The notes under the pieces: model-generated
Databases searched by the model: none
The model's input: only the letters and a program-made list of their open reading frames with translations
Told to the model about the DNA's origin: nothing
Origin: Thermoleophilia bacterium
GTDB lineage: Bacteria > Actinomycetota > Thermoleophilia > RBG-16-64-13
Assembly: GCA_040768135.1 (NCBI GenBank)
Contig: JAXGNF010000007.1
Span: 1-57,746 of the forward strand
Direction of reading: 5' to 3'
Length of the DNA: 57,746 nucleotides
Position numbers and translations under genes: made by a program
Shown here: one piece after another, positions 1 through 57,746 of the stretch
Numbering within the stretch: the first letter of the stretch is position 1
How the letters are laid out: each line of letters starts with the position of its first letter

Positions 1-46
1 TCTTGCGTTTCGACTGAAAAGCCCTGCAAACGGTCGGTTTTTGGTG

Positions 47-80
47 ACAGGCGGCAACAGGCGAAAACAGGCAAAAACGG
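47..80 (+). repeat. Three to four tandem 10-bp units ACAGGC(G/A)NNA next to the att site; possible integrase arm-type sites
   Basis: ACAGGCGGCA/ACAGGCGAAA/ACAGGCAAAA/ACGG with exact 10-bp period; CCCTGCA also repeated at 22-28 and 81-87. Confidence 0.5.
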
Positions 81-87
81 CCCTGCA

Positions 88-134
88 GCGGCTGGGGGCC
101 GGAAGGTCGCCGGTTCAAATCCGGCCGTCCCGAC
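88..134 (+). mobile_element. 3' half of tRNA-Pro(GGG), probable attachment-site duplication at the end of an element integrated upstream of the window
   Basis: CGG-CT-GGG-GG-CCGGA anticodon loop, T-arm GCCGG-TTCAAAT-CCGGC and acceptor 3' strand CGTCCCG-A are present; no complementary CGGGACG 5' strand or D-arm upstream. Confidence 0.75.
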
Positions 135-293
135 TTCCATTTCGGCTTATAAGCCTGTCTTCATGGGGCATCTTTATAACTCCTGCCGGGCCCCGCATCT
201 TCAAGCGCACCTGCGCAGCAAGCTACCCCGTGCTAGGATTCCAGTAGGAACCACCATAGGATACGCGCGGGTTGAACAGGACTAGGTCCGGGT

Positions 294-324
294 CGGGGAC
301 AGAAGATGTCCTGTCCCCGCTTTG
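294..324 (+). terminator. GC-rich hairpin followed by CTTT, upstream of the nucleotidyltransferase gene
   Basis: CGGGGACAG-aagatgtc-CTGTCCCCG, 9-bp stem. Confidence 0.4.
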
Positions 325-369
325 AGAGCGCTACAGGGGTTGCTCGCTAATACCTGAGAGGAGGCTCCC

Positions 370-2880
370 ATGAAGGCAGTTGTCATGGCCGGCGGTCAGG
401 GCACGCGTCTGCGGCCCCTCACCTCGAACCAGCCCAAACCGATGGTGCCGGTGGTGAACAAACCTACCATCCAGCACATCCTCGAGTTGCTTCAGAGACA
501 CGGCATCAACGAAGTGGTCATGACTTTGGCCTTCTTGCCGCGGCTCATCCGCAACTACTTCGGCGACGGCAGCAGCCTTGGCATGAAGATCGACTACACA
601 GTCGAAGAGACTCCAGCGGGCACCGCCGGATCGATACGACTGGCGAGGGAACTCCTCGACGATACCTTCATGGTCATCAGCGGCGATGCCCTGACCGACT
701 TCGACCTCACCAGCGTCGTGGCCTTTCACAAGGAACGACAGGCCACCGTTACCATCGCCCTCAAGAGCGTAGCCAATCCGCTGGAGTTCGGTGTGGTGAT
801 AGTCGATGATGAGGGTCGCATCCAACGCTTCTTGGAGAAACCCGGCTGGGGCCAAGTCTTCTCCGACACGGTCAACACCGGCATCTATGTGCTGGAGCCC
901 GAGGTGTTCGATCATATCCCCGAGGGCCAGCCCTATGACTTCAGCCATGAGTTGTTCCCCAAGCTTTTCGACATGCAGAAGCCTTTGTACGGAACCGTCT
1001 GCGACGGTTACTGGCAAGACATCGGCAGCCTCGAGCAGTATCTCCAGGCCAACCGTGATGCGCTTGACGGCAAAGTGAGACTCACTCCACCCGGGGTGCG
1101 ACTCCGCGGCAATATCTGGGTCGGACAGGGTGCTTCCTTGGATACGCTCGACGACGTCGAGGGGCCGGCGGTCATAGGCGAGAACGTCCGCATAGAGACA
1201 GGGGCTAAGGTTTTCGCGCACACGGTCCTAGGAGATAACACTGTCTTACGCGCAGGCGCGCACGTAAGGGACTCCGTCTTTGCTGAGAACGTCTACATCG
1301 CCTCAGGAGCCACCGTCGGCGGCGTGGTGTTGGGTAGCGCCGTCGAGGTCCATGAAAATGCCCATCTCGCAGAGGGAGTCGTGGTGGGCGATCGTTCGAT
1401 CATCGGACGAAACGCCGTAGTGGCGAACAACGTCAAGGTTTATCCGTTCAAAAACATCGAACCAGGCTCTACAGTACGTTCTTCCATCGTGTGGGAGACC
1501 CGAGGGCCCAGCACCCTTTTTGGACGCGATGGCGTTCGCGGTCTCGCCAATGTGGATGTCACCCCCGAGATGGCCATGCGTCTTGCTATGTCGTACGGCA
1601 CTTTGGTGGGAAAGGGCACATACGTGGTCACGAGTCGCGATACCCACCAGGCCTGCCGCGTCCTCAAGCGGGCCATCATCAGCGGTCTGAATTCCACTGG
1701 GGTCAACGTGCGTGATCTCACCACAGCCACCCTGGCAGTGAACCGCTTTGACATCAAGAGTGGCAACGCGGTCGGTGGAATCCACGTGCGCATGAGCCTT
1801 GATAACCCCGAACAGGTGGAGTTGTTGTTCTCCGAGACCCCAGGGGTCCCGACCGACAACCGACGAGAGCGAGCCATAGAGAACCTCTATTTTCGTGAGG
1901 ACTTCCGCCGAGCTCCTTTCGAGGAGATGGGGCAGGTGATGTACCCACCCCGGGTCATCGAGACCTATACCAACTCTCTGCTCGAGAACTGGAACACTGT
2001 AGCTATCAGGGGGCGCCAGCCCCGGCTTGTACTCGACTACTCCGCATCAGCGCCGGCGTTCTTCTTCTCATCGACGTTGGACAACCTGGGCATCGAGACT
2101 GTGGCTCTAAACACATTCTCCCGCGCGCATTCACGTTTCACTCCGGCCGACAGCCTCCCTCCGGCCGCGGCCCGGGTGGGAGAGATGGTGCGGGCGATGG
2201 AAGCCGATCTCGGAGCGATTCTCGATCCGGGGGCTGAATACCTGTATGTCGTAGACGAGAGGGGAGAGCTTATACCGTCCTTCGCGCTTTTCTTGCTCCT
2301 GTTGCAACATGCGGCCCGCGAAGCGGGGTCCGGGTTTGCCGCCGTGCCACTGCACGCGACTCGTTTGAGCGAGCAGGTGGTGGCCGCAACCGGAGTGAGC
2401 ATCAGGCGGACCAAGTACTCAAAGGCGACGCTTATGGCCGAGGCCACACGTCCAAATACGGTATTTGCCGCCAGCACCGATGGCGGATACATCTATCCTT
2501 CGGTGCTTGCGTCCATGGACGGACTGTTTGCACTGGGCAAGGTGCTCGAACTGGTCTCTATCTCTGATGCTCCTTTGTCCCAGCTCGTGGCCCAAGTGCC
2601 GGTCGCGCATGTCGTCCATTACACGACCGAATGTCCGTGGGATCTGAAAGGAACAGTGATGCGGCGCATGACGGAGAAGCTCCGTCAGGGCCGGGTATCG
2701 CTCGTGGACGGCATCAAGGTCTTTCTTGATCATTCCGAGTGGGCACTTGTGCTACCGGACGCTGAAGAACCGCTTTTTCACGTCTACGCGGAGGCTGGGG
2801 GAGACGAACGGGCCGAGGAGTTGGCGGAGAGCTATCGCAGTTTGCTGGAGACTGCCGTAAGGGATTCGACGTCGACCTAG
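370..2880 (+). CDS. Mannose-1-phosphate guanylyltransferase (NDP-sugar synthase) fused to a left-handed beta-helix and a degenerate phosphomannomutase-like domain
   Basis: [16 protein letters not shown] nucleotidyltransferase motif, hexapeptide repeats, [12 protein letters not shown] start; GGAGG RBS. Confidence 0.9.
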
Positions 2881-2881
2881 A

Positions 2882-3466
2882 CTAGGACTGCGAACTCTTG
2901 GCGATAACCTGCTTGCAGACCGTCTTGAGGGTCTCGAATACGCCCACGCCACTTAGAGCGCACGCCTCAACAACAGGTGAGCCTGTGTGATTGAGCAGCT
3001 CGGTGAGATCGCTGACCGAGAAGATCGCGCTGAGATCTCGTTTGTTCATCTGCAGGACCATGCCAAGATTGTTGATGTCTTCACCCTGCTCCATGAGGTT
3101 GTCCCACAGGTTGAGGTAGCTGTCGACGTTCTCGTCGAGCCGCGATATCTGGCTGTCGGCCACGAAGACCACGCCATCGACGCCCTGCAGCACTAGTTTG
3201 CGCGAAGCATTATAGAAGGACTGCCCAGGCACCGTGTATAAATGGAAACGGGTGCGCAGCCCCTTCACCGTGCCGAGTGATAGCGGGAGGAAGTCGAAGT
3301 AGAGGGTCCGCTCTTCTTCCGTCGCGATACTCACCAACCGGCCTCTTGCCCCCGGGTTGACACGGCGGTAGATGTACTGGATGTTCGTAGTCTTGCCGCA
3401 CAGCCCACATCCGTAGTACACGATCTTGTAGTTGATCTCCCGAGCCGACAGATTGATCAGTGCCAC
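2882..3466 (-). CDS. mglA: MglA-family small GTPase (Myxococcus/Thermus type)
   Basis: INLSAREINYKIVYYGxGLCGKTTN, RTLYFDFLPL, LYTVPGQ, DGVVFVADS and NKRD motifs; start reassigned to GTG 3466 with GGGAG RBS. Confidence 0.92.
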   Translation of the reverse strand: MALINLSAREINYKIVYYGCGLCGKTTNIQYIYRRVNPGARGRLVSIATEEERTLYFDFLPLSLGTVKGLRTRFHLYTVPGQSFYNASRKLVLQGVDGVVFVADSQISRLDENVDSYLNLWDNLMEQGEDINNLGMVLQMNKRDLSAIFSVSDLTELLNHTGSPVVEACALSGVGVFETLKTVCKQVIAKSSQS

Positions 3467-3476
3467 TCGTCGCTCC

Positions 3477-3983
3477 CTATAGTTGTCCGTCACCTTCGCC
3501 GGGGAACCAGGAGTCGATGGCCGTCCCCGCCTCACGGGAGTAGTCGTGATCGATGATCCGTTCTCCTCCTGTGGTATCTTCGGCAGCTTCGAAAACCGGC
3601 TTGAGGACCTCGACCGCCCTCCCCGTGTATAGACGCACCCGACCGACCTGCGTATCATGTCCAAAAGTGATAAGGAGGAGAATCTGTTCGGTCACCTGCA
3701 TCACGTGCAGGTTAGATTCCCGGCCTTCGTGGAACAGCAGGCTGAACTCACGTTCTTTGAGAACCTCAGCCAGTTGACGGGTGGCGGCGAAGGAACCTGC
3801 CGCCAGCGCAGCCAGTGACAACGTATCGGCGTCGGCGTGGGGGGGGGAGGTGGTTATCGGTTGCCCGCTGGTTGAGATCAAGGCAACGAACTGAGACGCC
3901 GTAACCCGCCGCAGCTTGTTGAGGACGCCGTCGATCAACTGCATCTGCTCGTCGTTGATGACGAGGCCTCTACGACCAGCCAC
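3477..3983 (-). CDS. mglB: MglB roadblock/LC7 GTPase-activating protein
   Basis: SLAALAAGSFAA, FHEG and GRVRL motifs plus C-terminal helix; directly upstream of mglA; start GTG 3983 with GGAGG RBS. Confidence 0.85.
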   Translation of the reverse strand: MAGRRGLVINDEQMQLIDGVLNKLRRVTASQFVALISTSGQPITTSPPHADADTLSLAALAAGSFAATRQLAEVLKEREFSLLFHEGRESNLHVMQVTEQILLLITFGHDTQVGRVRLYTGRAVEVLKPVFEAAEDTTGGERIIDHDYSREAGTAIDSWFPGEGDGQL

Positions 3984-4048
3984 GGCAGACCCTCCTTCAG
4001 CACGAATTCGGCGTGTTTCCTTGCCCGACAGTATACAAGGCCCCACCC

Positions 4049-4075
4049 TTATCGGTCACACCCGGGACCAATAGA
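4049..4075 (-). promoter_or_regulatory. Putative sigma28/WhiG-type promoter for mglBA
   Basis: ACCGATAA -10 box (4049-4056); weak -35 TCTAT 14 nt upstream; the 11-mer ACCGATAAGGG is identical to the one upstream of pilT. Confidence 0.5.
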
Positions 4076-4133
4076 CGCCAAAACTGCTGTGCTATCATGA
4101 CGACCAGCCGGTAGTGGCGAGAAAGGAGCGCAT

Positions 4134-4517
4134 GTGAACCCAAAAAACCTCAAGTACCACCGGGAGCACGACTGGGCCCACATAGCCGGCGATACCGCCG
4201 TTTTCGGTCTCACCAGCTATGCCCAGGAGACGCTTGGCGACATAGTCTTCATCGAACTCCCCGAGGTAGGCAAAGACGTCACTGCGGGGACGCCATATGC
4301 TGAGGTGGAGTCGGTCAAGGCCGTATCTGAGGTATATGCGCCGCTCAGTGGTTCAGTGGTAGAGGTCAACGAAGAGGTCGTCGATGCCCCCGAGACTATC
4401 AACGAGAGTCCGTACGAAGACGGGTGGCTCATTAAGGTCAAGTTGAGCGACCCCGCAGAGATCGATACGCTCATGACAGAAGAGGAATACGCAGAGTTTC
4501 TCGCCGGGCTTGAGTAA
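4134..4517 (+). CDS. gcvH: Glycine cleavage system H protein
   Basis: EVESVKAVSEVYAPLSG lipoyl-Lys motif, PYEDGWLIKV; AAAGGAG RBS. Confidence 0.95.
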   Translation: MNPKNLKYHREHDWAHIAGDTAVFGLTSYAQETLGDIVFIELPEVGKDVTAGTPYAEVESVKAVSEVYAPLSGSVVEVNEEVVDAPETINESPYEDGWLIKVKLSDPAEIDTLMTEEEYAEFLAGLE

Positions 4518-4520
4518 CAC

Positions 4521-4543
4521 GCCTCAGGCACAACCTGAGGTGC
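4521..4543 (+). terminator. Hairpin after gcvH
   Basis: CCTCAGG-cacaa-CCTGAGG stem, no U-tract. Confidence 0.35.
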
Positions 4544-4590
4544 ATTGTCGCACAGACGAGCCGCGGCTCGTCATAGGTCTCTACTGTAGG

Positions 4591-4619
4591 TTGAAGGTTT
4601 TGGGTAGGACCGCTATAGT
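4591..4619 (+). promoter_or_regulatory. Housekeeping-sigma promoter, probably giving a leaderless rsiG transcript
   Basis: TTGAAG-N17-TATAGT; the GTG start at 4626 lies 7 nt after the -10 box with no SD. Confidence 0.65.
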
Positions 4620-4625
4620 GAGAGT

Positions 4626-4916
4626 GTGAACGCCTTGGGTGAGTCTTCATTTGACCGACTGATCAACATTCAGTCGTATAGCGATGACGAGTTGAAGTCG
4701 CTTCATAAGCGCTTGGTTGAGGAAGAGCGTGAGATCTCCATGCGCAGGCGGCTACTGCACGCCGAACTAGACATAATCCGAGCGGAGACGGTCAGACGGC
4801 TGCGCGACAAGAGCAGGGCTGAAGGCGGTCTTGTCCGTGACGGCAATCTGGCCGTTTTGGCGGATATTCTCAGCGGTCGATTGCCCGTCGATGACGATCT
4901 TGAAGTGGGGGGGTGA
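4626..4916 (+). CDS. rsiG: RsiG/AmfC-family anti-sigma factor, single c-di-GMP-binding motif
   Basis: SDDELKSL..EEEREISMRRRLLHAELDIIRAE contains E-x3-S-x2-R-x3-H-x3-D (E34,S38,R41,H45,D49). Confidence 0.75.
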   Translation: MNALGESSFDRLINIQSYSDDELKSLHKRLVEEEREISMRRRLLHAELDIIRAETVRRLRDKSRAEGGLVRDGNLAVLADILSGRLPVDDDLEVGG

Positions 4917-4922
4917 TCTCTC

Positions 4923-5708
4923 GTGCCGGAGGACGTTGAGCCGGTCGTTCGTGGTATTCAGAAGCGCTTCCGTGATCTTTCGGTGGACGTACGCGAAGAG
5001 CGGATCATCCGTTACATCGTCAACCAATTGGGTCAAGGCCGCAAGATAGACGACATAATGGGCGACGCCTACCTCACCGCCCACACCAGTGACGTTTTCC
5101 GGCTCCAAGTGTTGCAGAATCCGGCCGTCATCAGAGCCATCGAAGAAGAACTGCATCGCCAATTTGCTGACTATCAGTCGGCTACCGGCACCGCTGCCGG
5201 CAGCAATCCTCCGCCCGAGCCGGGGGGAAACCCGCAAGACTCGATCGTATGCCCATCTTGTGGGACTTCTAACACCTGCGATTCCAACTTCTGCCGGCGC
5301 TGCGGCAATCGGCTGCCACCCACAGACCCGACTGACGTCACATTGTCGTATTCCCTCGCAGATATGGATACGGGCGCGGGCCTTTTTGCGCCGGGAGCAG
5401 TAAGTGGAACAGTACTTCTGATCCGCGCCGGAGGGGGCCGGGAGGGTGAGGTCGTTAGCCTTGTAGGCGATGTACTTACCGTTGGCCGCAGTCCCCATAG
5501 CGATCTGTTCCTGGACGACGTGACTGTATCGCGTCACCACGCCCGGATCCTGCGAGACGAAGATGAGTTCTTGGTAGAAGATCTGAACAGCCTGAACGGT
5601 ACATACGTGAATCGTAAGCGCATCGAGCGTCACCGTCTCTCTGATGGTGACGAGCTTCAGATCGGTAAATACAAGCTGGCCTTCATCGAGCAGCCAGAGG
5701 AGATCTGA
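4923..5708 (+). CDS. FHA-domain protein (GarA/OdhI-like) with zinc ribbon and an extra N-terminal helical domain
   Basis: CPSC..FCRRC zinc ribbon; VGRSPHSDLFLDDVTVSRHHA and DLNSLNGTYVN FHA motifs. Confidence 0.9.
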   Translation: MPEDVEPVVRGIQKRFRDLSVDVREERIIRYIVNQLGQGRKIDDIMGDAYLTAHTSDVFRLQVLQNPAVIRAIEEELHRQFADYQSATGTAAGSNPPPEPGGNPQDSIVCPSCGTSNTCDSNFCRRCGNRLPPTDPTDVTLSYSLADMDTGAGLFAPGAVSGTVLLIRAGGGREGEVVSLVGDVLTVGRSPHSDLFLDDVTVSRHHARILRDEDEFLVEDLNSLNGTYVNRKRIERHRLSDGDELQIGKYKLAFIEQPEEI

Positions 5709-5721
5709 GCCGGGCCGACCC

Positions 5722-6474
5722 ATGGATGACGCCGCCAAACGTCCCGCCCCAGCCGGCAACCCAACACCCGATCCCGTAGTAGGCGCCGATACCGACCGTC
5801 CCCTCACTATAGGACAGGTGGTCGCCCAACTTCAGACGGAATTTCCCGACCTCAGCATCACCAAGATTCGCTACCTAGAGGATCGACAACTTCTGAATCC
5901 GGCCCGGAGCAAAGGCCGCTACCGGAAGTTCAGTACGGCCGACATCCGGCGGCTCCGGACCATACTCACTCTGCAGCGCGACGAGTATCTACCGCTTGAG
6001 GTGATACGAGAGCGTATCGACAGAGTGGGTGTATCAGGCTTGGGGGAATCTCTGACGTCGGCCGTCGCTCCTCTGCGTTCAAGTGCGGCCCTCAAGAGAG
6101 AGGAGCCAATTTACAGCTGGACAGAACTGTGCCGAGAGTCCGGGGCGGACGACGCGTTTTTACGCCTGCTCGTCGAATTCCGCCTGATTGAGCCTTCCGC
6201 CCAAGGCGGCCAGGTCTTCACTGAGTCCGACGCAGAGATCGCCCGCATCTGTCAAGTTCTCGCCCGATTCGGGGTTGAACCTCGTAATCTGCGCCTCTTG
6301 GCCTCTTCCGTAGAAAGGGAGGCGGCGATCCTACAACAGGTCGTCGCACCTTCATTGCGCTCTGCCCATGTCGACAAAAGAGATTACGGAGAGCAAGTGC
6401 TGGGAGATCTTGGCTCTCTTTACTCTCGTCTCATGCACTTCCTTCTCTATAAGGAACTGCGCAAAGCGCTCTAG
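5722..6474 (+). CDS. MerR-family regulator (Rv1828/FtsR-like)
   Basis: LTIGQVVAQLQTEFPDLSITKIRYLE..YRKFS..LPLEVIRE motif; conserved gcvH-FHA-MerR order; start ATG 5722. Confidence 0.88.
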   Translation: MDDAAKRPAPAGNPTPDPVVGADTDRPLTIGQVVAQLQTEFPDLSITKIRYLEDRQLLNPARSKGRYRKFSTADIRRLRTILTLQRDEYLPLEVIRERIDRVGVSGLGESLTSAVAPLRSSAALKREEPIYSWTELCRESGADDAFLRLLVEFRLIEPSAQGGQVFTESDAEIARICQVLARFGVEPRNLRLLASSVEREAAILQQVVAPSLRSAHVDKRDYGEQVLGDLGSLYSRLMHFLLYKELRKAL

Positions 6475-6517
6475 TCGACTGGGCCTCCCGGGCCTGCCAA
6501 GAACCGGATGTGCGCCT

Positions 6518-6546
6518 TTTCCAGCCGGGGTATGGCGTCGTACAAT
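6518..6546 (+). promoter_or_regulatory. Putative promoter for apt
   Basis: TTTCCA-N17-TACAAT. Confidence 0.45.
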
Positions 6547-6663
6547 GAGCCTGTCACAAACCGGAGCAGCCTATTATCAGCTGGAACCGTATAGCTCGGC
6601 GGCGCGCTGACATGCCTCGCAGCCTCTGAGTACAGTAGGCTGTCCACGACCCCAAGGAGCGTC

Positions 6664-7182
6664 ATGAGACTCGAGGACCATATCCGCCACATCCCCGGCT
6701 TCCCGAAAGAGGGTGTACTCTTTCACGACATCATGCCAATGCTTCAAAAGGCTGAAGCGTTGCGCTACGCCGTGGACTTAATGGCCGACTTCGCTCGCGA
6801 AAGGGAGGTGGATCTTGTCCTAGGGGCCGAGGCGAGAGGGTTCATCCTTGGAGCGGCTCTTGCGTACGCTCTTGGAGTGGGATTCGCTGCTTCCCGCAAG
6901 CCCGGCAAACTGCCTTGGACCGTCCAACGGTGCGAATACGACCTTGAATACGGCACCGACACGCTGGAGATGCACACTGATGCGATCAAGAAAGGCCAGC
7001 GCGTTCTGATTCACGACGACTTACTCGCGACCGGCGGAACCGCTCAGGCAAACGTACGACTCGTCGAGCAGGCTGGTGGAGTCGTAGCTGGCCTGGCTTT
7101 TTTGATCGAATTGAGCGACCTCCATGGGAGGGACAAGCTGGAGGGTTACGACATCCTCAGCCTATTGCGGTATGAGGTCTAA
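6664..7182 (+). CDS. apt: Adenine phosphoribosyltransferase
   Basis: EARGF, RKPGKLP, YDLEYGTDTLE, IHDDLLATGGT. Confidence 0.95.
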   Translation: MRLEDHIRHIPGFPKEGVLFHDIMPMLQKAEALRYAVDLMADFAREREVDLVLGAEARGFILGAALAYALGVGFAASRKPGKLPWTVQRCEYDLEYGTDTLEMHTDAIKKGQRVLIHDDLLATGGTAQANVRLVEQAGGVVAGLAFLIELSDLHGRDKLEGYDILSLLRYEV

Positions 7183-7199
7183 AGCGTCCGCTCCCTGCG

Positions 7200-7227
7200 A
7201 CTTTACATAATGTACATTATCGTGCAT
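7200..7227 (-). other. dif site (XerC/XerD chromosome dimer resolution)
   Basis: ATGCACGATAA-TGTACA-TTATGTAAAGT, 11-6-11 layout matching dif; gene orientation converges on it. Confidence 0.85.
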
Positions 7228-7298
7228 TATGTCGGTTGCGGTTTTCCCGAGTATGTAGGTTGCAGCGCCGGTCGTTGCCCGCTCCGACCAAAGAGTCA

Positions 7299-7337
7299 GA
7301 AGCCGACGGGCGTCTTTCTCGATGACCCGTCGGCCTC
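7299..7337. terminator. Strong hairpin between convergent apt and pilC
   Basis: GCCGACGGG...CCCGTCGGC stem; a second hairpin AACGGCA..TGCCGTT at 7353-7375. Confidence 0.5.
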
Positions 7338-7399
7338 CTGCTGGCTGCCATCAACGGCAACACGGGACTGCCGTTATTTCTGTACGCGCCCCGCGGCGG

Positions 7400-8614
7400 C
7401 TATTGCACCAGATTCATCATGTTGAACATCGGCAGGTACATGGCTATCACGACGAGACCCACCAGACCGCCGACGAACAGCATCATTATCGGTTCGATGA
7501 TCGAGGTGAGTGATTTCACTGCTGCGTCGACTTCGTCTTCATAGAAGTCGGCAATCTTCCCGAGCATGGCATCGAGCGCACCCGTCTCTTCACCGATTGA
7601 GATCATGTGAGTCACCATCGGCGGGAATACGGCGACGCGCGAAAGTGGATGCGCGATCGGCTCACCGCTGCGGACGCTTTCTTTCACATCGATCATCGAG
7701 TGTTCGATAACGTAGTTGCCTGAGGTCTTACCGGTGATATCTATAGCCTGAAGGATCGGGACCCCGGAGCTGACTAGGGTCGACAGAGTCCGACTGAACC
7801 GCGCCAGGGCTATCTTCTGAACGACCGGACCAAGCTTCATGGGGAGCTTCAGCTTCACGCGGTCCCAAGCCCGACGACCTTGCTCGGTCTGTTTCAATTT
7901 GTTGAGACCCCACACGAAAAGCCCCAAGAGCGGGAATATGATGAACCAATAGCCCTTAAGGACGTCGCTGACCCCCATCATGAGTTGTGTCAGTCCCGGG
8001 AGTTCCCCGCCCAGCTCGTCGTACATGCCCGCAAAAATCGGGATGATGAACAACAACATGCCTATCATGACCATGATGGCAAAACCGGCGATGAGGACCG
8101 GGTAGGCCATTGCCGACTTGACCGTGCGCCGGAGACTGTCGTCTTTCTCCAGCTGCTCTGCCAACCGGTTGAGAGTCTGGTCGAGCACGCCCCCCGCCTC
8201 GCCGGCACGGACCATGGACACATATAGACGGTCAAAAGCGGCCGGATGGCGCTCCATGGCATCAGAGAGCGGCATACCTGCTTCGACGTCCCCACTTACG
8301 GCAGAAATGATCTTCTTGAACCGAGGGTTCTCCGTTTGCTCTTCAAGGACATAGAGGGCGCGCAGCACCGCCAGACCGGAGTTGATCATGGTCGAGAACT
8401 GACGGGCGAAGATAGCTTTATCGCGTATCTTGATACGTTGGGAGTTCTCGAACGCCTCTTTCAGTCCGATCGTCTTCCGCTTCTCTTCAAGCTTTATGAC
8501 CGTCAGGCCTTTGTGGCGCAGTTGGGCGACCACCGCTGCCTTGTTGTCGGCCATAGCCTCCCCGGTGAACGGGGCGCCTCTCTCCCGCTTCGCGGTGTAT
8601 GTATAGGTCGCCAC
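7400..8614 (-). CDS. pilC: Type IV pilus platform protein PilC (GspF family)
   Basis: FARQFSTMINSG, GEAGGVLD, FSRTLSTLVSSGVPIL, GEETGALD, EPIM; three TM segments. Confidence 0.95.
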   Translation of the reverse strand: MATYTYTAKRERGAPFTGEAMADNKAAVVAQLRHKGLTVIKLEEKRKTIGLKEAFENSQRIKIRDKAIFARQFSTMINSGLAVLRALYVLEEQTENPRFKKIISAVSGDVEAGMPLSDAMERHPAAFDRLYVSMVRAGEAGGVLDQTLNRLAEQLEKDDSLRRTVKSAMAYPVLIAGFAIMVMIGMLLFIIPIFAGMYDELGGELPGLTQLMMGVSDVLKGYWFIIFPLLGLFVWGLNKLKQTEQGRRAWDRVKLKLPMKLGPVVQKIALARFSRTLSTLVSSGVPILQAIDITGKTSGNYVIEHSMIDVKESVRSGEPIAHPLSRVAVFPPMVTHMISIGEETGALDAMLGKIADFYEDEVDAAVKSLTSIIEPIMMLFVGGLVGLVVIAMYLPMFNMMNLVQ

Positions 8615-8665
8615 TCCTCTTACTCCTCTTTCACGCTCCGTGGAGCAGTTTGCCTCTAATCGATG

Positions 8666-8693
8666 CTATCGACCGCAAGGGGCCAAGACTCAA
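8666..8693 (-). promoter_or_regulatory. Putative sigma28/WhiG-type promoter for pilC
   Basis: TTGAG-N15-GTCGATAG. Confidence 0.4.
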
Positions 8694-8735
8694 GTGCAGC
8701 ACCTGTACCTCCCCCCCCACGCCTTCACGGCCGCC

Positions 8736-9800
8736 TCACGCGGCTCCCATTAGCAGCAATCGCTCCAGCTCTTCAGGCACCGATGAGCGCCGAATAGCCA
8801 GCTCTCTCGTGATCTGCCCACGGCGAACCAGGTCCGCCAGACAGGAGTTCATCGTTTGCATTCCATGTTGCGTGCCTGTCTGCATGACCGTATAAAGCTG
8901 ATGAGTTTTGCCCTCCCGGATGAGATTGCGGGCCGCCGGTGTACAGACGAGTACTTCGCACGCTACGGACCGGCCCTTGCCGCTGGCCTTCGGTAGAAGC
9001 TGCTGTGTCACTATCCCTTCGAGGGTAGCGGCAATCTGCACACGGATCTGCTCTTGTTGGTGGGGTGGAAAAACATCGATCATCCGGTCGATGGTCTGGG
9101 GACAGTCCTGGGTGTGAAGGGTCGCAAACACCAAATGACCGGTTTCCGCAGCAGTCAGAGCTATCTGGATGGTCTCCAAATCGCGCATCTCGCCGATGAG
9201 TATTATGTCGGGATCCTGACGCAGAGCGGACCGGAGGGCGATCGGGAATGCCTTCGTGTCGCTACCCACTTCTCTCTGCTTGACGATGCACCGTTTGTGA
9301 CGGTGGAGGAACTCGATGGGATCTTCGATGGTCACGATGTGATCGGCCCGGGTCTGGTTAATCTCGTCGATCATGGCGGCAAGGGTCGTGGACTTGCCCG
9401 AGCCGGTCGGTCCGGTCACTAGAACAAAGCCTCGCGGCCTCTTGCTGAACGTGTGCAACACCTTGGGCAAGCCAAGATCCTCGATGCTCTTGATGGCAGT
9501 GGGGATCAGTCGAAAGGCGGCGCTGAGAGTACCTCTCTGGAAGCAGGCGTTTATACGGAAGCGGGCCATGCCGTAGAGTGCGTATGAGAAATCGACCTCC
9601 CACTCGGTCTCAAGCTTCTGGCGCTGATCCTGGGTAAGGATGCTGTAGATTAGCTCCCGCGTTTCGTTGGCATTCAGGTCGGGGTAATCCAACTTCACGA
9701 GATGTCCGTCGATGCGGACCATCGGAGGTATCCCAACCGAAAGGTGCAGGTCCGAAGCGTCTCTGTCGATCACTTCTTTGAGAATCTCGCCTATGTCCAC
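8736..9800 (-). CDS. pilT: Type IV pilus retraction ATPase
   Basis: GPTGSGKST, TIEDPIE, ALRQDPD, GEMRD, TGHLV..TLH, AARNLIRE. Confidence 0.95.
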   Translation of the reverse strand: MDIGEILKEVIDRDASDLHLSVGIPPMVRIDGHLVKLDYPDLNANETRELIYSILTQDQRQKLETEWEVDFSYALYGMARFRINACFQRGTLSAAFRLIPTAIKSIEDLGLPKVLHTFSKRPRGFVLVTGPTGSGKSTTLAAMIDEINQTRADHIVTIEDPIEFLHRHKRCIVKQREVGSDTKAFPIALRSALRQDPDIILIGEMRDLETIQIALTAAETGHLVFATLHTQDCPQTIDRMIDVFPPHQQEQIRVQIAATLEGIVTQQLLPKASGKGRSVACEVLVCTPAARNLIREGKTHQLYTVMQTGTQHGMQTMNSCLADLVRRGQITRELAIRRSSVPEELERLLLMGAA

Positions 9801-9812
9801 CCTATTCGCCCC

Positions 9813-9839
9813 TTATCGGTTCTCTTGGCCACATCTCGC
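9813..9839 (-). promoter_or_regulatory. Putative sigma28/WhiG-type promoter for pilT
   Basis: ACCGATAA at 9813-9820, 12 nt upstream of the GTG; -35 weak. Confidence 0.5.
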
Positions 9840-9855
9840 CGCGTAAGGACTCTCG

Positions 9856-11588
<1,733 letters not shown>

Positions 11589-11592
<4 letters not shown>

Positions 11593-12455
11593 CCTTCTTC
11601 GTACTTGATACTGGCCCTCATTGCATCCAAGGGCGGCTCGTTGCCCGTCCACAGACGATAAGTGTGTCCGGCCTGCAACAGGAGCATCTCGATGCCGTCT
11701 ATGGCACGGACCCCGCGCTCTCGGGCCTCCCGTACAAGATGAGTAGGCCCTTTGCCGTACACCAAATCGACCACAGCTAGGCCGCTGTGCAGAATATCGA
11801 CAGGTATCGGCAAGTCCTTGACCTCAGATGTCAACCCTACAGACGTGGCATTCACCAGTAGGTCGGCACCGAGAGCAGCGGCCACGAGATCGGAGTCAGA
11901 GACCGCGTAGCATTCGGTCGGACCCCACGTGTCGGCCACGCGGCACAGAGCCTCCGCACGCGAGAAGGTTCGATTGAATACACCGACGCTTGCAGCTCCC
12001 TCAGCCACAAGCGCCGCCACCACCGCCCGAGCTGCGCCCCCTGCGCCGGCCACTACACAGCGGAGCCCACCGGCACCCTTGGGGACCACGAGTCTGAGAG
12101 ACTCCGAGAAACCGGCCACGTCGGTGTTGTATCCCTTAAGGCGTCCTTGGTCGTTTACGACCGTGTTGACCGCTCCCAACCGGTCTGCGGCAGGATCTAC
12201 ATCATCCAACAGGTCGAGAGCCGCCTCTTTGTGGGGGAGTGTGACATTGACCCCTCGTACGCCCAAAGCCCGAATTCCCGAGAACGCGTCGGCCAGATGT
12301 TCGGGCCGGACATCGAAAGCGAGATACACGAAGTCCAACTTCTGGGCTTCGAACGCTGCATTTTGAATTAGAGGAGACAGGGAGTGGGCCACAGGGCGCC
12401 CTATGAGACCCACTACCCGCGTGTGGGCCGTGATCGTCGGTTGCGGTTCTTGCAT
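11589..12455 (-). CDS. aroE: Shikimate dehydrogenase
   Basis: HSLSP, NVTLPHKE, GAVNT, NTDV, GAGGAARA, NATSVG; start ATG 12455. Confidence 0.93.
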
Positions 12456-12498
12456 CGGCACCCCTTCCACTGTTGTGTTTGGCCCATAGACACGGAGG

Positions 12499-12527
12499 TT
12501 ATCGGACAGCGGAAATGCCGGCCTCTG
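12499..12527 (-). promoter_or_regulatory. Putative sigma28/WhiG-type promoter for aroE-pilB
   Basis: TCCGATAA at 12499-12506 in the mltG-aroE gap; -35 weak. Confidence 0.4.
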
Positions 12528-12602
12528 TCCAAGGTTGTAAATTGGTTGGTCTGGGCCGCACGGACATCCCCGCCGGCAAGGCCTCACCCAAGCCCTACGC
12601 AG

Positions 12603-13715
12603 TCACTGCTTCGGTTGCTTCTCCTTGGCCTTGAGAAATTCCTCATAGGAAGCCGTGAAGAAATGCCGGCCTTCGGTGTCGCTCAGGACGTAGTAGAGAT
12701 AGTCTACGTTTGCCGGTTGGAGGGCGGCCTTCAAAGAGGCCACCCCGGGGTTGCAGATCGGCGTCGGCGGTAGCCCCTTGACAACGCGTGTATTGTAAGG
12801 AGATTTCGTAGCCAGGTCTTCGGTGGTAAGGGTTCCCGTCCACTTCCCCACGGCATAGCGCACGGTGGCATCGATCCCCAGCGTCATGTCGGCTTTCATG
12901 CGATTGTAGATGACCGCCGCGATCTTGCTCCTCTCTTCAGCGACACGGGCCTCCTTCTCGATCATCGAAGCCACGATCACGATCTCATACGGCGTCAGTT
13001 CAAGGGTCTTGGCTTTCTCCCAAGAAAGCGAGCTCGTCTTTGCGTCGAAGGCGGCCAACTGAGCGCCGATCAATTCCGTAGCTCCATCCCCCTTGAGGAG
13101 GTAGTAGGTGCTTGGAAACAGAAGGCCTTCCAGAGTCGTAACCTTCGGAGTAGTCCCCCCCACTTCGGGCAGGACGAACTCCTTCGGTTTGGCGCTCAAC
13201 TCCACATACTCGGAACCGTCGATGGAGCCGCCCTCCGTCAACAGTTCGCCGATTTGCCCAACCGCCAGACCTTCAGGGATCGTCAGCTTGAAACTGGGCG
13301 AGCCCTCGCCCCGTTCCAGCATATCCACCACCTCCAACAAGGATTGGCTTTGGTGGAACTGATAGATCCCAGGCTTCAGATCGTTCTCGCTGCCCCGCTT
13401 CTTCACCAGGTCGACAAACGCCGCCGAAGAGGCAACAACTTTTTTGTCTTCTAGGAGACGACTGATCTGAATGGCCGACATCCCAGGATCGATGGTGACC
13501 TTGACCACGTTCCCGCGTGCGGCTTCGGTCGTGGAGGTGGTCGAACGTTCTTGGTACCAGTCTCTACTCCAATCGACAAAATACGCGACCCCGATCACAA
13601 AGCCCAAGAAGGCGCCCACCACCACCAATCGGGTGGTCCACCGGCGCATAGTGCGATATCTCTGAGGACGCAGCCGGTTCTCGCGACTACCAGGCCTGGG
13701 ATACCACTCATCCAT
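12603..13715 (-). CDS. mltG: Endolytic transglycosylase MltG (YceG)
   Basis: N-terminal TM, EGLLFPSTY, ASMIEKE, SPYNT, GLPPTPICNPG; alternative start 13649. Confidence 0.93.
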   Translation of the reverse strand: MDEWYPRPGSRENRLRPQRYRTMRRWTTRLVVVGAFLGFVIGVAYFVDWSRDWYQERSTTSTTEAARGNVVKVTIDPGMSAIQISRLLEDKKVVASSAAFVDLVKKRGSENDLKPGIYQFHQSQSLLEVVDMLERGEGSPSFKLTIPEGLAVGQIGELLTEGGSIDGSEYVELSAKPKEFVLPEVGGTTPKVTTLEGLLFPSTYYLLKGDGATELIGAQLAAFDAKTSSLSWEKAKTLELTPYEIVIVASMIEKEARVAEERSKIAAVIYNRMKADMTLGIDATVRYAVGKWTGTLTTEDLATKSPYNTRVVKGLPPTPICNPGVASLKAALQPANVDYLYYVLSDTEGRHFFTASYEEFLKAKEKQPKQ

Positions 13716-13730
13716 GTGTCAACTCTTCCG

Positions 13731-14147
13731 TCATGATCCGTCATCAACTGCCGATGGCCTCTCGCGGGCCGAATCAAGATAGTTCTGCAGCATGTAGCAG
13801 GCGGCCACGTCGTCGCGCGCCTCCGATCCCGGCCGTCCAGCGCCCGCCAGTTTGGAGGTGAACCGCTCATCCCACATCGTAACCGGCACGCATACCGCAG
13901 CCTGCAGCCGCTCTCCAAAAGACAACACGTAATTCATCTGTTGATTAGCGCCGCCGGCCAGCGGTCGTGGCAGACCCACTACTATCTCCCCCACCCCTTC
14001 CTCTCTCGCCACCGCCACAATCTGGGCGATCAGCCTGGCTTCGTCACGCTCGGCCACAACAGCGAGGGGACGACATGTCAGGCCCAAGGAGTCCGAGAGC
14101 GCCAGCCCGGTACGACTCCGCCCGAGATCAACTCCCAACCTGCGCAC
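13731..14147 (-). CDS. ruvX: Holliday junction resolvase-like / pre-16S rRNA nuclease RuvX (YqgF)
   Basis: GVDLG..RTGLALSD, VGLP, WDERFTS; alaS-ruvX-mltG order. Confidence 0.92.
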   Translation of the reverse strand: MRRLGVDLGRSRTGLALSDSLGLTCRPLAVVAERDEARLIAQIVAVAREEGVGEIVVGLPRPLAGGANQQMNYVLSFGERLQAAVCVPVTMWDERFTSKLAGAGRPGSEARDDVAACYMLQNYLDSARERPSAVDDGS

Positions 14148-16766
14148 TCAGCCGCCTAATCCGTTAGTAACGGCTTTGCGGGCGTAGGCGACTGCTTCGG
14201 CCAGTCTGCCGGGGTCTCCCCCACCCCCGCGCCCTAACCGAGGGCTCCCGCCTCCGCCTCCACCGAACTCACGAGCAGCCGACTTGACGATCGCGCCCGC
14301 GTCTATGCCGTCTACGCCGGCCCCGGTACTCACTACCAGGGTCCCCTTCCCCTGTACGTCTGCGCCCAAGATGACGACAGCCCGCCCCACTCGATCCCTC
14401 ACTTGGTCCACCAGCCTCAATAGGTGGTCCATGTCGCGAGCTTCAACGACCTCCGCCACCACTGAGATATCTCCGCAGCGGACGGCCCCTGCCACCAAGG
14501 TGGAGACCACATCCTTCGCGCTCTCTGAAAGGAGACTCTTCACCTCCGCCTCTAGGTTCCCCACCTTGTCTTGGAGTTTCATGAGGGTGTTCAGCATCTC
14601 CCCCTCCGTACTCCCCAAGGCTTCCGCCGCACGGGCCACCACCTGGTCGCGCTCCCGATAGTAGGCCACGGCCGCCTTCCCGGTGACCGCTTCGATACGC
14701 CGGACGTTCGCTCCGACGCTCCCTTCGGAGATGATCTTGAATATCCCGATCTCGCTTGTAGACCCCACGTGGGTTCCGCCACACAGTTCGCGACTAAAAT
14801 CGTCGATCTCGACCACTCTGACGAATTCGTCGTATTTCTCGCCAAAAAGCGCTGTAGCGCCCAAATCGCGAGCGTGGTCGAGGCTGGTGGTAAAGGTCCG
14901 CACCGGATGGTTCTCAACGATGCGCCGGTTGACCAATTCTTCGACTTCTGAGAGCCTGTCCGGTCCCAGGGGCTCATGATAGGCGAAATCGAATCGGAAT
15001 CTATCCGCCCTTACCGAGGAACCGGCCTGAGTCACGTCTTTGCCCAAGCGCGCCCGCAGGGCGTAGTGGAGCAGATGCGTGGCGGTGTGATTGGCAGCCA
15101 CGTCATGCCGGTGCCCGGAGGCCAAGGAAGCCTTGACCCGGGTACCCGGCTCGATCCGGCCGTCGATGAGGCGGGCCACGATGACCTGCACCCGACCCTC
15201 TTGCTGTACGTCCTCGACTGCTGCTTTGCCGTCTTCGGATTCGATTATGCCCGTATCGGCCGTCTGGCCACCCATCTCCGCATAGAAAGGGCTTTCCCGC
15301 AGGGAGAGGATCACCCGCCCGTCATCCAGGGATTCCAGATTCTCAACCACCGTGTAGAGGTCATCGCGCTCATATCCAAGGAACTCAGTGGGGTGCACCG
15401 TCTCTCTGGCAAAACGGACTATGGCCTCCTGGAGTCCCCCCCCGTCTTTCTGGGCACTGCGGGCCCGCCGGCGCTGCTCCTCCATCGCGGCCTCGAACTC
15501 GACCAAGTCGAGGGTGAGGCCACGCTCTTCGACGATCTCGCGCGTCACCTCTACAGGAAAACCATAGGTATCGTGGAGCATGAAGGCCACGCTCCCAGGG
15601 AACCGGTCGGTCCCTTCCTCGAGGGCGCGGACCACTGCCTCTTCAACGAGCAGCAGACCCTGATCGAGCGTCCGATTGAACCGCTCTTCTTCGACATGAG
15701 CCACCCTGAGGATACTGTCTCTGCGCTCTCGGAGTTCGGGATAGGCCTCGCCCATCAACTCAATGGCCCGCTCGGCAAAGCGGCCCAAGAAGGGCGGCTC
15801 TATGCCCGCCGAGCGGCTGAACCGAGCCGCACGTCGGATGACCCGCCGCAGGACGTATCCGCGCCCCTCATTGCTGGGGATCACCCCATCGGCCACCAGG
15901 AAAGTCAAGGCTCGAGAGTGATCGGCCAACACGCGCAGAGCCACGTCCACTTTCTTGTCGAGTCCGAAGGATGTATCGGCGAGTTCTTCCCCCAGTTCTA
16001 TCAAGGGTTGAAAAACATCGGTCATGAACACAGACTCGACATCCTGTTTGAGAGCGGCAATCCGCTCCAAGCCCATACCCGTGTCGATGTTCTGCGCCGG
16101 CAACGGGGCCAGGATTTGGTTCTCATCCATGTTGTAGCCTGTGAAGACAAGGTTCCAGTACTCGACGTATCGATCACACTCGCAACCCGGTCGGCAGTCG
16201 GGTAGACCACAACCGTACTCAGGGCCTCGGTCATAGTAGAGCTCTGACGAGGGGCCACACGGTCCGCTCGGTCCGACCGGACCCCAGAAGTTCGCACTCC
16301 GCGGGAGTCCGACCATGCGCTCGCGCGGCAGTCCGGCCTCAGACCACAAGGCGACTGCTTCCTCATCGGGCTCGATGGTCTCGTCCCCCTCGAAGTACGA
16401 GATCCATAGCCGCTCGGGATCCAAGCCCAGATAATCTAATGAGAACTCCCACGCGAAGCGGATGGCGCCTTCCTTGAAGTAATCGCCTACCGAGAAATTA
16501 CCGAGCATCTCGAAGAAGGTGCAGTGGCGTGCAGTCAAGCCGACCCTATCGATGTCGGAGGTACGAAAGCACTTCTGCACGCTTGTGAGTCGCCGGCTGG
16601 GAGGTTCCGCCAGCCCCAAGAAGTAGGGTTTGAACTGCTGCATACCCGCCGTTGTCAACAAGACCGACGGGTCCTTGTAGGGGACCAGCGATGCGCTGGG
16701 TACCAGAAGGTGCCCTCGTTCGACGAAATAGTCTAGAAAGAGCTTTCGCAGTTCAGCCGTCTTCAC
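14148..16766 (-). CDS. alaS: Alanine--tRNA ligase
   Basis: TTAGMQQFK, RHCTFFEMLGNFS, NHTATHLLH, ELCGGTHV. Confidence 0.97.
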   Translation of the reverse strand: MKTAELRKLFLDYFVERGHLLVPSASLVPYKDPSVLLTTAGMQQFKPYFLGLAEPPSRRLTSVQKCFRTSDIDRVGLTARHCTFFEMLGNFSVGDYFKEGAIRFAWEFSLDYLGLDPERLWISYFEGDETIEPDEEAVALWSEAGLPRERMVGLPRSANFWGPVGPSGPCGPSSELYYDRGPEYGCGLPDCRPGCECDRYVEYWNLVFTGYNMDENQILAPLPAQNIDTGMGLERIAALKQDVESVFMTDVFQPLIELGEELADTSFGLDKKVDVALRVLADHSRALTFLVADGVIPSNEGRGYVLRRVIRRAARFSRSAGIEPPFLGRFAERAIELMGEAYPELRERRDSILRVAHVEEERFNRTLDQGLLLVEEAVVRALEEGTDRFPGSVAFMLHDTYGFPVEVTREIVEERGLTLDLVEFEAAMEEQRRRARSAQKDGGGLQEAIVRFARETVHPTEFLGYERDDLYTVVENLESLDDGRVILSLRESPFYAEMGGQTADTGIIESEDGKAAVEDVQQEGRVQVIVARLIDGRIEPGTRVKASLASGHRHDVAANHTATHLLHYALRARLGKDVTQAGSSVRADRFRFDFAYHEPLGPDRLSEVEELVNRRIVENHPVRTFTTSLDHARDLGATALFGEKYDEFVRVVEIDDFSRELCGGTHVGSTSEIGIFKIISEGSVGANVRRIEAVTGKAAVAYYRERDQVVARAAEALGSTEGEMLNTLMKLQDKVGNLEAEVKSLLSESAKDVVSTLVAGAVRCGDISVVAEVVEARDMDHLLRLVDQVRDRVGRAVVILGADVQGKGTLVVSTGAGVDGIDAGAIVKSAAREFGGGGGGSPRLGRGGGGDPGRLAEAVAYARKAVTNGLGG

Positions 16767-16769
16767 GGG

Positions 16770-17615
16770 TCAGACCTCACCTCTCCCCCCGGCCGCTTCA
16801 GCCAGGGCCTCGTCTTCCGCCATGTACTGGCGCAGGTTCTCGATCGACTTTCTAATCAGACGCGACACATGCATCTGAGATATCCCAACCCGAGCGGCTA
16901 CCTGTGTCTGTGTCATGCCCTCAAAAAAGCGCAGATGCAAGATCAGACGTTCCCTGGGTTCGAGACGAGCCATAGCGGGCGCCAAGACCCGGCGCTGCTC
17001 GAACACCTCGTACGCCTCTTCTTCGGTCCCCAGGTAGTCGAGCAGTTCGAGCGATTCGTCATCTTCGGCCGATCCCCCTGAGAAGATCGAGATCGAACTA
17101 TAGGCCCGGCCACTCTCCAGCGCTTCGACCACCTCTTCCTCGCTCACTTCGGCGGCCGCCGCCAGCTCAGCAATGGTCGGCGAGCGTCGCAACTCTACCG
17201 TGAGTTGCTCGATGACCCGGTTCAAGCGGACGTTCAAGTCCTGCAGGGCCCGCGGGACCTTCACAGCCCAACCCTTGTCGCGGAAATACCGTTTTATCTC
17301 CCCCATGATGGTCGGGGTGGCGTACGTGGAAAGCTCGACCCCCCGCTCGAGATCGAATCGATCGATGGCCTTGATCAGCCCGATAGACCCTACCTGGATA
17401 AGGTCTTCGACCGGTTGCCCCCGTGATGCGAACCGCCTAGCCAGGCTCTTCACGAGAGGCAGGTACCGGGTGATGAGCTCCTCACGTGCGGTCAGATCTT
17501 GATGTTCTTTGAGACGCAGCAGAAGCTCACGTTCAGACAATAGCTCCAGGGGCCCAGACCAGGTGCTACCCTCCGGCGAACGCTCGACCTCTTTGCCTTT
17601 CTCCGGTTTCGACAC
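16770..17615 (-). CDS. SigB/SigF/SigG-family RNA polymerase sigma factor
   Basis: DLIQVGSIGLIKAIDRFD, YATPTIMGEIKRYFRD, ISQMHVSRL. Confidence 0.93.
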   Translation of the reverse strand: MSKPEKGKEVERSPEGSTWSGPLELLSERELLLRLKEHQDLTAREELITRYLPLVKSLARRFASRGQPVEDLIQVGSIGLIKAIDRFDLERGVELSTYATPTIMGEIKRYFRDKGWAVKVPRALQDLNVRLNRVIEQLTVELRRSPTIAELAAAAEVSEEEVVEALESGRAYSSISIFSGGSAEDDESLELLDYLGTEEEAYEVFEQRRVLAPAMARLEPRERLILHLRFFEGMTQTQVAARVGISQMHVSRLIRKSIENLRQYMAEDEALAEAAGGRGEV

Positions 17616-18086
17616 TTAGGATGCCTGCTTCTCCATCTCGACCGCGAATGAAGCAGGGCCGCTCTCAATCACCTCGTAGCTTTCTACCAGCGAACTGACA
17701 AGTAGGCGTACATCGAGTCGACATTCCTCACAAGGCCGGAAGGGGTCAACCGCCAGAAGAGCGGCCTTCACACTCTGATTGCCCAACCCGCCCAACCTGA
17801 CCCGGAATCCGCCACCCACGCGATAGACGTCGAGAACCAGTTCCGGACCCACCTCCGCCTCTTCGGCCAGCAGTGACTCCACCGCGAGCAACAGATCGTC
17901 CAGACGGTCAAGGGGGAGGTCATTGCGGGAAGCCATACCACTCATGAGTACGCGCATCACGGGCAGTGCGGAATCACTCCGCGCGATGCGAAGCGTCACG
18001 ATGTCGTCAGGCTCTCCCATCGGACCGGCGGCCTCCATAGCTGGGGACTCGAAGGGCTTGGGCTTACGAGCCGAGTTCTTCGTCAA
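17616..18086 (-). CDS. RsbW/UsfX-like anti-sigma factor with degenerate kinase motifs
   Basis: VMRVLMSGMA..DLPLDRLDDLLLAV pattern, directly upstream of the sigma gene; N-box Asn absent. Confidence 0.7.
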   Translation of the reverse strand: MTKNSARKPKPFESPAMEAAGPMGEPDDIVTLRIARSDSALPVMRVLMSGMASRNDLPLDRLDDLLLAVESLLAEEAEVGPELVLDVYRVGGGFRVRLGGLGNQSVKAALLAVDPFRPCEECRLDVRLLVSSLVESYEVIESGPASFAVEMEKQAS

Positions 18087-18309
18087 TCTCCTGCTGTTTC
18101 TCCTGGTACATCTCCCGCCCGTGCTCGACGGCCTCCGCCGCTCGGTTCTTGAGGTCGGCGAAGATGCGCTGAGCCTCAGCGGGAACGTCAGAGAACGCCT
18201 CTTGCAGCGGCTTGCCGGTCTCTTGTGCTATGCGATAGGCGATAAGGACCGCCCCTCCAATTGCTGCTCCGGCGGCCAGAACGATCAATGACCGAAACGT
18301 GCCCATCAT
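18064..18309 (-). CDS. YtxH-like small membrane protein
   Basis: LAAGAAIGGAVL TM segment followed by amphipathic helix; paired with DUF948. Confidence 0.55.
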   Translation of the reverse strand: MMGTFRSLIVLAAGAAIGGAVLIAYRIAQETGKPLQEAFSDVPAEAQRIFADLKNRAAEAVEHGREMYQEKQQEIDEELGS

Positions 18310-18683
18310 CTCTCCTTTACATTCCCGCTCTTGAAGAACGACCTCACGCCCTCACTCACTCCGGCAGCCAGGCCGGCGGCCATTTTCATAGGCTTGGATA
18401 CGGCTCCGTGCACGGCGGTTGTAGCCTGCTCGGCCGTCCTTACGATCTCCGCGACGGAGCCCGTGATATCGTCGACCTTACCGAGTTCGGCATTGACGCC
18501 GTCAAGCGTGCCTCCCACGCGAGTCAGTAGTGGCAACACCTGCGTGTTCGCATCGGCAAGGATGCTGCTCACCCGCTTCAGAACGGCACCCAGACGGAAG
18601 AGCGCGTACGCGATCCCCACCCCGAAGAGCACAAAGAAAACGCCTATGGCGACCTTCATGATGGTATCGCCGTCCCACTCCAT
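18306..18683 (-). CDS. DUF948 (YtxG-like) membrane protein
   Basis: N-terminal TM, then VLPLL..V..TLDGVN..L..VD.IT..V pattern. Confidence 0.75.
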   Translation of the reverse strand: MEWDGDTIMKVAIGVFFVLFGVGIAYALFRLGAVLKRVSSILADANTQVLPLLTRVGGTLDGVNAELGKVDDITGSVAEIVRTAEQATTAVHGAVSKPMKMAAGLAAGVSEGVRSFFKSGNVKER

Positions 18684-18684
18684 T

Positions 18685-19836
18685 TCAAGCCCCTTTCTGG
18701 CCGGCGCCGGACCTCACGAATATACCACAGGGTATATTCTGCCCTTCATATGGGTTCGGTGGAGATGAGCCCCACGGAACGGTAGACACGATGGTCCCGG
18801 CCGAGACAACCAGGTCATCTTGGTACACCACGGCACTCTGGCCGGGTGAGACTCCCACAGCAGGTTGTTCGAAGACGACCGTGTCTGGGCCGATCAAACG
18901 CGCGGGCACGTTCTCTCCGGTGGAACGCCACTGCACCCTCAGGCCCTCGTTCGGTCCTTTGCGGTGTTGGACGATGTCGCTGATCGCGATCGCTCCTACA
19001 GCCAATTGGTCGGCCGGACCGACTAAGACCTCCCTTCGCTCGGGCCTCAGGTCCAACACGTAGAGAGGACCGTCAGCGCTGATCCCTAGGCCTTTGCGTT
19101 GGCCCACGGTGAAGTTGTAGACGCCGGTATGCTGCGCAAGAACGCGGCCGGAGGCATCCACTACGGCTCCCGGCTGCGCCCCCAGGCGTTCCCGCAGAAA
19201 ACGCCGGTGGTCGTCGTCGGGCACGAAGCAGATCTCCTGGCTCTCGGGCAGCGACGGCCCGGAGAGCCCAGCCTCCTCAGCTCGTTCCCTGACCTCCGCT
19301 TTGGTCATCGCTCCCAGCGGGAAGAGGCAGCGCCTTAGCAGATCCGGATCCACCTCGGCCAACACATACGATTGGTCTTTTTTCGGGTCCACACCTCGGG
19401 CAAGCGCAGGTGGATCGCCGCTCAGGCGAGCATAGTGTCCGGTCGCGACCCGGGCAAGGCCCTCCCGTCGGGCGATATCCCAGAGTAACCCAAAACGAAA
19501 ACGGGCATTGCACTTCACGCATGGATTAGGGGTACGGCCCTGTTCGTACTCCCGCACGAAGTACTCGACCACCGTAGACCGGAAGGAGTCGGACGCGTCA
19601 ACCACTATGTGCCGAATACCAAGAGTTCCGGCGATCTTCGCAGCCCGCTCCAACGCCCGCTCCGAGGAACCGGCCCGCCGGTCCCCGCAGGTGGGATCGC
19701 TCCACAGGCGAAGAGTCACGCCGACGACCTGATACCCCTGTTCTGCCAGGAGGAGAGCCGCCACGGCACTGTCGACACCCCCGCTGATGCCAACAAGAAC
19801 GCTCTTCGTACCCGTCGGTTTGCCCGCACAAGCCAA
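18685..19836 (-). CDS. mnmA: tRNA-specific 2-thiouridylase
   Basis: SGGVDS, PNPCVKCN, ATGHYAR, KDQSY, ESQEICF, GQRKGL, PGQSAV. Confidence 0.96.
   Translation of the reverse strand: MACAGKPTGTKSVLVGISGGVDSAVAALLLAEQGYQVVGVTLRLWSDPTCGDRRAGSSERALERAAKIAGTLGIRHIVVDASDSFRSTVVEYFVREYEQGRTPNPCVKCNARFRFGLLWDIARREGLARVATGHYARLSGDPPALARGVDPKKDQSYVLAEVDPDLLRRCLFPLGAMTKAEVRERAEEAGLSGPSLPESQEICFVPDDDHRRFLRERLGAQPGAVVDASGRVLAQHTGVYNFTVGQRKGLGISADGPLYVLDLRPERREVLVGPADQLAVGAIAISDIVQHRKGPNEGLRVQWRSTGENVPARLIGPDTVVFEQPAVGVSPGQSAVVYQDDLVVSAGTIVSTVPWGSSPPNPYEGQNIPCGIFVRSGAGQKGA
18718..18739 (-). promoter_or_regulatory. Perfect inverted repeat overlapping an extended -10 promoter inside the mnmA 3' end
   Basis: GAATATACC-ACAG-GGTATATTC; TG-G-TATATT on the - strand about 35 nt upstream of the DUF948 ATG. 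Confidence 0.5.
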
Positions 19837-19859
19837 CGATCCTACCCTCCACTAGAGCG

Positions 19860-19882
19860 AAGGCCGGAAGAACCGGCCTTCA
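19860..19882. terminator. Hairpin after the lipoprotein gene
   Basis: GAAGGCCGG-aagaa-CCGGCCTTC. Confidence 0.4.
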
Positions 19883-19909
19883 CATATCGATCCGTGGCGC
19901 GGTGTCCCT

Positions 19910-20413
19910 CTATGCCCGCTCCAGATTCACCAAGGCCTGCTTCATAGTCCCCTCGTCGACGTATCCGTTCCAGACTTTCTCCACCACTCCATTCCGGTCG
20001 ATGAGGATCAGCGCGGGTGGATATCCGACCTGGAGAAGCGAAGACAAGTCTCCGTATGCGTCGGGGGTCTTGTAGTCGTAGACAAGAAACAGGTAGTTGC
20101 TGAACGAAGAAGCGAGCCCCTTGAGGGTCTCGGATACACTGATGTCGTCGACGCTGCCCGGCACATAGAACAAGACAACGATAGGACGGACTCCACATGC
20201 CTCTTTGAACTCCGCCGGTGAGTCTTCAGTGGGCCTAATAGGGGTACCCGCAGCATCGCCCGAGGAGCCTCCTGGCCCGGAAGGGGCTGTGGTGGCATCT
20301 CGAATGCTGGTCGTGGTGGTCGTCTTCTCTCCGCCCATGCAACCCAAGGCGAAGAGTGCCACAACGACAACCAGGAGCAGGACGCCAAACTGGTGTCTAA
20401 TTCGTCCAGACAT
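19910..20413 (-). CDS. Lipoprotein with Thr/Gly/Ser linker and a thioredoxin-like domain lacking CxxC
   Basis: Lipobox ALG-C, TTTTTS linker, IVVLFY..YPPALILIDRNG..WNG Trx pattern; start moved to ATG 20413 because 20443 lies inside 6S RNA. Confidence 0.65.
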   Translation of the reverse strand: MSGRIRHQFGVLLLVVVVALFALGCMGGEKTTTTTSIRDATTAPSGPGGSSGDAAGTPIRPTEDSPAEFKEACGVRPIVVLFYVPGSVDDISVSETLKGLASSFSNYLFLVYDYKTPDAYGDLSSLLQVGYPPALILIDRNGVVEKVWNGYVDEGTMKQALVNLERA

Positions 20414-20436
20414 CGCTTCCCTTCCTAAATAAAAAT

Positions 20437-20588
20437 GCTCCACCTTGCCGTGTCTGACAGGCGCTTGAACCTGCCGAAGCAGGTGGGTGGCCGCCCCTGA
20501 AAGGATATACGCCGTTCAGGCAAACATGCCTCCCAAGCGAAATGTGTTGGCTCAAGTTTGGGCCAGATCACGCACAAGGTCGAGCAAC
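20437..20588 (-). ncRNA. ssrS: 6S RNA
   Basis: CACCCACCTG-cttcgg-CAGGTTCAAG 3' signature; 5' CTTGAG/TTGGGAG elements; ends pair GCTC-ACCTTG-CGTG-TCTG with CAGA-CACG-CAAGGT-GAGC; located downstream of aspS. Confidence 0.85.
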
Positions 20589-20783
20589 CAGAGGGTAACA
20601 TAAGGCCTCCCGCCCGGCAATGTGCATCCGGTCGTTACCGTCGCCGGCCAAGCACCCGCCATTATCGTTATTCGTCTGCAAAGGCTCCGGGCTTGAGTCC
20701 CCGCATCCTTCGCGGCCATCTGTCTACCTTGCCGTGGATACCCATGGATCTCACAGTTGCAATTGATAGGCGCCCGTTGCCGG

Positions 20784-22538
20784 TCAGAACGTACGGATCC
20801 GCAGTTCGCGCAGTTGATCAGCGGTTACGGTAGAGGGCGCCTCGGTCAACGGACAAGACCCGCTCGCGGTCTTGGGGAATGCGATGACATCGCGGATGGA
20901 GGTCTGTCCGGCCATGAGCATGACCGTCCGGTCGAGTCCTATGCCTATTCCCCCGTGAGGCGGGATACCGTAATCCATAGCCTCCACCAAGAATCCGAAC
21001 TTCAGCTTGATCTCGTCCTCGGTGAGGCCTAGAGCCGCGAACACGGCCTCCTGCAACTGGGGATCGGAAATCCGTAGGGACCCGCTCCCCAACTCTACAC
21101 CGTTCAAGACCAGGTCGTAAGCGTACGTGCCCAGCTCCAAAGGCTTTTCGTGCAGATCCTCGAGCCGGTCCAGCCTTGGTTTGGTGAAGGGGTGATGCTG
21201 AGCCTTCAGTCGCTTTTCCTGTTCGTCGTACTCGAACATGGGAAAATCGACAACCCAAACGAACTGCCAGCCGGTCCTTTCTATTCCCATACGGGTGGCC
21301 AGGGCCAGACGTAGCGCTCCCAGACTAGGCGCGGCCACCGACTCCCGGTCGGCCACCATAAGGAGGAGGTCACCGGGCCGGCCCGCAAAACGCTCGATCA
21401 AGGCCTGCATCTGATCGGGGCTTGTGAACTTCTGAAGAGGAGAACGCACCCCAGCCTCTTCGACCCATATGGGAGCAAGTCCTTTGGCCCCGAAGACGGC
21501 TGCTTCGGCAGCAAGGTCGTCAACATCTTTACGGGAGAGGCGGCCTCCGCCCTCAACCCTGACTCCTCTTACGACCCCGCCCTTTGAAACGGCGTCGGCA
21601 AACACCCGAAAGTCCATGGCTCCGGCAATATCGGTGACGTCGATGATCTCCATGCCAAACCTGAGATCGGGCTTGTCGGTGCCGTAGCGGGTGACAGCCT
21701 CAGCGTACGTGAGTCGCGGGAAGGGTCGCGGGATCGCCACCGCCAGCGCCTCCTGAAAAGCAGCGGCGAACAGACCCTCCACCACATCTTGGATATCCTG
21801 TTCCTCAACGAAGCTCATCTCAATGTCGATCTGGGTGTGTTCAGGTTGCCGGTCGGCCCGGAGATCTTCGTCGCGGAAGGCACGAGCCATCTGGTAGTAA
21901 CGCTCGAACCCACTGATCATGAGCAACTGCTTGAACAACTGCGGCGACTGCGGCAAAGCATAGAACTCCCCCGGTCTGAGCCGGCTCGGTACCAGAAAGT
22001 CGCGGGCGCCTTCCGGTGTGCTCTTGGTCAGTATCGGGGTCTCCACATCGATGAATCCCTGATCGCCCAGATAGCGCCGGACGGCCTGGACGACCTGGTG
22101 CCTGAGGAGGAGGTTGCGGAACATGAGCGGTCGGCGGAGATCGATGTAACGATACTTGAGCCGCAAAGTCTCATCGACATCAATCTCGTCTTCTGGCGGA
22201 AAAGGCGGCGTCTTTGAGGCGGCCAGAGCCTGTAAGTCTTCGACTACGATCTCGATCGTCCCCGTAGCCAAGTTGGGGTTCACCCGCTCGGGGGGACGGG
22301 CGACCACAGTGCCAGAAACAGAGAGAACATACTCGCTGCGTACGTCTTCTGCCCGGGAGTGTGCCTCCGACCCACTTTCAGCTTCAAATACCAGCTGGAC
22401 CACACCCGTCCGGTCGCGCAGGTCGACGAAGATCAGGCCGCCGTGGTCGCGTCTACGCTGCACCCAGCCGGCCACCCTGACTGAGCGCCCTACGGCCTCT
22501 TCACGGATGTTTCCACACCACTCGTCCCTGTATCCCAC
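20784..22538 (-). CDS. aspS: Aspartate--tRNA ligase
   Basis: RDHGGLIFVDLRD, STPEGARDF, ALPQSPQ, DRQPE, PPHGGIG.GLDR. Confidence 0.97.
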   Translation of the reverse strand: MGYRDEWCGNIREEAVGRSVRVAGWVQRRRDHGGLIFVDLRDRTGVVQLVFEAESGSEAHSRAEDVRSEYVLSVSGTVVARPPERVNPNLATGTIEIVVEDLQALAASKTPPFPPEDEIDVDETLRLKYRYIDLRRPLMFRNLLLRHQVVQAVRRYLGDQGFIDVETPILTKSTPEGARDFLVPSRLRPGEFYALPQSPQLFKQLLMISGFERYYQMARAFRDEDLRADRQPEHTQIDIEMSFVEEQDIQDVVEGLFAAAFQEALAVAIPRPFPRLTYAEAVTRYGTDKPDLRFGMEIIDVTDIAGAMDFRVFADAVSKGGVVRGVRVEGGGRLSRKDVDDLAAEAAVFGAKGLAPIWVEEAGVRSPLQKFTSPDQMQALIERFAGRPGDLLLMVADRESVAAPSLGALRLALATRMGIERTGWQFVWVVDFPMFEYDEQEKRLKAQHHPFTKPRLDRLEDLHEKPLELGTYAYDLVLNGVELGSGSLRISDPQLQEAVFAALGLTEDEIKLKFGFLVEAMDYGIPPHGGIGIGLDRTVMLMAGQTSIRDVIAFPKTASGSCPLTEAPSTVTADQLRELRIRTF

Positions 22539-22573
22539 GGCCGGTCCTTTGTCGGTTCTCTTTGCGGTCGCGA

Positions 22574-23848
22574 TCAGACGTCGATTGGATCAGTAATGGT
22601 CACGGTGACGGCTTCGGTCTTCGGCAGGCACTTCTCTTCCCCCGACATCAAGTCCCGCACCGTGACTGTCCCCTCCGCCAACTCCTGCTCGCCGACGATG
22701 AACGCGTAGCGGGCACCGCTACGGTTCGCCTGTTTCATCTGGCCTTTGACGCTCCTCGTCATGTAGTCGAGGTCGGCGACAACCCCTTGGCTCCGAATGT
22801 CGTGAGCAAGCGCAAAAACTTCGCCCCGGGCCTCGGCGGAGAGCGCGACCAGATACACCAACGGACGTCGTGGAGTCGGAGACGTCACCCCAGACCGCGC
22901 CAGAGCCAGAAGAATACGCTCGATGCCGGTCCCGAAGCCGACGCCGGGGGTGGGAGGACCACCTATGGCCTCCACCAGGTCGTCATACCGACCTCCACCG
23001 CCCACACCCGACTGCGCTCCCAGCAACGACGATTGAAACTCAAACGTGGTCCGAGTGTAATAGTCCATACCGCGCACTAGGGTATGATCGGCGCCAAAGG
23101 AGATACCCTGCACCGCCAGACACTCCTGCACGCGAGCATGGTGGGCAGCACATGCGGAGCATAGATGCTCCGTAAGGCGGGGAGCAGCCTCAAGCGCCGC
23201 CCGACACGTCGGCACCTTGCAATCAAAAGTGCGCAACGGGTTGAGGTGGGCCCGTTCGACACACTCGCCGCAGAAGTCACCCGCATGCTCAGTTAGAAAC
23301 CCTCTCAAAGCGGACCCATAGGCGGGTCGACATTCCCTACAGCCCATCGAATTCAACCGCAGTTCCAGGCCCTCCAACCCTAGTTCTCGGTACAACGCGG
23401 CCAGCACCCCTATGACCTCAGCGTCGATTTCGGGCGCTTCAGAGCCGAAGGCCTCGACACCCAGTTGGTAGTGCTGACGGTAGCGGCCTGATTGGGGACT
23501 CTCGTATCGGAACATCGCACAGTGGTAGTAGAGTTTCACGGGCTGGGGCAGCGTATGCATACCGTGCTCCACATAGGCACGGGCCACAGGGGCCGTGCCT
23601 TCGGGGCGGAGGGTCATGCTTCGTCCACCCAGATCAGTGAATGTGTACATCTCCTTGCGGACAATGTCGGTCGATTCTCCCACGCCTCGGGAGAAGAGCC
23701 GAGTCTCCTCGAACATCGGCGTATCGATGCGACTGTAACCGTAACGCTGGAAGACCTCTTCGGCACGGCTTATCACCCACCGCCGCAGAGGTTGATCCTC
23801 AGGAAGAATGTCGTAAGTGCCTTTCGGGGCGCTGAGAACCTCAGCCAT
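22574..23848 (-). CDS. hisS: Histidine--tRNA ligase
   Basis: PKGTYD, LRPEGTA, RGMDYY, GGGRYD; start ATG 23848. Confidence 0.96.
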   Translation of the reverse strand: MAEVLSAPKGTYDILPEDQPLRRWVISRAEEVFQRYGYSRIDTPMFEETRLFSRGVGESTDIVRKEMYTFTDLGGRSMTLRPEGTAPVARAYVEHGMHTLPQPVKLYYHCAMFRYESPQSGRYRQHYQLGVEAFGSEAPEIDAEVIGVLAALYRELGLEGLELRLNSMGCRECRPAYGSALRGFLTEHAGDFCGECVERAHLNPLRTFDCKVPTCRAALEAAPRLTEHLCSACAAHHARVQECLAVQGISFGADHTLVRGMDYYTRTTFEFQSSLLGAQSGVGGGGRYDDLVEAIGGPPTPGVGFGTGIERILLALARSGVTSPTPRRPLVYLVALSAEARGEVFALAHDIRSQGVVADLDYMTRSVKGQMKQANRSGARYAFIVGEQELAEGTVTVRDLMSGEEKCLPKTEAVTVTITDPIDV

Positions 23849-24476
23849 AGGCTTTGAGTCCCCCGAGAAACGGGTTCTCCGCGAGTTCCTCTCCCAGGGT
23901 AGTGGCCCAGTTATGGCCGGGAAGGACCGGGGTCGATGGCGGATACAGCCCCGCCAGCTTCTCGATGGAAGCCAGTAACGTCGAAAAATCTCCCCCGGGG
24001 AAGTCGGTCCGGCCAACAGACCGGTAGAAAAGCAGATCACCGCAGAAAAGGTGACCACCTATCTCGAAGGTGAGAGAGCCCGGTGCATGCCCGGGAGTGG
24101 CAAGGACCTTGACCGTCAAGTCGCCCACCGTCAACTCGCTCCCATCGTCAAGGACTTTCACCAGCGACGCGTCGACTCCCGCCATGCGGTGCCCAAAAGC
24201 CGAACATTCCTCGAGTCCTTGCAGCACGGGCGCCACTTCAGCTCCGCAGTAAGCAGGGGCGCCGGTCGCCTCCACCAACCCTTTGACCGCGCCGATGTGA
24301 TCGACGTGTCCGTGAGTGACCAGGATGGCCTCTAGCTTGAGGGTTTCGTTCTCTATTACCCTAAGGAGACGACGCGCCTCGTCGCCAGGATCGATGGCGC
24401 AGGCGCGACGCTCGTCATCAAAGACCAAGTAACAGTTGGCTTGGTTTATCCCAACCGGGGTGCACAGTATTTCCAT
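23841..24476 (-). CDS. MBL-fold metallo-hydrolase (glyoxalase II-like)
   Basis: THGHVDH, TPGHAPGS, GDLLF, GRTDFPGG, PGH. Confidence 0.92.
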   Translation of the reverse strand: MEILCTPVGINQANCYLVFDDERRACAIDPGDEARRLLRVIENETLKLEAILVTHGHVDHIGAVKGLVEATGAPAYCGAEVAPVLQGLEECSAFGHRMAGVDASLVKVLDDGSELTVGDLTVKVLATPGHAPGSLTFEIGGHLFCGDLLFYRSVGRTDFPGGDFSTLLASIEKLAGLYPPSTPVLPGHNWATTLGEELAENPFLGGLKAYG

Positions 24477-24577
24477 GACGCCAGATTCTACCAGAGGGTG
24501 GGGCGTGTGGCCCACGCGAAGTACGATATCTAGCAGCCGACCCTAGAAGCATTGCCCCCAACCGCGCCATCCCACAG

Positions 24578-24729
24578 GACGGCAATCGAAGCGACGTGAC
24601 CCTCGGCGACGACGTGCAGTACGTTAGGACCCTGGGGGGCGAGGCTCAGTGCGATGGGGCCCTTCGGGGGACGAAGGTCAATGCGGTGGGACCCCGAGGG
24701 ATGAGGCTCAGTGCGGCGTGACCCGATAA
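24578..24729. repeat. Five degenerate tandem units of about 30-31 bp starting in the last rel codons
   Basis: Recurring GAC/GAGGCTCAGTGCG..GGG(A/G)CCC registers at 24578, 24608, 24639, 24670, 24700. Confidence 0.7.
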
Positions 24730-26987
24730 GCGTCGTATACCGTATCGATCCGTCGGATTCTCTGCAGCACGGTTTCCAGGTAGTCGATCTCAGGCACGTC
24801 AAACACGAAACGGTCCTTGACCATGTTGTTGCGGGCCGTCGTGATCTGCGCCGCGATAATACTTATGCCGCTTTCGCTGAGGGTGCGGGAGATGTCCTCC
24901 AAGAGGTGGTTGCGGTCGTAAGCTTCGACTTGTACCTCCACCCGCAGAGGCGTCTTGACCTTGGTATCCCATTCCACCCGGGCGAATCGTTCGGGGTTCT
25001 TTTCGAGAGCCCTCACGTTGGGGCAATCGCGGCGATGGATCGTGATGCCACGCCCGAGCGATATGTAGCCGACGACATCGTCACCCGGTACCGGACGACA
25101 ACACTGGGGCAGGCGGACGGCCACATCTTCGATCCCGTCGACCCGGATTCCCAACTGGTGAGCCGAAGGCATGCCCTTAGCCGGCCCTTTGGTCAAGGAG
25201 CCGGGAACCGAAAGGGCCGCAACCTCCCCCTCGCTCTTTAGACTATGGATGACCCGTTGGACAATGTGGTGCGCGCTCAGCTTGCCCGAACCCAAGGCGA
25301 TGAAGAAATCCTCTTTCTTGGGATAGTTGACCTCCTTCATCACCTCGCTCAGAATATCTGAGTTGATCAGACGCTGAGCAGGTAGCCCCTGTTTGCGCAA
25401 GGCCTCCAAGAGCGCTTCCCGGCCCAGATGCTCGGAGTCCTCGCGTCGTTCGCGGTTGAACCACTGCCGGATCTTGTTGCGGGCGCCCGAACTGGCCACG
25501 AACTGCAGCCAATCGCGCGAGGGTCCATGCCCGGTCTTAGAAGTGAGGATCTCTACGATGTCTCCGGACTGCAACTTGTATGTGAGCGGCACGATATGCC
25601 CATCGACCTTGGCCCCCACACAGTTGTGACCGACATCGGTGTGGATGGCGTAAGCGAAATCCACAGGAGTAGAACCGGCGGGCAGGCTCTTGACCTCTCC
25701 CTTCGGTGTGAAAACGTATACCTCGTCTCGGAGAAGATCGATGTGCAGCGACTCCATGAACTCGCTCGGGTCCTTAGTCTCCGACTGCCAATCCATGATT
25801 TGCCGCAACCAATGCAGCTTCTCCATGTGAGCGTCGCCACGCTGAGACACGCGTCCGCCCTTTTTGTACATCCAGTGGGCGGCAATGCCGTACTGGGCGG
25901 TCTCGTGCATCTCTCTCGTGCGGATCTGGATTTCGAGCGGCTTGCCCTGTGGGCCCATGACCGTGGTATGCAGCGACTGGTACATGTTGAACTTGGGCAT
26001 AGCTATGTAATCTTTGAAGCGGCCCGGGACGGGTTTCCAAAGTGAATGGATGACTCCCAGGGACGCATAGCAATCCTTCACCGAATCGACAAGCACCCGC
26101 AGGGCGATTAGATCGTAGATCTCGTTGAACTCCTTACCCCGCCGGACCATCTTCGTGTAGATCGAGTAGAAGTGTTTGGCCCGCCCTACAATCTCGCCCT
26201 CGATACCGACCTCGGCCAACTCCTCGGCAAGGATGGCCCTGGCCTCTTCCATGTCTCGCTCACGATCGGCCCTGCGTTGAGAGACCATGTGCTGGATCTC
26301 CGCATACTTGCGGGGATGAAGGGTCGCGAACGCAAGGTCCTCGAGTTCCCAGCGGATTGACTCGATGCCGAGTCGGTGGGCCAGAGGCGCGTAGACCTCC
26401 AGGGTCTCTTTAGCCTTCTGGATCTGCTTCTCTTTGCCCAAATAGCTGAGGGTGCGCATGTTGTGGAGTCGATCGGCCAACTTGATCAAGATCACCCGGA
26501 TGTCCTTGGCCATAGCCACAATCATCTTGCGGATGTTCTCGGCCTGCTCCTCCTCCACCGTGCTGAAACTCATCTGGGTCAGCTTCGTCACGCCGTCTAC
26601 CAACAGGGCCACCTCGTCGCCGAAGCGTTCACGCACCGTCTCGATGGACATCCCCGTGTCTTCGACCACGTCGTGCAGCAATGCGGCCGCAAGGGTGGCA
26701 TTGTCCAATCCCAAATCGGCGCAGATGGAGGCCGTCCCAACCGGGTGGTTGATGTACGCCTCACCGCTGGCCCTCAGTTGAGAACCGTGCTGGACGGCCG
26801 CCACCTCGAATGCCTGGGTCACAAGCTCCCGATCGAAAGTGGGGTTGTACTCTTCGATCTTGGCGATGAGGGCTCGCAGCAGATGCTGGTAGCTTTCGCC
26901 GGCGTCCTTCGAACCAGACTCAGTCCCGCAACTGCGGGGCACCTCAGGTTGAGTGGTTTTCACAGGGTCAGACAAAACCTTGAACAC
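24708..26987 (-). CDS. rel: Bifunctional (p)ppGpp synthase/hydrolase Rel
   Basis: HD motif LHDVVED, KLADRLHN, YQSLHT, EIQIRT, TGS and ACT domains; the start may be GTG 26963 (overlapping the recJ stop). Confidence 0.97.
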   Translation of the reverse strand: MFKVLSDPVKTTQPEVPRSCGTESGSKDAGESYQHLLRALIAKIEEYNPTFDRELVTQAFEVAAVQHGSQLRASGEAYINHPVGTASICADLGLDNATLAAALLHDVVEDTGMSIETVRERFGDEVALLVDGVTKLTQMSFSTVEEEQAENIRKMIVAMAKDIRVILIKLADRLHNMRTLSYLGKEKQIQKAKETLEVYAPLAHRLGIESIRWELEDLAFATLHPRKYAEIQHMVSQRRADRERDMEEARAILAEELAEVGIEGEIVGRAKHFYSIYTKMVRRGKEFNEIYDLIALRVLVDSVKDCYASLGVIHSLWKPVPGRFKDYIAMPKFNMYQSLHTTVMGPQGKPLEIQIRTREMHETAQYGIAAHWMYKKGGRVSQRGDAHMEKLHWLRQIMDWQSETKDPSEFMESLHIDLLRDEVYVFTPKGEVKSLPAGSTPVDFAYAIHTDVGHNCVGAKVDGHIVPLTYKLQSGDIVEILTSKTGHGPSRDWLQFVASSGARNKIRQWFNRERREDSEHLGREALLEALRKQGLPAQRLINSDILSEVMKEVNYPKKEDFFIALGSGKLSAHHIVQRVIHSLKSEGEVAALSVPGSLTKGPAKGMPSAHQLGIRVDGIEDVAVRLPQCCRPVPGDDVVGYISLGRGITIHRRDCPNVRALEKNPERFARVEWDTKVKTPLRVEVQVEAYDRNHLLEDISRTLSESGISIIAAQITTARNNMVKDRFVFDVPEIDYLETVLQRIRRIDTVYDAYRVTPH

Positions 26988-29527
26988 TCCTCGTAGTCCG
27001 CCTCCCCCGCCACATAGGCAGGAATACTGCGTGCCTCTAGTTTAGCGTCTCCCGAATGCGGCCGTTCTACACCTAAAGCGTCAAGGATCGACGCAGCCCG
27101 TTCCAAGTCGGACCACGTGAGGACCACCCGCGCCTCCTGCCACCCTATTTCAGCGGCGCGCGTGAAAAGACGGACCCGCGTGCGCTCTCCTTCCTGCCCG
27201 GCCCTGAAAAGACACACCATGGCGAACCGGGGATGCACCAGATAGCGGAGTAGGCGGACCGTTTCGCTCCGTTCGTCGTCTCCGTAGTACAGGTGGACGG
27301 AGCACCCTTCGGTCTCCATCCGATGCAGGGCGGCCACATGCTCCGGCCGGAACGGGGGCCCTGCAGCCACCGCATGGTCCCAAGGGGAGGTAGCTTCGTA
27401 GAGCCGGTCCATGCATTCCCACTCCACCAAAGCGACGCGTGCTTGGGCCACGAGGGCGAGTCGCTCGTGATTACTCCCCCGGCCAACGCAGCAGACTTCG
27501 TCACCCCATATCTCCCCCAACCCCAGCCGCCCCCCGAGCGCCGCCCACGCCTGCGGAAGCGAGCACGCGGCAAGCATGACCCGCTCCCCTGAAGCCAATA
27601 CCTGCGCCATCGCGCCGGCCACCCCGCGAGACCCACGGGCATCTCTCGCACCGGCCGGCATGAGCACCGGACGTTCTCCAACGCCTATCGATCCATGTAT
27701 ATCGACCCGACGAGCACCGGCCGGGCAAACCGCGTCCTCACTCACCGATGGCTCCACCGGCTTCACGTACCCGCAGCCGGCCGCCCATCCCATCGAGCGA
27801 TCGCCTTCATCCCCAGCAGGCCCAACACGATCAAGCAGGAACTCGGGGCGCAACGTACCCTGCCATTCGTTCACCCGCAATTCGACGCCCAGCACGCGCG
27901 GTCCGGGTGCTTCTCGTACGGCGGATACCGCGGTGCCCATTCCAAAACCGATAGCCCGCGCCCTCACTCCGTCGACGGATACCATGCATCGCAGATGAGC
28001 GCCGTTGCGGGTCGTCTCCGCCTGCTGGAGCTCAGCCCCCACCAACACCAGCCTCGGTCTCGGATTACCGCTACCGAAAGGACCAAGCGCCGCCAGAGCC
28101 GTGGCCGTGTCGGCATTCACATCCTCTCCCCTGAGAACAGCGTCAGCCCGATAGGCGGCAACAAAGTCAACTGGTCGAAGGACCCCGCCTGCGTGCGCTT
28201 CGATCGCGCGACTGAACCCTGTGACCCCTTCGGCCGGCAGTGTCAGCCCCGCCGCCTGACTGTGTCCCCCATAGACCGTCAGGTGGTCCGCGCAGGCGCT
28301 CAAGCCACTCACAAGATCGTATGCAGAGATGCTGCGCCCCGAGCCTTTGGCCACTCCGTCGCGCACCCCAAGCAGAATCGTAGGGCGGTGATAACGCTCA
28401 ACCAGCCGCGATGCAACGATGCCGACCACGCCTTCGTGCCACTCGGGCCCGGCCAGTACCAGGATGGGGGGCAAATCGGCCAGTTCTTCAACCTGTCTCA
28501 GCGCCTCCTCCAGCATCTGCCGCTCTACATCTTGGCGGGCACCGTTGAGTTCATGGAGCGTAGCAGCCAAAGCTGTTGCCTCGTCTTCGTCATCGGTCAA
28601 CAACAGGCGAAGCGGAGGCGAAGAATCGGCCAGGCGTCCGGCAGCATTGAGCCGGGGAGCCAACCGGTAGGCGACCGCTCCCGAATCCACCACTCCCGCA
28701 CAGCCCGCGACTTCCGAAAGAGCACGCAGTCCCACACGCCGCCCGATGGCGATGAGCTTCAGGCCCTCTTTGACGTAATATCGATTCTCACCCTGCAGCG
28801 ACGCGAGGTCGGCTATGGTGCCGAGTGCCACCAGATCAAGCAGGTCGTGTAGATTCGGGGGTAGGACGTCACCCTCCGCCCCCGATCGGCGGATGTGTAG
28901 GGCATGCATCACCTTGAGGGCCAAACCCACACCACACAGGTCTCCGTGGGGGTATTCACCCACCGTCTCATGAATAAGATGGCAATCAGGCAGTCTCGGA
29001 CCCGGCCGGTGGTGGTCGATGACGATCACATCGAGTCCCACGTCGCGGGCGTAGGCGACCTCGTCCGGGTAGTTGACTCCGCAGTCCACGGTGATGAGAA
29101 CACCGGGTCCGCCGGCGGAGATGGCATCGACCGCCTGACGGGACAGGCCGTAGCCCTCATTGAAGCGGCTGGGCAGGTACCAATCCGCTTCTAGGCCCAG
29201 ATCGCGGAGACCCAACACCATCACCGCTGTTGCCGTGATGCCGTCGGCATCATAATCGCCGTGTATGACGACTCGCCGCTTCTCGTCCACGGCACGGGAG
29301 ATCGTATCTACCGCTTCTTCCATATGCCCGAACAGGAAGGGGTCGGGCAAGGGGAAGTCACATTCGAGGAAGCGTCGGGCCGTCTCGGAATCGGTAAAAC
29401 CCCTGGCGGCCAACACCATGGCGGCTACCAGGGGCAGGCCTAAATCAGCGGCCAGCTTCTGGGCCGCCCGCCATGGATAAGGATTGACCGTCCACACCGG
29501 ACGGTCGGCAGACCATAGACCATTCAT
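26960..29527 (-). CDS. recJ: Single-stranded-DNA exonuclease RecJ with long C-terminal extension
   Basis: GDYDADG, IDHH, PRLNAAGRL, GGHSQAAG, PFGSGNP; start ATG 29527. Confidence 0.93.
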   Translation of the reverse strand: MNGLWSADRPVWTVNPYPWRAAQKLAADLGLPLVAAMVLAARGFTDSETARRFLECDFPLPDPFLFGHMEEAVDTISRAVDEKRRVVIHGDYDADGITATAVMVLGLRDLGLEADWYLPSRFNEGYGLSRQAVDAISAGGPGVLITVDCGVNYPDEVAYARDVGLDVIVIDHHRPGPRLPDCHLIHETVGEYPHGDLCGVGLALKVMHALHIRRSGAEGDVLPPNLHDLLDLVALGTIADLASLQGENRYYVKEGLKLIAIGRRVGLRALSEVAGCAGVVDSGAVAYRLAPRLNAAGRLADSSPPLRLLLTDDEDEATALAATLHELNGARQDVERQMLEEALRQVEELADLPPILVLAGPEWHEGVVGIVASRLVERYHRPTILLGVRDGVAKGSGRSISAYDLVSGLSACADHLTVYGGHSQAAGLTLPAEGVTGFSRAIEAHAGGVLRPVDFVAAYRADAVLRGEDVNADTATALAALGPFGSGNPRPRLVLVGAELQQAETTRNGAHLRCMVSVDGVRARAIGFGMGTAVSAVREAPGPRVLGVELRVNEWQGTLRPEFLLDRVGPAGDEGDRSMGWAAGCGYVKPVEPSVSEDAVCPAGARRVDIHGSIGVGERPVLMPAGARDARGSRGVAGAMAQVLASGERVMLAACSLPQAWAALGGRLGLGEIWGDEVCCVGRGSNHERLALVAQARVALVEWECMDRLYEATSPWDHAVAAGPPFRPEHVAALHRMETEGCSVHLYYGDDERSETVRLLRYLVHPRFAMVCLFRAGQEGERTRVRLFTRAAEIGWQEARVVLTWSDLERAASILDALGVERPHSGDAKLEARSIPAYVAGEADYEECSRFCLTL

Positions 29528-29585
29528 CTCAACGACACTATACCGAGCGGAGCGGACGCTGTGGGCTAACCCGGTCGGATGCCGG

Positions 29586-31271
29586 TCACAAGCGTCCCGA
29601 ACGGATGATGGCGTAAATAAGCCAGACTCCAAAGAAAAAGGAGCCTGCGAAGCCCGGCAGACCCCACACCGACAGACCGGCTACCTGAGGGCCGCTCTCC
29701 ACCACAATCCCCACCGCCGTACCGGTGATCCCAAGCGCGATGGTCACGAGCGCCACCACCAACCGGTTCGTGATGATGTCGAGTCTGTGGGTGATCTCCT
29801 CCAAACCCGTGTGCCTGTATTTGACCTCGAGCTCCCCGAGTCGGAGTCTCTCTAGTACGTCATGTACCTGAAATGGGTATCCACTGAGGACGTCGGCGTA
29901 TTCGGCCGCGTATCTTTGCAGGCGGAGGGGGAATGTACGTGGATCGACCAGCCGTCGCTTCAGGTCGCCCGTGTAGCGCCCGGCCACTTCGAATAGGTTC
30001 AAGTCGGGGTCGAGTTGGCTGACGACTCCCTCGAGTGTAAGTACAGCCTTGTCCAGAAGTAGGAATCTGGTGGGGAGACGGAGTTGTAACGAATACACGA
30101 GTCCAAAGACCTGCTGGAACAAGGCCCGCATATCGATGCTTTTGAGCGATGTGCCAAAATAGCGGGCGAAAGCCTCTTCGATGGCCTGAGTGACCAGATC
30201 GTCCACCGACGGACTCCACCCGATGCCCAGCCGCCTGAGGGAGCGCTTGATGCCGGGGATGTCCGAGCGCATCACATAGAGAAAGAGTCTCGTGCCGTCC
30301 TCCAGGTCGTCGGCCCGCAAAGAACCGGCCATGCCGAAATCGATGAGGCCGATCTTTCCCGGTCCTAGATACACGATGTTGGCCGGGTGAGGGTCTGCGT
30401 GGAAGAAGCCGTCGTACAAGATCTGCTTGAACCAGCAAGACGCGATCAATTCGGCCAAGCCCTTCCGTTCACCGAGAGGCAGTGCGGCAACCTCCGGGCT
30501 ATTGAACGTAGGGCCTTCGACCCGCTCCATGGTAAGGACGCGGTTGCTACAGTACCGCGGGAAAACCTTGGGGATACATACGGCCCCGTTGTCTTTGAGA
30601 TTATCGGCGAAGCGGACGGCGTTACGGGCCTCAAGAACATAATCCAGCTCGCGGTCGATCGATCGAGAGAACTCGCCTACCAGGTCGACCGCCGAAAACC
30701 CCAGGTTCATCCGGTGATCGGCCAAGTCGGCGAATCCCATCAGCATGTCGACGTCTTTGCGGATCTGTCGGGAGGCTTCCGGTCTCTGCACCTTGACCAC
30801 CACCCTCTGCCCACCGGGGAGAACGGCCCCGTGCACCTGGCCGATGGAGGCCGATGCAAGGGGCTCAGAGTCAAAGCTCTCGAAGGCGCGGGCCAGCGTG
30901 AGACCGAGCTCTTCCTCAACCACCTGTTTGGCTACGGAGAATGGGAACGGGCCAACAGCGTCCTGGAGTTTGACCAGCTCTTCGACGATATCCGGCGGGA
31001 CGATGTCGGGCCGCGTGCTGAGGAGTTGACCGAACTTGACAAATGTGGGGCCGAGTTCGTCCAGCATCTCCCGGACATGACGACCTCGTTGCGGCGGAGG
31101 CTGCGGAGCACCCTTACGTCTCTGCGAGGGCAGTCCGAGAAAACGGCGTCTCTCGAAGAGATAGCCGAAGCCATGGCGGACCACCACTCCGGAGATCTCC
31201 CGCATGCGCCCCAGGTAACGCAGCCGGGCGATCAGGTTAGGGCGTCTCATCCGCAGTCTCGGCAAGGCCAC
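29586..31271 (-). CDS. ABC1/AarF/UbiB-family atypical protein kinase
   Basis: LGPTFVKFGQLLSTRPD, ASASIGQVH, VKVQRP, FHADPHPAN, DFG; C-terminal TMs. Confidence 0.93.
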   Translation of the reverse strand: MALPRLRMRRPNLIARLRYLGRMREISGVVVRHGFGYLFERRRFLGLPSQRRKGAPQPPPQRGRHVREMLDELGPTFVKFGQLLSTRPDIVPPDIVEELVKLQDAVGPFPFSVAKQVVEEELGLTLARAFESFDSEPLASASIGQVHGAVLPGGQRVVVKVQRPEASRQIRKDVDMLMGFADLADHRMNLGFSAVDLVGEFSRSIDRELDYVLEARNAVRFADNLKDNGAVCIPKVFPRYCSNRVLTMERVEGPTFNSPEVAALPLGERKGLAELIASCWFKQILYDGFFHADPHPANIVYLGPGKIGLIDFGMAGSLRADDLEDGTRLFLYVMRSDIPGIKRSLRRLGIGWSPSVDDLVTQAIEEAFARYFGTSLKSIDMRALFQQVFGLVYSLQLRLPTRFLLLDKAVLTLEGVVSQLDPDLNLFEVAGRYTGDLKRRLVDPRTFPLRLQRYAAEYADVLSGYPFQVHDVLERLRLGELEVKYRHTGLEEITHRLDIITNRLVVALVTIALGITGTAVGIVVESGPQVAGLSVWGLPGFAGSFFFGVWLIYAIIRSGRL

Positions 31272-31378
31272 TCCCCTCCGGGCGCCGGTACGTCCGACCC
31301 AGGCGCAACCCTAGACTGCCCTTGACAGAACACAAGGGTCGATCTCTCCATAATGCCTGCAGCCCCTCTCGGGCTGAG

Positions 31379-31780
31379 TTAAGCGCCTGGCTCCCCTTCT
31401 GCCTGTGCGTCGGCGGCTTTTTCTAGGAGTTGTACACGCATCTCAAGTTGTCGCACCCGAAACTCTAGATCTTCGAGTTCGCGTTTAGTCGTCAACCCGA
31501 TATCGTGATAAGTCCCCTGGAGAGATGAATCGGCCCTCTTGAGTACCGAGCGGGCTTCTTCCCGAGTGCGGCTGACGAGTCGCTCTACGACTTCTCGCCC
31601 TTCCTCGCCGCTCAGTTGGCCTCTACGCACCAGATCTTCGACCAGTTCTTGCAACCGATCCTTGGTCAGAGCCGCCGCCCCCATACCTGCTAGGAACGTC
31701 TTCTCGATAAGCTCCCTGATGCTCCGCTCTGTGAAGCTCCTGGAGTCGCCCGCATTCTTGCTCTCGTTCGCTTCGGTCAC
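31379..31780 (-). CDS. Phasin-like coiled-coil protein
   Basis: FLAGMGAAALT.DRLQELVEDLVRRGQLS.EEG pattern; typical ABC1-kinase neighbour. Confidence 0.75.
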   Translation of the reverse strand: MTEANESKNAGDSRSFTERSIRELIEKTFLAGMGAAALTKDRLQELVEDLVRRGQLSGEEGREVVERLVSRTREEARSVLKRADSSLQGTYHDIGLTTKRELEDLEFRVRQLEMRVQLLEKAADAQAEGEPGA

Positions 31781-31791
31781 GGTGCCCCTCC

Positions 31792-32898
31792 CTATCGAGT
31801 CGTACGCTTACCGCCCTTGGCCGCCGGTCGCTTGCTTGAAGTCTTTCCTTTCTTGGGTCTCTGCGAAACCTTGCCCTGGGCAGGCTTCTGGGCGGCCGCT
31901 TTGCCGCTTGGAGCAGTCTTGTTGATCTTAGCAGGAGCCCCTGACGAGGCCGGCGTCTCCTGGACCACCACTTCGTCTTCGAGGATCACACCACCGCCCG
32001 CCGCAGCCGCGACAAGGCGCTTGCGGTAACGCGGCTCCCTCTCCTTCCACAGCACGGCCAGCGGGGTGGCCACGAAGAAAGAGGAGTACGTCCCCGCAAC
32101 GAACCCTATGGTGAGGGCAAATGCGAAGTCCTTCAGGGTCGGCCCTCCGAAGGCCAGAATAGCCAGTAGGGGCAGCAGGACGCAGATCGTGGTATTGATT
32201 GACCGTACCAGCGTCTGTCTGATGGACAGGTCGGCCATCTCCGAGTAGGTCTCCTTCTTCATGAAGTGCGCGTTCTCGCGCATGCGGTCGAATATGACGA
32301 TGGTGTCGTGCACCGAATACCCCAAGATGGTCAAAACGGCGGCCAGTGTGGCAGCCGTTACCAGACGGTGGGTTGCGGCATAGATGCCCAAGGTGAGGCC
32401 GACATCATGGACGAGGGCCACGATGGCCGGAATGGCGAATTTGAATTCAAAGCGCAGGGTCAAGTACGCAATGATCGCCACTACCGCGATGGCGATGGCA
32501 ATGAAGGCCCGGTTGGTCGTCTCTTTGCTGAAGCTGCCCCCGACTTGCTCCACCCCGACAGACCCCTCGGCAACCCCATAACGATCGCCCAGTGCGGCCA
32601 GGACTTGGTTCTGCTGTTCTTCAGTCATCTCCTCGGCGGTGATCAGAAAAGCGTTGGTTCCGCTCGTCCCGCTGACCGATTGCACCACCGGCTTCTGCAC
32701 ACCTAGTCCGGTCACCTGCGAACGCACGTCATCGACAGTCGCCGCCTGCTCCAGCCCGACCTGCATCCGCACACCGCCCGCAAAATCGATACCCAGATCC
32801 AGGCGGATGACAAAAACCGTGATGATGGCGAACACCGTGACCAGGCTCAGACTGATCAGGAACCACCATTTGTAGCGCATGAAAGGAATGACTCTCAT
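31792..32898 (-). CDS. secF: Protein translocase subunit SecF
   Basis: LGIDFAGG, ALVHD, GYSVHDTIVIFDRMRE, RSINT; Lys-rich tail. Confidence 0.95.
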   Translation of the reverse strand: MRVIPFMRYKWWFLISLSLVTVFAIITVFVIRLDLGIDFAGGVRMQVGLEQAATVDDVRSQVTGLGVQKPVVQSVSGTSGTNAFLITAEEMTEEQQNQVLAALGDRYGVAEGSVGVEQVGGSFSKETTNRAFIAIAIAVVAIIAYLTLRFEFKFAIPAIVALVHDVGLTLGIYAATHRLVTAATLAAVLTILGYSVHDTIVIFDRMRENAHFMKKETYSEMADLSIRQTLVRSINTTICVLLPLLAILAFGGPTLKDFAFALTIGFVAGTYSSFFVATPLAVLWKEREPRYRKRLVAAAAGGGVILEDEVVVQETPASSGAPAKINKTAPSGKAAAQKPAQGKVSQRPKKGKTSSKRPAAKGGKRTTR

Positions 32899-34301
32899 GA
32901 CCGGCTCCCCTCATCCGGACGTAGAACTATGGCTCCTTTCACGTGCAGGCCGAGAAGTCTGAGGTTGCGGAACGGCTTCCATCCACTGAGCAAGAAGAGC
33001 ATCGACCGCGTAACCAATACTGCCGTGAAGAATGAGAGCGCCACTCCGATGCCGAGCGTCAGAGCGAATCCCTTGATGCCGCCCGATGCGGCCCAGAAAA
33101 GGATGATGGCGGTGATTATGGTAGTCATGTTGCAGTCGAACACCGCTCTGAAAGCCTTGTTGAAACCGGCAATGTAGGCCGCGCCCACCGTCTTGCCAGC
33201 AGCCACTTCATCGCGCATGCGCGCGAAAACCAGAACGTTCACGTCGACCGCCATGCCGAAGGTGAGGATCATCCCGGCGATGCCGGGCAGGGTCATGGTC
33301 ACTCCGATGCCGTTCAAGATCCCCAAGAAGAGCACGGCGTAGACCATGAGAGCGAGGTCGGCCACCAAACCCAGCAGACGGTAGTACGCCACCATGAATA
33401 CCATGACGAGCAGCACCCCTATGCCGCCCGCAAGAAGAGCCTGATTGAGAGCCGACTGGCCGAGCGTAGCCCCGACCGTGTTCTGGCTCACCGGCACGAG
33501 GTCCACGGGCAGAGCACCGGTCTGCAAGACCAAGGCGAGCTTCTTGGTCTCTGCCGTTGTGAACTTGCCCGTTATCTCGGCGTTGCCACCACTAATCTGT
33601 TCGAGCACCCGCGGAGCCGATTCCACGTAGTTGTCCAGGACGATGGCCAGCAACTGGTCCTCTCCGGTGATCTGGGTAGTCTCGGCCATTCTCTTGGTCA
33701 CCTGGGAGAACAGCTCAGCCCCCTCGTCGTTGAACTGCATATCGACCTTGGGCTTGTTGAACTGGTCGAAGGAGGCCTGGGCCCCCTTCAACATGGAGCC
33801 GTCGAGGGCAGGCGCCGCCGTCACGACGAACCATTGATCGCCTCTATTGCCCACCTCGGTGGACCAATGGACGATTTTGGTGCCTGCCGGCAGTTCTTCT
33901 TCTGAGGTTACGCCCGCCGCCTCGAGGACCGCGGCCTGGCTGGAGTAGGGTTGACCAAAGTCCTTCACGTTATAGAACTCTAAGACCGCCGTCTTGCCGA
34001 TGATCTCGAGCGCTTCTTCAGGATTGTCGATCCCTGGAAGTTGCACACTAATCTTCGTCTGCCCCTGACGCTGGATCTCGGGTTCGGCCACTCCCAACTT
34101 GTTGACGCGGTTCTGGATGATATTGACCGCCTGATCCATCTGATCGCCGCTAGCGTCCTTCGCTTCAAGGATGACGGCGAGGCCCCCCTGAAGATCCAAT
34201 CCGAGGTTGGTCTTAGAAACCGGGAACGCAAAATAAGCAGCGACCCCGAGCAGGATGGCTACTACCACTAATATCCCAGCATCACGTTGTACTCTGGACA
34301 A
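32895..34301 (-). CDS. secD: Protein translocase subunit SecD
   Basis: LGLDLQGG, RVNKLGVAEP, TGALP, TLPGIAG, AVDVNVL. Confidence 0.95.
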   Translation of the reverse strand: MSRVQRDAGILVVVAILLGVAAYFAFPVSKTNLGLDLQGGLAVILEAKDASGDQMDQAVNIIQNRVNKLGVAEPEIQRQGQTKISVQLPGIDNPEEALEIIGKTAVLEFYNVKDFGQPYSSQAAVLEAAGVTSEEELPAGTKIVHWSTEVGNRGDQWFVVTAAPALDGSMLKGAQASFDQFNKPKVDMQFNDEGAELFSQVTKRMAETTQITGEDQLLAIVLDNYVESAPRVLEQISGGNAEITGKFTTAETKKLALVLQTGALPVDLVPVSQNTVGATLGQSALNQALLAGGIGVLLVMVFMVAYYRLLGLVADLALMVYAVLFLGILNGIGVTMTLPGIAGMILTFGMAVDVNVLVFARMRDEVAAGKTVGAAYIAGFNKAFRAVFDCNMTTIITAIILFWAASGGIKGFALTLGIGVALSFFTAVLVTRSMLFLLSGWKPFRNLRLLGLHVKGAIVLRPDEGSRS

Positions 34302-34382
34302 AGGCGCACCTTCCTAGGGAGCGATTTAGTTCGATCATCGGTCTCGGAGTCGCGGTCCAGCGAGATCGAGCCATGGTTGCTA

Positions 34383-34412
34383 AAAATATGCCAATGCGGC
34401 GGCCGGTGTCAA
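34383..34412 (-). promoter_or_regulatory. Putative internal promoter for secDF
   Basis: TTGACA-N18-TATTTT. Confidence 0.4.
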
Positions 34413-34477
34413 TGCACTCCAGCCCTAGGCCGGGCGGGCAGTCCACCGTCTTACCCCGCTCAGAACTAGTACTCGGC

Positions 34478-35014
34478 CTAGTCTTCTTCTTCCTCGTTCT
34501 CGTTGTCGTCGAGGTCCTCTTCGCCTTCGTCGAAGTTCTCTTCGATCTCAGCGGCCTCTTCGGGTTCTTCTTCGCCTTCGTCGAAATCCCCTTCGACCTC
34601 TTCGACCTCTTCTTCGATCTCAGTCGGTTCCTCTTCGCCCTCTTCCGCCGAGTACTCTTCGATCTCCTCGAAATCCGGTTCTTCGATCTCGGCCCGAGCC
34701 CGTTTGCCGCGGCCACTCGACGCACCCTCGGGAGCGACTCTGCGCGCCTGCGCTTTGTCTCTGATGATCTCGACTACGGCCCGACGGGCGATCTTCATGT
34801 TGACGCCCTTGGCGACCTCGACGACCACGAAGTTCTCTTCGACGCGCTTCACTTTGCCGTATATCCCCGCAGACGTTACGACACTGTCGCCCTTCTTAAG
34901 CGACGCCAGCAGCGCGGCATGGGCCCTTCGCTGCCTCTGCTGCGGTCGGATTGCCATGAAGTAGAAAATGGCGATGAACGCGACCACATAGATGATCAAC
35001 ATGTAGTTGCCCAA
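34478..35014 (-). CDS. yajC: Preprotein translocase subunit YajC with long acidic tail
   Basis: FYFMAIRPQ, LKKGDSVVTSAGIYGKV; about 70-aa Glu/Asp tail. Confidence 0.92.
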   Translation of the reverse strand: MGNYMLIIYVVAFIAIFYFMAIRPQQRQRRAHAALLASLKKGDSVVTSAGIYGKVKRVEENFVVVEVAKGVNMKIARRAVVEIIRDKAQARRVAPEGASSGRGKRARAEIEEPDFEEIEEYSAEEGEEEPTEIEEEVEEVEGDFDEGEEEPEEAAEIEENFDEGEEDLDDNENEEEED

Positions 35015-35086
35015 CCGGCCCTCCTTGTCGAGCCCCGCCCACCTGTGTGCGGGCGGACGCGGAGTTTTGATAGGTGACGCGCTATG

Positions 35087-36226
35087 TTACCACGCAGCAC
35101 GCTCCCGCCTGCGAAATGCCGAGAACGTCCCGGATATTATCGCTTCCCGGGCTCGGCGCACCAACCTACTCAGAAAGACCAGGTTGTGTTCCGTTAGAAG
35201 CATGAGCCCCAGGATCTCCTTCTGCATCACGAAATGCCGCAGAGCTCCTCGTGAAAAACCCCGACATGCCGTGCAGGGACAACCCTCTTCCAGCGGTCCC
35301 TCCACTAAGGCATGTTCGGCGTTGCGGAGGTTGAGCCGCCCCTCGCGGGTGAAGGCCGTGCCCATCCTCGCGATCCTGGTGGGCAGTACGCAGTCGAAGA
35401 TGTCGACTCCTCGAGCAATGACTTCTAGGAGCCCATCCGGGTCACCGATACCCATGAAATAGCGGAGCCTATCCTGCGGAAGTAATGAAACCGTCCACTC
35501 TGTCGTATCCAACATGGCCTGCCGATCTTCGCCTACGGTCAGACCTCCGATGGCGTAGCCGGGGAAGCCTATTTCCTGGAGGCGCTCCGCACTTCGCCGT
35601 CTGAGCACCTCGGACACCCCGCCCTGCACGATGCCGAGCAGCATCTGGGGCCCATCGGTCCCCACTCCTTCGCGTCTCTGGTGCGCGGCCTTACACCCGG
35701 CCGCCCACACCGACGTCCGCTCCACCGCCTCTGCCACCTCGCCTTCGGTAGCCGTCCCCGGTGGGCATTGGTCGAGACACATGACCAGATCGGCCCCCAA
35801 GGCCGCCTGTTCAGCCATGGCCCTCTCCGGCGTGAACACATGCTTGGACCCGTCATATATGGAGCGGAACTCCACCCCACCGTCATTGATATGGGCGGTG
35901 TCACGCAGGCTGAACACCTGGTATCCGCCGCTGTCGGTGAGGATAGGTCCCTCCCACTGCATGAAGCGGTGCAGCCCGCCCAGCCGCCGCACCACATCGC
36001 TACCGGGCCGCAGCGCCAGGTGGTACGTGTTTGCCAGGATTATCTGGGCCCCCGTAGCCTTCAAGCGCTCTGGAGAGACGGCTTTGACCGTCCCCTTCGT
36101 ACCCACGGGCATGAAACAAGGAGTAAGGACCGTTCCTCGTGGTGTCTCGATACGCCCAGCACGCGCGCATCCATCCTGAGCTTCGACTATGAACGGGAAG
36201 TCCGGCAGTCCGTCAAATGTGTTCAT
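35087..36226 (-). CDS. tgt: tRNA-guanine transglycosylase
   Basis: FMPVGT, NTYHL, TDSGG, DQCP, GIVQGG, GGLTVGE, DCVLPTR, CPCTAC. Confidence 0.97.
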   Translation of the reverse strand: MNTFDGLPDFPFIVEAQDGCARAGRIETPRGTVLTPCFMPVGTKGTVKAVSPERLKATGAQIILANTYHLALRPGSDVVRRLGGLHRFMQWEGPILTDSGGYQVFSLRDTAHINDGGVEFRSIYDGSKHVFTPERAMAEQAALGADLVMCLDQCPPGTATEGEVAEAVERTSVWAAGCKAAHQRREGVGTDGPQMLLGIVQGGVSEVLRRRSAERLQEIGFPGYAIGGLTVGEDRQAMLDTTEWTVSLLPQDRLRYFMGIGDPDGLLEVIARGVDIFDCVLPTRIARMGTAFTREGRLNLRNAEHALVEGPLEEGCPCTACRGFSRGALRHFVMQKEILGLMLLTEHNLVFLSRLVRRAREAIISGTFSAFRRRERAAW

Positions 36227-36316
36227 ATCGTCACTTCTCGTTCATCTCGGTACTTCGTGTGCATCTCGGCATTTCGTGTGCATCTCGGCATTTCTCGTTC
36301 ATCTCGTCATTTCGTG
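36222..36316. repeat. Five tandem 19-bp units spanning the queA stop and tgt start
   Basis: - strand units CACGAAATGACGAGATGAA / CGAGAAATGCCGAGATGCA / CACGAAATGCCGAGATGCA / CACGAAGTACCGAGATGAA / CGAGAAGTGACGATATGAA. Confidence 0.9.
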
Positions 36317-37401
36317 TCCACCGGATCGATCAGCATGGCGTCGCCGAAGCTGAACAAGCGATAGCGGCGGGCCACCGCGTCTTGGTAGGCGGCCCGTAGG
36401 CGCTCTACACCGGCGAAGGCCATGGTGAGGGCGAGCACGCTGCTCCTTGGTAGGTGAAAGTTCGTGAGGAGCGCGTTAACCGCTTGGAAATGGTAGCCGG
36501 GGGTGATGTAGATATCGGTCGAACCGCACACCGGCCCAGAGGGCGCCGCCTCGTTCAAGGCCCCATCGCGGGCCAAGGTCTCCAAGACCCGGGTCGCGGT
36601 AGTGCCTATGGCAACCAGTCTACTGCCCTTCGCCTTGGCTTCTCTCAGCCGACGTACTGCTCCCTCTTGTACGCAATACCACTCGCAGTGGATTCGATGA
36701 TCTTCGATGACTTCGTCACGGATGGGTAGAAACGTGTCCAGCCCCACATGTAACGTCACGAACACCGATTCCACCCCAGCCGTCTCCAGTTGCCGCAACA
36801 GACCAGGAGTAAAGTGAAGACCGGCCGTGGGCGCCGCGGCTGACCCTAAGACTCTGGCATACACGGTCTGATACCCGTCGGGGTCTTCAGGGTAGGATCT
36901 GATGTAGGGAGGGAGAGGCAACTCACCCTGTGCTTCCAAAGCCGATACCATGGAGCGCCCAGGTGGCCCCTCGACCACCCAACGGCCCTCGCCCAACAGC
37001 CGCTCCAAAGTCAGGGTCTCCCCTCGTTCGAGGAGCAGTTCGCCCCCAGGGCGCAACCTGTGGGAGGGGCGAGCCAAGACCTCCCACGACTCGCCGCGAA
37101 GGGCATTCTTATTTTCCGACGACCACCCCTGCTCCGTCAGACCGTTGAGCGGCCGCAGGAAGAGTACTTCTATCTCCGCACCGGTGGGTTTACGCGCATA
37201 GACCCGTGCCGGGAAGACCCGAGAGTCGTTGAAGACCAATACGTCCCCCGCCCTCAAGAGGCTGGGCAAATCCGAGAACACAAGATGTTGGTAGCCGCCA
37301 CCTGCGCTCAGGTGCATGAGGCGGCATGAGTCGCGGGGCTCCGCCGGCTGCTGCGCGATCAGCTCTTCGGGAAAATCAAAATCAAGCTCTTCTAGTCGCA
37401 C
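36307..37401 (-). CDS. queA: S-adenosylmethionine:tRNA ribosyltransferase-isomerase
   Basis: PLPPYI, YQTVYA, AAAPTAGLHF, TLHVG, TNFHLP, FSFGDAM. Confidence 0.97.
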   Translation of the reverse strand: MRLEELDFDFPEELIAQQPAEPRDSCRLMHLSAGGGYQHLVFSDLPSLLRAGDVLVFNDSRVFPARVYARKPTGAEIEVLFLRPLNGLTEQGWSSENKNALRGESWEVLARPSHRLRPGGELLLERGETLTLERLLGEGRWVVEGPPGRSMVSALEAQGELPLPPYIRSYPEDPDGYQTVYARVLGSAAAPTAGLHFTPGLLRQLETAGVESVFVTLHVGLDTFLPIRDEVIEDHRIHCEWYCVQEGAVRRLREAKAKGSRLVAIGTTATRVLETLARDGALNEAAPSGPVCGSTDIYITPGYHFQAVNALLTNFHLPRSSVLALTMAFAGVERLRAAYQDAVARRYRLFSFGDAMLIDPVDTK

Positions 37402-37447
37402 TTCGGTAGCACCAGATCACGCATCGCGCCGGCCACAGACCTCCCGT

Positions 37448-37651
37448 TCATCGGCGCGAGAATAGGTACAGCACCAAAGAGCCGACTACGCTCAGAAGTA
37501 TCATCAGGCCGAAAGGGATATAGACGGTGACGTTCTTGCCTTTGAAGACGAAGTCGCCGGGCAAATGGGTCCAACCCAGCTTGGCTATGAGATACAAAAT
37601 CCCCCCAAGCACCAAAAACCCCACGCCGACCCCGATGACTATCTTGGCCAT
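37448..37651 (-). CDS. DUF2905 small membrane protein
   Basis: LPGDF....NVTVYIP...MILLSVV pattern; usual ruvB/queA neighbour. Confidence 0.8.
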   Translation of the reverse strand: MAKIVIGVGVGFLVLGGILYLIAKLGWTHLPGDFVFKGKNVTVYIPFGLMILLSVVGSLVLYLFSRR

Positions 37652-37655
37652 GGCC

Positions 37656-38186
37656 TCAAGACCCACGATAGCGCTCCCACTCTGAAATGAGGCAGCCACA
37701 GTACTTCTGGCGATATATCCCCAGCTCCCTACTGAGCCGTCGGGAGTCGTTATACAAGGGGCGCAGATCCTGGTAGATGAACTCGACGCCGTGGCGTTCG
37801 CCCACCCTCTCCCCCTCACAGCGGATGGCCTCATGGTCTTGCCACGGACTGATAGACAGGCTGGTCGAAAAGGCGTCGCAGCCCAGCCTTACGGCCTCCT
37901 CCGCTGTACGGTCCAGTCTCTGTGCGATGCAGCGGATACAACGCGAACCCTCACCGGCCACGACCGAACCAAACCACGAGGAGGGATCGTAGCTATGGTC
38001 TTCGACCAAGTCTACCCCGGCCACCTCACAAACGTCCCTCGTTCCTGTGAGCCGGCGTCTGTACTCCAACAAGGGATGGATATTGGGATTGAAAGAGAAC
38101 CCCAGCACCTCGGTTCCTCTCTGCTGCCACCAAGGAATGGTGGCGCTCGCACAGGGACCGCAACATATATGTAGAAGCAGCTTCAT
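37656..38186 (-). CDS. queH: Epoxyqueuosine reductase QueH
   Basis: LLHICCGPC, NPNIHP, RCIRC, STSLSISP, YCGC. Confidence 0.9.
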   Translation of the reverse strand: MKLLLHICCGPCASATIPWWQQRGTEVLGFSFNPNIHPLLEYRRRLTGTRDVCEVAGVDLVEDHSYDPSSWFGSVVAGEGSRCIRCIAQRLDRTAEEAVRLGCDAFSTSLSISPWQDHEAIRCEGERVGERHGVEFIYQDLRPLYNDSRRLSRELGIYRQKYCGCLISEWERYRGS

Positions 38187-38208
38187 TTCTTCACGGCCCC
38201 AGTGCCGC

Positions 38209-39246
38209 TCAGCTGAACAGGGTCTCCGGCGACGCCTGGGCGGCCGCCGGTGGCAGGACGCCACAGTGCTCATAACCCAGGCGAGTCAGCACCCGCCCAC
38301 GCGGTGTCCGCATGAGGAAGCCCCGTTGCAGAAGAAACGGCTCGTATACGTCCTCGATGGTGTCGGCCTCTTCTCCTATGGCCACCGCCAGCGTCGACAG
38401 CCCTACCGGGCCGCCATCAAACTTGTGCAGGATGAGGTTGAGAATCTCGCGGTCGACCCGGTCCAGCCCCTCGTCGTCCACTTCAAACAGATGTAGAGCC
38501 TCAAGGGCGATCTCCCCGTTGATATGGCCTTCGTGCCGCACCTGTGCGTAATCGCGCACCCGGCGTAGCAGGCGGTTCGCGATGCGCGGCGTGCCCCGCG
38601 AACGGAGGGCCAACTGTCGGGTGCCTTCGTCGTCGATGCCGACACCCAAGATGTCGGCCGATCTGGAGACTATGCGGCCCAGATCAGCCACCGAGTAATA
38701 ATCTAAGCGGTGAGAGAACCCAAAACGATCTCGCAGAGGCGTGGTGATAAGCCCGCTACGAGTGGTGGCCCCGATGAGTGTGAAACGCGGCAGTGGCAGT
38801 CGGATGGTCCGCGCACTCGGACCTTGGCCAATGACGATATCTATCTCGAAGTCCTCCATGGCCGGATAAAGGATTTCTTCGATGGAACGGTTCAGCCGGT
38901 GGATCTCGTCGATGAAAAGAACGTCACCATCCTCAAGGCCGGTCAGAATCGCCGCCATGTCGGCTTTGCGCTCAAGCGCAGGGCCCGAGGTCGTCACGAT
39001 GTTGACCCTCATTTCCTGCGCGATGATGTTGGCAAGAGTGGTCTTGCCCAGCCCAGGTGGTCCTGCCAACAGAACATGGTCAAGTGGTTCTCCGCGTGAG
39101 ATAGCCGCCTCGATGAAGATCTGTAGTTGCTCCCGCAACACCGGCTGGCCTACGAATGCCGCCAAGGACCGCGGCCTCAACGTACGCTCTAGTTCCTGCT
39201 CCTGCGGCGTCTCCTCGGGATCAGCCAGGCGCTCTTCGTCTTCCAC
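38209..39246 (-). CDS. ruvB: Holliday junction helicase RuvB
   Basis: [33 protein letters not shown]. Confidence 0.97.
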
Positions 39247-39282
39247 TTATCCTCGTCCCTTCCGGATAGTCCCCTCGCCCGC

Positions 39283-39879
39283 TCAGGCCCGTCTGGTGAG
39301 CGCATCACGTATGAGTTCCTCCACCGGACGCTCCGGATCGAGCGGGGCCAGAAGCCTGTCGGCTTCGAGCATACTGTATCCGAGTTCGACCAACGCGGCG
39401 CGCGCCAGCCCCAGCGAACCTCCATCCGTCACCGCGCCACCGGCCACCAGAGCGACCTCAGTACCGAGCGAGCCGAAGCCACCGACCTTCTCCTTCAACT
39501 CCAAGATGAGACGCTCGGCCGTCTTTTTGCCTATCCCGGGGATAGACGAGAGCAGAGCCACGTCGCCCCCAGCCAAGGCCCTCCGCAGGTCAGGTGCCCT
39601 CTTATGCGAAAGCGCAGCCAATGCCAGCTTGGGCCCGATTTTGCTCACACCCAGTAGGAGACGGAACAATTCCCGCTCTTCCTCACCGGAGAAACCATGA
39701 AGTTGAAGGGCATCATCCCGCACATGAAGATGCGTGAAAACCGTCACTTGCTCGCCGATATCGGGCATATCCCGTAGGGTGATAGCCGACACCTCAAGAG
39801 CGAAGCCTACCCCCCCGACATCCAACACAACGCTTTCTGGAGTCTTGGCGGCCACCGTTCCTGTTAGCCGTTCGATCAC
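39283..39879 (-). CDS. ruvA: Holliday junction DNA-binding protein RuvA
   Basis: DVGGVG, VSKIGPK, PGIGKKTAERL.LEL. Confidence 0.96.
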   Translation of the reverse strand: MIERLTGTVAAKTPESVVLDVGGVGFALEVSAITLRDMPDIGEQVTVFTHLHVRDDALQLHGFSGEEERELFRLLLGVSKIGPKLALAALSHKRAPDLRRALAGGDVALLSSIPGIGKKTAERLILELKEKVGGFGSLGTEVALVAGGAVTDGGSLGLARAALVELGYSMLEADRLLAPLDPERPVEELIRDALTRRA

Positions 39880-40433
39880 CCTTCCCTCCGGGGCGCCGCC
39901 GCCTGGGCCTCGCGTTGGGCCACGCTCTTCGCGACCCGCTCGCGCAGTCCTCGACTGTTCGCATGGCAGATGGCTACTCCCAGAGCGTCTGCCGCATGAT
40001 CGGGCCGGGGCGTCTCAGCCAGACCAAGCAGGATCCGCACCATCTCCATCACCTGCTCCTTGCCCGCCTTGCCGTAGCCGACCACGGCCTGCTTCACCTG
40101 TTGCGGAGTGTACTCGAACACCTCGCAGCCCACCTGCGAACAGGCCAGCAAAGCCACCCCGCGGGCATGTCCCACAGCCAGAGCGGTGCGTACGTTAAGG
40201 TTGAAATACAATGATTCGACTGCCGTGGCGCCCGGCCTATACTTTTCGAGGAGCTCGGTGACGGCTGCATGGATTCGTTCCAAACGTTGCTCCAGCGGAG
40301 CTCCGGCAGGCGTATCGATCACTCCATACTCGATAACGCGTAACCGGTTGCCCACAGCCGATATCACTCCGAAGCCGGTGAAAGCCGTCCCCGGGTCGAG
40401 ACCGACTATCACCCGGTCGGCCACCTCCGCCAT
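39876..40433 (-). CDS. ruvC: Crossover junction endodeoxyribonuclease RuvC
   Basis: GLDPG, VES, QVKQAV.GYG.A.KEQV, DHAADA; start ATG 40433. Confidence 0.95.
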   Translation of the reverse strand: MAEVADRVIVGLDPGTAFTGFGVISAVGNRLRVIEYGVIDTPAGAPLEQRLERIHAAVTELLEKYRPGATAVESLYFNLNVRTALAVGHARGVALLACSQVGCEVFEYTPQQVKQAVVGYGKAGKEQVMEMVRILLGLAETPRPDHAADALGVAICHANSRGLRERVAKSVAQREAQAAAPRREG

Positions 40434-40449
40434 CAACCCATCGAGGCCG

Positions 40450-41202
40450 CTACCCGGCCAGAGCTTCCATGACGTCGTCGGGGATGTCGAAGTTCGCATA
40501 GACCTCCTGAACGTCGTCGTTCTCCTCCAACGCATCAAGAAGTCGCAACGTCTTGCGCGCGTCGGCCTCGTCGAGAGCCACTGTGTTCTTCGGGATCATT
40601 GTCACCTCGGCCGATGTGAAGGCGATACCCGCGTCTTCGAGGCTCTTGCGCACACTCATGAAATCAGCCGGGTCGCAGCGGATCTCGAACGCGTCGCCCT
40701 CAGCCAGCACGTCCTCGGCCCCCGCGTCGACCACGACTGTCATCAAATCGTCCTCATCGACTCCGGCGGCGTCAACGAAGATCACGCCCTTGCGCTCAAA
40801 CATCCAACTCACCGAACCGTCGGTGCCCAGTTTGCCTCCCCCTCGATCGAAGGCGTATCGAACGTCGGCCGCCGTGCGGTTCTTATTGTCGGTGAGTACG
40901 GTGAGATACACGGCCACCCCGGCCGGACCATAACCCTCATAAGTGAGACGGTGGTAGGTCTCGGCATCAGAACCTACTCCCATGCCCTTCTTGATGGCCC
41001 GGTCGATGTTGTCGTTGGGCACATTGGCATCTTTGGCCTTGACAATGGCCTGGGCCAACGCGGCATTGTGGTCGGGATCGCCTCCTCCCTCGCGCGCGGC
41101 TACTGTGATGGCCCGAGCCAATTTGCCGAACATCGCCCCCCGTTTGGCGTCGACCAACGCCTTCTTGTGCTTGATGCCCGCCCATTTGGAATGCCCCGCC
41201 AT
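40450..41202 (-). CDS. YebC/PmpR-family protein
   Basis: MAGHSKWAGIKHKK, YEGYGP, DDVQEVYAN. Confidence 0.96.
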   Translation of the reverse strand: MAGHSKWAGIKHKKALVDAKRGAMFGKLARAITVAAREGGGDPDHNAALAQAIVKAKDANVPNDNIDRAIKKGMGVGSDAETYHRLTYEGYGPAGVAVYLTVLTDNKNRTAADVRYAFDRGGGKLGTDGSVSWMFERKGVIFVDAAGVDEDDLMTVVVDAGAEDVLAEGDAFEIRCDPADFMSVRKSLEDAGIAFTSAEVTMIPKNTVALDEADARKTLRLLDALEENDDVQEVYANFDIPDDVMEALAG

Positions 41203-41308
41203 ATCACCAACCTCCGCTCGTGCTCGGGCTCGGTTATCGTCTCTGTCGCCCGAATCAAAGTTTAGCCGAGGCTCCGGACGCCTTCAACGCGCGACGCCCG
41301 GACCGCAC

Positions 41309-42172
41309 TCAGCGCAACCAGCCCGATTCGGCGGCCTTGTCGCGCACCGCCCGAACGCGTGAATCATAGAGATCACGATCTCGGCTATAGATGGCAGCCG
41401 CCAACGCGCTCACGAGACTGATCGGACCAACGAGAGAGTGGGCGAAGAAGGTGGAGTCGATGTCGGCATACAGAGTCACGGAGCCTTTGCCCGCAAGCTC
41501 CGACAACGAATTGTCGGTGATGACGATCACATCGGCCCCCTGCGCACCCGCCTTCTCGGCAAACGAAACCGTCACCGAGTGTGCCCGTCGAAATCCAATG
41601 GCCATGAGGGCATCCCCAGGCCCCAAACGGGTAAGGCGAGCCACATTCGACTCAGTGCTGTCGGTGACCGCCAAGCAGGGAATGCCAAGCAACTCGAGCA
41701 CGTACGAAGCGTGCTGGGCGACCACGGACGCCTCATGGAGGCCGACTGCCAACACCTGCGACGCCGTCGCCAGCATACTCGCCGCTTGGTTGAAGCGCTC
41801 AAGCGTGTTCTTGCTGATGGTCTCCTCGAGACTGAGGCTGTCGGTGCGGAGCGACCGGGTAAGAACGTCCTCTTCGATAGAAAAACCCAGTTGGTCCTCG
41901 TGAACGACCGGCCGAGCGGTGGGGCCGAGCCGGTACTCGTCACGAGCCGCCTTCTGCAACTCGGGATATCCGGTGAACCCCAGGGATTGGGCGAAGCGGA
42001 CCACAGTAGAACTGGAGGTGTTACCCTTCTGACCTACCTCTTCGGCACTAAGATAGGCGACCTCTTCGAGATGATCGATTATGTACCGCGCGATGGCCTT
42101 CTGAGAGCGGGAGAAGCCCTCAAAACCTTCGCGCAGCAGATCACTTACCCGCCGTGGTCTGGCGTCGTCCAC
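41309..42172 (-). CDS. MurR/RpiR-family transcriptional regulator
   Basis: HTH SSSTVVRFAQSLGFTGYPELQ plus SIS domain ITD...S. Confidence 0.92.
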   Translation of the reverse strand: MDDARPRRVSDLLREGFEGFSRSQKAIARYIIDHLEEVAYLSAEEVGQKGNTSSSTVVRFAQSLGFTGYPELQKAARDEYRLGPTARPVVHEDQLGFSIEEDVLTRSLRTDSLSLEETISKNTLERFNQAASMLATASQVLAVGLHEASVVAQHASYVLELLGIPCLAVTDSTESNVARLTRLGPGDALMAIGFRRAHSVTVSFAEKAGAQGADVIVITDNSLSELAGKGSVTLYADIDSTFFAHSLVGPISLVSALAAAIYSRDRDLYDSRVRAVRDKAAESGWLR

Positions 42173-42194
42173 ATCCCCTCCGGCAACGCTCTTG

Positions 42195-42218
42195 GTTGCA
42201 TCAACTCAATAATACAAC
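42195..42218. promoter_or_regulatory. Inverted repeat overlapping a putative extended -10 upstream of rpiR; possible autoregulatory operator
   Basis: GTTGCAT-N10-ATACAAC; TG-TATTAT on the - strand. Confidence 0.35.
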
Positions 42219-42305
42219 ATCCATTGCATCCATCCTGCCGTCCTCATCGGTCGGGGATGACACATTCTTGAGTTTCGAGGGACGATATTTCTTTGGAGGA
42301 AAGGG

Positions 42306-42331
42306 CCCGGCGGCCCCGAGGGGCCGCCGGG
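42306..42331 (-). terminator. Hairpin after rubredoxin
   Basis: CCCGGCGGCCC-ctcg-GGGCCGCCGGG followed by CCCTTT. Confidence 0.5.
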
Positions 42332-42376
42332 AACAGTGTTCGTGGCGATGAGAAGGGCTCCGGCGCGCCCGGGCCG

Positions 42377-42541
42377 TTACTCCTCCAGCTTTTCGAACTC
42401 CTCTACTCCTACCCCGCAATCGGGGCACAACCAGTCTTCAGGCAGATCTTCGAAGGGTGTTCCCGGAGGGATGTCTTGCGTGGGGTCACCCACCTCCGGA
42501 TCATAGACATAATCACATACTAGGCAGACCCATTTATCCAT
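42377..42541 (-). CDS. Rubredoxin (54 aa, below the ORF-track cutoff)
   Basis: Manual translation [54 protein letters not shown], two CxxC; GGAG RBS. Confidence 0.95.
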
Positions 42542-42542
42542 G

Positions 42543-44630
42543 TCACTGCTCCGCTTGCTTTCGGGCTTTGGCTTCTTCGACTATCTTGTCGGCAAGGTGC
42601 GCCGGCACCTCTTCGTAATGGTCTAGTTCCAGGGTGAACGACCCCCGCCCCGCCGTCATGGACCGGAGCTGCGGGGCATAGGTCAGCATCTCGGCCAACG
42701 GCACCTGCGCTCGAATCACGTGCATCTCGCCCATGGTCTCACTCCCCTGCGGCCGTCCGCGACGGCTTGACAGGTCGCCCATGATGTCGCCCATGTTCTC
42801 CTCAGGAGCGATGACTTCTACGTTCATGACCGGTTCGAGGAGGGCAGGCATAGCGTCTGCCATGGCTTTGTTCCAGGCAAGGGAGCCGGCCAATTTGAAG
42901 GCCAGCTCAGACGAGTCCACCGTGTGGTATGAGCCGTCGTACAGTTTGACCTTGACATCCACCACCGGATAGCCCGCCACCACCCCGTGCTCCATGGCCT
43001 CGATGATGCCTTTCTCCACAGCCGGGATGAAGTTGCGCGGGATAGAGCCTCCAAAAATGGCATCTTCGAACTCATAGCCCTCGCCCCGCGGTTTGGGTTC
43101 CACTTCGATCCAGCAATCGCCGAACTGGCCCCGGCCGCCGGTTTGTTTCTTATGCCTACCTTGGGCGTTGGCCTTTTTGCGGATGGTCTCCCGGTAGGGT
43201 ACCTGCGGGGGCTGCAGGTCGACCTCGACCCCGAAGCGTCTCTTCAGCTTGTCAAGGATGACTTCTACGTGGACCTGACTTGTGCCCGAGATGAGCATCT
43301 CTTTGGTCTGGGGGTCGAAGCGTACTTCCATAGCGGGGTCTTCTTCGCTCAAGCGCTTGAGTCCAGCGCTGACCTTTTCCTCGTCACCCCTGGTCTTGGG
43401 AGTGATGGCGAAGGAGATGGCGGCGGGTGGGAATTCGAAACGGGCGAACCGTAGCGGGCGACCGGGGTCGGTCATAGTGTCGCCCGTGCCTGTGTCCTTA
43501 AGTTTCGCCAGAGCCACGATGTCACCTGCAGCCGCTTCGTCGACACCTTTGGTCTCCTTACCCCGCATGAGGAGGATGTTACCCGTCCGCTCCTTCTCGC
43601 CGGTGCGGATGTTGAGCAGCTGTGAATCGGTGGCAATCCTGCCCGAAAAGATGCGCGCCAAGTTAACGCGGCCTGAGAACTGGTCGTAGATGGTCTTGAA
43701 CACGAATAGCGACGTGGGAGCCGTCGGGTCGAGGGCCACCGCCACTTCATCAGTCCCGGTAGTACCCTCGAGCGCCGTACGCTCGCCTTTGTCGAGCGGC
43801 GAAGGGCCGGTTAGGATCAGGTCGAGCAACCGATCGGTGCCGATGTTCTTCGTCACACAAACCGGGATGGCCGGGGATACCACCCCTGCAGTGATGGCGA
43901 CTTTGAGAGCCGAAGCTATCTCCTCTTGGCTCAACTCCTCGCCCTCTAGATACTTCTCCAACAGCTCATCGTCGGACTCCGCCACCCGGTCGACCAAGAC
44001 TTCGTGGGCTTCGTCAGCAGCCTCCTGCATGTCGTCCGGGATGGGCGCCTCCGTGCCCTTGCCCGTCCCCTCCGTGTACATGAACGCCTTCATGCTCACC
44101 AGGTCGACGATCCCCTTGAACCCCGCTTCCTCCCCAATAGGGAGGGCGACCGCGACGGCCTCATCCCCGAAACGCGCCTTCAGAGTCTCCATGACTTCGC
44201 CGAAATGCGCCCGCTCTCGGTCCATCATATTGACTGCAACGATCCTTGAGACGCCCATGTCTCGAGCCCGCTTCCACAAACGTTCGGTCTGCACCTCGAC
44301 TTTGGCGACAGCGTTTACGACCACCAGAGCGTTCTCTACCACAGGCAGGGTCCCCAGCGCCTCAGTGATGAAAGAGGCTTCGCCGGGGGTGTCCACCAAG
44401 TTGATCTTGTTATGCGCCCACTCAACATAGGCCAGTCCGGCAGAGATGCTCATCTGCCGCTTGATCTCATCCTCTTCGTAGTCCATCGTGGTGGTGCCGT
44501 CCATGACCGCGCCCAACCGGTTCTTAGCCCCTGCAGTGAACAGAAGCGCCTCAACCAACGACGTCTTCCCCGCTCCGCGGTGGCCCACCACTGCGACGTT
44601 CCTGATCTTGGCCGGGTCCAGCAGCGCCAT
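42543..44630 (-). CDS. Elongation factor G paralog (EF-G2) with non-canonical GTPase motifs
   Basis: [39 protein letters not shown]; AGGAGGAG RBS. Confidence 0.9.
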
Positions 44631-44716
44631 AGCTCCTCCTCGCTTAAGCCTTGCACCGGGGCAATCGTCCCCTGATATCTCTTGTACCCTTTACATCGAG
44701 ACTGTGAGACCGCTTC

Positions 44717-44746
44717 AACGAAAGACGCTGCCCGGCGGGCAGCGTC
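44717..44746 (-). terminator. Intrinsic terminator at the end of the rpmF unit
   Basis: GACGCTGCCC-gcc-GGGCAGCGTC followed by TTTCGTT. Confidence 0.7.
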
Positions 44747-44836
44747 CCACAACACCCGACCCGAATGTCAACGGATCCAATGCCGTTCTTATCACGATCC
44801 TTCACATCGCGCACGAGCCATCGACTCCCGCGGGGG

Positions 44837-45082
44837 TCAACCACCGATTTTGAGTTGATAACAGCGACCCTTGCTCACCCAACTCACCGCTCCGATCGCG
44901 GCCGGGAGGATCTGAAGGTTACCGTCGCGAGCTTCCACCATGATCATTTCATGATCGCGGTAATAGACCTTTGCCTGCCCGGCCACGGTCTGAGTAGTCG
45001 TAGTCCTCAAACCATCGTCGATCGCCTGGATGGGCGTGGTCAAGCTGACCAACACCTCTCCTTCCTGCACGACGATCTGCAT
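44837..45082 (-). CDS. 81-aa hypothetical protein, possible Sm/Hfq-like beta fold
   Basis: AGGAG RBS; fills the gap between rpmF and the terminator; beta-strand pattern alignable by eye with Hfq. Confidence 0.55.
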   Translation of the reverse strand: MQIVVQEGEVLVSLTTPIQAIDDGLRTTTTQTVAGQAKVYYRDHEMIMVEARDGNLQILPAAIGAVSWVSKGRCYQLKIGG

Positions 45083-45151
45083 GCGCTCTTGACTCCTGTC
45101 AATCGCTGATCAATAAGACATGCGGCCGGCAAAGGCCCGCGTCATTTCCCC

Positions 45152-45331
45152 CTACTCCTCCACTTGCACCACTTGGCGCCCCCTATACATACCGCAATTG
45201 GGGCACACACGGTGCGGGAGTCTTGGGGCATGGCAATGCGGACACTCGACCACACTCGGGGCAGCAGGCGCATGAGTTGCGCGGCGCGAGTCTCTCCGGG
45301 CGCGCGAGGTCTTTTTCTTCGGAACGGCCAT
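45152..45331 (-). CDS. rpmF: 50S ribosomal protein L32 (59 aa, below the ORF-track cutoff)
   Basis: Manual translation MAVPKKKTSRARRDSRRATHAPAAPSVVECPHCHAPRLPHRVCPNCGMYRGRQVVQVEE. Confidence 0.95.
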   Translation of the reverse strand: MAVPKKKTSRARRDSRRATHAPAAPSVVECPHCHAPRLPHRVCPNCGMYRGRQVVQVEE

Positions 45332-45393
45332 TCTCCGCCTCTCTATAAAACCATAGTGAAACCGAGAGTTTGTACCTCATCGGTCGTGATATT

Positions 45394-45912
45394 TCAAGCC
45401 CCGTCACCCTCGCCGAGCTGCAGGCTTTTTAGTTTCTCCCAGCGTTCGTCCATTCTCGGCGGGGCGCATCGGCACTGCTCTACGTTCAGATCCTGCCCGC
45501 ACTGCGGACACAGGCCCCGGCACGACGACGAACATACGACGAGGGGCGGCACCGAAAGAACCACTGCCTCCCGAGCGAGACCGGCCACGTCGAGAACCAT
45601 GCCTTCTACAAACGGGCTGACTTCGGATTCCTCCCATCCGTCTTTGGCTGTGGGGGCGAACTCCTGCTGCTCTGCCCGCACCTCCAGTACAACCTCGTTC
45701 AGACAGCGGGCACAGGGACCATACACCCTCACATCGGCGGCGACTGTGATCAGAAAGCCCCCTGCGACCCGATCTACAGCGACTGCGACCCCCTCCGGGA
45801 TCAAGACTTGATAAGACACGCCTCCCTGAATGACAGGGGACAATTCCAGAGGATACGTCCGTTGGTAGCGCTCCCCCGTACGAAGAGCAAGATCATGTAG
45901 GCTGAGATACAC
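45394..45912 (-). CDS. yceD: YceD/DUF177 protein
   Basis: CARCL, CSSSCRGLCPQCGQDLN, DERWEKLK; upstream of rpmF. Confidence 0.92.
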   Translation of the reverse strand: MYLSLHDLALRTGERYQRTYPLELSPVIQGGVSYQVLIPEGVAVAVDRVAGGFLITVAADVRVYGPCARCLNEVVLEVRAEQQEFAPTAKDGWEESEVSPFVEGMVLDVAGLAREAVVLSVPPLVVCSSSCRGLCPQCGQDLNVEQCRCAPPRMDERWEKLKSLQLGEGDGA

Positions 45913-45951
45913 CGTTATCGTTAGAGAGCAACGGGACTCCCCGCAGCGATC

Positions 45952-46419
45952 CTAGACGCCCTCGCCCTGCTGCCCGGTCTGTAGTCGCTCCCGACCGCGC
46001 TGCACTGCAGCCAAGAATTTATCGAGGTTGGTCTCGAGGGTCCGCAATATCTCGTCGGCGTAATCCTCGGCTCCCAAACGGATCTCACGCTCCCGTGCCT
46101 CGGCCTCCCTAATGATATCTTCAGCCTGACGCTGCGCCCGTTTGACCACCTCCTGCTCGCCGGCCAACCTCTGCGCCTCTTCTCGGCCCTCGGTGAGGAT
46201 CCGCTCTGCTTCTTCTTTGGCTTCTTGGAGCATCTCCTGGCGTTCTTTGACGATCCAACGGGCCTGTTTGATCTCTTCAGGGATGGTGGCCCGCATCTGA
46301 TCGAGCAGGTCATAGATCTCGTCCCGATCGATCATGACCTTATCAGTCATCGGGAAAGTGCTCGCACCATGCACAAGGTCGTCCAGTTTGTCGATCAGAA
46401 CGAGTACGTCCATCGTCAA
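45952..46419 (-). CDS. Conserved coiled-coil protein (ATP synthase b / DivIVA-like) found between coaD and yceD
   Basis: LDQMRATIPEEIKQARWIVKERQ, AEDYAD. Confidence 0.8.
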   Translation of the reverse strand: MTMDVLVLIDKLDDLVHGASTFPMTDKVMIDRDEIYDLLDQMRATIPEEIKQARWIVKERQEMLQEAKEEAERILTEGREEAQRLAGEQEVVKRAQRQAEDIIREAEAREREIRLGAEDYADEILRTLETNLDKFLAAVQRGRERLQTGQQGEGV

Positions 46420-46907
46420 TCCTCCACAGATGGGTACATCTCGGCGAAACGCCGCGCGACGATTTCGGGGACGAGGTCGCTCACACAGCCGCCGAACCTA
46501 GCTATCTCCTTCACGCCGCTGGAGCTGAGGAACGAATACTCCGGCGACGCCATAAGGTACATCGTCTCGAGGTCGGGGTCCAGTTTGCGGTTGAGTTGGG
46601 CCATCTGAAACTCGTACTCGAAGTCGGTCAGGGCTCGGAGGCCTTTCACCAAAACACTCGCTCCCACCTCGCGGGCCAGGCTCACCACGAGGCCACGCAT
46701 AACGGTGACCCTTACATTCGGCAGGTGTTTGGTCGATTCCTCCAAGAACCGCAGACGTTCGTCTGTACTGAATAGCACCGTTTTGCGGAAGGAATCGTCG
46801 ACAACGGCCACCACCACCTGATCGAAAATGGAGCTGCAACGGGTAATCACGTCTACGTGCCCCACGGTGACCGGATCATACGTACCGGGACAGAGAGCGA
46901 TCTTCAA
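46416..46907 (-). CDS. coaD: Pantetheine-phosphate adenylyltransferase
   Basis: PGTYDPVT.GH, KGLRALTDFEYE, LSSSGVKE. Confidence 0.96.
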   Translation of the reverse strand: MKIALCPGTYDPVTVGHVDVITRCSSIFDQVVVAVVDDSFRKTVLFSTDERLRFLEESTKHLPNVRVTVMRGLVVSLAREVGASVLVKGLRALTDFEYEFQMAQLNRKLDPDLETMYLMASPEYSFLSSSGVKEIARFGGCVSDLVPEIVARRFAEMYPSVED

Positions 46908-47479
46908 GAGGCATTCCTCCTCATCTTGACCATGACGACCCTGGTATCCCCATAGATCCGGTCGAAAACAGCATCCTCACTCAGCGCGATCTCCGTCGCC
47001 CGGCCACCTTCTATCACGACCACTCCGTCGTCGGCCAACAGCGAAGGGAGCAGCGGCGCTACCAATCCTTCAACTTCCGACAGCATTCTATAGGGAGGGT
47101 CTAGAAAGAGCAAATCAAAAACCGGCCCTATATGAGTAAGCGACTTCAGGGCCTGCACGTAACCGCTGTTGACCACCCGGCAGTCCTGCTCATAACCCAA
47201 CACCGCGATGTTTTCCCTTAGAACTGCACAGATCCGGGGGTCCTCTTCCACGAACACGCACTCCCGAGCCCCCCGCGAAAGCGCCTCGAGCCCCATTGCC
47301 CCCGACCCCGCGAAAAGATCAAGTGCTCGGAGGTTATCAATCGGCCCCAAAGCGTTGAAAACGGCCCCCCGTACCTTCTCGCTCGTGGGCCTGGTATCGA
47401 GGCCCGGAGGCGCTTTGATGAACCTGCCCCTCCTGGCCCCTGCCACGATCCGTAGCCGTCCCGGCCGATGCGGACTCAT
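46904..47479 (-). CDS. rsmD: 16S rRNA m2G966 methyltransferase
   Basis: RPTSEKVR, LDLFAGSG..GLEALSRGA, DPPY. Confidence 0.94.
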   Translation of the reverse strand: MSPHRPGRLRIVAGARRGRFIKAPPGLDTRPTSEKVRGAVFNALGPIDNLRALDLFAGSGAMGLEALSRGARECVFVEEDPRICAVLRENIAVLGYEQDCRVVNSGYVQALKSLTHIGPVFDLLFLDPPYRMLSEVEGLVAPLLPSLLADDGVVVIEGGRATEIALSEDAVFDRIYGDTRVVMVKMRRNAS

Positions 47480-49665
47480 ACCCTGTCCATCCAACGGATC
47501 TTCTCGCCGAACCGCGCCTCAGCAGCCTCCAAAAGCAAACGGACAGAGGCTCCTTTGAAACACTGAGCAGCCATCTGCAGGACTACTTCCGCCTCCGACC
47601 GTGCCTCTTCGAGCAGAGCGCGGTCCCGAAACAAGGAGGCCACCTCGAGGTCTCCCATCCCCGACTGTCTCTCACCAAAGAGCTGACCTTCTCCCCGACT
47701 CAACAAATCGGCCTCGGCCAACTCGAATCCGTCGTTGGTCCGGGCAAATAGGGCCAAACGATCGAGAACCGTCTCGTCCTCCCCCTCGGCCAGAAGAAAG
47801 CAGTATGACTCCTCGGTCCCCCGCCCAACCCTTCCCCGCAACTGGTGAAGTTGTGAAAGGCCAAAACGTCGCGCTCCCATGATGACCATCACAGTGGCGT
47901 TGGCGACATCGACGCCCACTTCGATCACCGACGTACTGACCAAAACGTCCGCCTGGCCGGCCGCATAATCGGCCATAGCCGCCGCCTTCTCCGCCGCGGG
48001 GAGTTGGCCGTGCAGCAGACGTAGACGGAATCCGGCAAGCTCGCCGGTGGAGAGCTCCTCGAAAGCGCGCCGGGCCGAGGCGGTCTGCAGGCTCTCGCTC
48101 TCTTCGATCAAAGGACAGACCACGTACGCCTGCCTGCCTCGGCCGAGTTCGCCCCGCACGAAACGCCACATGCGCTCCTCCGACTCGGCGAACACCAAGC
48201 GTGTGCGGACGGGGCGCCTGCCCGCCGGCATCTCGTCAAGGACACTCACGTCGAGGTCGCCATACAGAGTGAGACTGAGCGTGCGGGGGATCGGGGTGGC
48301 CGACATGTGGAGGGTATGAGGCCAGAGCCCCGACCGGTCGTCCGAAGCCAGGATGGCATCCCGTTGCCTGACCCCGAATCGGTGCTGCTCATCAACGACT
48401 GCTACCCGTAGATCGCGGAACCTGACCCCTTCTTGGATGAGAGCATGGGTTCCGACCACCACGTCCATCTCGCCGCCCTCCAGCCTATCGCGGACCACCC
48501 GTCGTTCGGCTGTGGGCAGCCCCCCTTTGAGAAGGCCCACAGTGACCCCTAGGGGCGCCAGTTGCTCGGAGAGGCTTACGAAGTGCTGATCTGCCAGGAC
48601 TTCCGTGGGCGCCATGAGGGCGGCCTGCGCCCCCTGCTCTACGGCCCGGAGTAGGCAATACGTCGCCACCATGGTCTTGCCGGACCCCACGTCGCCGTGC
48701 AGCAACCTACGCATGGGCCGGGTCTGCGGCAGGTCGGCCTCGATCTCTTGGATCACTCTGTTTTGGGCTACTGTCGGCGTGTACGGGAGTGCCTTCAAGA
48801 ACCGGGTTGTGAGCTCCGCCGCAGGCCGGAGCGCTTTCGCGCGCCGTTCTTCTCTTTGTGTCTGACGTTCTTTTAAGACTGCGATCTGCAGAAGCAGCAA
48901 CTCCTCGAAGGCGAGTCGTTCTCGCGCTGCCTCTGCCTCCTTCAAGGTGGCGGGGAAGTGACAGGTGAGCACCGCTTCACCCTTGTTCGGATAGCGTCTA
49001 CTCGCCTTGAGACGCGAGGGGAGCGGATCGAGAAGGTGGCGGGCTTCGTTTGCTGCTTGGTGGAGTACCGTCCTTATGGTCCGCACGCTCAGATCGGCGG
49101 TGCTTTGATACACGGGGACCAGTCCCAGCACATGGTGGCTCTCCCCTTCTCCGCACAGGATCTCGTGACGCTTCACCAAGAAGCTGACCGCGCCCCGTTG
49201 CCGTACGAGCATTCCCTTAAGAAGGACTTCGGGACGCTCCTTGAACGCCGCCTCGAGATAGGCTTGGTTATACCAGACGGCAAGAACGCTGCCGGTGGAA
49301 TCGGCCACCAGAGCCTCGAGCACTTTGACCCGTCTTCTGATCGTCTCCCGCACCGCGCATTCGACCACCTTTACGCGCAGAGTGACCTCTTCGCCGACCG
49401 AAAGCGCCCCTACGTCCGCGATCCGGGCCGGGGATTCGTGACGGAAGGGCAGGTGCAACAACAGGTCGCCTACCGTCATGATGCCGAGGTTGTGCAGCCT
49501 GCGTTCGGTGGTCTTGCCAACCCCCCGCACCGTAGCGACCGGCCGGTCGAGACGGGCTGGGTCGACATACTGCTTTGAGGTTGCCGGACGCGCCGGGCCG
49601 GCCTCGTCAGAGGCCGCCAGGCCGCCGAAGGGGTAGTGGAGTCCGCCCGGTGCGGGAGAACTCAT
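47476..49665 (-). CDS. recG: ATP-dependent DNA helicase RecG
   Basis: GDVGSGKT, DEQHRFGV, SATPIPRT, VIEVGVDV, QLHQLRGRVGRG. Confidence 0.97.
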   Translation of the reverse strand: MSSPAPGGLHYPFGGLAASDEAGPARPATSKQYVDPARLDRPVATVRGVGKTTERRLHNLGIMTVGDLLLHLPFRHESPARIADVGALSVGEEVTLRVKVVECAVRETIRRRVKVLEALVADSTGSVLAVWYNQAYLEAAFKERPEVLLKGMLVRQRGAVSFLVKRHEILCGEGESHHVLGLVPVYQSTADLSVRTIRTVLHQAANEARHLLDPLPSRLKASRRYPNKGEAVLTCHFPATLKEAEAARERLAFEELLLLQIAVLKERQTQREERRAKALRPAAELTTRFLKALPYTPTVAQNRVIQEIEADLPQTRPMRRLLHGDVGSGKTMVATYCLLRAVEQGAQAALMAPTEVLADQHFVSLSEQLAPLGVTVGLLKGGLPTAERRVVRDRLEGGEMDVVVGTHALIQEGVRFRDLRVAVVDEQHRFGVRQRDAILASDDRSGLWPHTLHMSATPIPRTLSLTLYGDLDVSVLDEMPAGRRPVRTRLVFAESEERMWRFVRGELGRGRQAYVVCPLIEESESLQTASARRAFEELSTGELAGFRLRLLHGQLPAAEKAAAMADYAAGQADVLVSTSVIEVGVDVANATVMVIMGARRFGLSQLHQLRGRVGRGTEESYCFLLAEGEDETVLDRLALFARTNDGFELAEADLLSRGEGQLFGERQSGMGDLEVASLFRDRALLEEARSEAEVVLQMAAQCFKGASVRLLLEAAEARFGEKIRWMDRV

Positions 49666-50519
49666 TCCTGGATGAAGCAGAGCGAGACCGCCCCCGGTCC
49701 CACGTAAGTCCCGATCACCGCTCCCACCACGCTGGTGAGTCGGATATGGATAGTCCGATCGGTGACACCTTCGACCAGCGCGCGCAGTTGGTCGAGAACC
49801 GGCTCATTCAGGCCGTGGGACAGACTCGCATATACCGTGGATCCCGGCTCGGTATGCTCCAGCAGTCCGTCGCGCATGACCTCCAAAGCCTGCCGAATAC
49901 CGCGGACCTTCTTGTAGACATCGATCACACCTTCGTCGATGATGAGGACCGGCTTGATGTTGAGCAGGCCGCCCACGAGATGAGACGCTCGTCCGATCCG
50001 GCCCCCTTTATAGAGCTGATCCAGAGTGGTGGGCAGAAAATAGAAGATCTTCTCTTTCTGGAAGCGTTCGATATAAGCATCCAGCTCCGCTTCAGTGGTG
50101 CCCCGGTCTATGCGGTCGAGGATCCTATCTACTAAGAGGGCGATACCCCCGGTGGCAAGTTGTGAGTCGACCACTTTGACCCCGTCTACCTGGGCTCTGG
50201 CGACCTCGGCGCTCGCGATGGTGCCGCTGAACTCACCGCTGAGATGAACCGAATACACTCGTTGATAACGGGCGAGCAGCCTCTTGTATTCGTCCAAGAA
50301 CGCTCCCGCAGACGGCTGAGATGTACGCGGCAGCTCCGGAGCAGCCGCCAGCTTCTGGTAGAACTCCACCGGCTTCAAATCCACCCAGTCCTTGTAGGCT
50401 TCATCCCCGAAGTAGACGGTCAGGGGGATCATGCTCACATTTGGATCAGAGGCCAGGTGATCAGGAAGATCGGCGGTCGAATCAACCAAGATGGCCGTTG
50501 TGTCGCGATTGACGATCAT
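49662..50519 (-). CDS. DegV-family fatty-acid-binding protein (FakB-like)
   Basis: DSTADL, TSQPS, SGEFSGT, GGRIG, IKP; start ATG 50519. Confidence 0.93.
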   Translation of the reverse strand: MIVNRDTTAILVDSTADLPDHLASDPNVSMIPLTVYFGDEAYKDWVDLKPVEFYQKLAAAPELPRTSQPSAGAFLDEYKRLLARYQRVYSVHLSGEFSGTIASAEVARAQVDGVKVVDSQLATGGIALLVDRILDRIDRGTTEAELDAYIERFQKEKIFYFLPTTLDQLYKGGRIGRASHLVGGLLNIKPVLIIDEGVIDVYKKVRGIRQALEVMRDGLLEHTEPGSTVYASLSHGLNEPVLDQLRALVEGVTDRTIHIRLTSVVGAVIGTYVGPGAVSLCFIQE

Positions 50520-50559
50520 CTCCGATTCCCCCTCTTTTGATGTGCTTGTATTGACACTC

Positions 50560-52224
50560 CTATTCAGCCGCCAGCAACACCGGGTAGTAAGGCTGCCCGC
50601 CTTGGTGCACATCTATCTCGACGGTCGGGTATCGACCCCGCACCCCCTCGATCAGTGCACCCGCCCTCTCAGCATCCTCGTCGGCGCCCAATAGGACGGT
50701 GAGGCTCTCTCGATCCTCCTGTAGCAGCCGGCCGAGCAGATCGTCGATCACCGCGCTCAGGTCGGGTGACGCGGCCACAACGTGATCGTCCACCAGGCCG
50801 ATGTAATCGTCCGCGCGCACCTTGACCCCATCTACCTGGGAGTCCCTGACCGCCCGTGTCACTTCCGCCGTGGCGACGTTGGCGATGGCGGCCTGCATAT
50901 CGGCCGCATTCGCATCACCGGCCATCCGCTTGTCGTATGCCACCGCCGCCGAGAGTCCAGCCTGGATTGAAGAAGTCGGCACCACATAGACCTCGCGCGT
51001 GGTCAAGCCGATGGACTGCTCGGCCGTCATGATCACGTTGCCGTTGTTGGGCAGTATGACCACAGAGGGAGCTACTGCCTGTTCGACCGCCCGCATGATG
51101 TCTTCGGCTGAAGGATTCATCGACTGCCCGCCATCGACGATAAGGTCGACCCCGAGGCTGCGAAAAAGGGCCTTATTGCCCTCTCCGGCCACCACCGCGA
51201 CGACTTGGGTCAACCCGACCTCGGCCGCCGCGGCGGCTTCGGCCTGAGCCAGCCTGTCGCTGCGGAGGGCGATTTGCTCCTTCATGTTATCGATCTCGAT
51301 CTCAGTGAGCGCACCTAAACGGGTGGCGATACCCAATACCCGTCCGGGATCGTCGGTGTGTACGTGCACCTTGATCCTGTTGCTGTCACCCACCACCAAC
51401 AGGCTGTCTCCCAACCGTCCCAGTTCGTCCTCGAGGGCATTCCCCTCAAGTCCCTCTCCGCTCAGCAAAAAGCTCGTGCAGTAAGTGAAATCACTCTCCT
51501 CCACCGCTGCCTCTTGCTCGTAGGCAAAGCCGGCCGGTTGGGGCACCTGCGCAACCCGGGTGGCGATGGGAGTCTCCCAGTCGGCCCGGCCGTCCGCCGC
51601 CCCTTCTATGAGAACCACCAGACCGTAGCCGCCCGCGTCGACCACCCCGGCGTCGGCGAGCACTTTCAGCAGAGCGGGGGTCTTCTCGACGCTCTTCCAT
51701 CCGGCGGCTATAACCTCGTTGATGAAGGCCCTGCGTCCGACGGATGGAGGAATATCCGCAGCCGCCTCCGCCATCTCGCGAAGAACGGTGAGCATCGTAC
51801 CCTCTACCGGTCTCCGGACCGCTCGATAGGCCGTATCAGTCGCCGCCCGGAACGCCTTAGCAAGCGTTTCGGTGGTTACAGGCCCGGCCTGTCCGATCAC
51901 CTCCATGGCGCCACGGACGATCTGCGAGAGTATCACCCCACTATTGCCCCGCGCCCCCATGAGGGCAGCCTGTGAGATAGCAGCGCAAATCTCATTTTCG
52001 GGCAGGCCGTCCGGCAACCGGCCGACCGCATCGAGGATCCCCCGCATAGTCAGAGCCAGATTGGTGCCTGTGTCTCCGTCGGGGACCGGATAGACGTTGA
52101 GGTCGTTAATCTCCTGTCTGCGCCCCTCAAGTGCCTCCGCGCCGGCGGCCAGAAGAGCGCGTACACCGGCAACGGTCAGGAGCGCTCCCTCGTTACTACT
52201 CCCCAACCTTGACCCCTTGTACAT
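50560..52224 (-). CDS. DAK2-domain protein (YloV/FakA-like)
   Basis: INDLNVYPVPDGDTGTN, ARGNSGVILSQ, VVDAGG, YCT, GGQSMNPS. Confidence 0.95.
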   Translation of the reverse strand: MYKGSRLGSSNEGALLTVAGVRALLAAGAEALEGRRQEINDLNVYPVPDGDTGTNLALTMRGILDAVGRLPDGLPENEICAAISQAALMGARGNSGVILSQIVRGAMEVIGQAGPVTTETLAKAFRAATDTAYRAVRRPVEGTMLTVLREMAEAAADIPPSVGRRAFINEVIAAGWKSVEKTPALLKVLADAGVVDAGGYGLVVLIEGAADGRADWETPIATRVAQVPQPAGFAYEQEAAVEESDFTYCTSFLLSGEGLEGNALEDELGRLGDSLLVVGDSNRIKVHVHTDDPGRVLGIATRLGALTEIEIDNMKEQIALRSDRLAQAEAAAAAEVGLTQVVAVVAGEGNKALFRSLGVDLIVDGGQSMNPSAEDIMRAVEQAVAPSVVILPNNGNVIMTAEQSIGLTTREVYVVPTSSIQAGLSAAVAYDKRMAGDANAADMQAAIANVATAEVTRAVRDSQVDGVKVRADDYIGLVDDHVVAASPDLSAVIDDLLGRLLQEDRESLTVLLGADEDAERAGALIEGVRGRYPTVEIDVHQGGQPYYPVLLAAE

Positions 52225-52594
52225 AGATCTGCAGAGTCGTGACCGGCCGCCCGATCATCCTCTCCACGTTGTAGGCCACCTGTGAGCGCACGTTTCCCGC
52301 TACCTCGGCCACATTGAGTCCGTATTCGACGATGATGTATAGCTTGATGCGCAGTTGGTCATGGTCCTGTTCGACCTTGATGCCTTGATGTAGACGATCG
52401 CGCGACAACAGCGCCGCCACCCCCCGCCTCAGGTTGGGCGATGCCATGCCAACCACCCCGTAGCACTCCAGTACCGTCCAGCCCACGATGTCGCTGATGG
52501 CCCGGTCGGTGACGACCATGCGGCCACCTGCCGTTTCTTCGGCTTCGGTCTCGGTCGACCTCTGATCTTTCACACTCAACGGACCACCCCTCAC
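52196..52594 (-). CDS. Asp23/Gls24 family protein (YloU-like)
   Basis: ECYGVVGM, YIIVEYG, V..YVQGV. Confidence 0.92.
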   Translation of the reverse strand: MRGGPLSVKDQRSTETEAEETAGGRMVVTDRAISDIVGWTVLECYGVVGMASPNLRRGVAALLSRDRLHQGIKVEQDHDQLRIKLYIIVEYGLNVAEVAGNVRSQVAYNVERMIGRPVTTLQIYVQGVKVGE

Positions 52595-52810
52595 ATGGAT
52601 CGCTGTGGCGATGGCACTGGTGCGCCGTCAGCGTATATGTCTGCCTCCCCGTCCCCATCACCGCGCATCGTACCTGATATTCTACCGTACCTACCACACC
52701 ACCCGGCCGCATTCATCTCCGTTCGGCCCGGCCCCTTGTCATACCGGGTACTACTGCGGCATACTACGGTACTCCGAACCACGAGTGATTTCAGCGAAGG
52801 ATGACCGGGC

Positions 52811-53002
52811 ATGTCTAAGGTGTGCGTGATCTGCGGCAAAAAACCGAGCTTCGGCAACAACAGGAGCCATTCCATGCGGGCCACTCCCCGCCGTTGGGAC
52901 CCGAATGTGCAGAAGGTCCGCATCCTGCTGCAAGGCAAGGCTACCCGCGCGTACGTCTGCGCGAAATGCCTCAAAGGCCACAAGGTGGAAAAGGTCGCCT
53001 GA
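52811..53002 (+). CDS. rpmB: 50S ribosomal protein L28
   Basis: MSKVCVICGK..GN.RSHS...T.RRW.PNVQ. Confidence 0.96.
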   Translation: MSKVCVICGKKPSFGNNRSHSMRATPRRWDPNVQKVRILLQGKATRAYVCAKCLKGHKVEKVA

Positions 53003-53053
53003 CCTGTTTGACTCCAGCGGGCGCACACTCGGCGCACTTCGTCCTTTCTTCTC

Positions 53054-53539
53054 CTACTTAGTCTCGTTGAAGCCGCGTAGCAGGTTGGCCATCTCTACCG
53101 CCGAGGCTGCAGCGTCCCAACCTCTGTTACCTGACTTGGTACCGGCCCTTTCCACCGCCTGCTCAATACTCTCGGTGGTCAGCACGCCAAAGATGACGGG
53201 GATGCCGCTGTCCAGCTGTACCCGGGCAACCCCCTTGGCCACCTCGCCTGCTACATAGTCAAAATGGGGCGTCGATCCCCTGATCACCACCCCCAGACAG
53301 ATGACGGCATCGTATCGACCGCAGGTCGCCATCCGCTGAGCGATCAACGGGATCTCGAGGGCACCCGGCACCCAGGCCACGTCAACGTCACCGACCGCAA
53401 CCCCGTGCCGTGTCAGGCAGTCTTTGGCTCCGGAGAGCAGCTTGCAGCCGATAAACTCATTGAAGCGGCTTACCACGATGCCGAACCGGAGGCCTTCGCC
53501 TTTGAGAAAGCCCTCGTATACCCGCCCGCTTTCAGTCAT
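53054..53539 (-). CDS. ribH: 6,7-dimethyl-8-ribityllumazine synthase
   Basis: [35 protein letters not shown]; start ATG 53539. Confidence 0.96.
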
Positions 53540-54785
53540 GTTCTCCGTCCTTTCCGTCGCCGAACTGCAATCCTTGATGATGCAGAATATGGCCCATCTT
53601 CTCTTTCTTCGTTTGGAGATAGCGCACATTCTTGTCGGTGGGCGCCACTTCCAACGGCACCCGCTCCGTTATGGTGAGACCGTACCCTTCCAGCCCCACG
53701 AGTTTCCTCGGGTTGTTGGTCATGATCCGGATGGAAGAGAGCCCCAGGTCGTTCAGAATCTGAGCACCGATACCGTAGTCGCGGAGGTCGGGGGCAAAGC
53801 CCAGCTCCACATTGGCCTCCACGGTGTCCCGGCCCTGTTCTTGGAGCTCATAGGCACGCAGCTTGTTAAGCAGGCCGATGCCCCTACCCTCCTGGGCCAT
53901 GTAGAGGAGGACCCCCTGCCCCTCAGCCTCTATGGCATCAAGAGCCGCTTTGAGTTGGTCACCACAGTCGCAACGCAGAGAGTGAAAGACATCGCCGGTG
54001 AGGCACTCGGAGTGCACTCGTACCAGCACGTTCTCTTTGCCTGCGACCTCTCCCTTCACGACCGCTAGATGTTGCTCACCGTCCAGCAGGCTCTCGTACC
54101 CATAGGCCGTGAAGTCTCCGTAGCGGGTGGGCATACGCACGACCGCCACCTGTCGTACCAGCTTTTCCGTACGCCTCCTGTAGCGGATGACGTCGGCGAC
54201 GGTGATCATTTTGAGATCGTGCCGCTCACAATACTTCACAAGATCGGGCACCCGCGCCATGGTGCCGTCTTCGTTCATGATCTCGCATATGACCCCTGCA
54301 GGGATGAGTCCCGCCAGCCGGGCGAGGTCGACGGCGGCTTCAGTCTGGCCGGTGCGGGCGAGCACTCCCCCCGGCCTCGCGATCAGCGGGAACACGTGGC
54401 CCGGCTGAACCAAGTCCTGCGGTCCGCTGGAGGGGTCGATCGCCACTTGTATGGTATGGGCCCGGTCGGCCGCAGAGATGCCGGTAGTCACCCCATGCCG
54501 CGCCTCGATGGACACGGTGAAAGCGGTACCAAACCGTGACTGGTTGTCACGGGCCATCAAATAGAGACGCAATTGATGCGCCCTCTCTTCGGTAAGAGAA
54601 AGACAGATGAGGCCCCGGCCGTGCGTCGCCATGAAGTTGATGTCCTCCGCCGACACGAACTGGGCCGCCATGGTCAAGTCGCCTTCGTTCTCTCGATCTT
54701 CGTCATCGACCACAACGACCATGCGGCCGGCCTTGATCTCCTCCAAGGCCTCTTCGATGGTCGCGAAGTCACCCTTATCTCTCAT
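53532..54785 (-). CDS. ribBA: Bifunctional DHBP synthase / GTP cyclohydrolase II
   Basis: [38 protein letters not shown]. Confidence 0.97.
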
Positions 54786-55465
54786 ATGAACCCCTCTTCT
54801 ATCAGCAGGTCCTCGGTAAGACCGGCGGACACCCCGTCGTCGCCGGACCCGTCGCCCTCACCGCTCCCTCTCCCGCCGCCTACGGCCACGATGCGCTGCA
54901 CATAACGGGCCAAGACGTCGGCCTCTACATTCACTTTCTGCCCGGTTCTGACCCCATTCAAAGTCGTCTCTTTCATAGTGTGCGGGATGATCCCCACCAC
55001 GAAGCTCTCACCATCGACCCTTATGACCGTCAGCGATATGCCATCGATGGCCACCGAACCCTTCGCGGCCACGCAGGCCCGCACCGCATCGGGCAGCGAA
55101 AAAGTAAGCTCCCAGGCCGGCCCCACTGGGTGAACGGCGAGCACTTCTGCCACCGCGTCGACATGCCCGAGGACCAGATGCCCCCCAAGCCGGCCTCCCA
55201 ACTGCAAGGACCTCTCCAAGTTGACCAAGGCCCCCCTAGGGACGGTCCCCAGCGTCGTGTGCGACAGGGTCTCGGGCATACAGTCGACTGTGAACCCGTC
55301 GGCACGCAGGTCGACGACCGTAAGACAGGCACCACTGACGGCGATCGAGTCACCCAGCGCCGTCCCTTCCAGCACTTTGACGGCCCGGATGCTCAGACGC
55401 CCGCCCTGAGCCCGCTTCTCCAACGCCTGTACGACCCCGACTTCTTCTATCAGTCCTGTGAACAT
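54782..55465 (-). CDS. ribE: Riboflavin synthase
   Basis: [36 protein letters not shown]. Confidence 0.96.
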
Positions 55466-56646
55466 CAGAGGGCCTCTCCTGTGTATCCCACCACCAGTAC
55501 GTCGGGGCCGACCCCAGACACCTCGATCTCACGGAGCCCCACGGCATCTTCCATACGGAGCGCTCCTGAACCTCTGAGAGGTCCGCGGTTCTCTACGCCC
55601 GAGGCGATACGCGGGCAAACGAAGGCGGCAACGCGGTCGATGATCCCTGCAGACCACCAGGCTCCCGCCAGCCGGGGGCCTCCCTCGAGCAATACCCATT
55701 GAACGTCGCGCGACAACAGTTCACGACCAACTGCGACCGGATCCAGGGGCCCGTCCGTGAACCGAGAGACGGTCGCCGTCTCTATACCCCACGATTCAAC
55801 TTCAGCACGCCGCGCCGCCGGCGTATCAGCCGCGCACACCACGAGCACCGGTCCCGCAGACACGCTCTCTACCAACCTACTGTCGCGTCGGAGGCCCAGT
55901 TCGGCATCCACAACGACCCGCACCGGCTGCCTAGCGCAGACCACGTCACGAGCGGTCAGGCTGGGGTCATCGGCCGCCGCGGTGCCGGCTCCCACCACCA
56001 CCGCATCCGACCAAGCCCGCCACTGATGCACCAATGCCCGGCTCTCTGCACTGGAGATCCAGCGGGAATCTCCGGAGTCCACCGCTACCCGGCCATCGAG
56101 GGTCATCGCGTATTTGTACGTGACGAAGGGCAGTCCTTGCAGCACCGACTTTCGCATCCCCCCGTTCTGACGTTTGGCCCGCAAGGCGAGCGGGTCATCC
56201 GCGAAGTCGACCCGCACCCCGGCAGCCCTCAGCATCTGGACCCCTCGTCCATTCACGTCGGGGGATGGGTCGAGCACCGCCACCACTACCCGCTCTATCC
56301 CAGCGGAAATGAGCGCGTCAGTACAGGGCGGCGTGCGTCCGTACGTGCAGCAGGGTTCCAACGTGACGTACATAGTGGCCTCACGGAACAACTCCCTGGC
56401 CGGCTGAAGACACCCGTTCTCCCCATGGCCTACCGGTAGCCCTGCCCGCCGCATGGCGTCCTTCAGAGCCGCCACCTCGGCGTGGTCGTGGCCCGGGCCC
56501 GTGTGGTAGCCCTCGCCCAACACTGCTCCGTTCGAGACGATGACCGCGCCCACCAAGGGGTTGGGGCTCGTACGCCCCCGGCCTTTTTCCGCGAGGCCAA
56601 GGGCCCACTCCATATAGCGCACATCTTTTTCAGACAAAGGCAACAA
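55465..56646 (-). CDS. ribD: Riboflavin biosynthesis deaminase/reductase RibD
   Basis: PNPLVG, HAE, LEPC..PPC, TLDG, EGGP. Confidence 0.95.
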   Translation of the reverse strand: MLPLSEKDVRYMEWALGLAEKGRGRTSPNPLVGAVIVSNGAVLGEGYHTGPGHDHAEVAALKDAMRRAGLPVGHGENGCLQPARELFREATMYVTLEPCCTYGRTPPCTDALISAGIERVVVAVLDPSPDVNGRGVQMLRAAGVRVDFADDPLALRAKRQNGGMRKSVLQGLPFVTYKYAMTLDGRVAVDSGDSRWISSAESRALVHQWRAWSDAVVVGAGTAAADDPSLTARDVVCARQPVRVVVDAELGLRRDSRLVESVSAGPVLVVCAADTPAARRAEVESWGIETATVSRFTDGPLDPVAVGRELLSRDVQWVLLEGGPRLAGAWWSAGIIDRVAAFVCPRIASGVENRGPLRGSGALRMEDAVGLREIEVSGVGPDVLVVGYTGEAL

Positions 56647-56676
56647 AAAACCCCTTCAGCCACGGCCCAAGGGGTC
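56645..56676 (-). terminator. Expression-platform terminator of the FMN riboswitch
   Basis: ACCCCTT..AAGGGGT stem followed by TTTTTT. Confidence 0.75.
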
Positions 56677-56707
56677 AAAGAAGCCTGAGGCGTAAGCGCC
56701 CCGCTTC

Positions 56708-56820
56708 GGTCTTCTCCCTTCCAGACTTTCACTGTCGGCCCAGGGATCTCACCTGGTCTACCCTCAACGGGCTCGCGGACTATTACCGCCGGTAGGGAAT
56801 CTCACCCGACCCCGAAGACC
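56708..56820 (-). promoter_or_regulatory. FMN riboswitch (RFN element)
   Basis: GGTCTTCGGGGTCGGGTGAGATTCCCTACCGGCGGTAATAGTCCGCGAG...GGTGAGATCC...CCGACAGTGAAAGTCTGGAAGGGAGAAGACC upstream of ribD. Confidence 0.95.
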
Positions 56821-56858
56821 CAATATCGTTTCTCACCTGCAACGATGCAGCAGAGAAT

Positions 56859-57557
56859 CTACCACACGGGACCGGAGGGCGTCATCAATCCCTGCAGTAC
56901 CCGCGCCTCCTCCCGGGGATCGGCTGCGCCAAAGAGCGCCGATCCCGCCACCACCCAGTCCGCCCCCACTTCGACCACGTGTCGGATGTTCTCCCGGTTC
57001 ACCCCGCCATCGAGTTCGATGGCGACCCGCTCCGGCAACATGCGTCGTAGGACCGGCACCTTCTCAAGAGCGGAGACGATCATCCTCTGTCCGCCGAAAC
57101 CGGGATTGACCGTCATCACCAACACATAGTCTATGTAAGGGGCCACATCTTTGAGCCTGGATACGGCGGTGCCTGGGTTCAGTGCCACCCCGGCTCTCAC
57201 TCCGAGGGCTTTGATCGTCTCGACCGTGTGATAGAGATGGGAACAGGCCTCCACATGCACGCTGAGTGCGTCCGCTCCCGCCTGGGCGAAGACTTCGAGA
57301 TACCTTTCCGGTCGCTCGATCATCAGATGCACCGACAACCATCCGCCGCGCGCGTGCACCAACGGAGCGATCGCCTGCAACACTACCGGCCCGATGGTGA
57401 TATTGGGGACGAAGTGGCCGTCCATCACATCCACATGGATGATCCGCACCCCGGCGTCCATGACTGCGCCGATCTCTTCCCCCAAACGGGAGAAGTCGGC
57501 CGAGAGGATGGAGGGCAACAGGTGAGGTTTACGAAACTCAGCGGACGGGATGCTCAC
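56859..57557 (-). CDS. rpe: Ribulose-phosphate 3-epimerase
   Basis: PSILSADF, HVDVMDGHFVPN, HLMI, MTVNPGFGGQ, DGG; start GTG 57557 after GAGGAGG. Confidence 0.96.
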   Translation of the reverse strand: MSIPSAEFRKPHLLPSILSADFSRLGEEIGAVMDAGVRIIHVDVMDGHFVPNITIGPVVLQAIAPLVHARGGWLSVHLMIERPERYLEVFAQAGADALSVHVEACSHLYHTVETIKALGVRAGVALNPGTAVSRLKDVAPYIDYVLVMTVNPGFGGQRMIVSALEKVPVLRRMLPERVAIELDGGVNRENIRHVVEVGADWVVAGSALFGAADPREEARVLQGLMTPSGPVW

Positions 57558-57746
57558 CGACACCCCTCCTCGTCTTGGATGAGCTGTGGACCGTCCGGGC
57601 ATTCAACTTCGGGACAGGCGGCTTCTTCTCTACCCCCAAGGGGCTCGAGTCGATCGCTCAGACGGGCGGTGTAGCCGCGCAGGAAGGCCGCGGCCGTCAT
57701 CTTTCTCTTGCCTGTGGGCTGGACTAGCAAGACCTCCAAGACCCCC
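57554..57746 (-). CDS. fmt: Methionyl-tRNA formyltransferase, C-terminal fragment (runs off the window)
   Basis: VQP.GKRKM.AAAFLRG C-terminal motif; fmt-rpe order. Confidence 0.7.
   Translation of the reverse strand, partial: GVLEVLLVQPTGKRKMTAAAFLRGYTARLSDRLEPLGGREEAACPEVECPDGPQLIQDEEGCR

Follow-up and report, generated by a model that had tools for sequence, protein, structure and literature searches.

A conserved Group 1 MglA/MglB pair in an uncultured Thermoleophilia-like lineage of Actinomycetota and its probable connection to type IV pilus polarity

We analyzed a window of 57,746 nt, meaning the whole stretch of DNA considered here, from a Thermoleophilia bacterium (RBG-16-64-13; assembly GCA_040768135.1, contig JAXGNF010000007.1, forward strand, positions 1-57,746). 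Near its start, mglB and mglA lie on the same strand, with mglB upstream and a gap of 10 nt between the two (Table 1). A first-pass annotation had placed this pair at 2882-3983 on the minus strand, between a nucleotidyltransferase fusion and gcvH, and the same arrangement was found here. An 836-aa nucleotidyltransferase + PGM/PMM fusion is convergent with mglA and ends with its stop at 2880, while gcvH starts at 4134 and is divergent from mglB. The same annotation had described the slot as one usually occupied by DUF881/DUF1290 genes; no such genes were found in the window or in locus L004. The region upstream of odhI/garA is described as variable among Actinobacteria in the paper on FtsR (PMC6683498). 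It was noted that the GC content is uniform over the mglBA region of the window.

Table 1. Positions of the mglBA genes, their candidate expression signals and the nearby pilus and RsiG-like genes in the window.
Feature	Position	Strand	Description
mglA	2882..3466	-	194-aa Group 1 MglA Ras-like GTPase; GTG start 3466, TAG stop 2884-2882
mglA ribosome-binding site GGGAG	3473..3477	-	6 nt before GTG; read from sequence
mglB	3477..3983	-	168-aa Roadblock/LC7 protein, predicted GAP of MglA; GTG start 3983, TAG stop 3479-3477
mglB ribosome-binding site GAAGGAGG	3991..3998	-	7 nt before GTG; read from sequence
-10-like hexamer for mglBA	4035..4030	-	within cTTGTATACTg
Promoter-like site for mglBA	4030..4059	-	GTGACC, 18 nt, TATACT; consensus scan
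Single-motif RsiG homologue	4626..4916	+	Pfam RsiG-like, 47 bits (cut-off 27)
pilC	7400..8614	-	platform protein; Pfam T2SSF x2; NCBIfam PilC models 428 and 418 bits (equivalog cut-offs 700)
pilT	8736..9800	-	retraction ATPase; TIGR01420 PilT/PilU type 4a pilus ATPase, 503 bits (cut-off 319)
pilB	9856..11652	-	extension ATPase; longest ORF, true start may be later

Given the 10-nt gap, the ribosome-binding sites of both genes and a conserved -10 element, mglB and mglA are predicted to form a two-gene operon. The final G of the mglB TAG stop is also part of the GGGAG of mglA, an overlap that suggests translational coupling, and AAGGAGG is kept at the position of the mglB ribosome-binding site across related loci. 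Of 79 related loci, 77 carry the -10 element TATA[CA]T at a distance of 30-66 nt before the mglB start; the background frequency of this hexamer is 0.007 per 100 nt, and the intergenic sequence around it diverges among these loci.

A phmmer search of the PDB with MglA gave full-length matches to the MglAs of M. xanthus (E 1.8e-72) and T. thermophilus (E 1.5e-65), and the next matches were Arf proteins with E > 1e-5. Residues 1-190 are colinear, without gaps, with PDB 6hjh, and the protein comprises a single domain. Identity to M. xanthus MglA was 59.5% (113 of the 190 ungapped positions), and the residues retained include G19, G21, G24, K25, T26, T27, R53, T54, T78, P80, G81, Q82, N141, K142, and D144. 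The P-loop (G1, GxxxxGKT) reads GCGLCGKTT, and the intrinsic arginine finger R53 adjoins the G2 threonine T54 within EEERTLYFDF, where the two residues are aligned to R53-T54 of the M. xanthus protein. G3 reads T78-V-P80-G81-Q82 (TVPGQ) and includes the catalytic Q82, and G4 is NKRD (canonical NKxD). The MglA motifs pointed out in the first-pass annotation, namely INLSAREINYKIVYYG, RTLYFDFLPL, and YTVPGQ, were all located in the protein. Homologues with 88-99% identity are all 194 aa long and share an identical N-terminus. It was also noted that some public records already carry the label 'gliding-motility protein MglA'.

MglB was assigned to the Robl_LC7 family (Pfam PF03259, 39.8 bits against a cut-off of 23), and its N-terminus is common to 31 of 32 aligned homologues. 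A search of the PDB returned M. xanthus MglB (E 3e-17), and a profile of the clade matched both M. xanthus MglB (E 1.2e-22) and T. thermophilus MglB (E 4.4e-13), with the best other solved Roadblock protein at 3.9e-5. By this comparison, the closest characterised relatives of the protein are MglBs rather than other Roadblock proteins. Its score against NCBIfam NF052242, the Thermus-type MglB equivalog, was 67.9 bits and under the cut-off of 200, which places it in the broader MglB family and outside this narrow equivalog. The C-terminal segment that had been attributed to MglB was recovered at the level of sequence: the profile-to-PDB alignment extends to the C-terminal end of the M. xanthus protein with IDxLF included, and the clade consensus 'aaIDdLFpe' aligns to 'DDIDNLFSE' in M. 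xanthus and 'ALLDDLL' in T. thermophilus. The AlphaFold2 model, made from a 32-sequence alignment of close homologues, had a pLDDT of 44.5 and was too poor for judging the C-terminal helix or for a fold search; it places a predicted helix at 146-159, where the pLDDT is below 50.

We then assessed the distribution of the pair among related genomes. A tblastn-confirmed search with MglA in a species-representative genome set found relatives in 198 stretches, and 80 loci were examined. These loci come from species-level MAGs, each labelled Actinomycetota, Thermoleophilia, or Gaiellales, and the carriers of mglBA in this lineage are uncultured MAGs throughout. The pair was syntenic and occupied the same chromosomal slot in 79 of the 80 loci, on contigs reaching 4.6 Mb. 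MglA was the most conserved gene of the neighbourhood, its median identity being 88% among clade A loci and 81% among those of clade B, and the neighbours Apt, FHA, and FtsR fell below it at 39% to 76%. In a library clustered at 50% identity, the whole clade was covered by one representative. With one slot filled in 79 of 80 loci and a uniform GC content, we conclude that the lineage, an uncultured and Thermoleophilia-like one within the Actinomycetota, has passed mglBA on vertically.

The assignment of the host to the actinobacteria is supported by several features of the locus. FtsR scored above the NCBIfam actinobacterial equivalog cut-off, an OdhI-like FHA gene adjoins ftsR, and a single-motif RsiG, a form known from Rubrobacteria and Thermoleophilia only, is present. 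All 80 related loci also come from Actinomycetota/Thermoleophilia MAGs. The host is presumed to be a monoderm.

The genes pilC, pilT, and pilB lie on the far side of gcvH, and the end of pilC (7400) is 3.4 kb from the mglB start. Five genes on the opposite strand (gcvH, the rsiG-like gene, the FHA gene, ftsR, and apt) separate mglB from pilC; they are unrelated housekeeping genes, and mglBA and pilBTC are separate transcription units. PilB scored 643.9 bits against TIGR02538, slightly under the cut-off of 675.65, and carries an N-terminal MshEN-type c-di-GMP-binding domain (NF053729, 51.3 bits; cut-off 38). No pilin, PilM/N/O, or PilD gene was found in the 57.7 kb window, and a pilin-motif scan of the window and the 80 loci gave one hit, a type IV pilin gene beside apt in the clade B locus L072. 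The connection to pili proposed in the first-pass annotation held in part. Where a clade A locus offered 9 kb of flank or more, which was so for 33 loci, all three pil genes were present 3.4 kb from mglBA (33 of 33), but none was found within 10 kb in the 31 loci of the sister clade B with enough flank, and clade B keeps mglBA in the same slot. The tie between mglBA and pili is one of proximity only, and polar control of type IV pili would be the most likely function of the pair.

The earlier proposal of pole switching found no support at this locus. Neither the window nor the related loci contained RomR, RomX, MglC, Frz-like, or second Roadblock/MglA genes, and HMM searches of the window and all 80 loci returned no extra Roadblock/MglA paralogues of the MglC/SofG-like kind. 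No chemosensory genes were found in the 57.7 kb window.

A further neighbour is the RsiG-like gene, which adjoins mglBA in 66 of the 80 loci and is the direct divergent neighbour of mglB in clade B. Its product matched Rubrobacter RsiG (PDB 7lq2; E 2.5e-7) and carries the motif E-x3-S-x2-R-x3-H-x3-D, with Q replaced by H. In Rubrobacter, type IV pilus genes are under the control of RsiG as part of a (RsiG)2-(c-di-GMP)2-WhiG switch (PMC8325347). A single-motif RsiG beside mglBA and the c-di-GMP-binding MshEN domain of PilB are points of likeness to this switch, and together they suggest that c-di-GMP also governs pili in the lineage studied here. Unlike the Rubrobacter system, with which the change of Q to H is a further difference, the window holds neither WhiG nor WhiG-type promoters above chance: a scan for TAAA-N13-18-GCCGATAA, allowing 2 mismatches at most and meant to connect mglBA and pilBTC with an RsiG-WhiG regulon, gave 8 hits where chance alone predicts about 12, and no hit upstream of mglB or pilB. 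A sigma factor at 16770-17615 was considered as a WhiG candidate and rejected, being of the SigB/F/G type.

These neighbours also raise the question of whether the switch marks polarity for an output other than pili, for example growth at the pole, the identity of a pole or division site, or a lifestyle switch controlled by c-di-GMP, acting with the products of the rsiG-like, FHA/OdhI-like, and ftsR genes. What stays invariant beside mglBA in both clades is the set formed by the RsiG-like gene, the FHA gene, FtsR, and apt, to which the pil genes do not belong, and clade B, which lacks pil genes within 10 kb, keeps the pair with the RsiG-like gene directly divergent to mglB. It was further noted that FtsR activates ftsZ in Corynebacterium (PMC6683498). 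However, FHA-ftsR synteny is a housekeeping arrangement found across the Actinobacteria, including those without MglA, such that the adjacency may be fortuitous, and the genes concerned are transcribed divergently or separately from mglBA. Each Group 1 MglA studied so far has been linked to motility or pili, and the control of Rubrobacter type IV pilus genes by RsiG (PMC8325347) returns even this neighbour to pili. We therefore regard a non-pilus output as a minority possibility. Its more specific form, in which mglBA belongs primarily to a pole-identity or cell-cycle locus (rsiG, FHA/zinc-ribbon, ftsR) that couples c-di-GMP and Ser/Thr phosphorylation to polar growth or division, seems more doubtful; if true, it would be a new output of a Ras-like polarity GTPase in Gram-positive bacteria.

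Recent horizontal acquisition of mglBA, or its presence as a binning or assembly contaminant from a myxobacterium or Deinococcota-like organism, could be entertained on the grounds that the module had not been reported from the phylum before, but is very improbable given that 79 of 80 species-level genomes have the pair in a single slot, with contigs as long as 4.6 Mb, and given the actinobacterial signature genes in the flanks, the uniform GC content, and the lack of a close donor in the 50%-identity library, where the next full-length MglA representatives have at most 59% identity.

The pair was also compared with the MglA groups of Wuichet & Sogaard-Andersen 2014 (PMC4316618), the source of the Group 1 criteria. 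That study placed Group 1 MglA in twelve bacterial lineages and assigned only conservon-type (Group 2) and Group 5 MglA to the Actinobacteria. Chloroflexi are among the twelve, which leaves a reading of the present case as the first in a monoderm unsupported. The actinobacterial conservons (CvnA-D; Mfp in mycobacteria) resemble the pair in combining an MglA-family small GTPase with a Roadblock protein in an actinobacterial host. In contrast to the window MglA, conservon GTPases have Thr in place of the arginine finger and NxFD at G4, and conservons invariably include genes for a histidine kinase and a DUF742 protein (PMC4316618). Conservon identity (Group 2, CvnA-D) was rejected on R53 and NKRD and on the neighbours, which are the nucleotidyltransferase fusion and gcvH, and the sequence supports the first-pass preference for a Group 1, Myxococcus/Thermus-type pair. 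Despite the earlier record of only Groups 2 and 5 in Actinobacteria, a conservon-like or other non-Group-1 identity (Groups 2-5) is scarcely credible for a protein that has R53, TVPGQ, and a G4 of NKRD rather than NxFD, that is 59.5% identical to M. xanthus MglA over its full length, that adjoins neither a histidine kinase nor a DUF742 gene, and whose MglB partner yields profile matches of E 1e-22 to 5e-13 to the M. xanthus and T. thermophilus MglBs, with the best other Roadblock protein at 4e-5.

Group 1 MglA and MglB constitute the best-understood bacterial Ras-like polarity switch, and to our knowledge work on them has been confined to Myxococcus, Bdellovibrio, and Thermus. In Myxococcus, the two proteins set pilus polarity. 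The window pair shares with the M. xanthus system (PDB 5ymx, 6izw, 6h5b, 6hjm) the order mglB then mglA, an MglA colinear over 190 residues with R53, Q82, the P-loop, and NKRD in place, and an MglB with a Roadblock core and a C-terminal IDxLF segment. It differs in its actinobacterial, presumably monoderm host, and the 57.7 kb window showed no genes for RomR/RomX, MglC, SgmX, FrzS, Frz, or Agl-Glt gliding; nothing in it indicates reversals. G68 of M. xanthus MglB is replaced in the window protein, in the helix AATRQLA, as it is in Thermus. The T. thermophilus system (PDB 3t12, 3t1q, 1j3w) likewise has a Group 1 MglA beside MglB and a type IVa pilus with PilT, and differs in phylum, in cell envelope, and in the equivalog to which its MglB belongs. 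MglA and MglB position pili at a pole in Thermus, with no Frz-type reversal system known there, and deletion of mglA/mglB delocalises the pili of T. thermophilus (PMC12024867, citing Salzer 2015). The Thermus pair is the most economical functional model for mglBA of the window.

On balance, we consider it probable that mglBA is an intact, vertically inherited operon encoding a Group 1 switch that sets the polar placement or activation of type IVa pili. At the level of sequence, the operon, which appears intact and expressed, encodes an MglA with a full nucleotide-switch apparatus (P-loop, R53-T54, Q82, NKRD) and an MglB whose Roadblock core is followed by a C-terminal segment, the M. xanthus counterpart of which is a helix contacting MglA. 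By comparison with the characterised proteins of M. xanthus and T. thermophilus, MglB may act as a dimer and as the GAP of MglA-GTP, such that MglA-GTP would be held at one cell pole and MglB at the opposite pole. The genomic context suggests that the switch would act on the type IVa pilus machine (PilB, PilT, PilC), placing or activating it at a pole, with unipolar pili as the likely outcome, and these could serve directed twitching or polar adhesion.

Our literature search found no paper naming MglA together with Thermoleophilia. For practical purposes the finding is of limited value, since every carrier is an uncultured MAG and the protein is already labelled in some public records. These results extend a known polarity switch to a Gram-positive phylum, the Actinomycetota, as a highly conserved module in a fixed chromosomal position, and they offer a stripped-down version for study, in which MglA and MglB are the only components and no second Roadblock/MglA gene lies nearby.

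We found that the interval 2882-3983 of the window is filled by two minus-strand genes in the same orientation, mglB and mglA, with the mglA ribosome-binding site (GGGAG) overlapping the mglB stop codon. It was noted that MglA relatives at 88-99% identity are all 194 aa long with full coverage and that 31 of 32 aligned MglB homologues start at the same column, and this agreement in lengths and N-termini supports both start calls. In one related locus (L011, 9462-9963), mglB is split across two reading frames, owing to a frameshift or else to a mistake in the assembly.

Features of the mglBA region and of related loci, by position and strand
Feature	Position	Strand	Remarks
mglB	GTG 3983 to TAG 3479-3477	-	168 aa; GAAGGAGG ahead of GTG
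mglA	GTG 3466 to TAG 2884-2882	-	194 aa
Sigma-70-like site, GTGACC-18 nt-TATACT	-10-like hexamer 4030-4035	-	47 nt upstream of mglB start
Nucleotidyltransferase-PGM/PMM fusion	370-2880	+	836 aa; convergent with mglA
rsiG-like gene, single-motif	4626-4916	+	96 aa
FHA protein gene at OdhI/GarA position	4923-5708	+	261 aa, against ~140 expected there
pilB	9856-11652	-	N-terminal MshEN-type c-di-GMP-binding domain (NF053729, 51 bits; cut-off 38)
6S RNA gene	20433-20588	-	69.7 bits
FMN riboswitch	56705-56823	-	110 bits; ahead of ribD-ribE-ribBA
Type IV pilin gene (locus L072)	1915-2454	+	…QQGFTLIEILIVV…; typical; between NUDIX and apt

Searches with phmmer against all PDB chains matched the window MglA to the M. 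xanthus (E 1.8e-72) and T. thermophilus (E 1.5e-65) proteins, both gaplessly over residues 1-190; the next matches were Arf proteins and a mini-G protein (E > 1e-5). Identity to M. xanthus MglA is 59.5% (113/190 positions), and G19, G21, G24, K25, T26, T27, R53, T54, T78, P80, G81, Q82, N141, K142 and D144 are retained. Group 1 MglA proteins are recognized by an intrinsic arginine beside the G2 threonine and a TVPGQ G3 motif (Wuichet & Sogaard-Andersen 2014, PMC4316618). Threonine replaces this arginine in Groups 2-5, which include the actinobacterial conservon GTPases, and in Group 2 the G4 motif additionally reads NxFD (PMC4316618). Judged by these motifs, the window protein belongs to Group 1 and not to the conservon type, and its sequence is that of an intact GTPase that has both its own arginine finger and the catalytic glutamine. 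With the Group 1 motifs kept and no histidine kinase or DUF742 gene found near mglBA, the Myxococcus-type assignment of the first-pass annotation was borne out.

The partner protein scored 39.8 bits on Pfam Robl_LC7 (cut-off 23), and its best PDB matches were M. xanthus MglBs (E 3e-17), followed by those of T. thermophilus. A profile built from 32 clade members matched M. xanthus MglB in PDB at E 1.2e-22, pairing the clade's 'aaIDdLFpe' with 'DDIDNLFSE' of Myxococcus and 'ALLDDLL' of Thermus. Because this alignment reaches the very C-terminus, the C-terminal helix claimed earlier is supported at the level of sequence; as a structure, it was predicted at 146-159 by AlphaFold2 in a poor model (mean pLDDT 44.5). 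On the NCBIfam Thermus-MglB equivalog model the protein scored 67.9 bits, far under the 200-bit cut-off, and it was therefore assigned to the broad MglB family only. In the MglB encoded next to mglA, both the core and the C-terminal segment are conserved.

We then compared related loci, which comprise clade A (39 loci, including the window and RBG_16_64_13) and its sister clade B (41 loci, including UBA2241). Among the proteins of the neighbourhood, conservation is highest for MglA: median identities to the window (clade A/clade B) are 88%/81% for MglA, 73%/59% for MglB, 76%/64% for Apt, 59%/47% for the FHA protein and 60%/39% for FtsR. In 77 of the 79 loci with enough upstream sequence, the mglB start is preceded at a distance of 30-66 nt by a TATA[CA]T hexamer that is usually part of TTGTATACT; the background rate is 0.007 per 100 nt, and the remaining spacer diverges. 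This conservation makes a good comparative case for a genuine mglBA promoter, likely of the housekeeping type, and the alignments indicate strong purifying selection. Upstream of mglB there is also a second conserved block, which reads CATGATAGCACAGC in clade A and GACGATAC in clade B and resembles a promoter of the divergent gcvH or rsiG.

In a survey of one genome per GTDB species, 198 stretches were found to code for a relative. Each of the best 80 (79-95% identity) came from a MAG bearing the label Actinomycetota, Actinomycetes, Thermoleophilia or Gaiellales, including 'Actinobacteria bacterium RBG_16_64_13' and 'Thermoleophilia bacterium UBA2241'. The window itself bears actinobacterial signatures: an FtsR whose score on the actinobacterial equivalog model is 201 bits, above the cut-off of 150; ftsR directly downstream of an FHA gene of OdhI/GarA type, an arrangement that has been described as conserved across Actinobacteria (PMC6683498); and a single-motif RsiG, a form for which reports are so far confined to Rubrobacteria and Thermoleophilia (PMC8325347). 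When a library clustered at 50% identity was searched, the entire actinobacterial MglA clade fell under a single representative, 92% identical; the full-length representatives that came next reached at most 59%, and no close donor was visible. The fixed chromosomal slot, the actinobacterial carriers and signatures, GC content that is uniform across the region, and the lack of a close donor suggest that the pair has long been inherited vertically, and speak against contamination or a recent transfer. Most Group-1-like representatives in this library (P0243-P0389) are 300-890 aa long; in these (e.g. P0247, P0256), the MglA domain is followed by a long low-complexity tail without a Pfam domain, and the short basic/hydrophobic motif at its end (…KKQFFLFRWLFRRG, …KKRGFFSRLFGG) resembles a membrane-targeting helix. 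Such proteins may form a genuine fused subfamily, or they may be a product of representative choice.

One arm of the clade A region carries aroE, pilB, pilT and pilC, followed on the opposite strand by apt, ftsR, the FHA gene, the rsiG-like gene and gcvH, then by mglB, mglA and the convergent fusion, and past the fusion by plsY, der, ispH, cmk, aroA and tyrA. The fusion, a sugar-1-phosphate nucleotidyltransferase with a hexapeptide domain joined to a PGM/PMM-family mutase, adjoins mglA throughout clade A, and their stop codons are 1 nt apart. The FHA protein comprises an N-terminal domain of ~100 aa and a zinc ribbon, then an OdhI-like FHA domain. Among the 33 clade A loci with at least 9 kb of flank, pilC was present in all 33, and pilT and pilB in 31. 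Clade B retains mglB-mglA beside the rsiG-like gene, the FHA gene, ftsR and apt; gcvH is missing, and a VanW-like gene stands between mglA and the fusion. None of the 31 clade B loci with enough flank had pilB, pilT or pilC within 10 kb of mglBA. In L075 of clade B, hflX, dut and a NUDIX gene occupy the pil position, and the L072 pilin gene sits in the slot that holds pilBTC in clade A. The L072 gene shows that pilins are encoded in at least part of clade B. In L029 of clade A, SLH-domain, rhodanese-like, multihaem cytochrome and sigma factor genes are inserted between pilC and apt (2900-6050). No tRNA genes were found in the 57.7-kb window.

PilB, PilT and PilC are encoded in the same genome as mglBA, and PilT scored 503 bits on the type 4a PilT/PilU model (cut-off 319). 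The longest pilB ORF overlaps the end of aroE, and the true start is probably later. These three genes stand alone in the window, where no pilin, PilM/N/O, PilD, or second Roadblock or MglA gene was found. The earlier observation that mglBA lies 3.4 kb from pilC is correct, and this spacing is conserved within the window's own clade; it reflects a shared housekeeping region in which both gene sets lie, and not an operon.

By analogy with Myxococcus and Thermus, MglB dimers would stimulate GTP hydrolysis by MglA, MglA-GTP and MglB would occupy opposite poles, and MglA-GTP would license pilus assembly at one pole. Thermus offers the closest functional analogy, since its pair affects pilus location and no Frz-type reversal circuit is known there. 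The regulated pole switching also proposed in the first-pass annotation was not upheld, as there is no evidence here of the components it requires. The main rival, which we consider rather unlikely, would have the switch act in a different polar process tied to the invariant neighbours, the rsiG-like gene, the FHA gene and ftsR. The rsiG-like gene is adjacent to mglBA in 66 of the 80 loci and is the direct divergent neighbour of mglB in clade B; its product matches Rubrobacter RsiG (PDB 7lq2; E 2.5e-7) and has the c-di-GMP motif E-x3-S-x2-R-x3-H-x3-D, with His replacing the canonical Gln. However, this neighbourhood is also compatible with a pilus role, because RsiG-WhiG controls pilus genes in Rubrobacter (PMC8325347); no WhiG sigma factor was found in the window.

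A 2014 survey placed Group 1 MglA in Acidobacteria, Aquificae, Chlorobi, Chloroflexi, Deinococcus/Thermus, delta- and beta/gamma-Proteobacteria, Deferribacteres, Dictyoglomi, Fibrobacteres, Gemmatimonadetes and Thermodesulfobacteria; Actinobacteria were absent from Group 1 and had Groups 2 and 5 (PMC4316618). A monoderm phylum, Chloroflexi, has already been recorded as carrying Group 1 MglA. Our literature search for MglA together with Thermoleophilia found no paper, and publications naming MglA, MglB and Actinobacteria jointly deal for the most part with conservons or with Myxococcus. In some public MAG records the protein is already named 'gliding-motility protein MglA'. All carriers described here are organisms that are not yet growable, and in them mglBA represents a clear taxonomic extension and a tidy minimal gene set.

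Follow-up and report, generated by a model that had tools for sequence, protein, structure and literature searches.

A single-motif, His-type RsiG orthologue predicted to lead a conserved gene cluster with an FHA protein and FtsR in a Thermoleophilia bacterium

Analysis of a 57,746-nt stretch of DNA from a Thermoleophilia bacterium (hereafter the window) identified an open reading frame at positions 4626..4916 of the forward strand which is, as judged from its sequence, a bona fide single-motif, His-type orthologue of RsiG, a predicted c-di-GMP-dependent anti-sigma factor. The gene begins with GTG and its 96-residue product is MNALGESSFDRLINIQSYSDDELKSLHKRLVEEEREISMRRRLLHAELDIIRAETVRRLRDKSRAEGGLVRDGNLAVLADILSGRLPVDDDLEVGG. 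The arrangement of the locus suggests that rsiG is the first gene of a conserved operon, followed by the genes for a zinc-ribbon FHA protein and for the MerR-family regulator FtsR. We consider it likely that this RsiG orthologue forms a homodimer which, together with a c-di-GMP dimer, sequesters a WhiG-type sigma factor, and that rsiG heads the rsiG/FHA/ftsR operon. Dimerization, c-di-GMP binding, WhiG as the partner and the functional meaning of the operon partnership are features that we infer by analogy.

The product of rsiG matches the Pfam RsiG family PF22802 ("RsiG-like") at 47 bits, where the gathering threshold is 27 (E 2e-12), and none of the NCBIfam models match it. A sequence search of the PDB gave four matches below E 0.001, led by the RsiG of Rubrobacter radiotolerans, RsiG(Rr) (7LQ2, 7LQ3 and 7LQ4; E from 2.5e-7 for 7LQ2_B to 7e-7), with RsiG/AmfC of Streptomyces (6PFJ, E 4e-5) as the next match. 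In the core, 23 of 45 residues are identical to RsiG(Rr). The predicted c-di-GMP-binding motif, E34-x3-S38-x2-R41-x3-H45-x3-D49, occupies codons 34 to 49 (4725..4772) with its residues spaced at i, i+4, i+7, i+11 and i+15, and it aligns to E59/S63/R66/Q70/D74 of RsiG(Rr), with which that protein grips its c-di-GMP dimer in the crystal (PMC8325347). The preliminary description of this DNA had called a 96-residue, single-motif RsiG with the motif at these nucleotides and had proposed an RsiG HMM search as a check; the coordinates are exact, and the call is confirmed by PF22802, by the RsiG(Rr) match, by conservation of the motif and by a neighbourhood common to the Rubrobacter-type RsiGs.

An AlphaFold2 model of the single chain, made with a 65-sequence alignment, has one long predicted helix of 46 residues (residues 20-65, 4683..4820; block pLDDT 90-98) that contains the motif and corresponds to the coiled-coil helix of RsiG. 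It is followed by a short C-terminal helix (residues 72-83, 4839..4874) overlapping a conserved block, D74/L78/I81/L82, whose columns are nearly invariant in our alignment of the family (A1); by analogy with RsiG(Rr), this helix is a candidate sigma-contact region. A Foldseek search of the PDB with the single-chain model gave no meaningful match, because the model is essentially one long helix. Orthology is indicated by RsiG(Rr) being the top PDB match, together with the gene order common to the Gln-containing, Rubrobacter-type RsiGs, and the single-motif subtype by the small size of the protein, its one motif and its nearest genome loci, which belong to Thermoleophilia-type metagenome-assembled genomes (MAGs). 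Single-motif RsiGs, the His variant included, were already described and solved structurally in 2021.

On the forward strand, rsiG is preceded by gcvH (4134..4517; PF01597, 155 bits; TIGR00527) and followed by the FHA gene (4923..5708), by ftsR (5722..6474) and by apt, for adenine phosphoribosyltransferase (6664..7182; annotated with PF00156), which usually comes next after ftsR as the fourth gene. Flanking this group on the reverse strand are genes for an MglA-like small GTPase (2882-3466) and an MglB/roadblock GAP-like protein (3477-3983; NF052242, 67 bits, below the cut-off) upstream of gcvH-rsiG, and pilC (7400-8614), pilT (8736-9800) and pilB (9856-about 11580) downstream of apt. A scan of genomes, one per species, found 542 relatives of the RsiG locus. 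The best 80 of the 542, which were kept, all come from Thermoleophilia-type MAGs (Solirubrobacterales, Thermoleophilaceae and unclassified Actinomycetota). In 78 of these best 80 loci, tblastn with the window proteins placed an FHA gene and then ftsR directly 3′ of rsiG, and in the remaining two the contig stops right after RsiG. The apt gene follows ftsR in most loci. The gcvH gene is upstream of rsiG in L005-L011 and went undetected in the other 73 of the best 80; mglB/mglA upstream and pilC/pilT/pilB downstream are likewise confined to this nearest clade (L005-L011), of which L005-L010 keep the whole mgl-gcvH-rsiG...apt-pil arrangement. The preliminary description had rightly named gcvH, an FHA protein and a MerR-family gene (PF01597, PF00498 and NF050798, respectively) as the neighbours of rsiG, but had taken rsiG to be inserted among them. 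The counts do not support an insertion, since rsiG-FHA-ftsR is the constant part; if anything, gcvH is the variable element of the neighbourhood.

The conserved order extends beyond the Thermoleophilia type. A Rubrobacter-type query against metagenome contigs recovered 11 loci, 10 of which match the RsiG(Rr) core by tblastn. These 10 encode Gln-type RsiGs that are 47-76% identical to that core (nine of them at 53-76%), and every contig of sufficient length (L085, L086, L088, L090, L091, L092 and L094) has the order NTP-transferase, RsiG, FHA, FtsR, Apt, which these relatives of RsiG(Rr) share with the window; two shorter contigs reach into the FHA gene. A mannose-1-phosphate guanylyltransferase/phosphomannomutase-like gene is found upstream of rsiG, as it is in the Rubrobacter-type contigs. 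In the window clade, unlike the Rubrobacter type, mglBA and gcvH separate the NTP-transferase gene from rsiG. In other lineages, the genes for the twin-motif proteins P0192 and P0153 lie directly ahead of an FHA gene and an Rv1828-type FtsR gene, and are themselves preceded by a CDP-alcohol phosphatidyltransferase gene. At a Streptomyces-type twin-motif locus (L100), where the alpha-1 helix is 90% identical to that of RsiG of Streptomyces venezuelae, RsiG(Sv), genes for FHA, FtsR and Apt are all absent from the surrounding ±6 kb. Because the order is kept across Thermoleophilia-type, Rubrobacter-type and two twin-motif lineages, rsiG-FHA-ftsR appears to be old and widely kept; these comparisons indicate that it is ancient in the basal lineages and was lost in the Streptomyces type.

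Within this distribution, the window RsiG is 41-50% identical to its Solirubrobacterales and Thermoleophilaceae homologues and belongs to a separate digester/sludge clade, in keeping with the anaerobic-digester and sludge metagenomes in which the organism is found. A second NCBI contig (L001, JAXGHH010000011.1) encodes an identical RsiG and differs from the window in that frameshift-like breaks scatter its NTP-transferase and FtsR genes over different frames, FtsR being called there as 93 residues. Both genes are intact in the window and in the Logan contigs L002 and L003.

We then considered the two downstream partners. The third gene encodes FtsR, as indicated both by an equivalog-level match (NF050798, 201.6 bits against a cut-off of 150, with PF28507, Rv1828_C) and by its position directly after the FHA gene. 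To our knowledge, no transcriptional activator of ftsZ other than FtsR has been described in Actinobacteria. The FHA protein has 261 residues, with a CxxC...CxxC zinc ribbon at C110-C127 (5250-5303), a Thr/Ser linker motif, DVTLSY (5334-5351), and then the FHA domain at residues 171-257 (PF00498, 81 bits). Among 88 partner FHA genes, 87 encode the zinc ribbon at the start of the protein, and 82 have a Thr-rich motif (TTMTY, TTATY or STVSY) no more than 40 residues past it, which resembles the ETTS phospho-acceptor logic of GarA/OdhI. The order of FHA gene and ftsR is also that of the GarA/OdhI-FtsR module (Rv1827-Rv1828 in Mycobacterium, cg1630-cg1631 in Corynebacterium). In M. tuberculosis, this module too has a gcvH gene upstream, which we take to be Rv1826. 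The window locus differs from the module in that rsiG precedes the pair and apt stands in place of a nuclease gene and a second MerR gene, and the window FHA protein differs from GarA/OdhI in its zinc ribbon and an extra N-terminal region of ~100 residues. In Actinobacteria, the position of the FHA gene (odhI) directly before ftsR is always conserved, and the region upstream of odhI "varies" (PMC6683498).

The preliminary description had called the FHA gene garA. Its FHA domain and its position before ftsR are in line with that name; equivalence is ruled out by a score of 104 bits against the cut-off of 200 for the OdhI equivalog (NF041660) and by the linker, which has T-(T/S)-x-x-Y in place of the N-terminal ETTS. 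From its sequence, the protein is GarA-like in logic and in position before ftsR and is not a plain GarA. Its first ~100 residues (4923-5230), fused ahead of the zinc ribbon in the window clade only, have no relative in Pfam or the PDB. At one locus of this clade (L009), the region seems to occupy a separate frame or ORF (8295-8672), and it could have been a separate small gene that was later fused to the zinc-ribbon FHA gene.

[quoted passage not shown] Glu and Ser would contact the riboses, Arg and Asp would read the guanines and His would stack on a base. The loaded dimer would then sequester a sigma-28 factor of the WhiG type, whose gene would lie at another place in the genome, and release this factor when c-di-GMP falls, with the rsiG operon driven by its own housekeeping-type promoter and probably transcribed as a leaderless mRNA. 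RsiG(Rr) itself (RradSPS_1442) is likewise small and bears its single motif on one long helix; it has 118 residues and Gln70, as against 96 residues, a shorter N-terminus and His45 in the window protein. The RsiG/AmfC of S. venezuelae (6PFJ, 6PFV) belongs to the same Pfam family and has the same motif, and each of its halves can be aligned with the window RsiG, which has one motif and His where the Streptomyces protein, of ~176 residues, is a twin-motif monomer with Gln.

The window was searched for the sigma factor that this mechanism calls for. No WhiG gene is present in its 57.7 kb, where the sole sigma factor (16770-17615, reverse strand) belongs to the SigB/SigF/SigG family (TIGR02980, 298 bits). 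This protein was rejected as WhiG, since it scores as SigB/F/G-type (125 bits for FliA_WhiG against a cut-off of 190) and carries Arg in place of the Gly61 of WhiG, a site at which every side chain would reportedly collide with c-di-GMP (PMC12871210). A sigma factor encoded between apt and pilC in L009 was likewise set aside as SigB/F/G-like. When residues 30-275 of Streptomyces WhiG were compared by tblastn with 1.3 Mb of loci, including ±6-8 kb around ~95 homologues, the SigF-like gene of the window was the only match. As published surveys report a WhiG homologue, of the WhiG2 clade, wherever RsiG occurs (PMC12871210), we expect WhiG elsewhere in the genome.

WhiG-type promoters gave a similar picture within the window. 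There is no exact TAAA-N14-17-GCCGATAA site, and allowing up to three mismatches gave 19 sites with an N15 spacer and 22 with N16, where 17.3 and 18.8 were expected; matches are thus at chance level, the pilB/T/C surroundings included. The ACCGATAA sites before mglB and pilT were rejected as WhiG promoters, as they come without a proper −35 hexamer or spacing. Type IV pilus genes reportedly make up the WhiG/RsiG regulon in Rubrobacter. In the window such genes lie 2.5 kb away from rsiG, but no WhiG gene or WhiG promoters were seen there. Two small ORFs without an assigned family precede the SigB/F/G-type factor on the reverse strand (17616-18086, with a weak RsbA-like match at E 0.005, and 18064-18309), and these may be its anti-sigma/antagonist pair. 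Other large ORFs of the window are housekeeping genes (relA/spoT, recJ, aspS, hisS, tgt, queA, ruvAB, fusA, recG and rib genes), and none of the window ORFs scanned has a GGDEF or EAL domain. The relA/spoT gene (24708-26987, reverse strand), ~20 kb from rsiG, encodes a full-length homologue with HD, RelA_SpoT, TGS and ACT domains, which puts (p)ppGpp metabolism at that distance from the predicted c-di-GMP receptor gene.

These searches bear on the question of what RsiG binds. The protein might be an RsiG-fold c-di-GMP receptor whose main target is not WhiG and is instead an operon partner, namely the FtsR/ftsZ circuit or the GarA-like FHA switch, or another sigma factor. The strict adjacency of rsiG, FHA gene and ftsR in the Thermoleophilia-type, Rubrobacter-type and two twin-motif lineages would fit such a role, as would the lack of a WhiG gene linked to rsiG in the 1.3 Mb searched and the report that the stimulus controlling FtsR is unknown (PMC6683498). 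Two database entries can also be read as RsiG-FHA run-through proteins: P0160 (284 aa) has RsiG first, then an Arg/Pro-rich stretch and then FHA, and P0179 (111 aa) has an FHA-like fragment ahead of RsiG. The Arg/Pro-rich middles of such apparent fusions resemble frameshift artefacts, however, and both entries probably stem from gene calls that cross the rsiG-FHA junction through a frameshift or a wrong start or, conceivably, are genuine RsiG-FHA fusions. Gene adjacency alone does not show a physical interaction, and Rubrobacter RsiG, with close relatives in the same gene order, was crystallized with WhiG and c-di-GMP (PMC8325347). Moreover, RsiG offers no conserved Thr to an FHA domain that is specific for phospho-Thr. 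Taken together, we regard a main target other than WhiG as unlikely.

FHA domains read phospho-Thr, and among 277 RsiG motif copies no Thr is conserved, which makes RsiG an unlikely phospho-Thr ligand of the FHA domain. At its best candidate phospho position, which resembles a helix N-cap (S-D-x-E-L), 191 of the 277 copies have Ser and 41 have Thr. By analogy with GarA, kinase input more likely acts on the linker of the FHA protein itself.

We also considered the family at large and the residue that differs from Gln in the window motif. Searches gave 150 close homologues, nearly all of 90-125 residues, and all 120 of the close homologues listed carry PF22802; at 50% identity and E ≤ 0.001 the family has 472 clusters. 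Searches with PDB fragments of RsiG(Rr) and RsiG(Sv) returned short proteins only. Of 268 homologues retrieved, 265 have the motif, far more than chance would give, and 27 have it twice. E, S, R and D never vary in the 277 motif copies recovered with their flanking residues, whose Gln/His position is His in 258 and Gln in 17. Given this proportion, His is the normal state of the branch. The preliminary description had pointed out His in place of Gln; His45 is indeed present, and it is no peculiarity. The RsiG of Conexibacter woesei (Cwoe_3492) and other published Thermoleophilia RsiGs have, by their published description, the same His variant as the window, and the C. woesei protein binds a c-di-GMP probe with a Kd of 25 µM (PMC8325347). 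[quoted passage not shown]

It could still be argued that the window gene encodes a small coiled-coil protein which is RsiG-like in sequence and has lost c-di-GMP binding, serving for instance as a structural or adaptor component of the FHA/FtsR module. His does stand for the Gln of the Streptomyces and Rubrobacter motifs, and residue 46 is Ala where 246 of the 277 motif copies have Gly. Yet 25 further members of the family share this Ala, c-di-GMP binding by the His variant has been demonstrated in Conexibacter, and all five motif positions are under strong conservation. Loss of binding is therefore very improbable in our judgement.

Twin-motif relatives also occur next to the FHA gene. RsiG-like proteins of this form are encoded ahead of FHA-FtsR at L097 6001-7658 (171 aa) and L099 2031-3808 (185 aa), with His in three of their four motif copies. 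In other twin-motif relatives (for example P0121), each half includes the C-terminal 'D-V-x-x-L-T-x-I-L' block, suggesting tandem duplication of the whole unit, and this duplication was possibly independent of the one in Streptomyces.

Returning to an RsiG that would act on WhiG from the head of its own operon, a consensus scan found a sigma-70-like promoter, TTGAAG-N17-TATAGT, at 4591..4619 on the forward strand, its −10 hexamer ending 6 nt before the GTG at 4626. Both hexamers are kept in eight loci (the window and seven related ones) and the spacer is not, and in most of these eight aligned loci a GTG or ATG start lies 6-7 nt past the −10 hexamer. With so short a distance, the rsiG mRNA is probably leaderless or near-leaderless, and a conserved promoter placed for a leaderless start would account for the missing Shine-Dalgarno sequence. 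Two repeats lie between gcvH and the promoter: an inverted repeat at 4522-4540 (CCTCAGG-cacaa-CCTGAGG) and a perfect 18-nt palindrome at 4555-4572 (GACGAGCCGCGGCTCGTC). Neither is followed by a T-run or kept in the related loci of the promoter alignment, and one RNA contig (4536-4711) passes through the second.

The gaps between the genes are short, with 6 nt between rsiG and the FHA gene and 13 nt between the FHA gene and ftsR. RNA evidence comes from contigs assembled from eight metatranscriptome runs, which are of low depth and may include DNA carry-over. Three contigs cover parts of rsiG (4616-4772, 4536-4711 and 4655-4805). The rsiG/FHA junction (4916/4923) is spanned by one contig, 4900-5050, and the FHA/ftsR junction (5708/5722) by contigs (5428-5758) in seven runs; given the depth and possible carry-over, this junction coverage is supportive and not proof. 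With the 6-nt gap, the conserved promoter and the junction contig in hand, co-transcription of rsiG with the FHA gene, as the preliminary description had assumed, is plausible. The idea that ORF 4626-4916 is a chance or mis-called ORF, which its short length and its GTG start without a Shine-Dalgarno might invite, is refuted by hundreds of same-length homologues in conserved synteny, by the PF22802 score above the Pfam threshold and by the RNA contigs over the ORF, the promoter placement having accounted for the missing Shine-Dalgarno sequence.

One feature of the RNA stands apart. In runs X26, X27, X33 and X34, a discrete contig of ~320 nt (~5428-5758) begins where the FHA domain does and extends ~35 nt into ftsR; its word depth is 18-29x, as against 2-4x for the rest of the operon. 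The piece recurs at low depth in X25 and X28. An internal ftsR transcript or a stable RNA could account for it, as could the piling up of FHA-domain words that related strains have in common.

What the three genes do together is a separate question from the identity of RsiG. In Streptomyces, RsiG-WhiG gates sporulation septation. We speculate, with considerable reserve and rating it as a possibility on the doubtful side, that rsiG / zinc-ribbon FHA / ftsR is the ancestral home of RsiG, in which c-di-GMP and Ser/Thr-kinase signalling converge on FtsR, ftsZ and cell division. Such convergence could run through direct contacts among the three products or through obligatory co-expression, and the operon would then be an early form of the Streptomyces RsiG-WhiG circuit, from before rsiG left the operon. 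The conserved operon suggests a link between c-di-GMP signalling and the GarA/FtsR module; it hints at that link and does not show it. The intersection of kinase and c-di-GMP signalling raised in the preliminary description would likewise be a hypothesis. In the searchable literature we found no paper with both RsiG and FtsR or with both RsiG and "forkhead-associated", the matches for RsiG with FHA being unrelated engineering papers, and FHA goes unmentioned in the 2021 RsiG paper (PMC8325347) and in a 2026 preprint.

The identification of the gene is in itself ordinary, and what is added here is its setting. All the basal lineages sampled have rsiG at the head of a unit that also comprises a zinc-ribbon FHA gene and ftsR, a linkage that goes unmentioned in the searchable papers on RsiG, WhiG or FtsR. 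Should the linkage reflect co-expression only, the window would hold one more RsiG orthologue. If it is functional, it would provide a testable route by which c-di-GMP reaches cell division in non-sporulating Actinobacteria, as well as an evolutionary rationale for the control of septation by RsiG-WhiG in Streptomyces.
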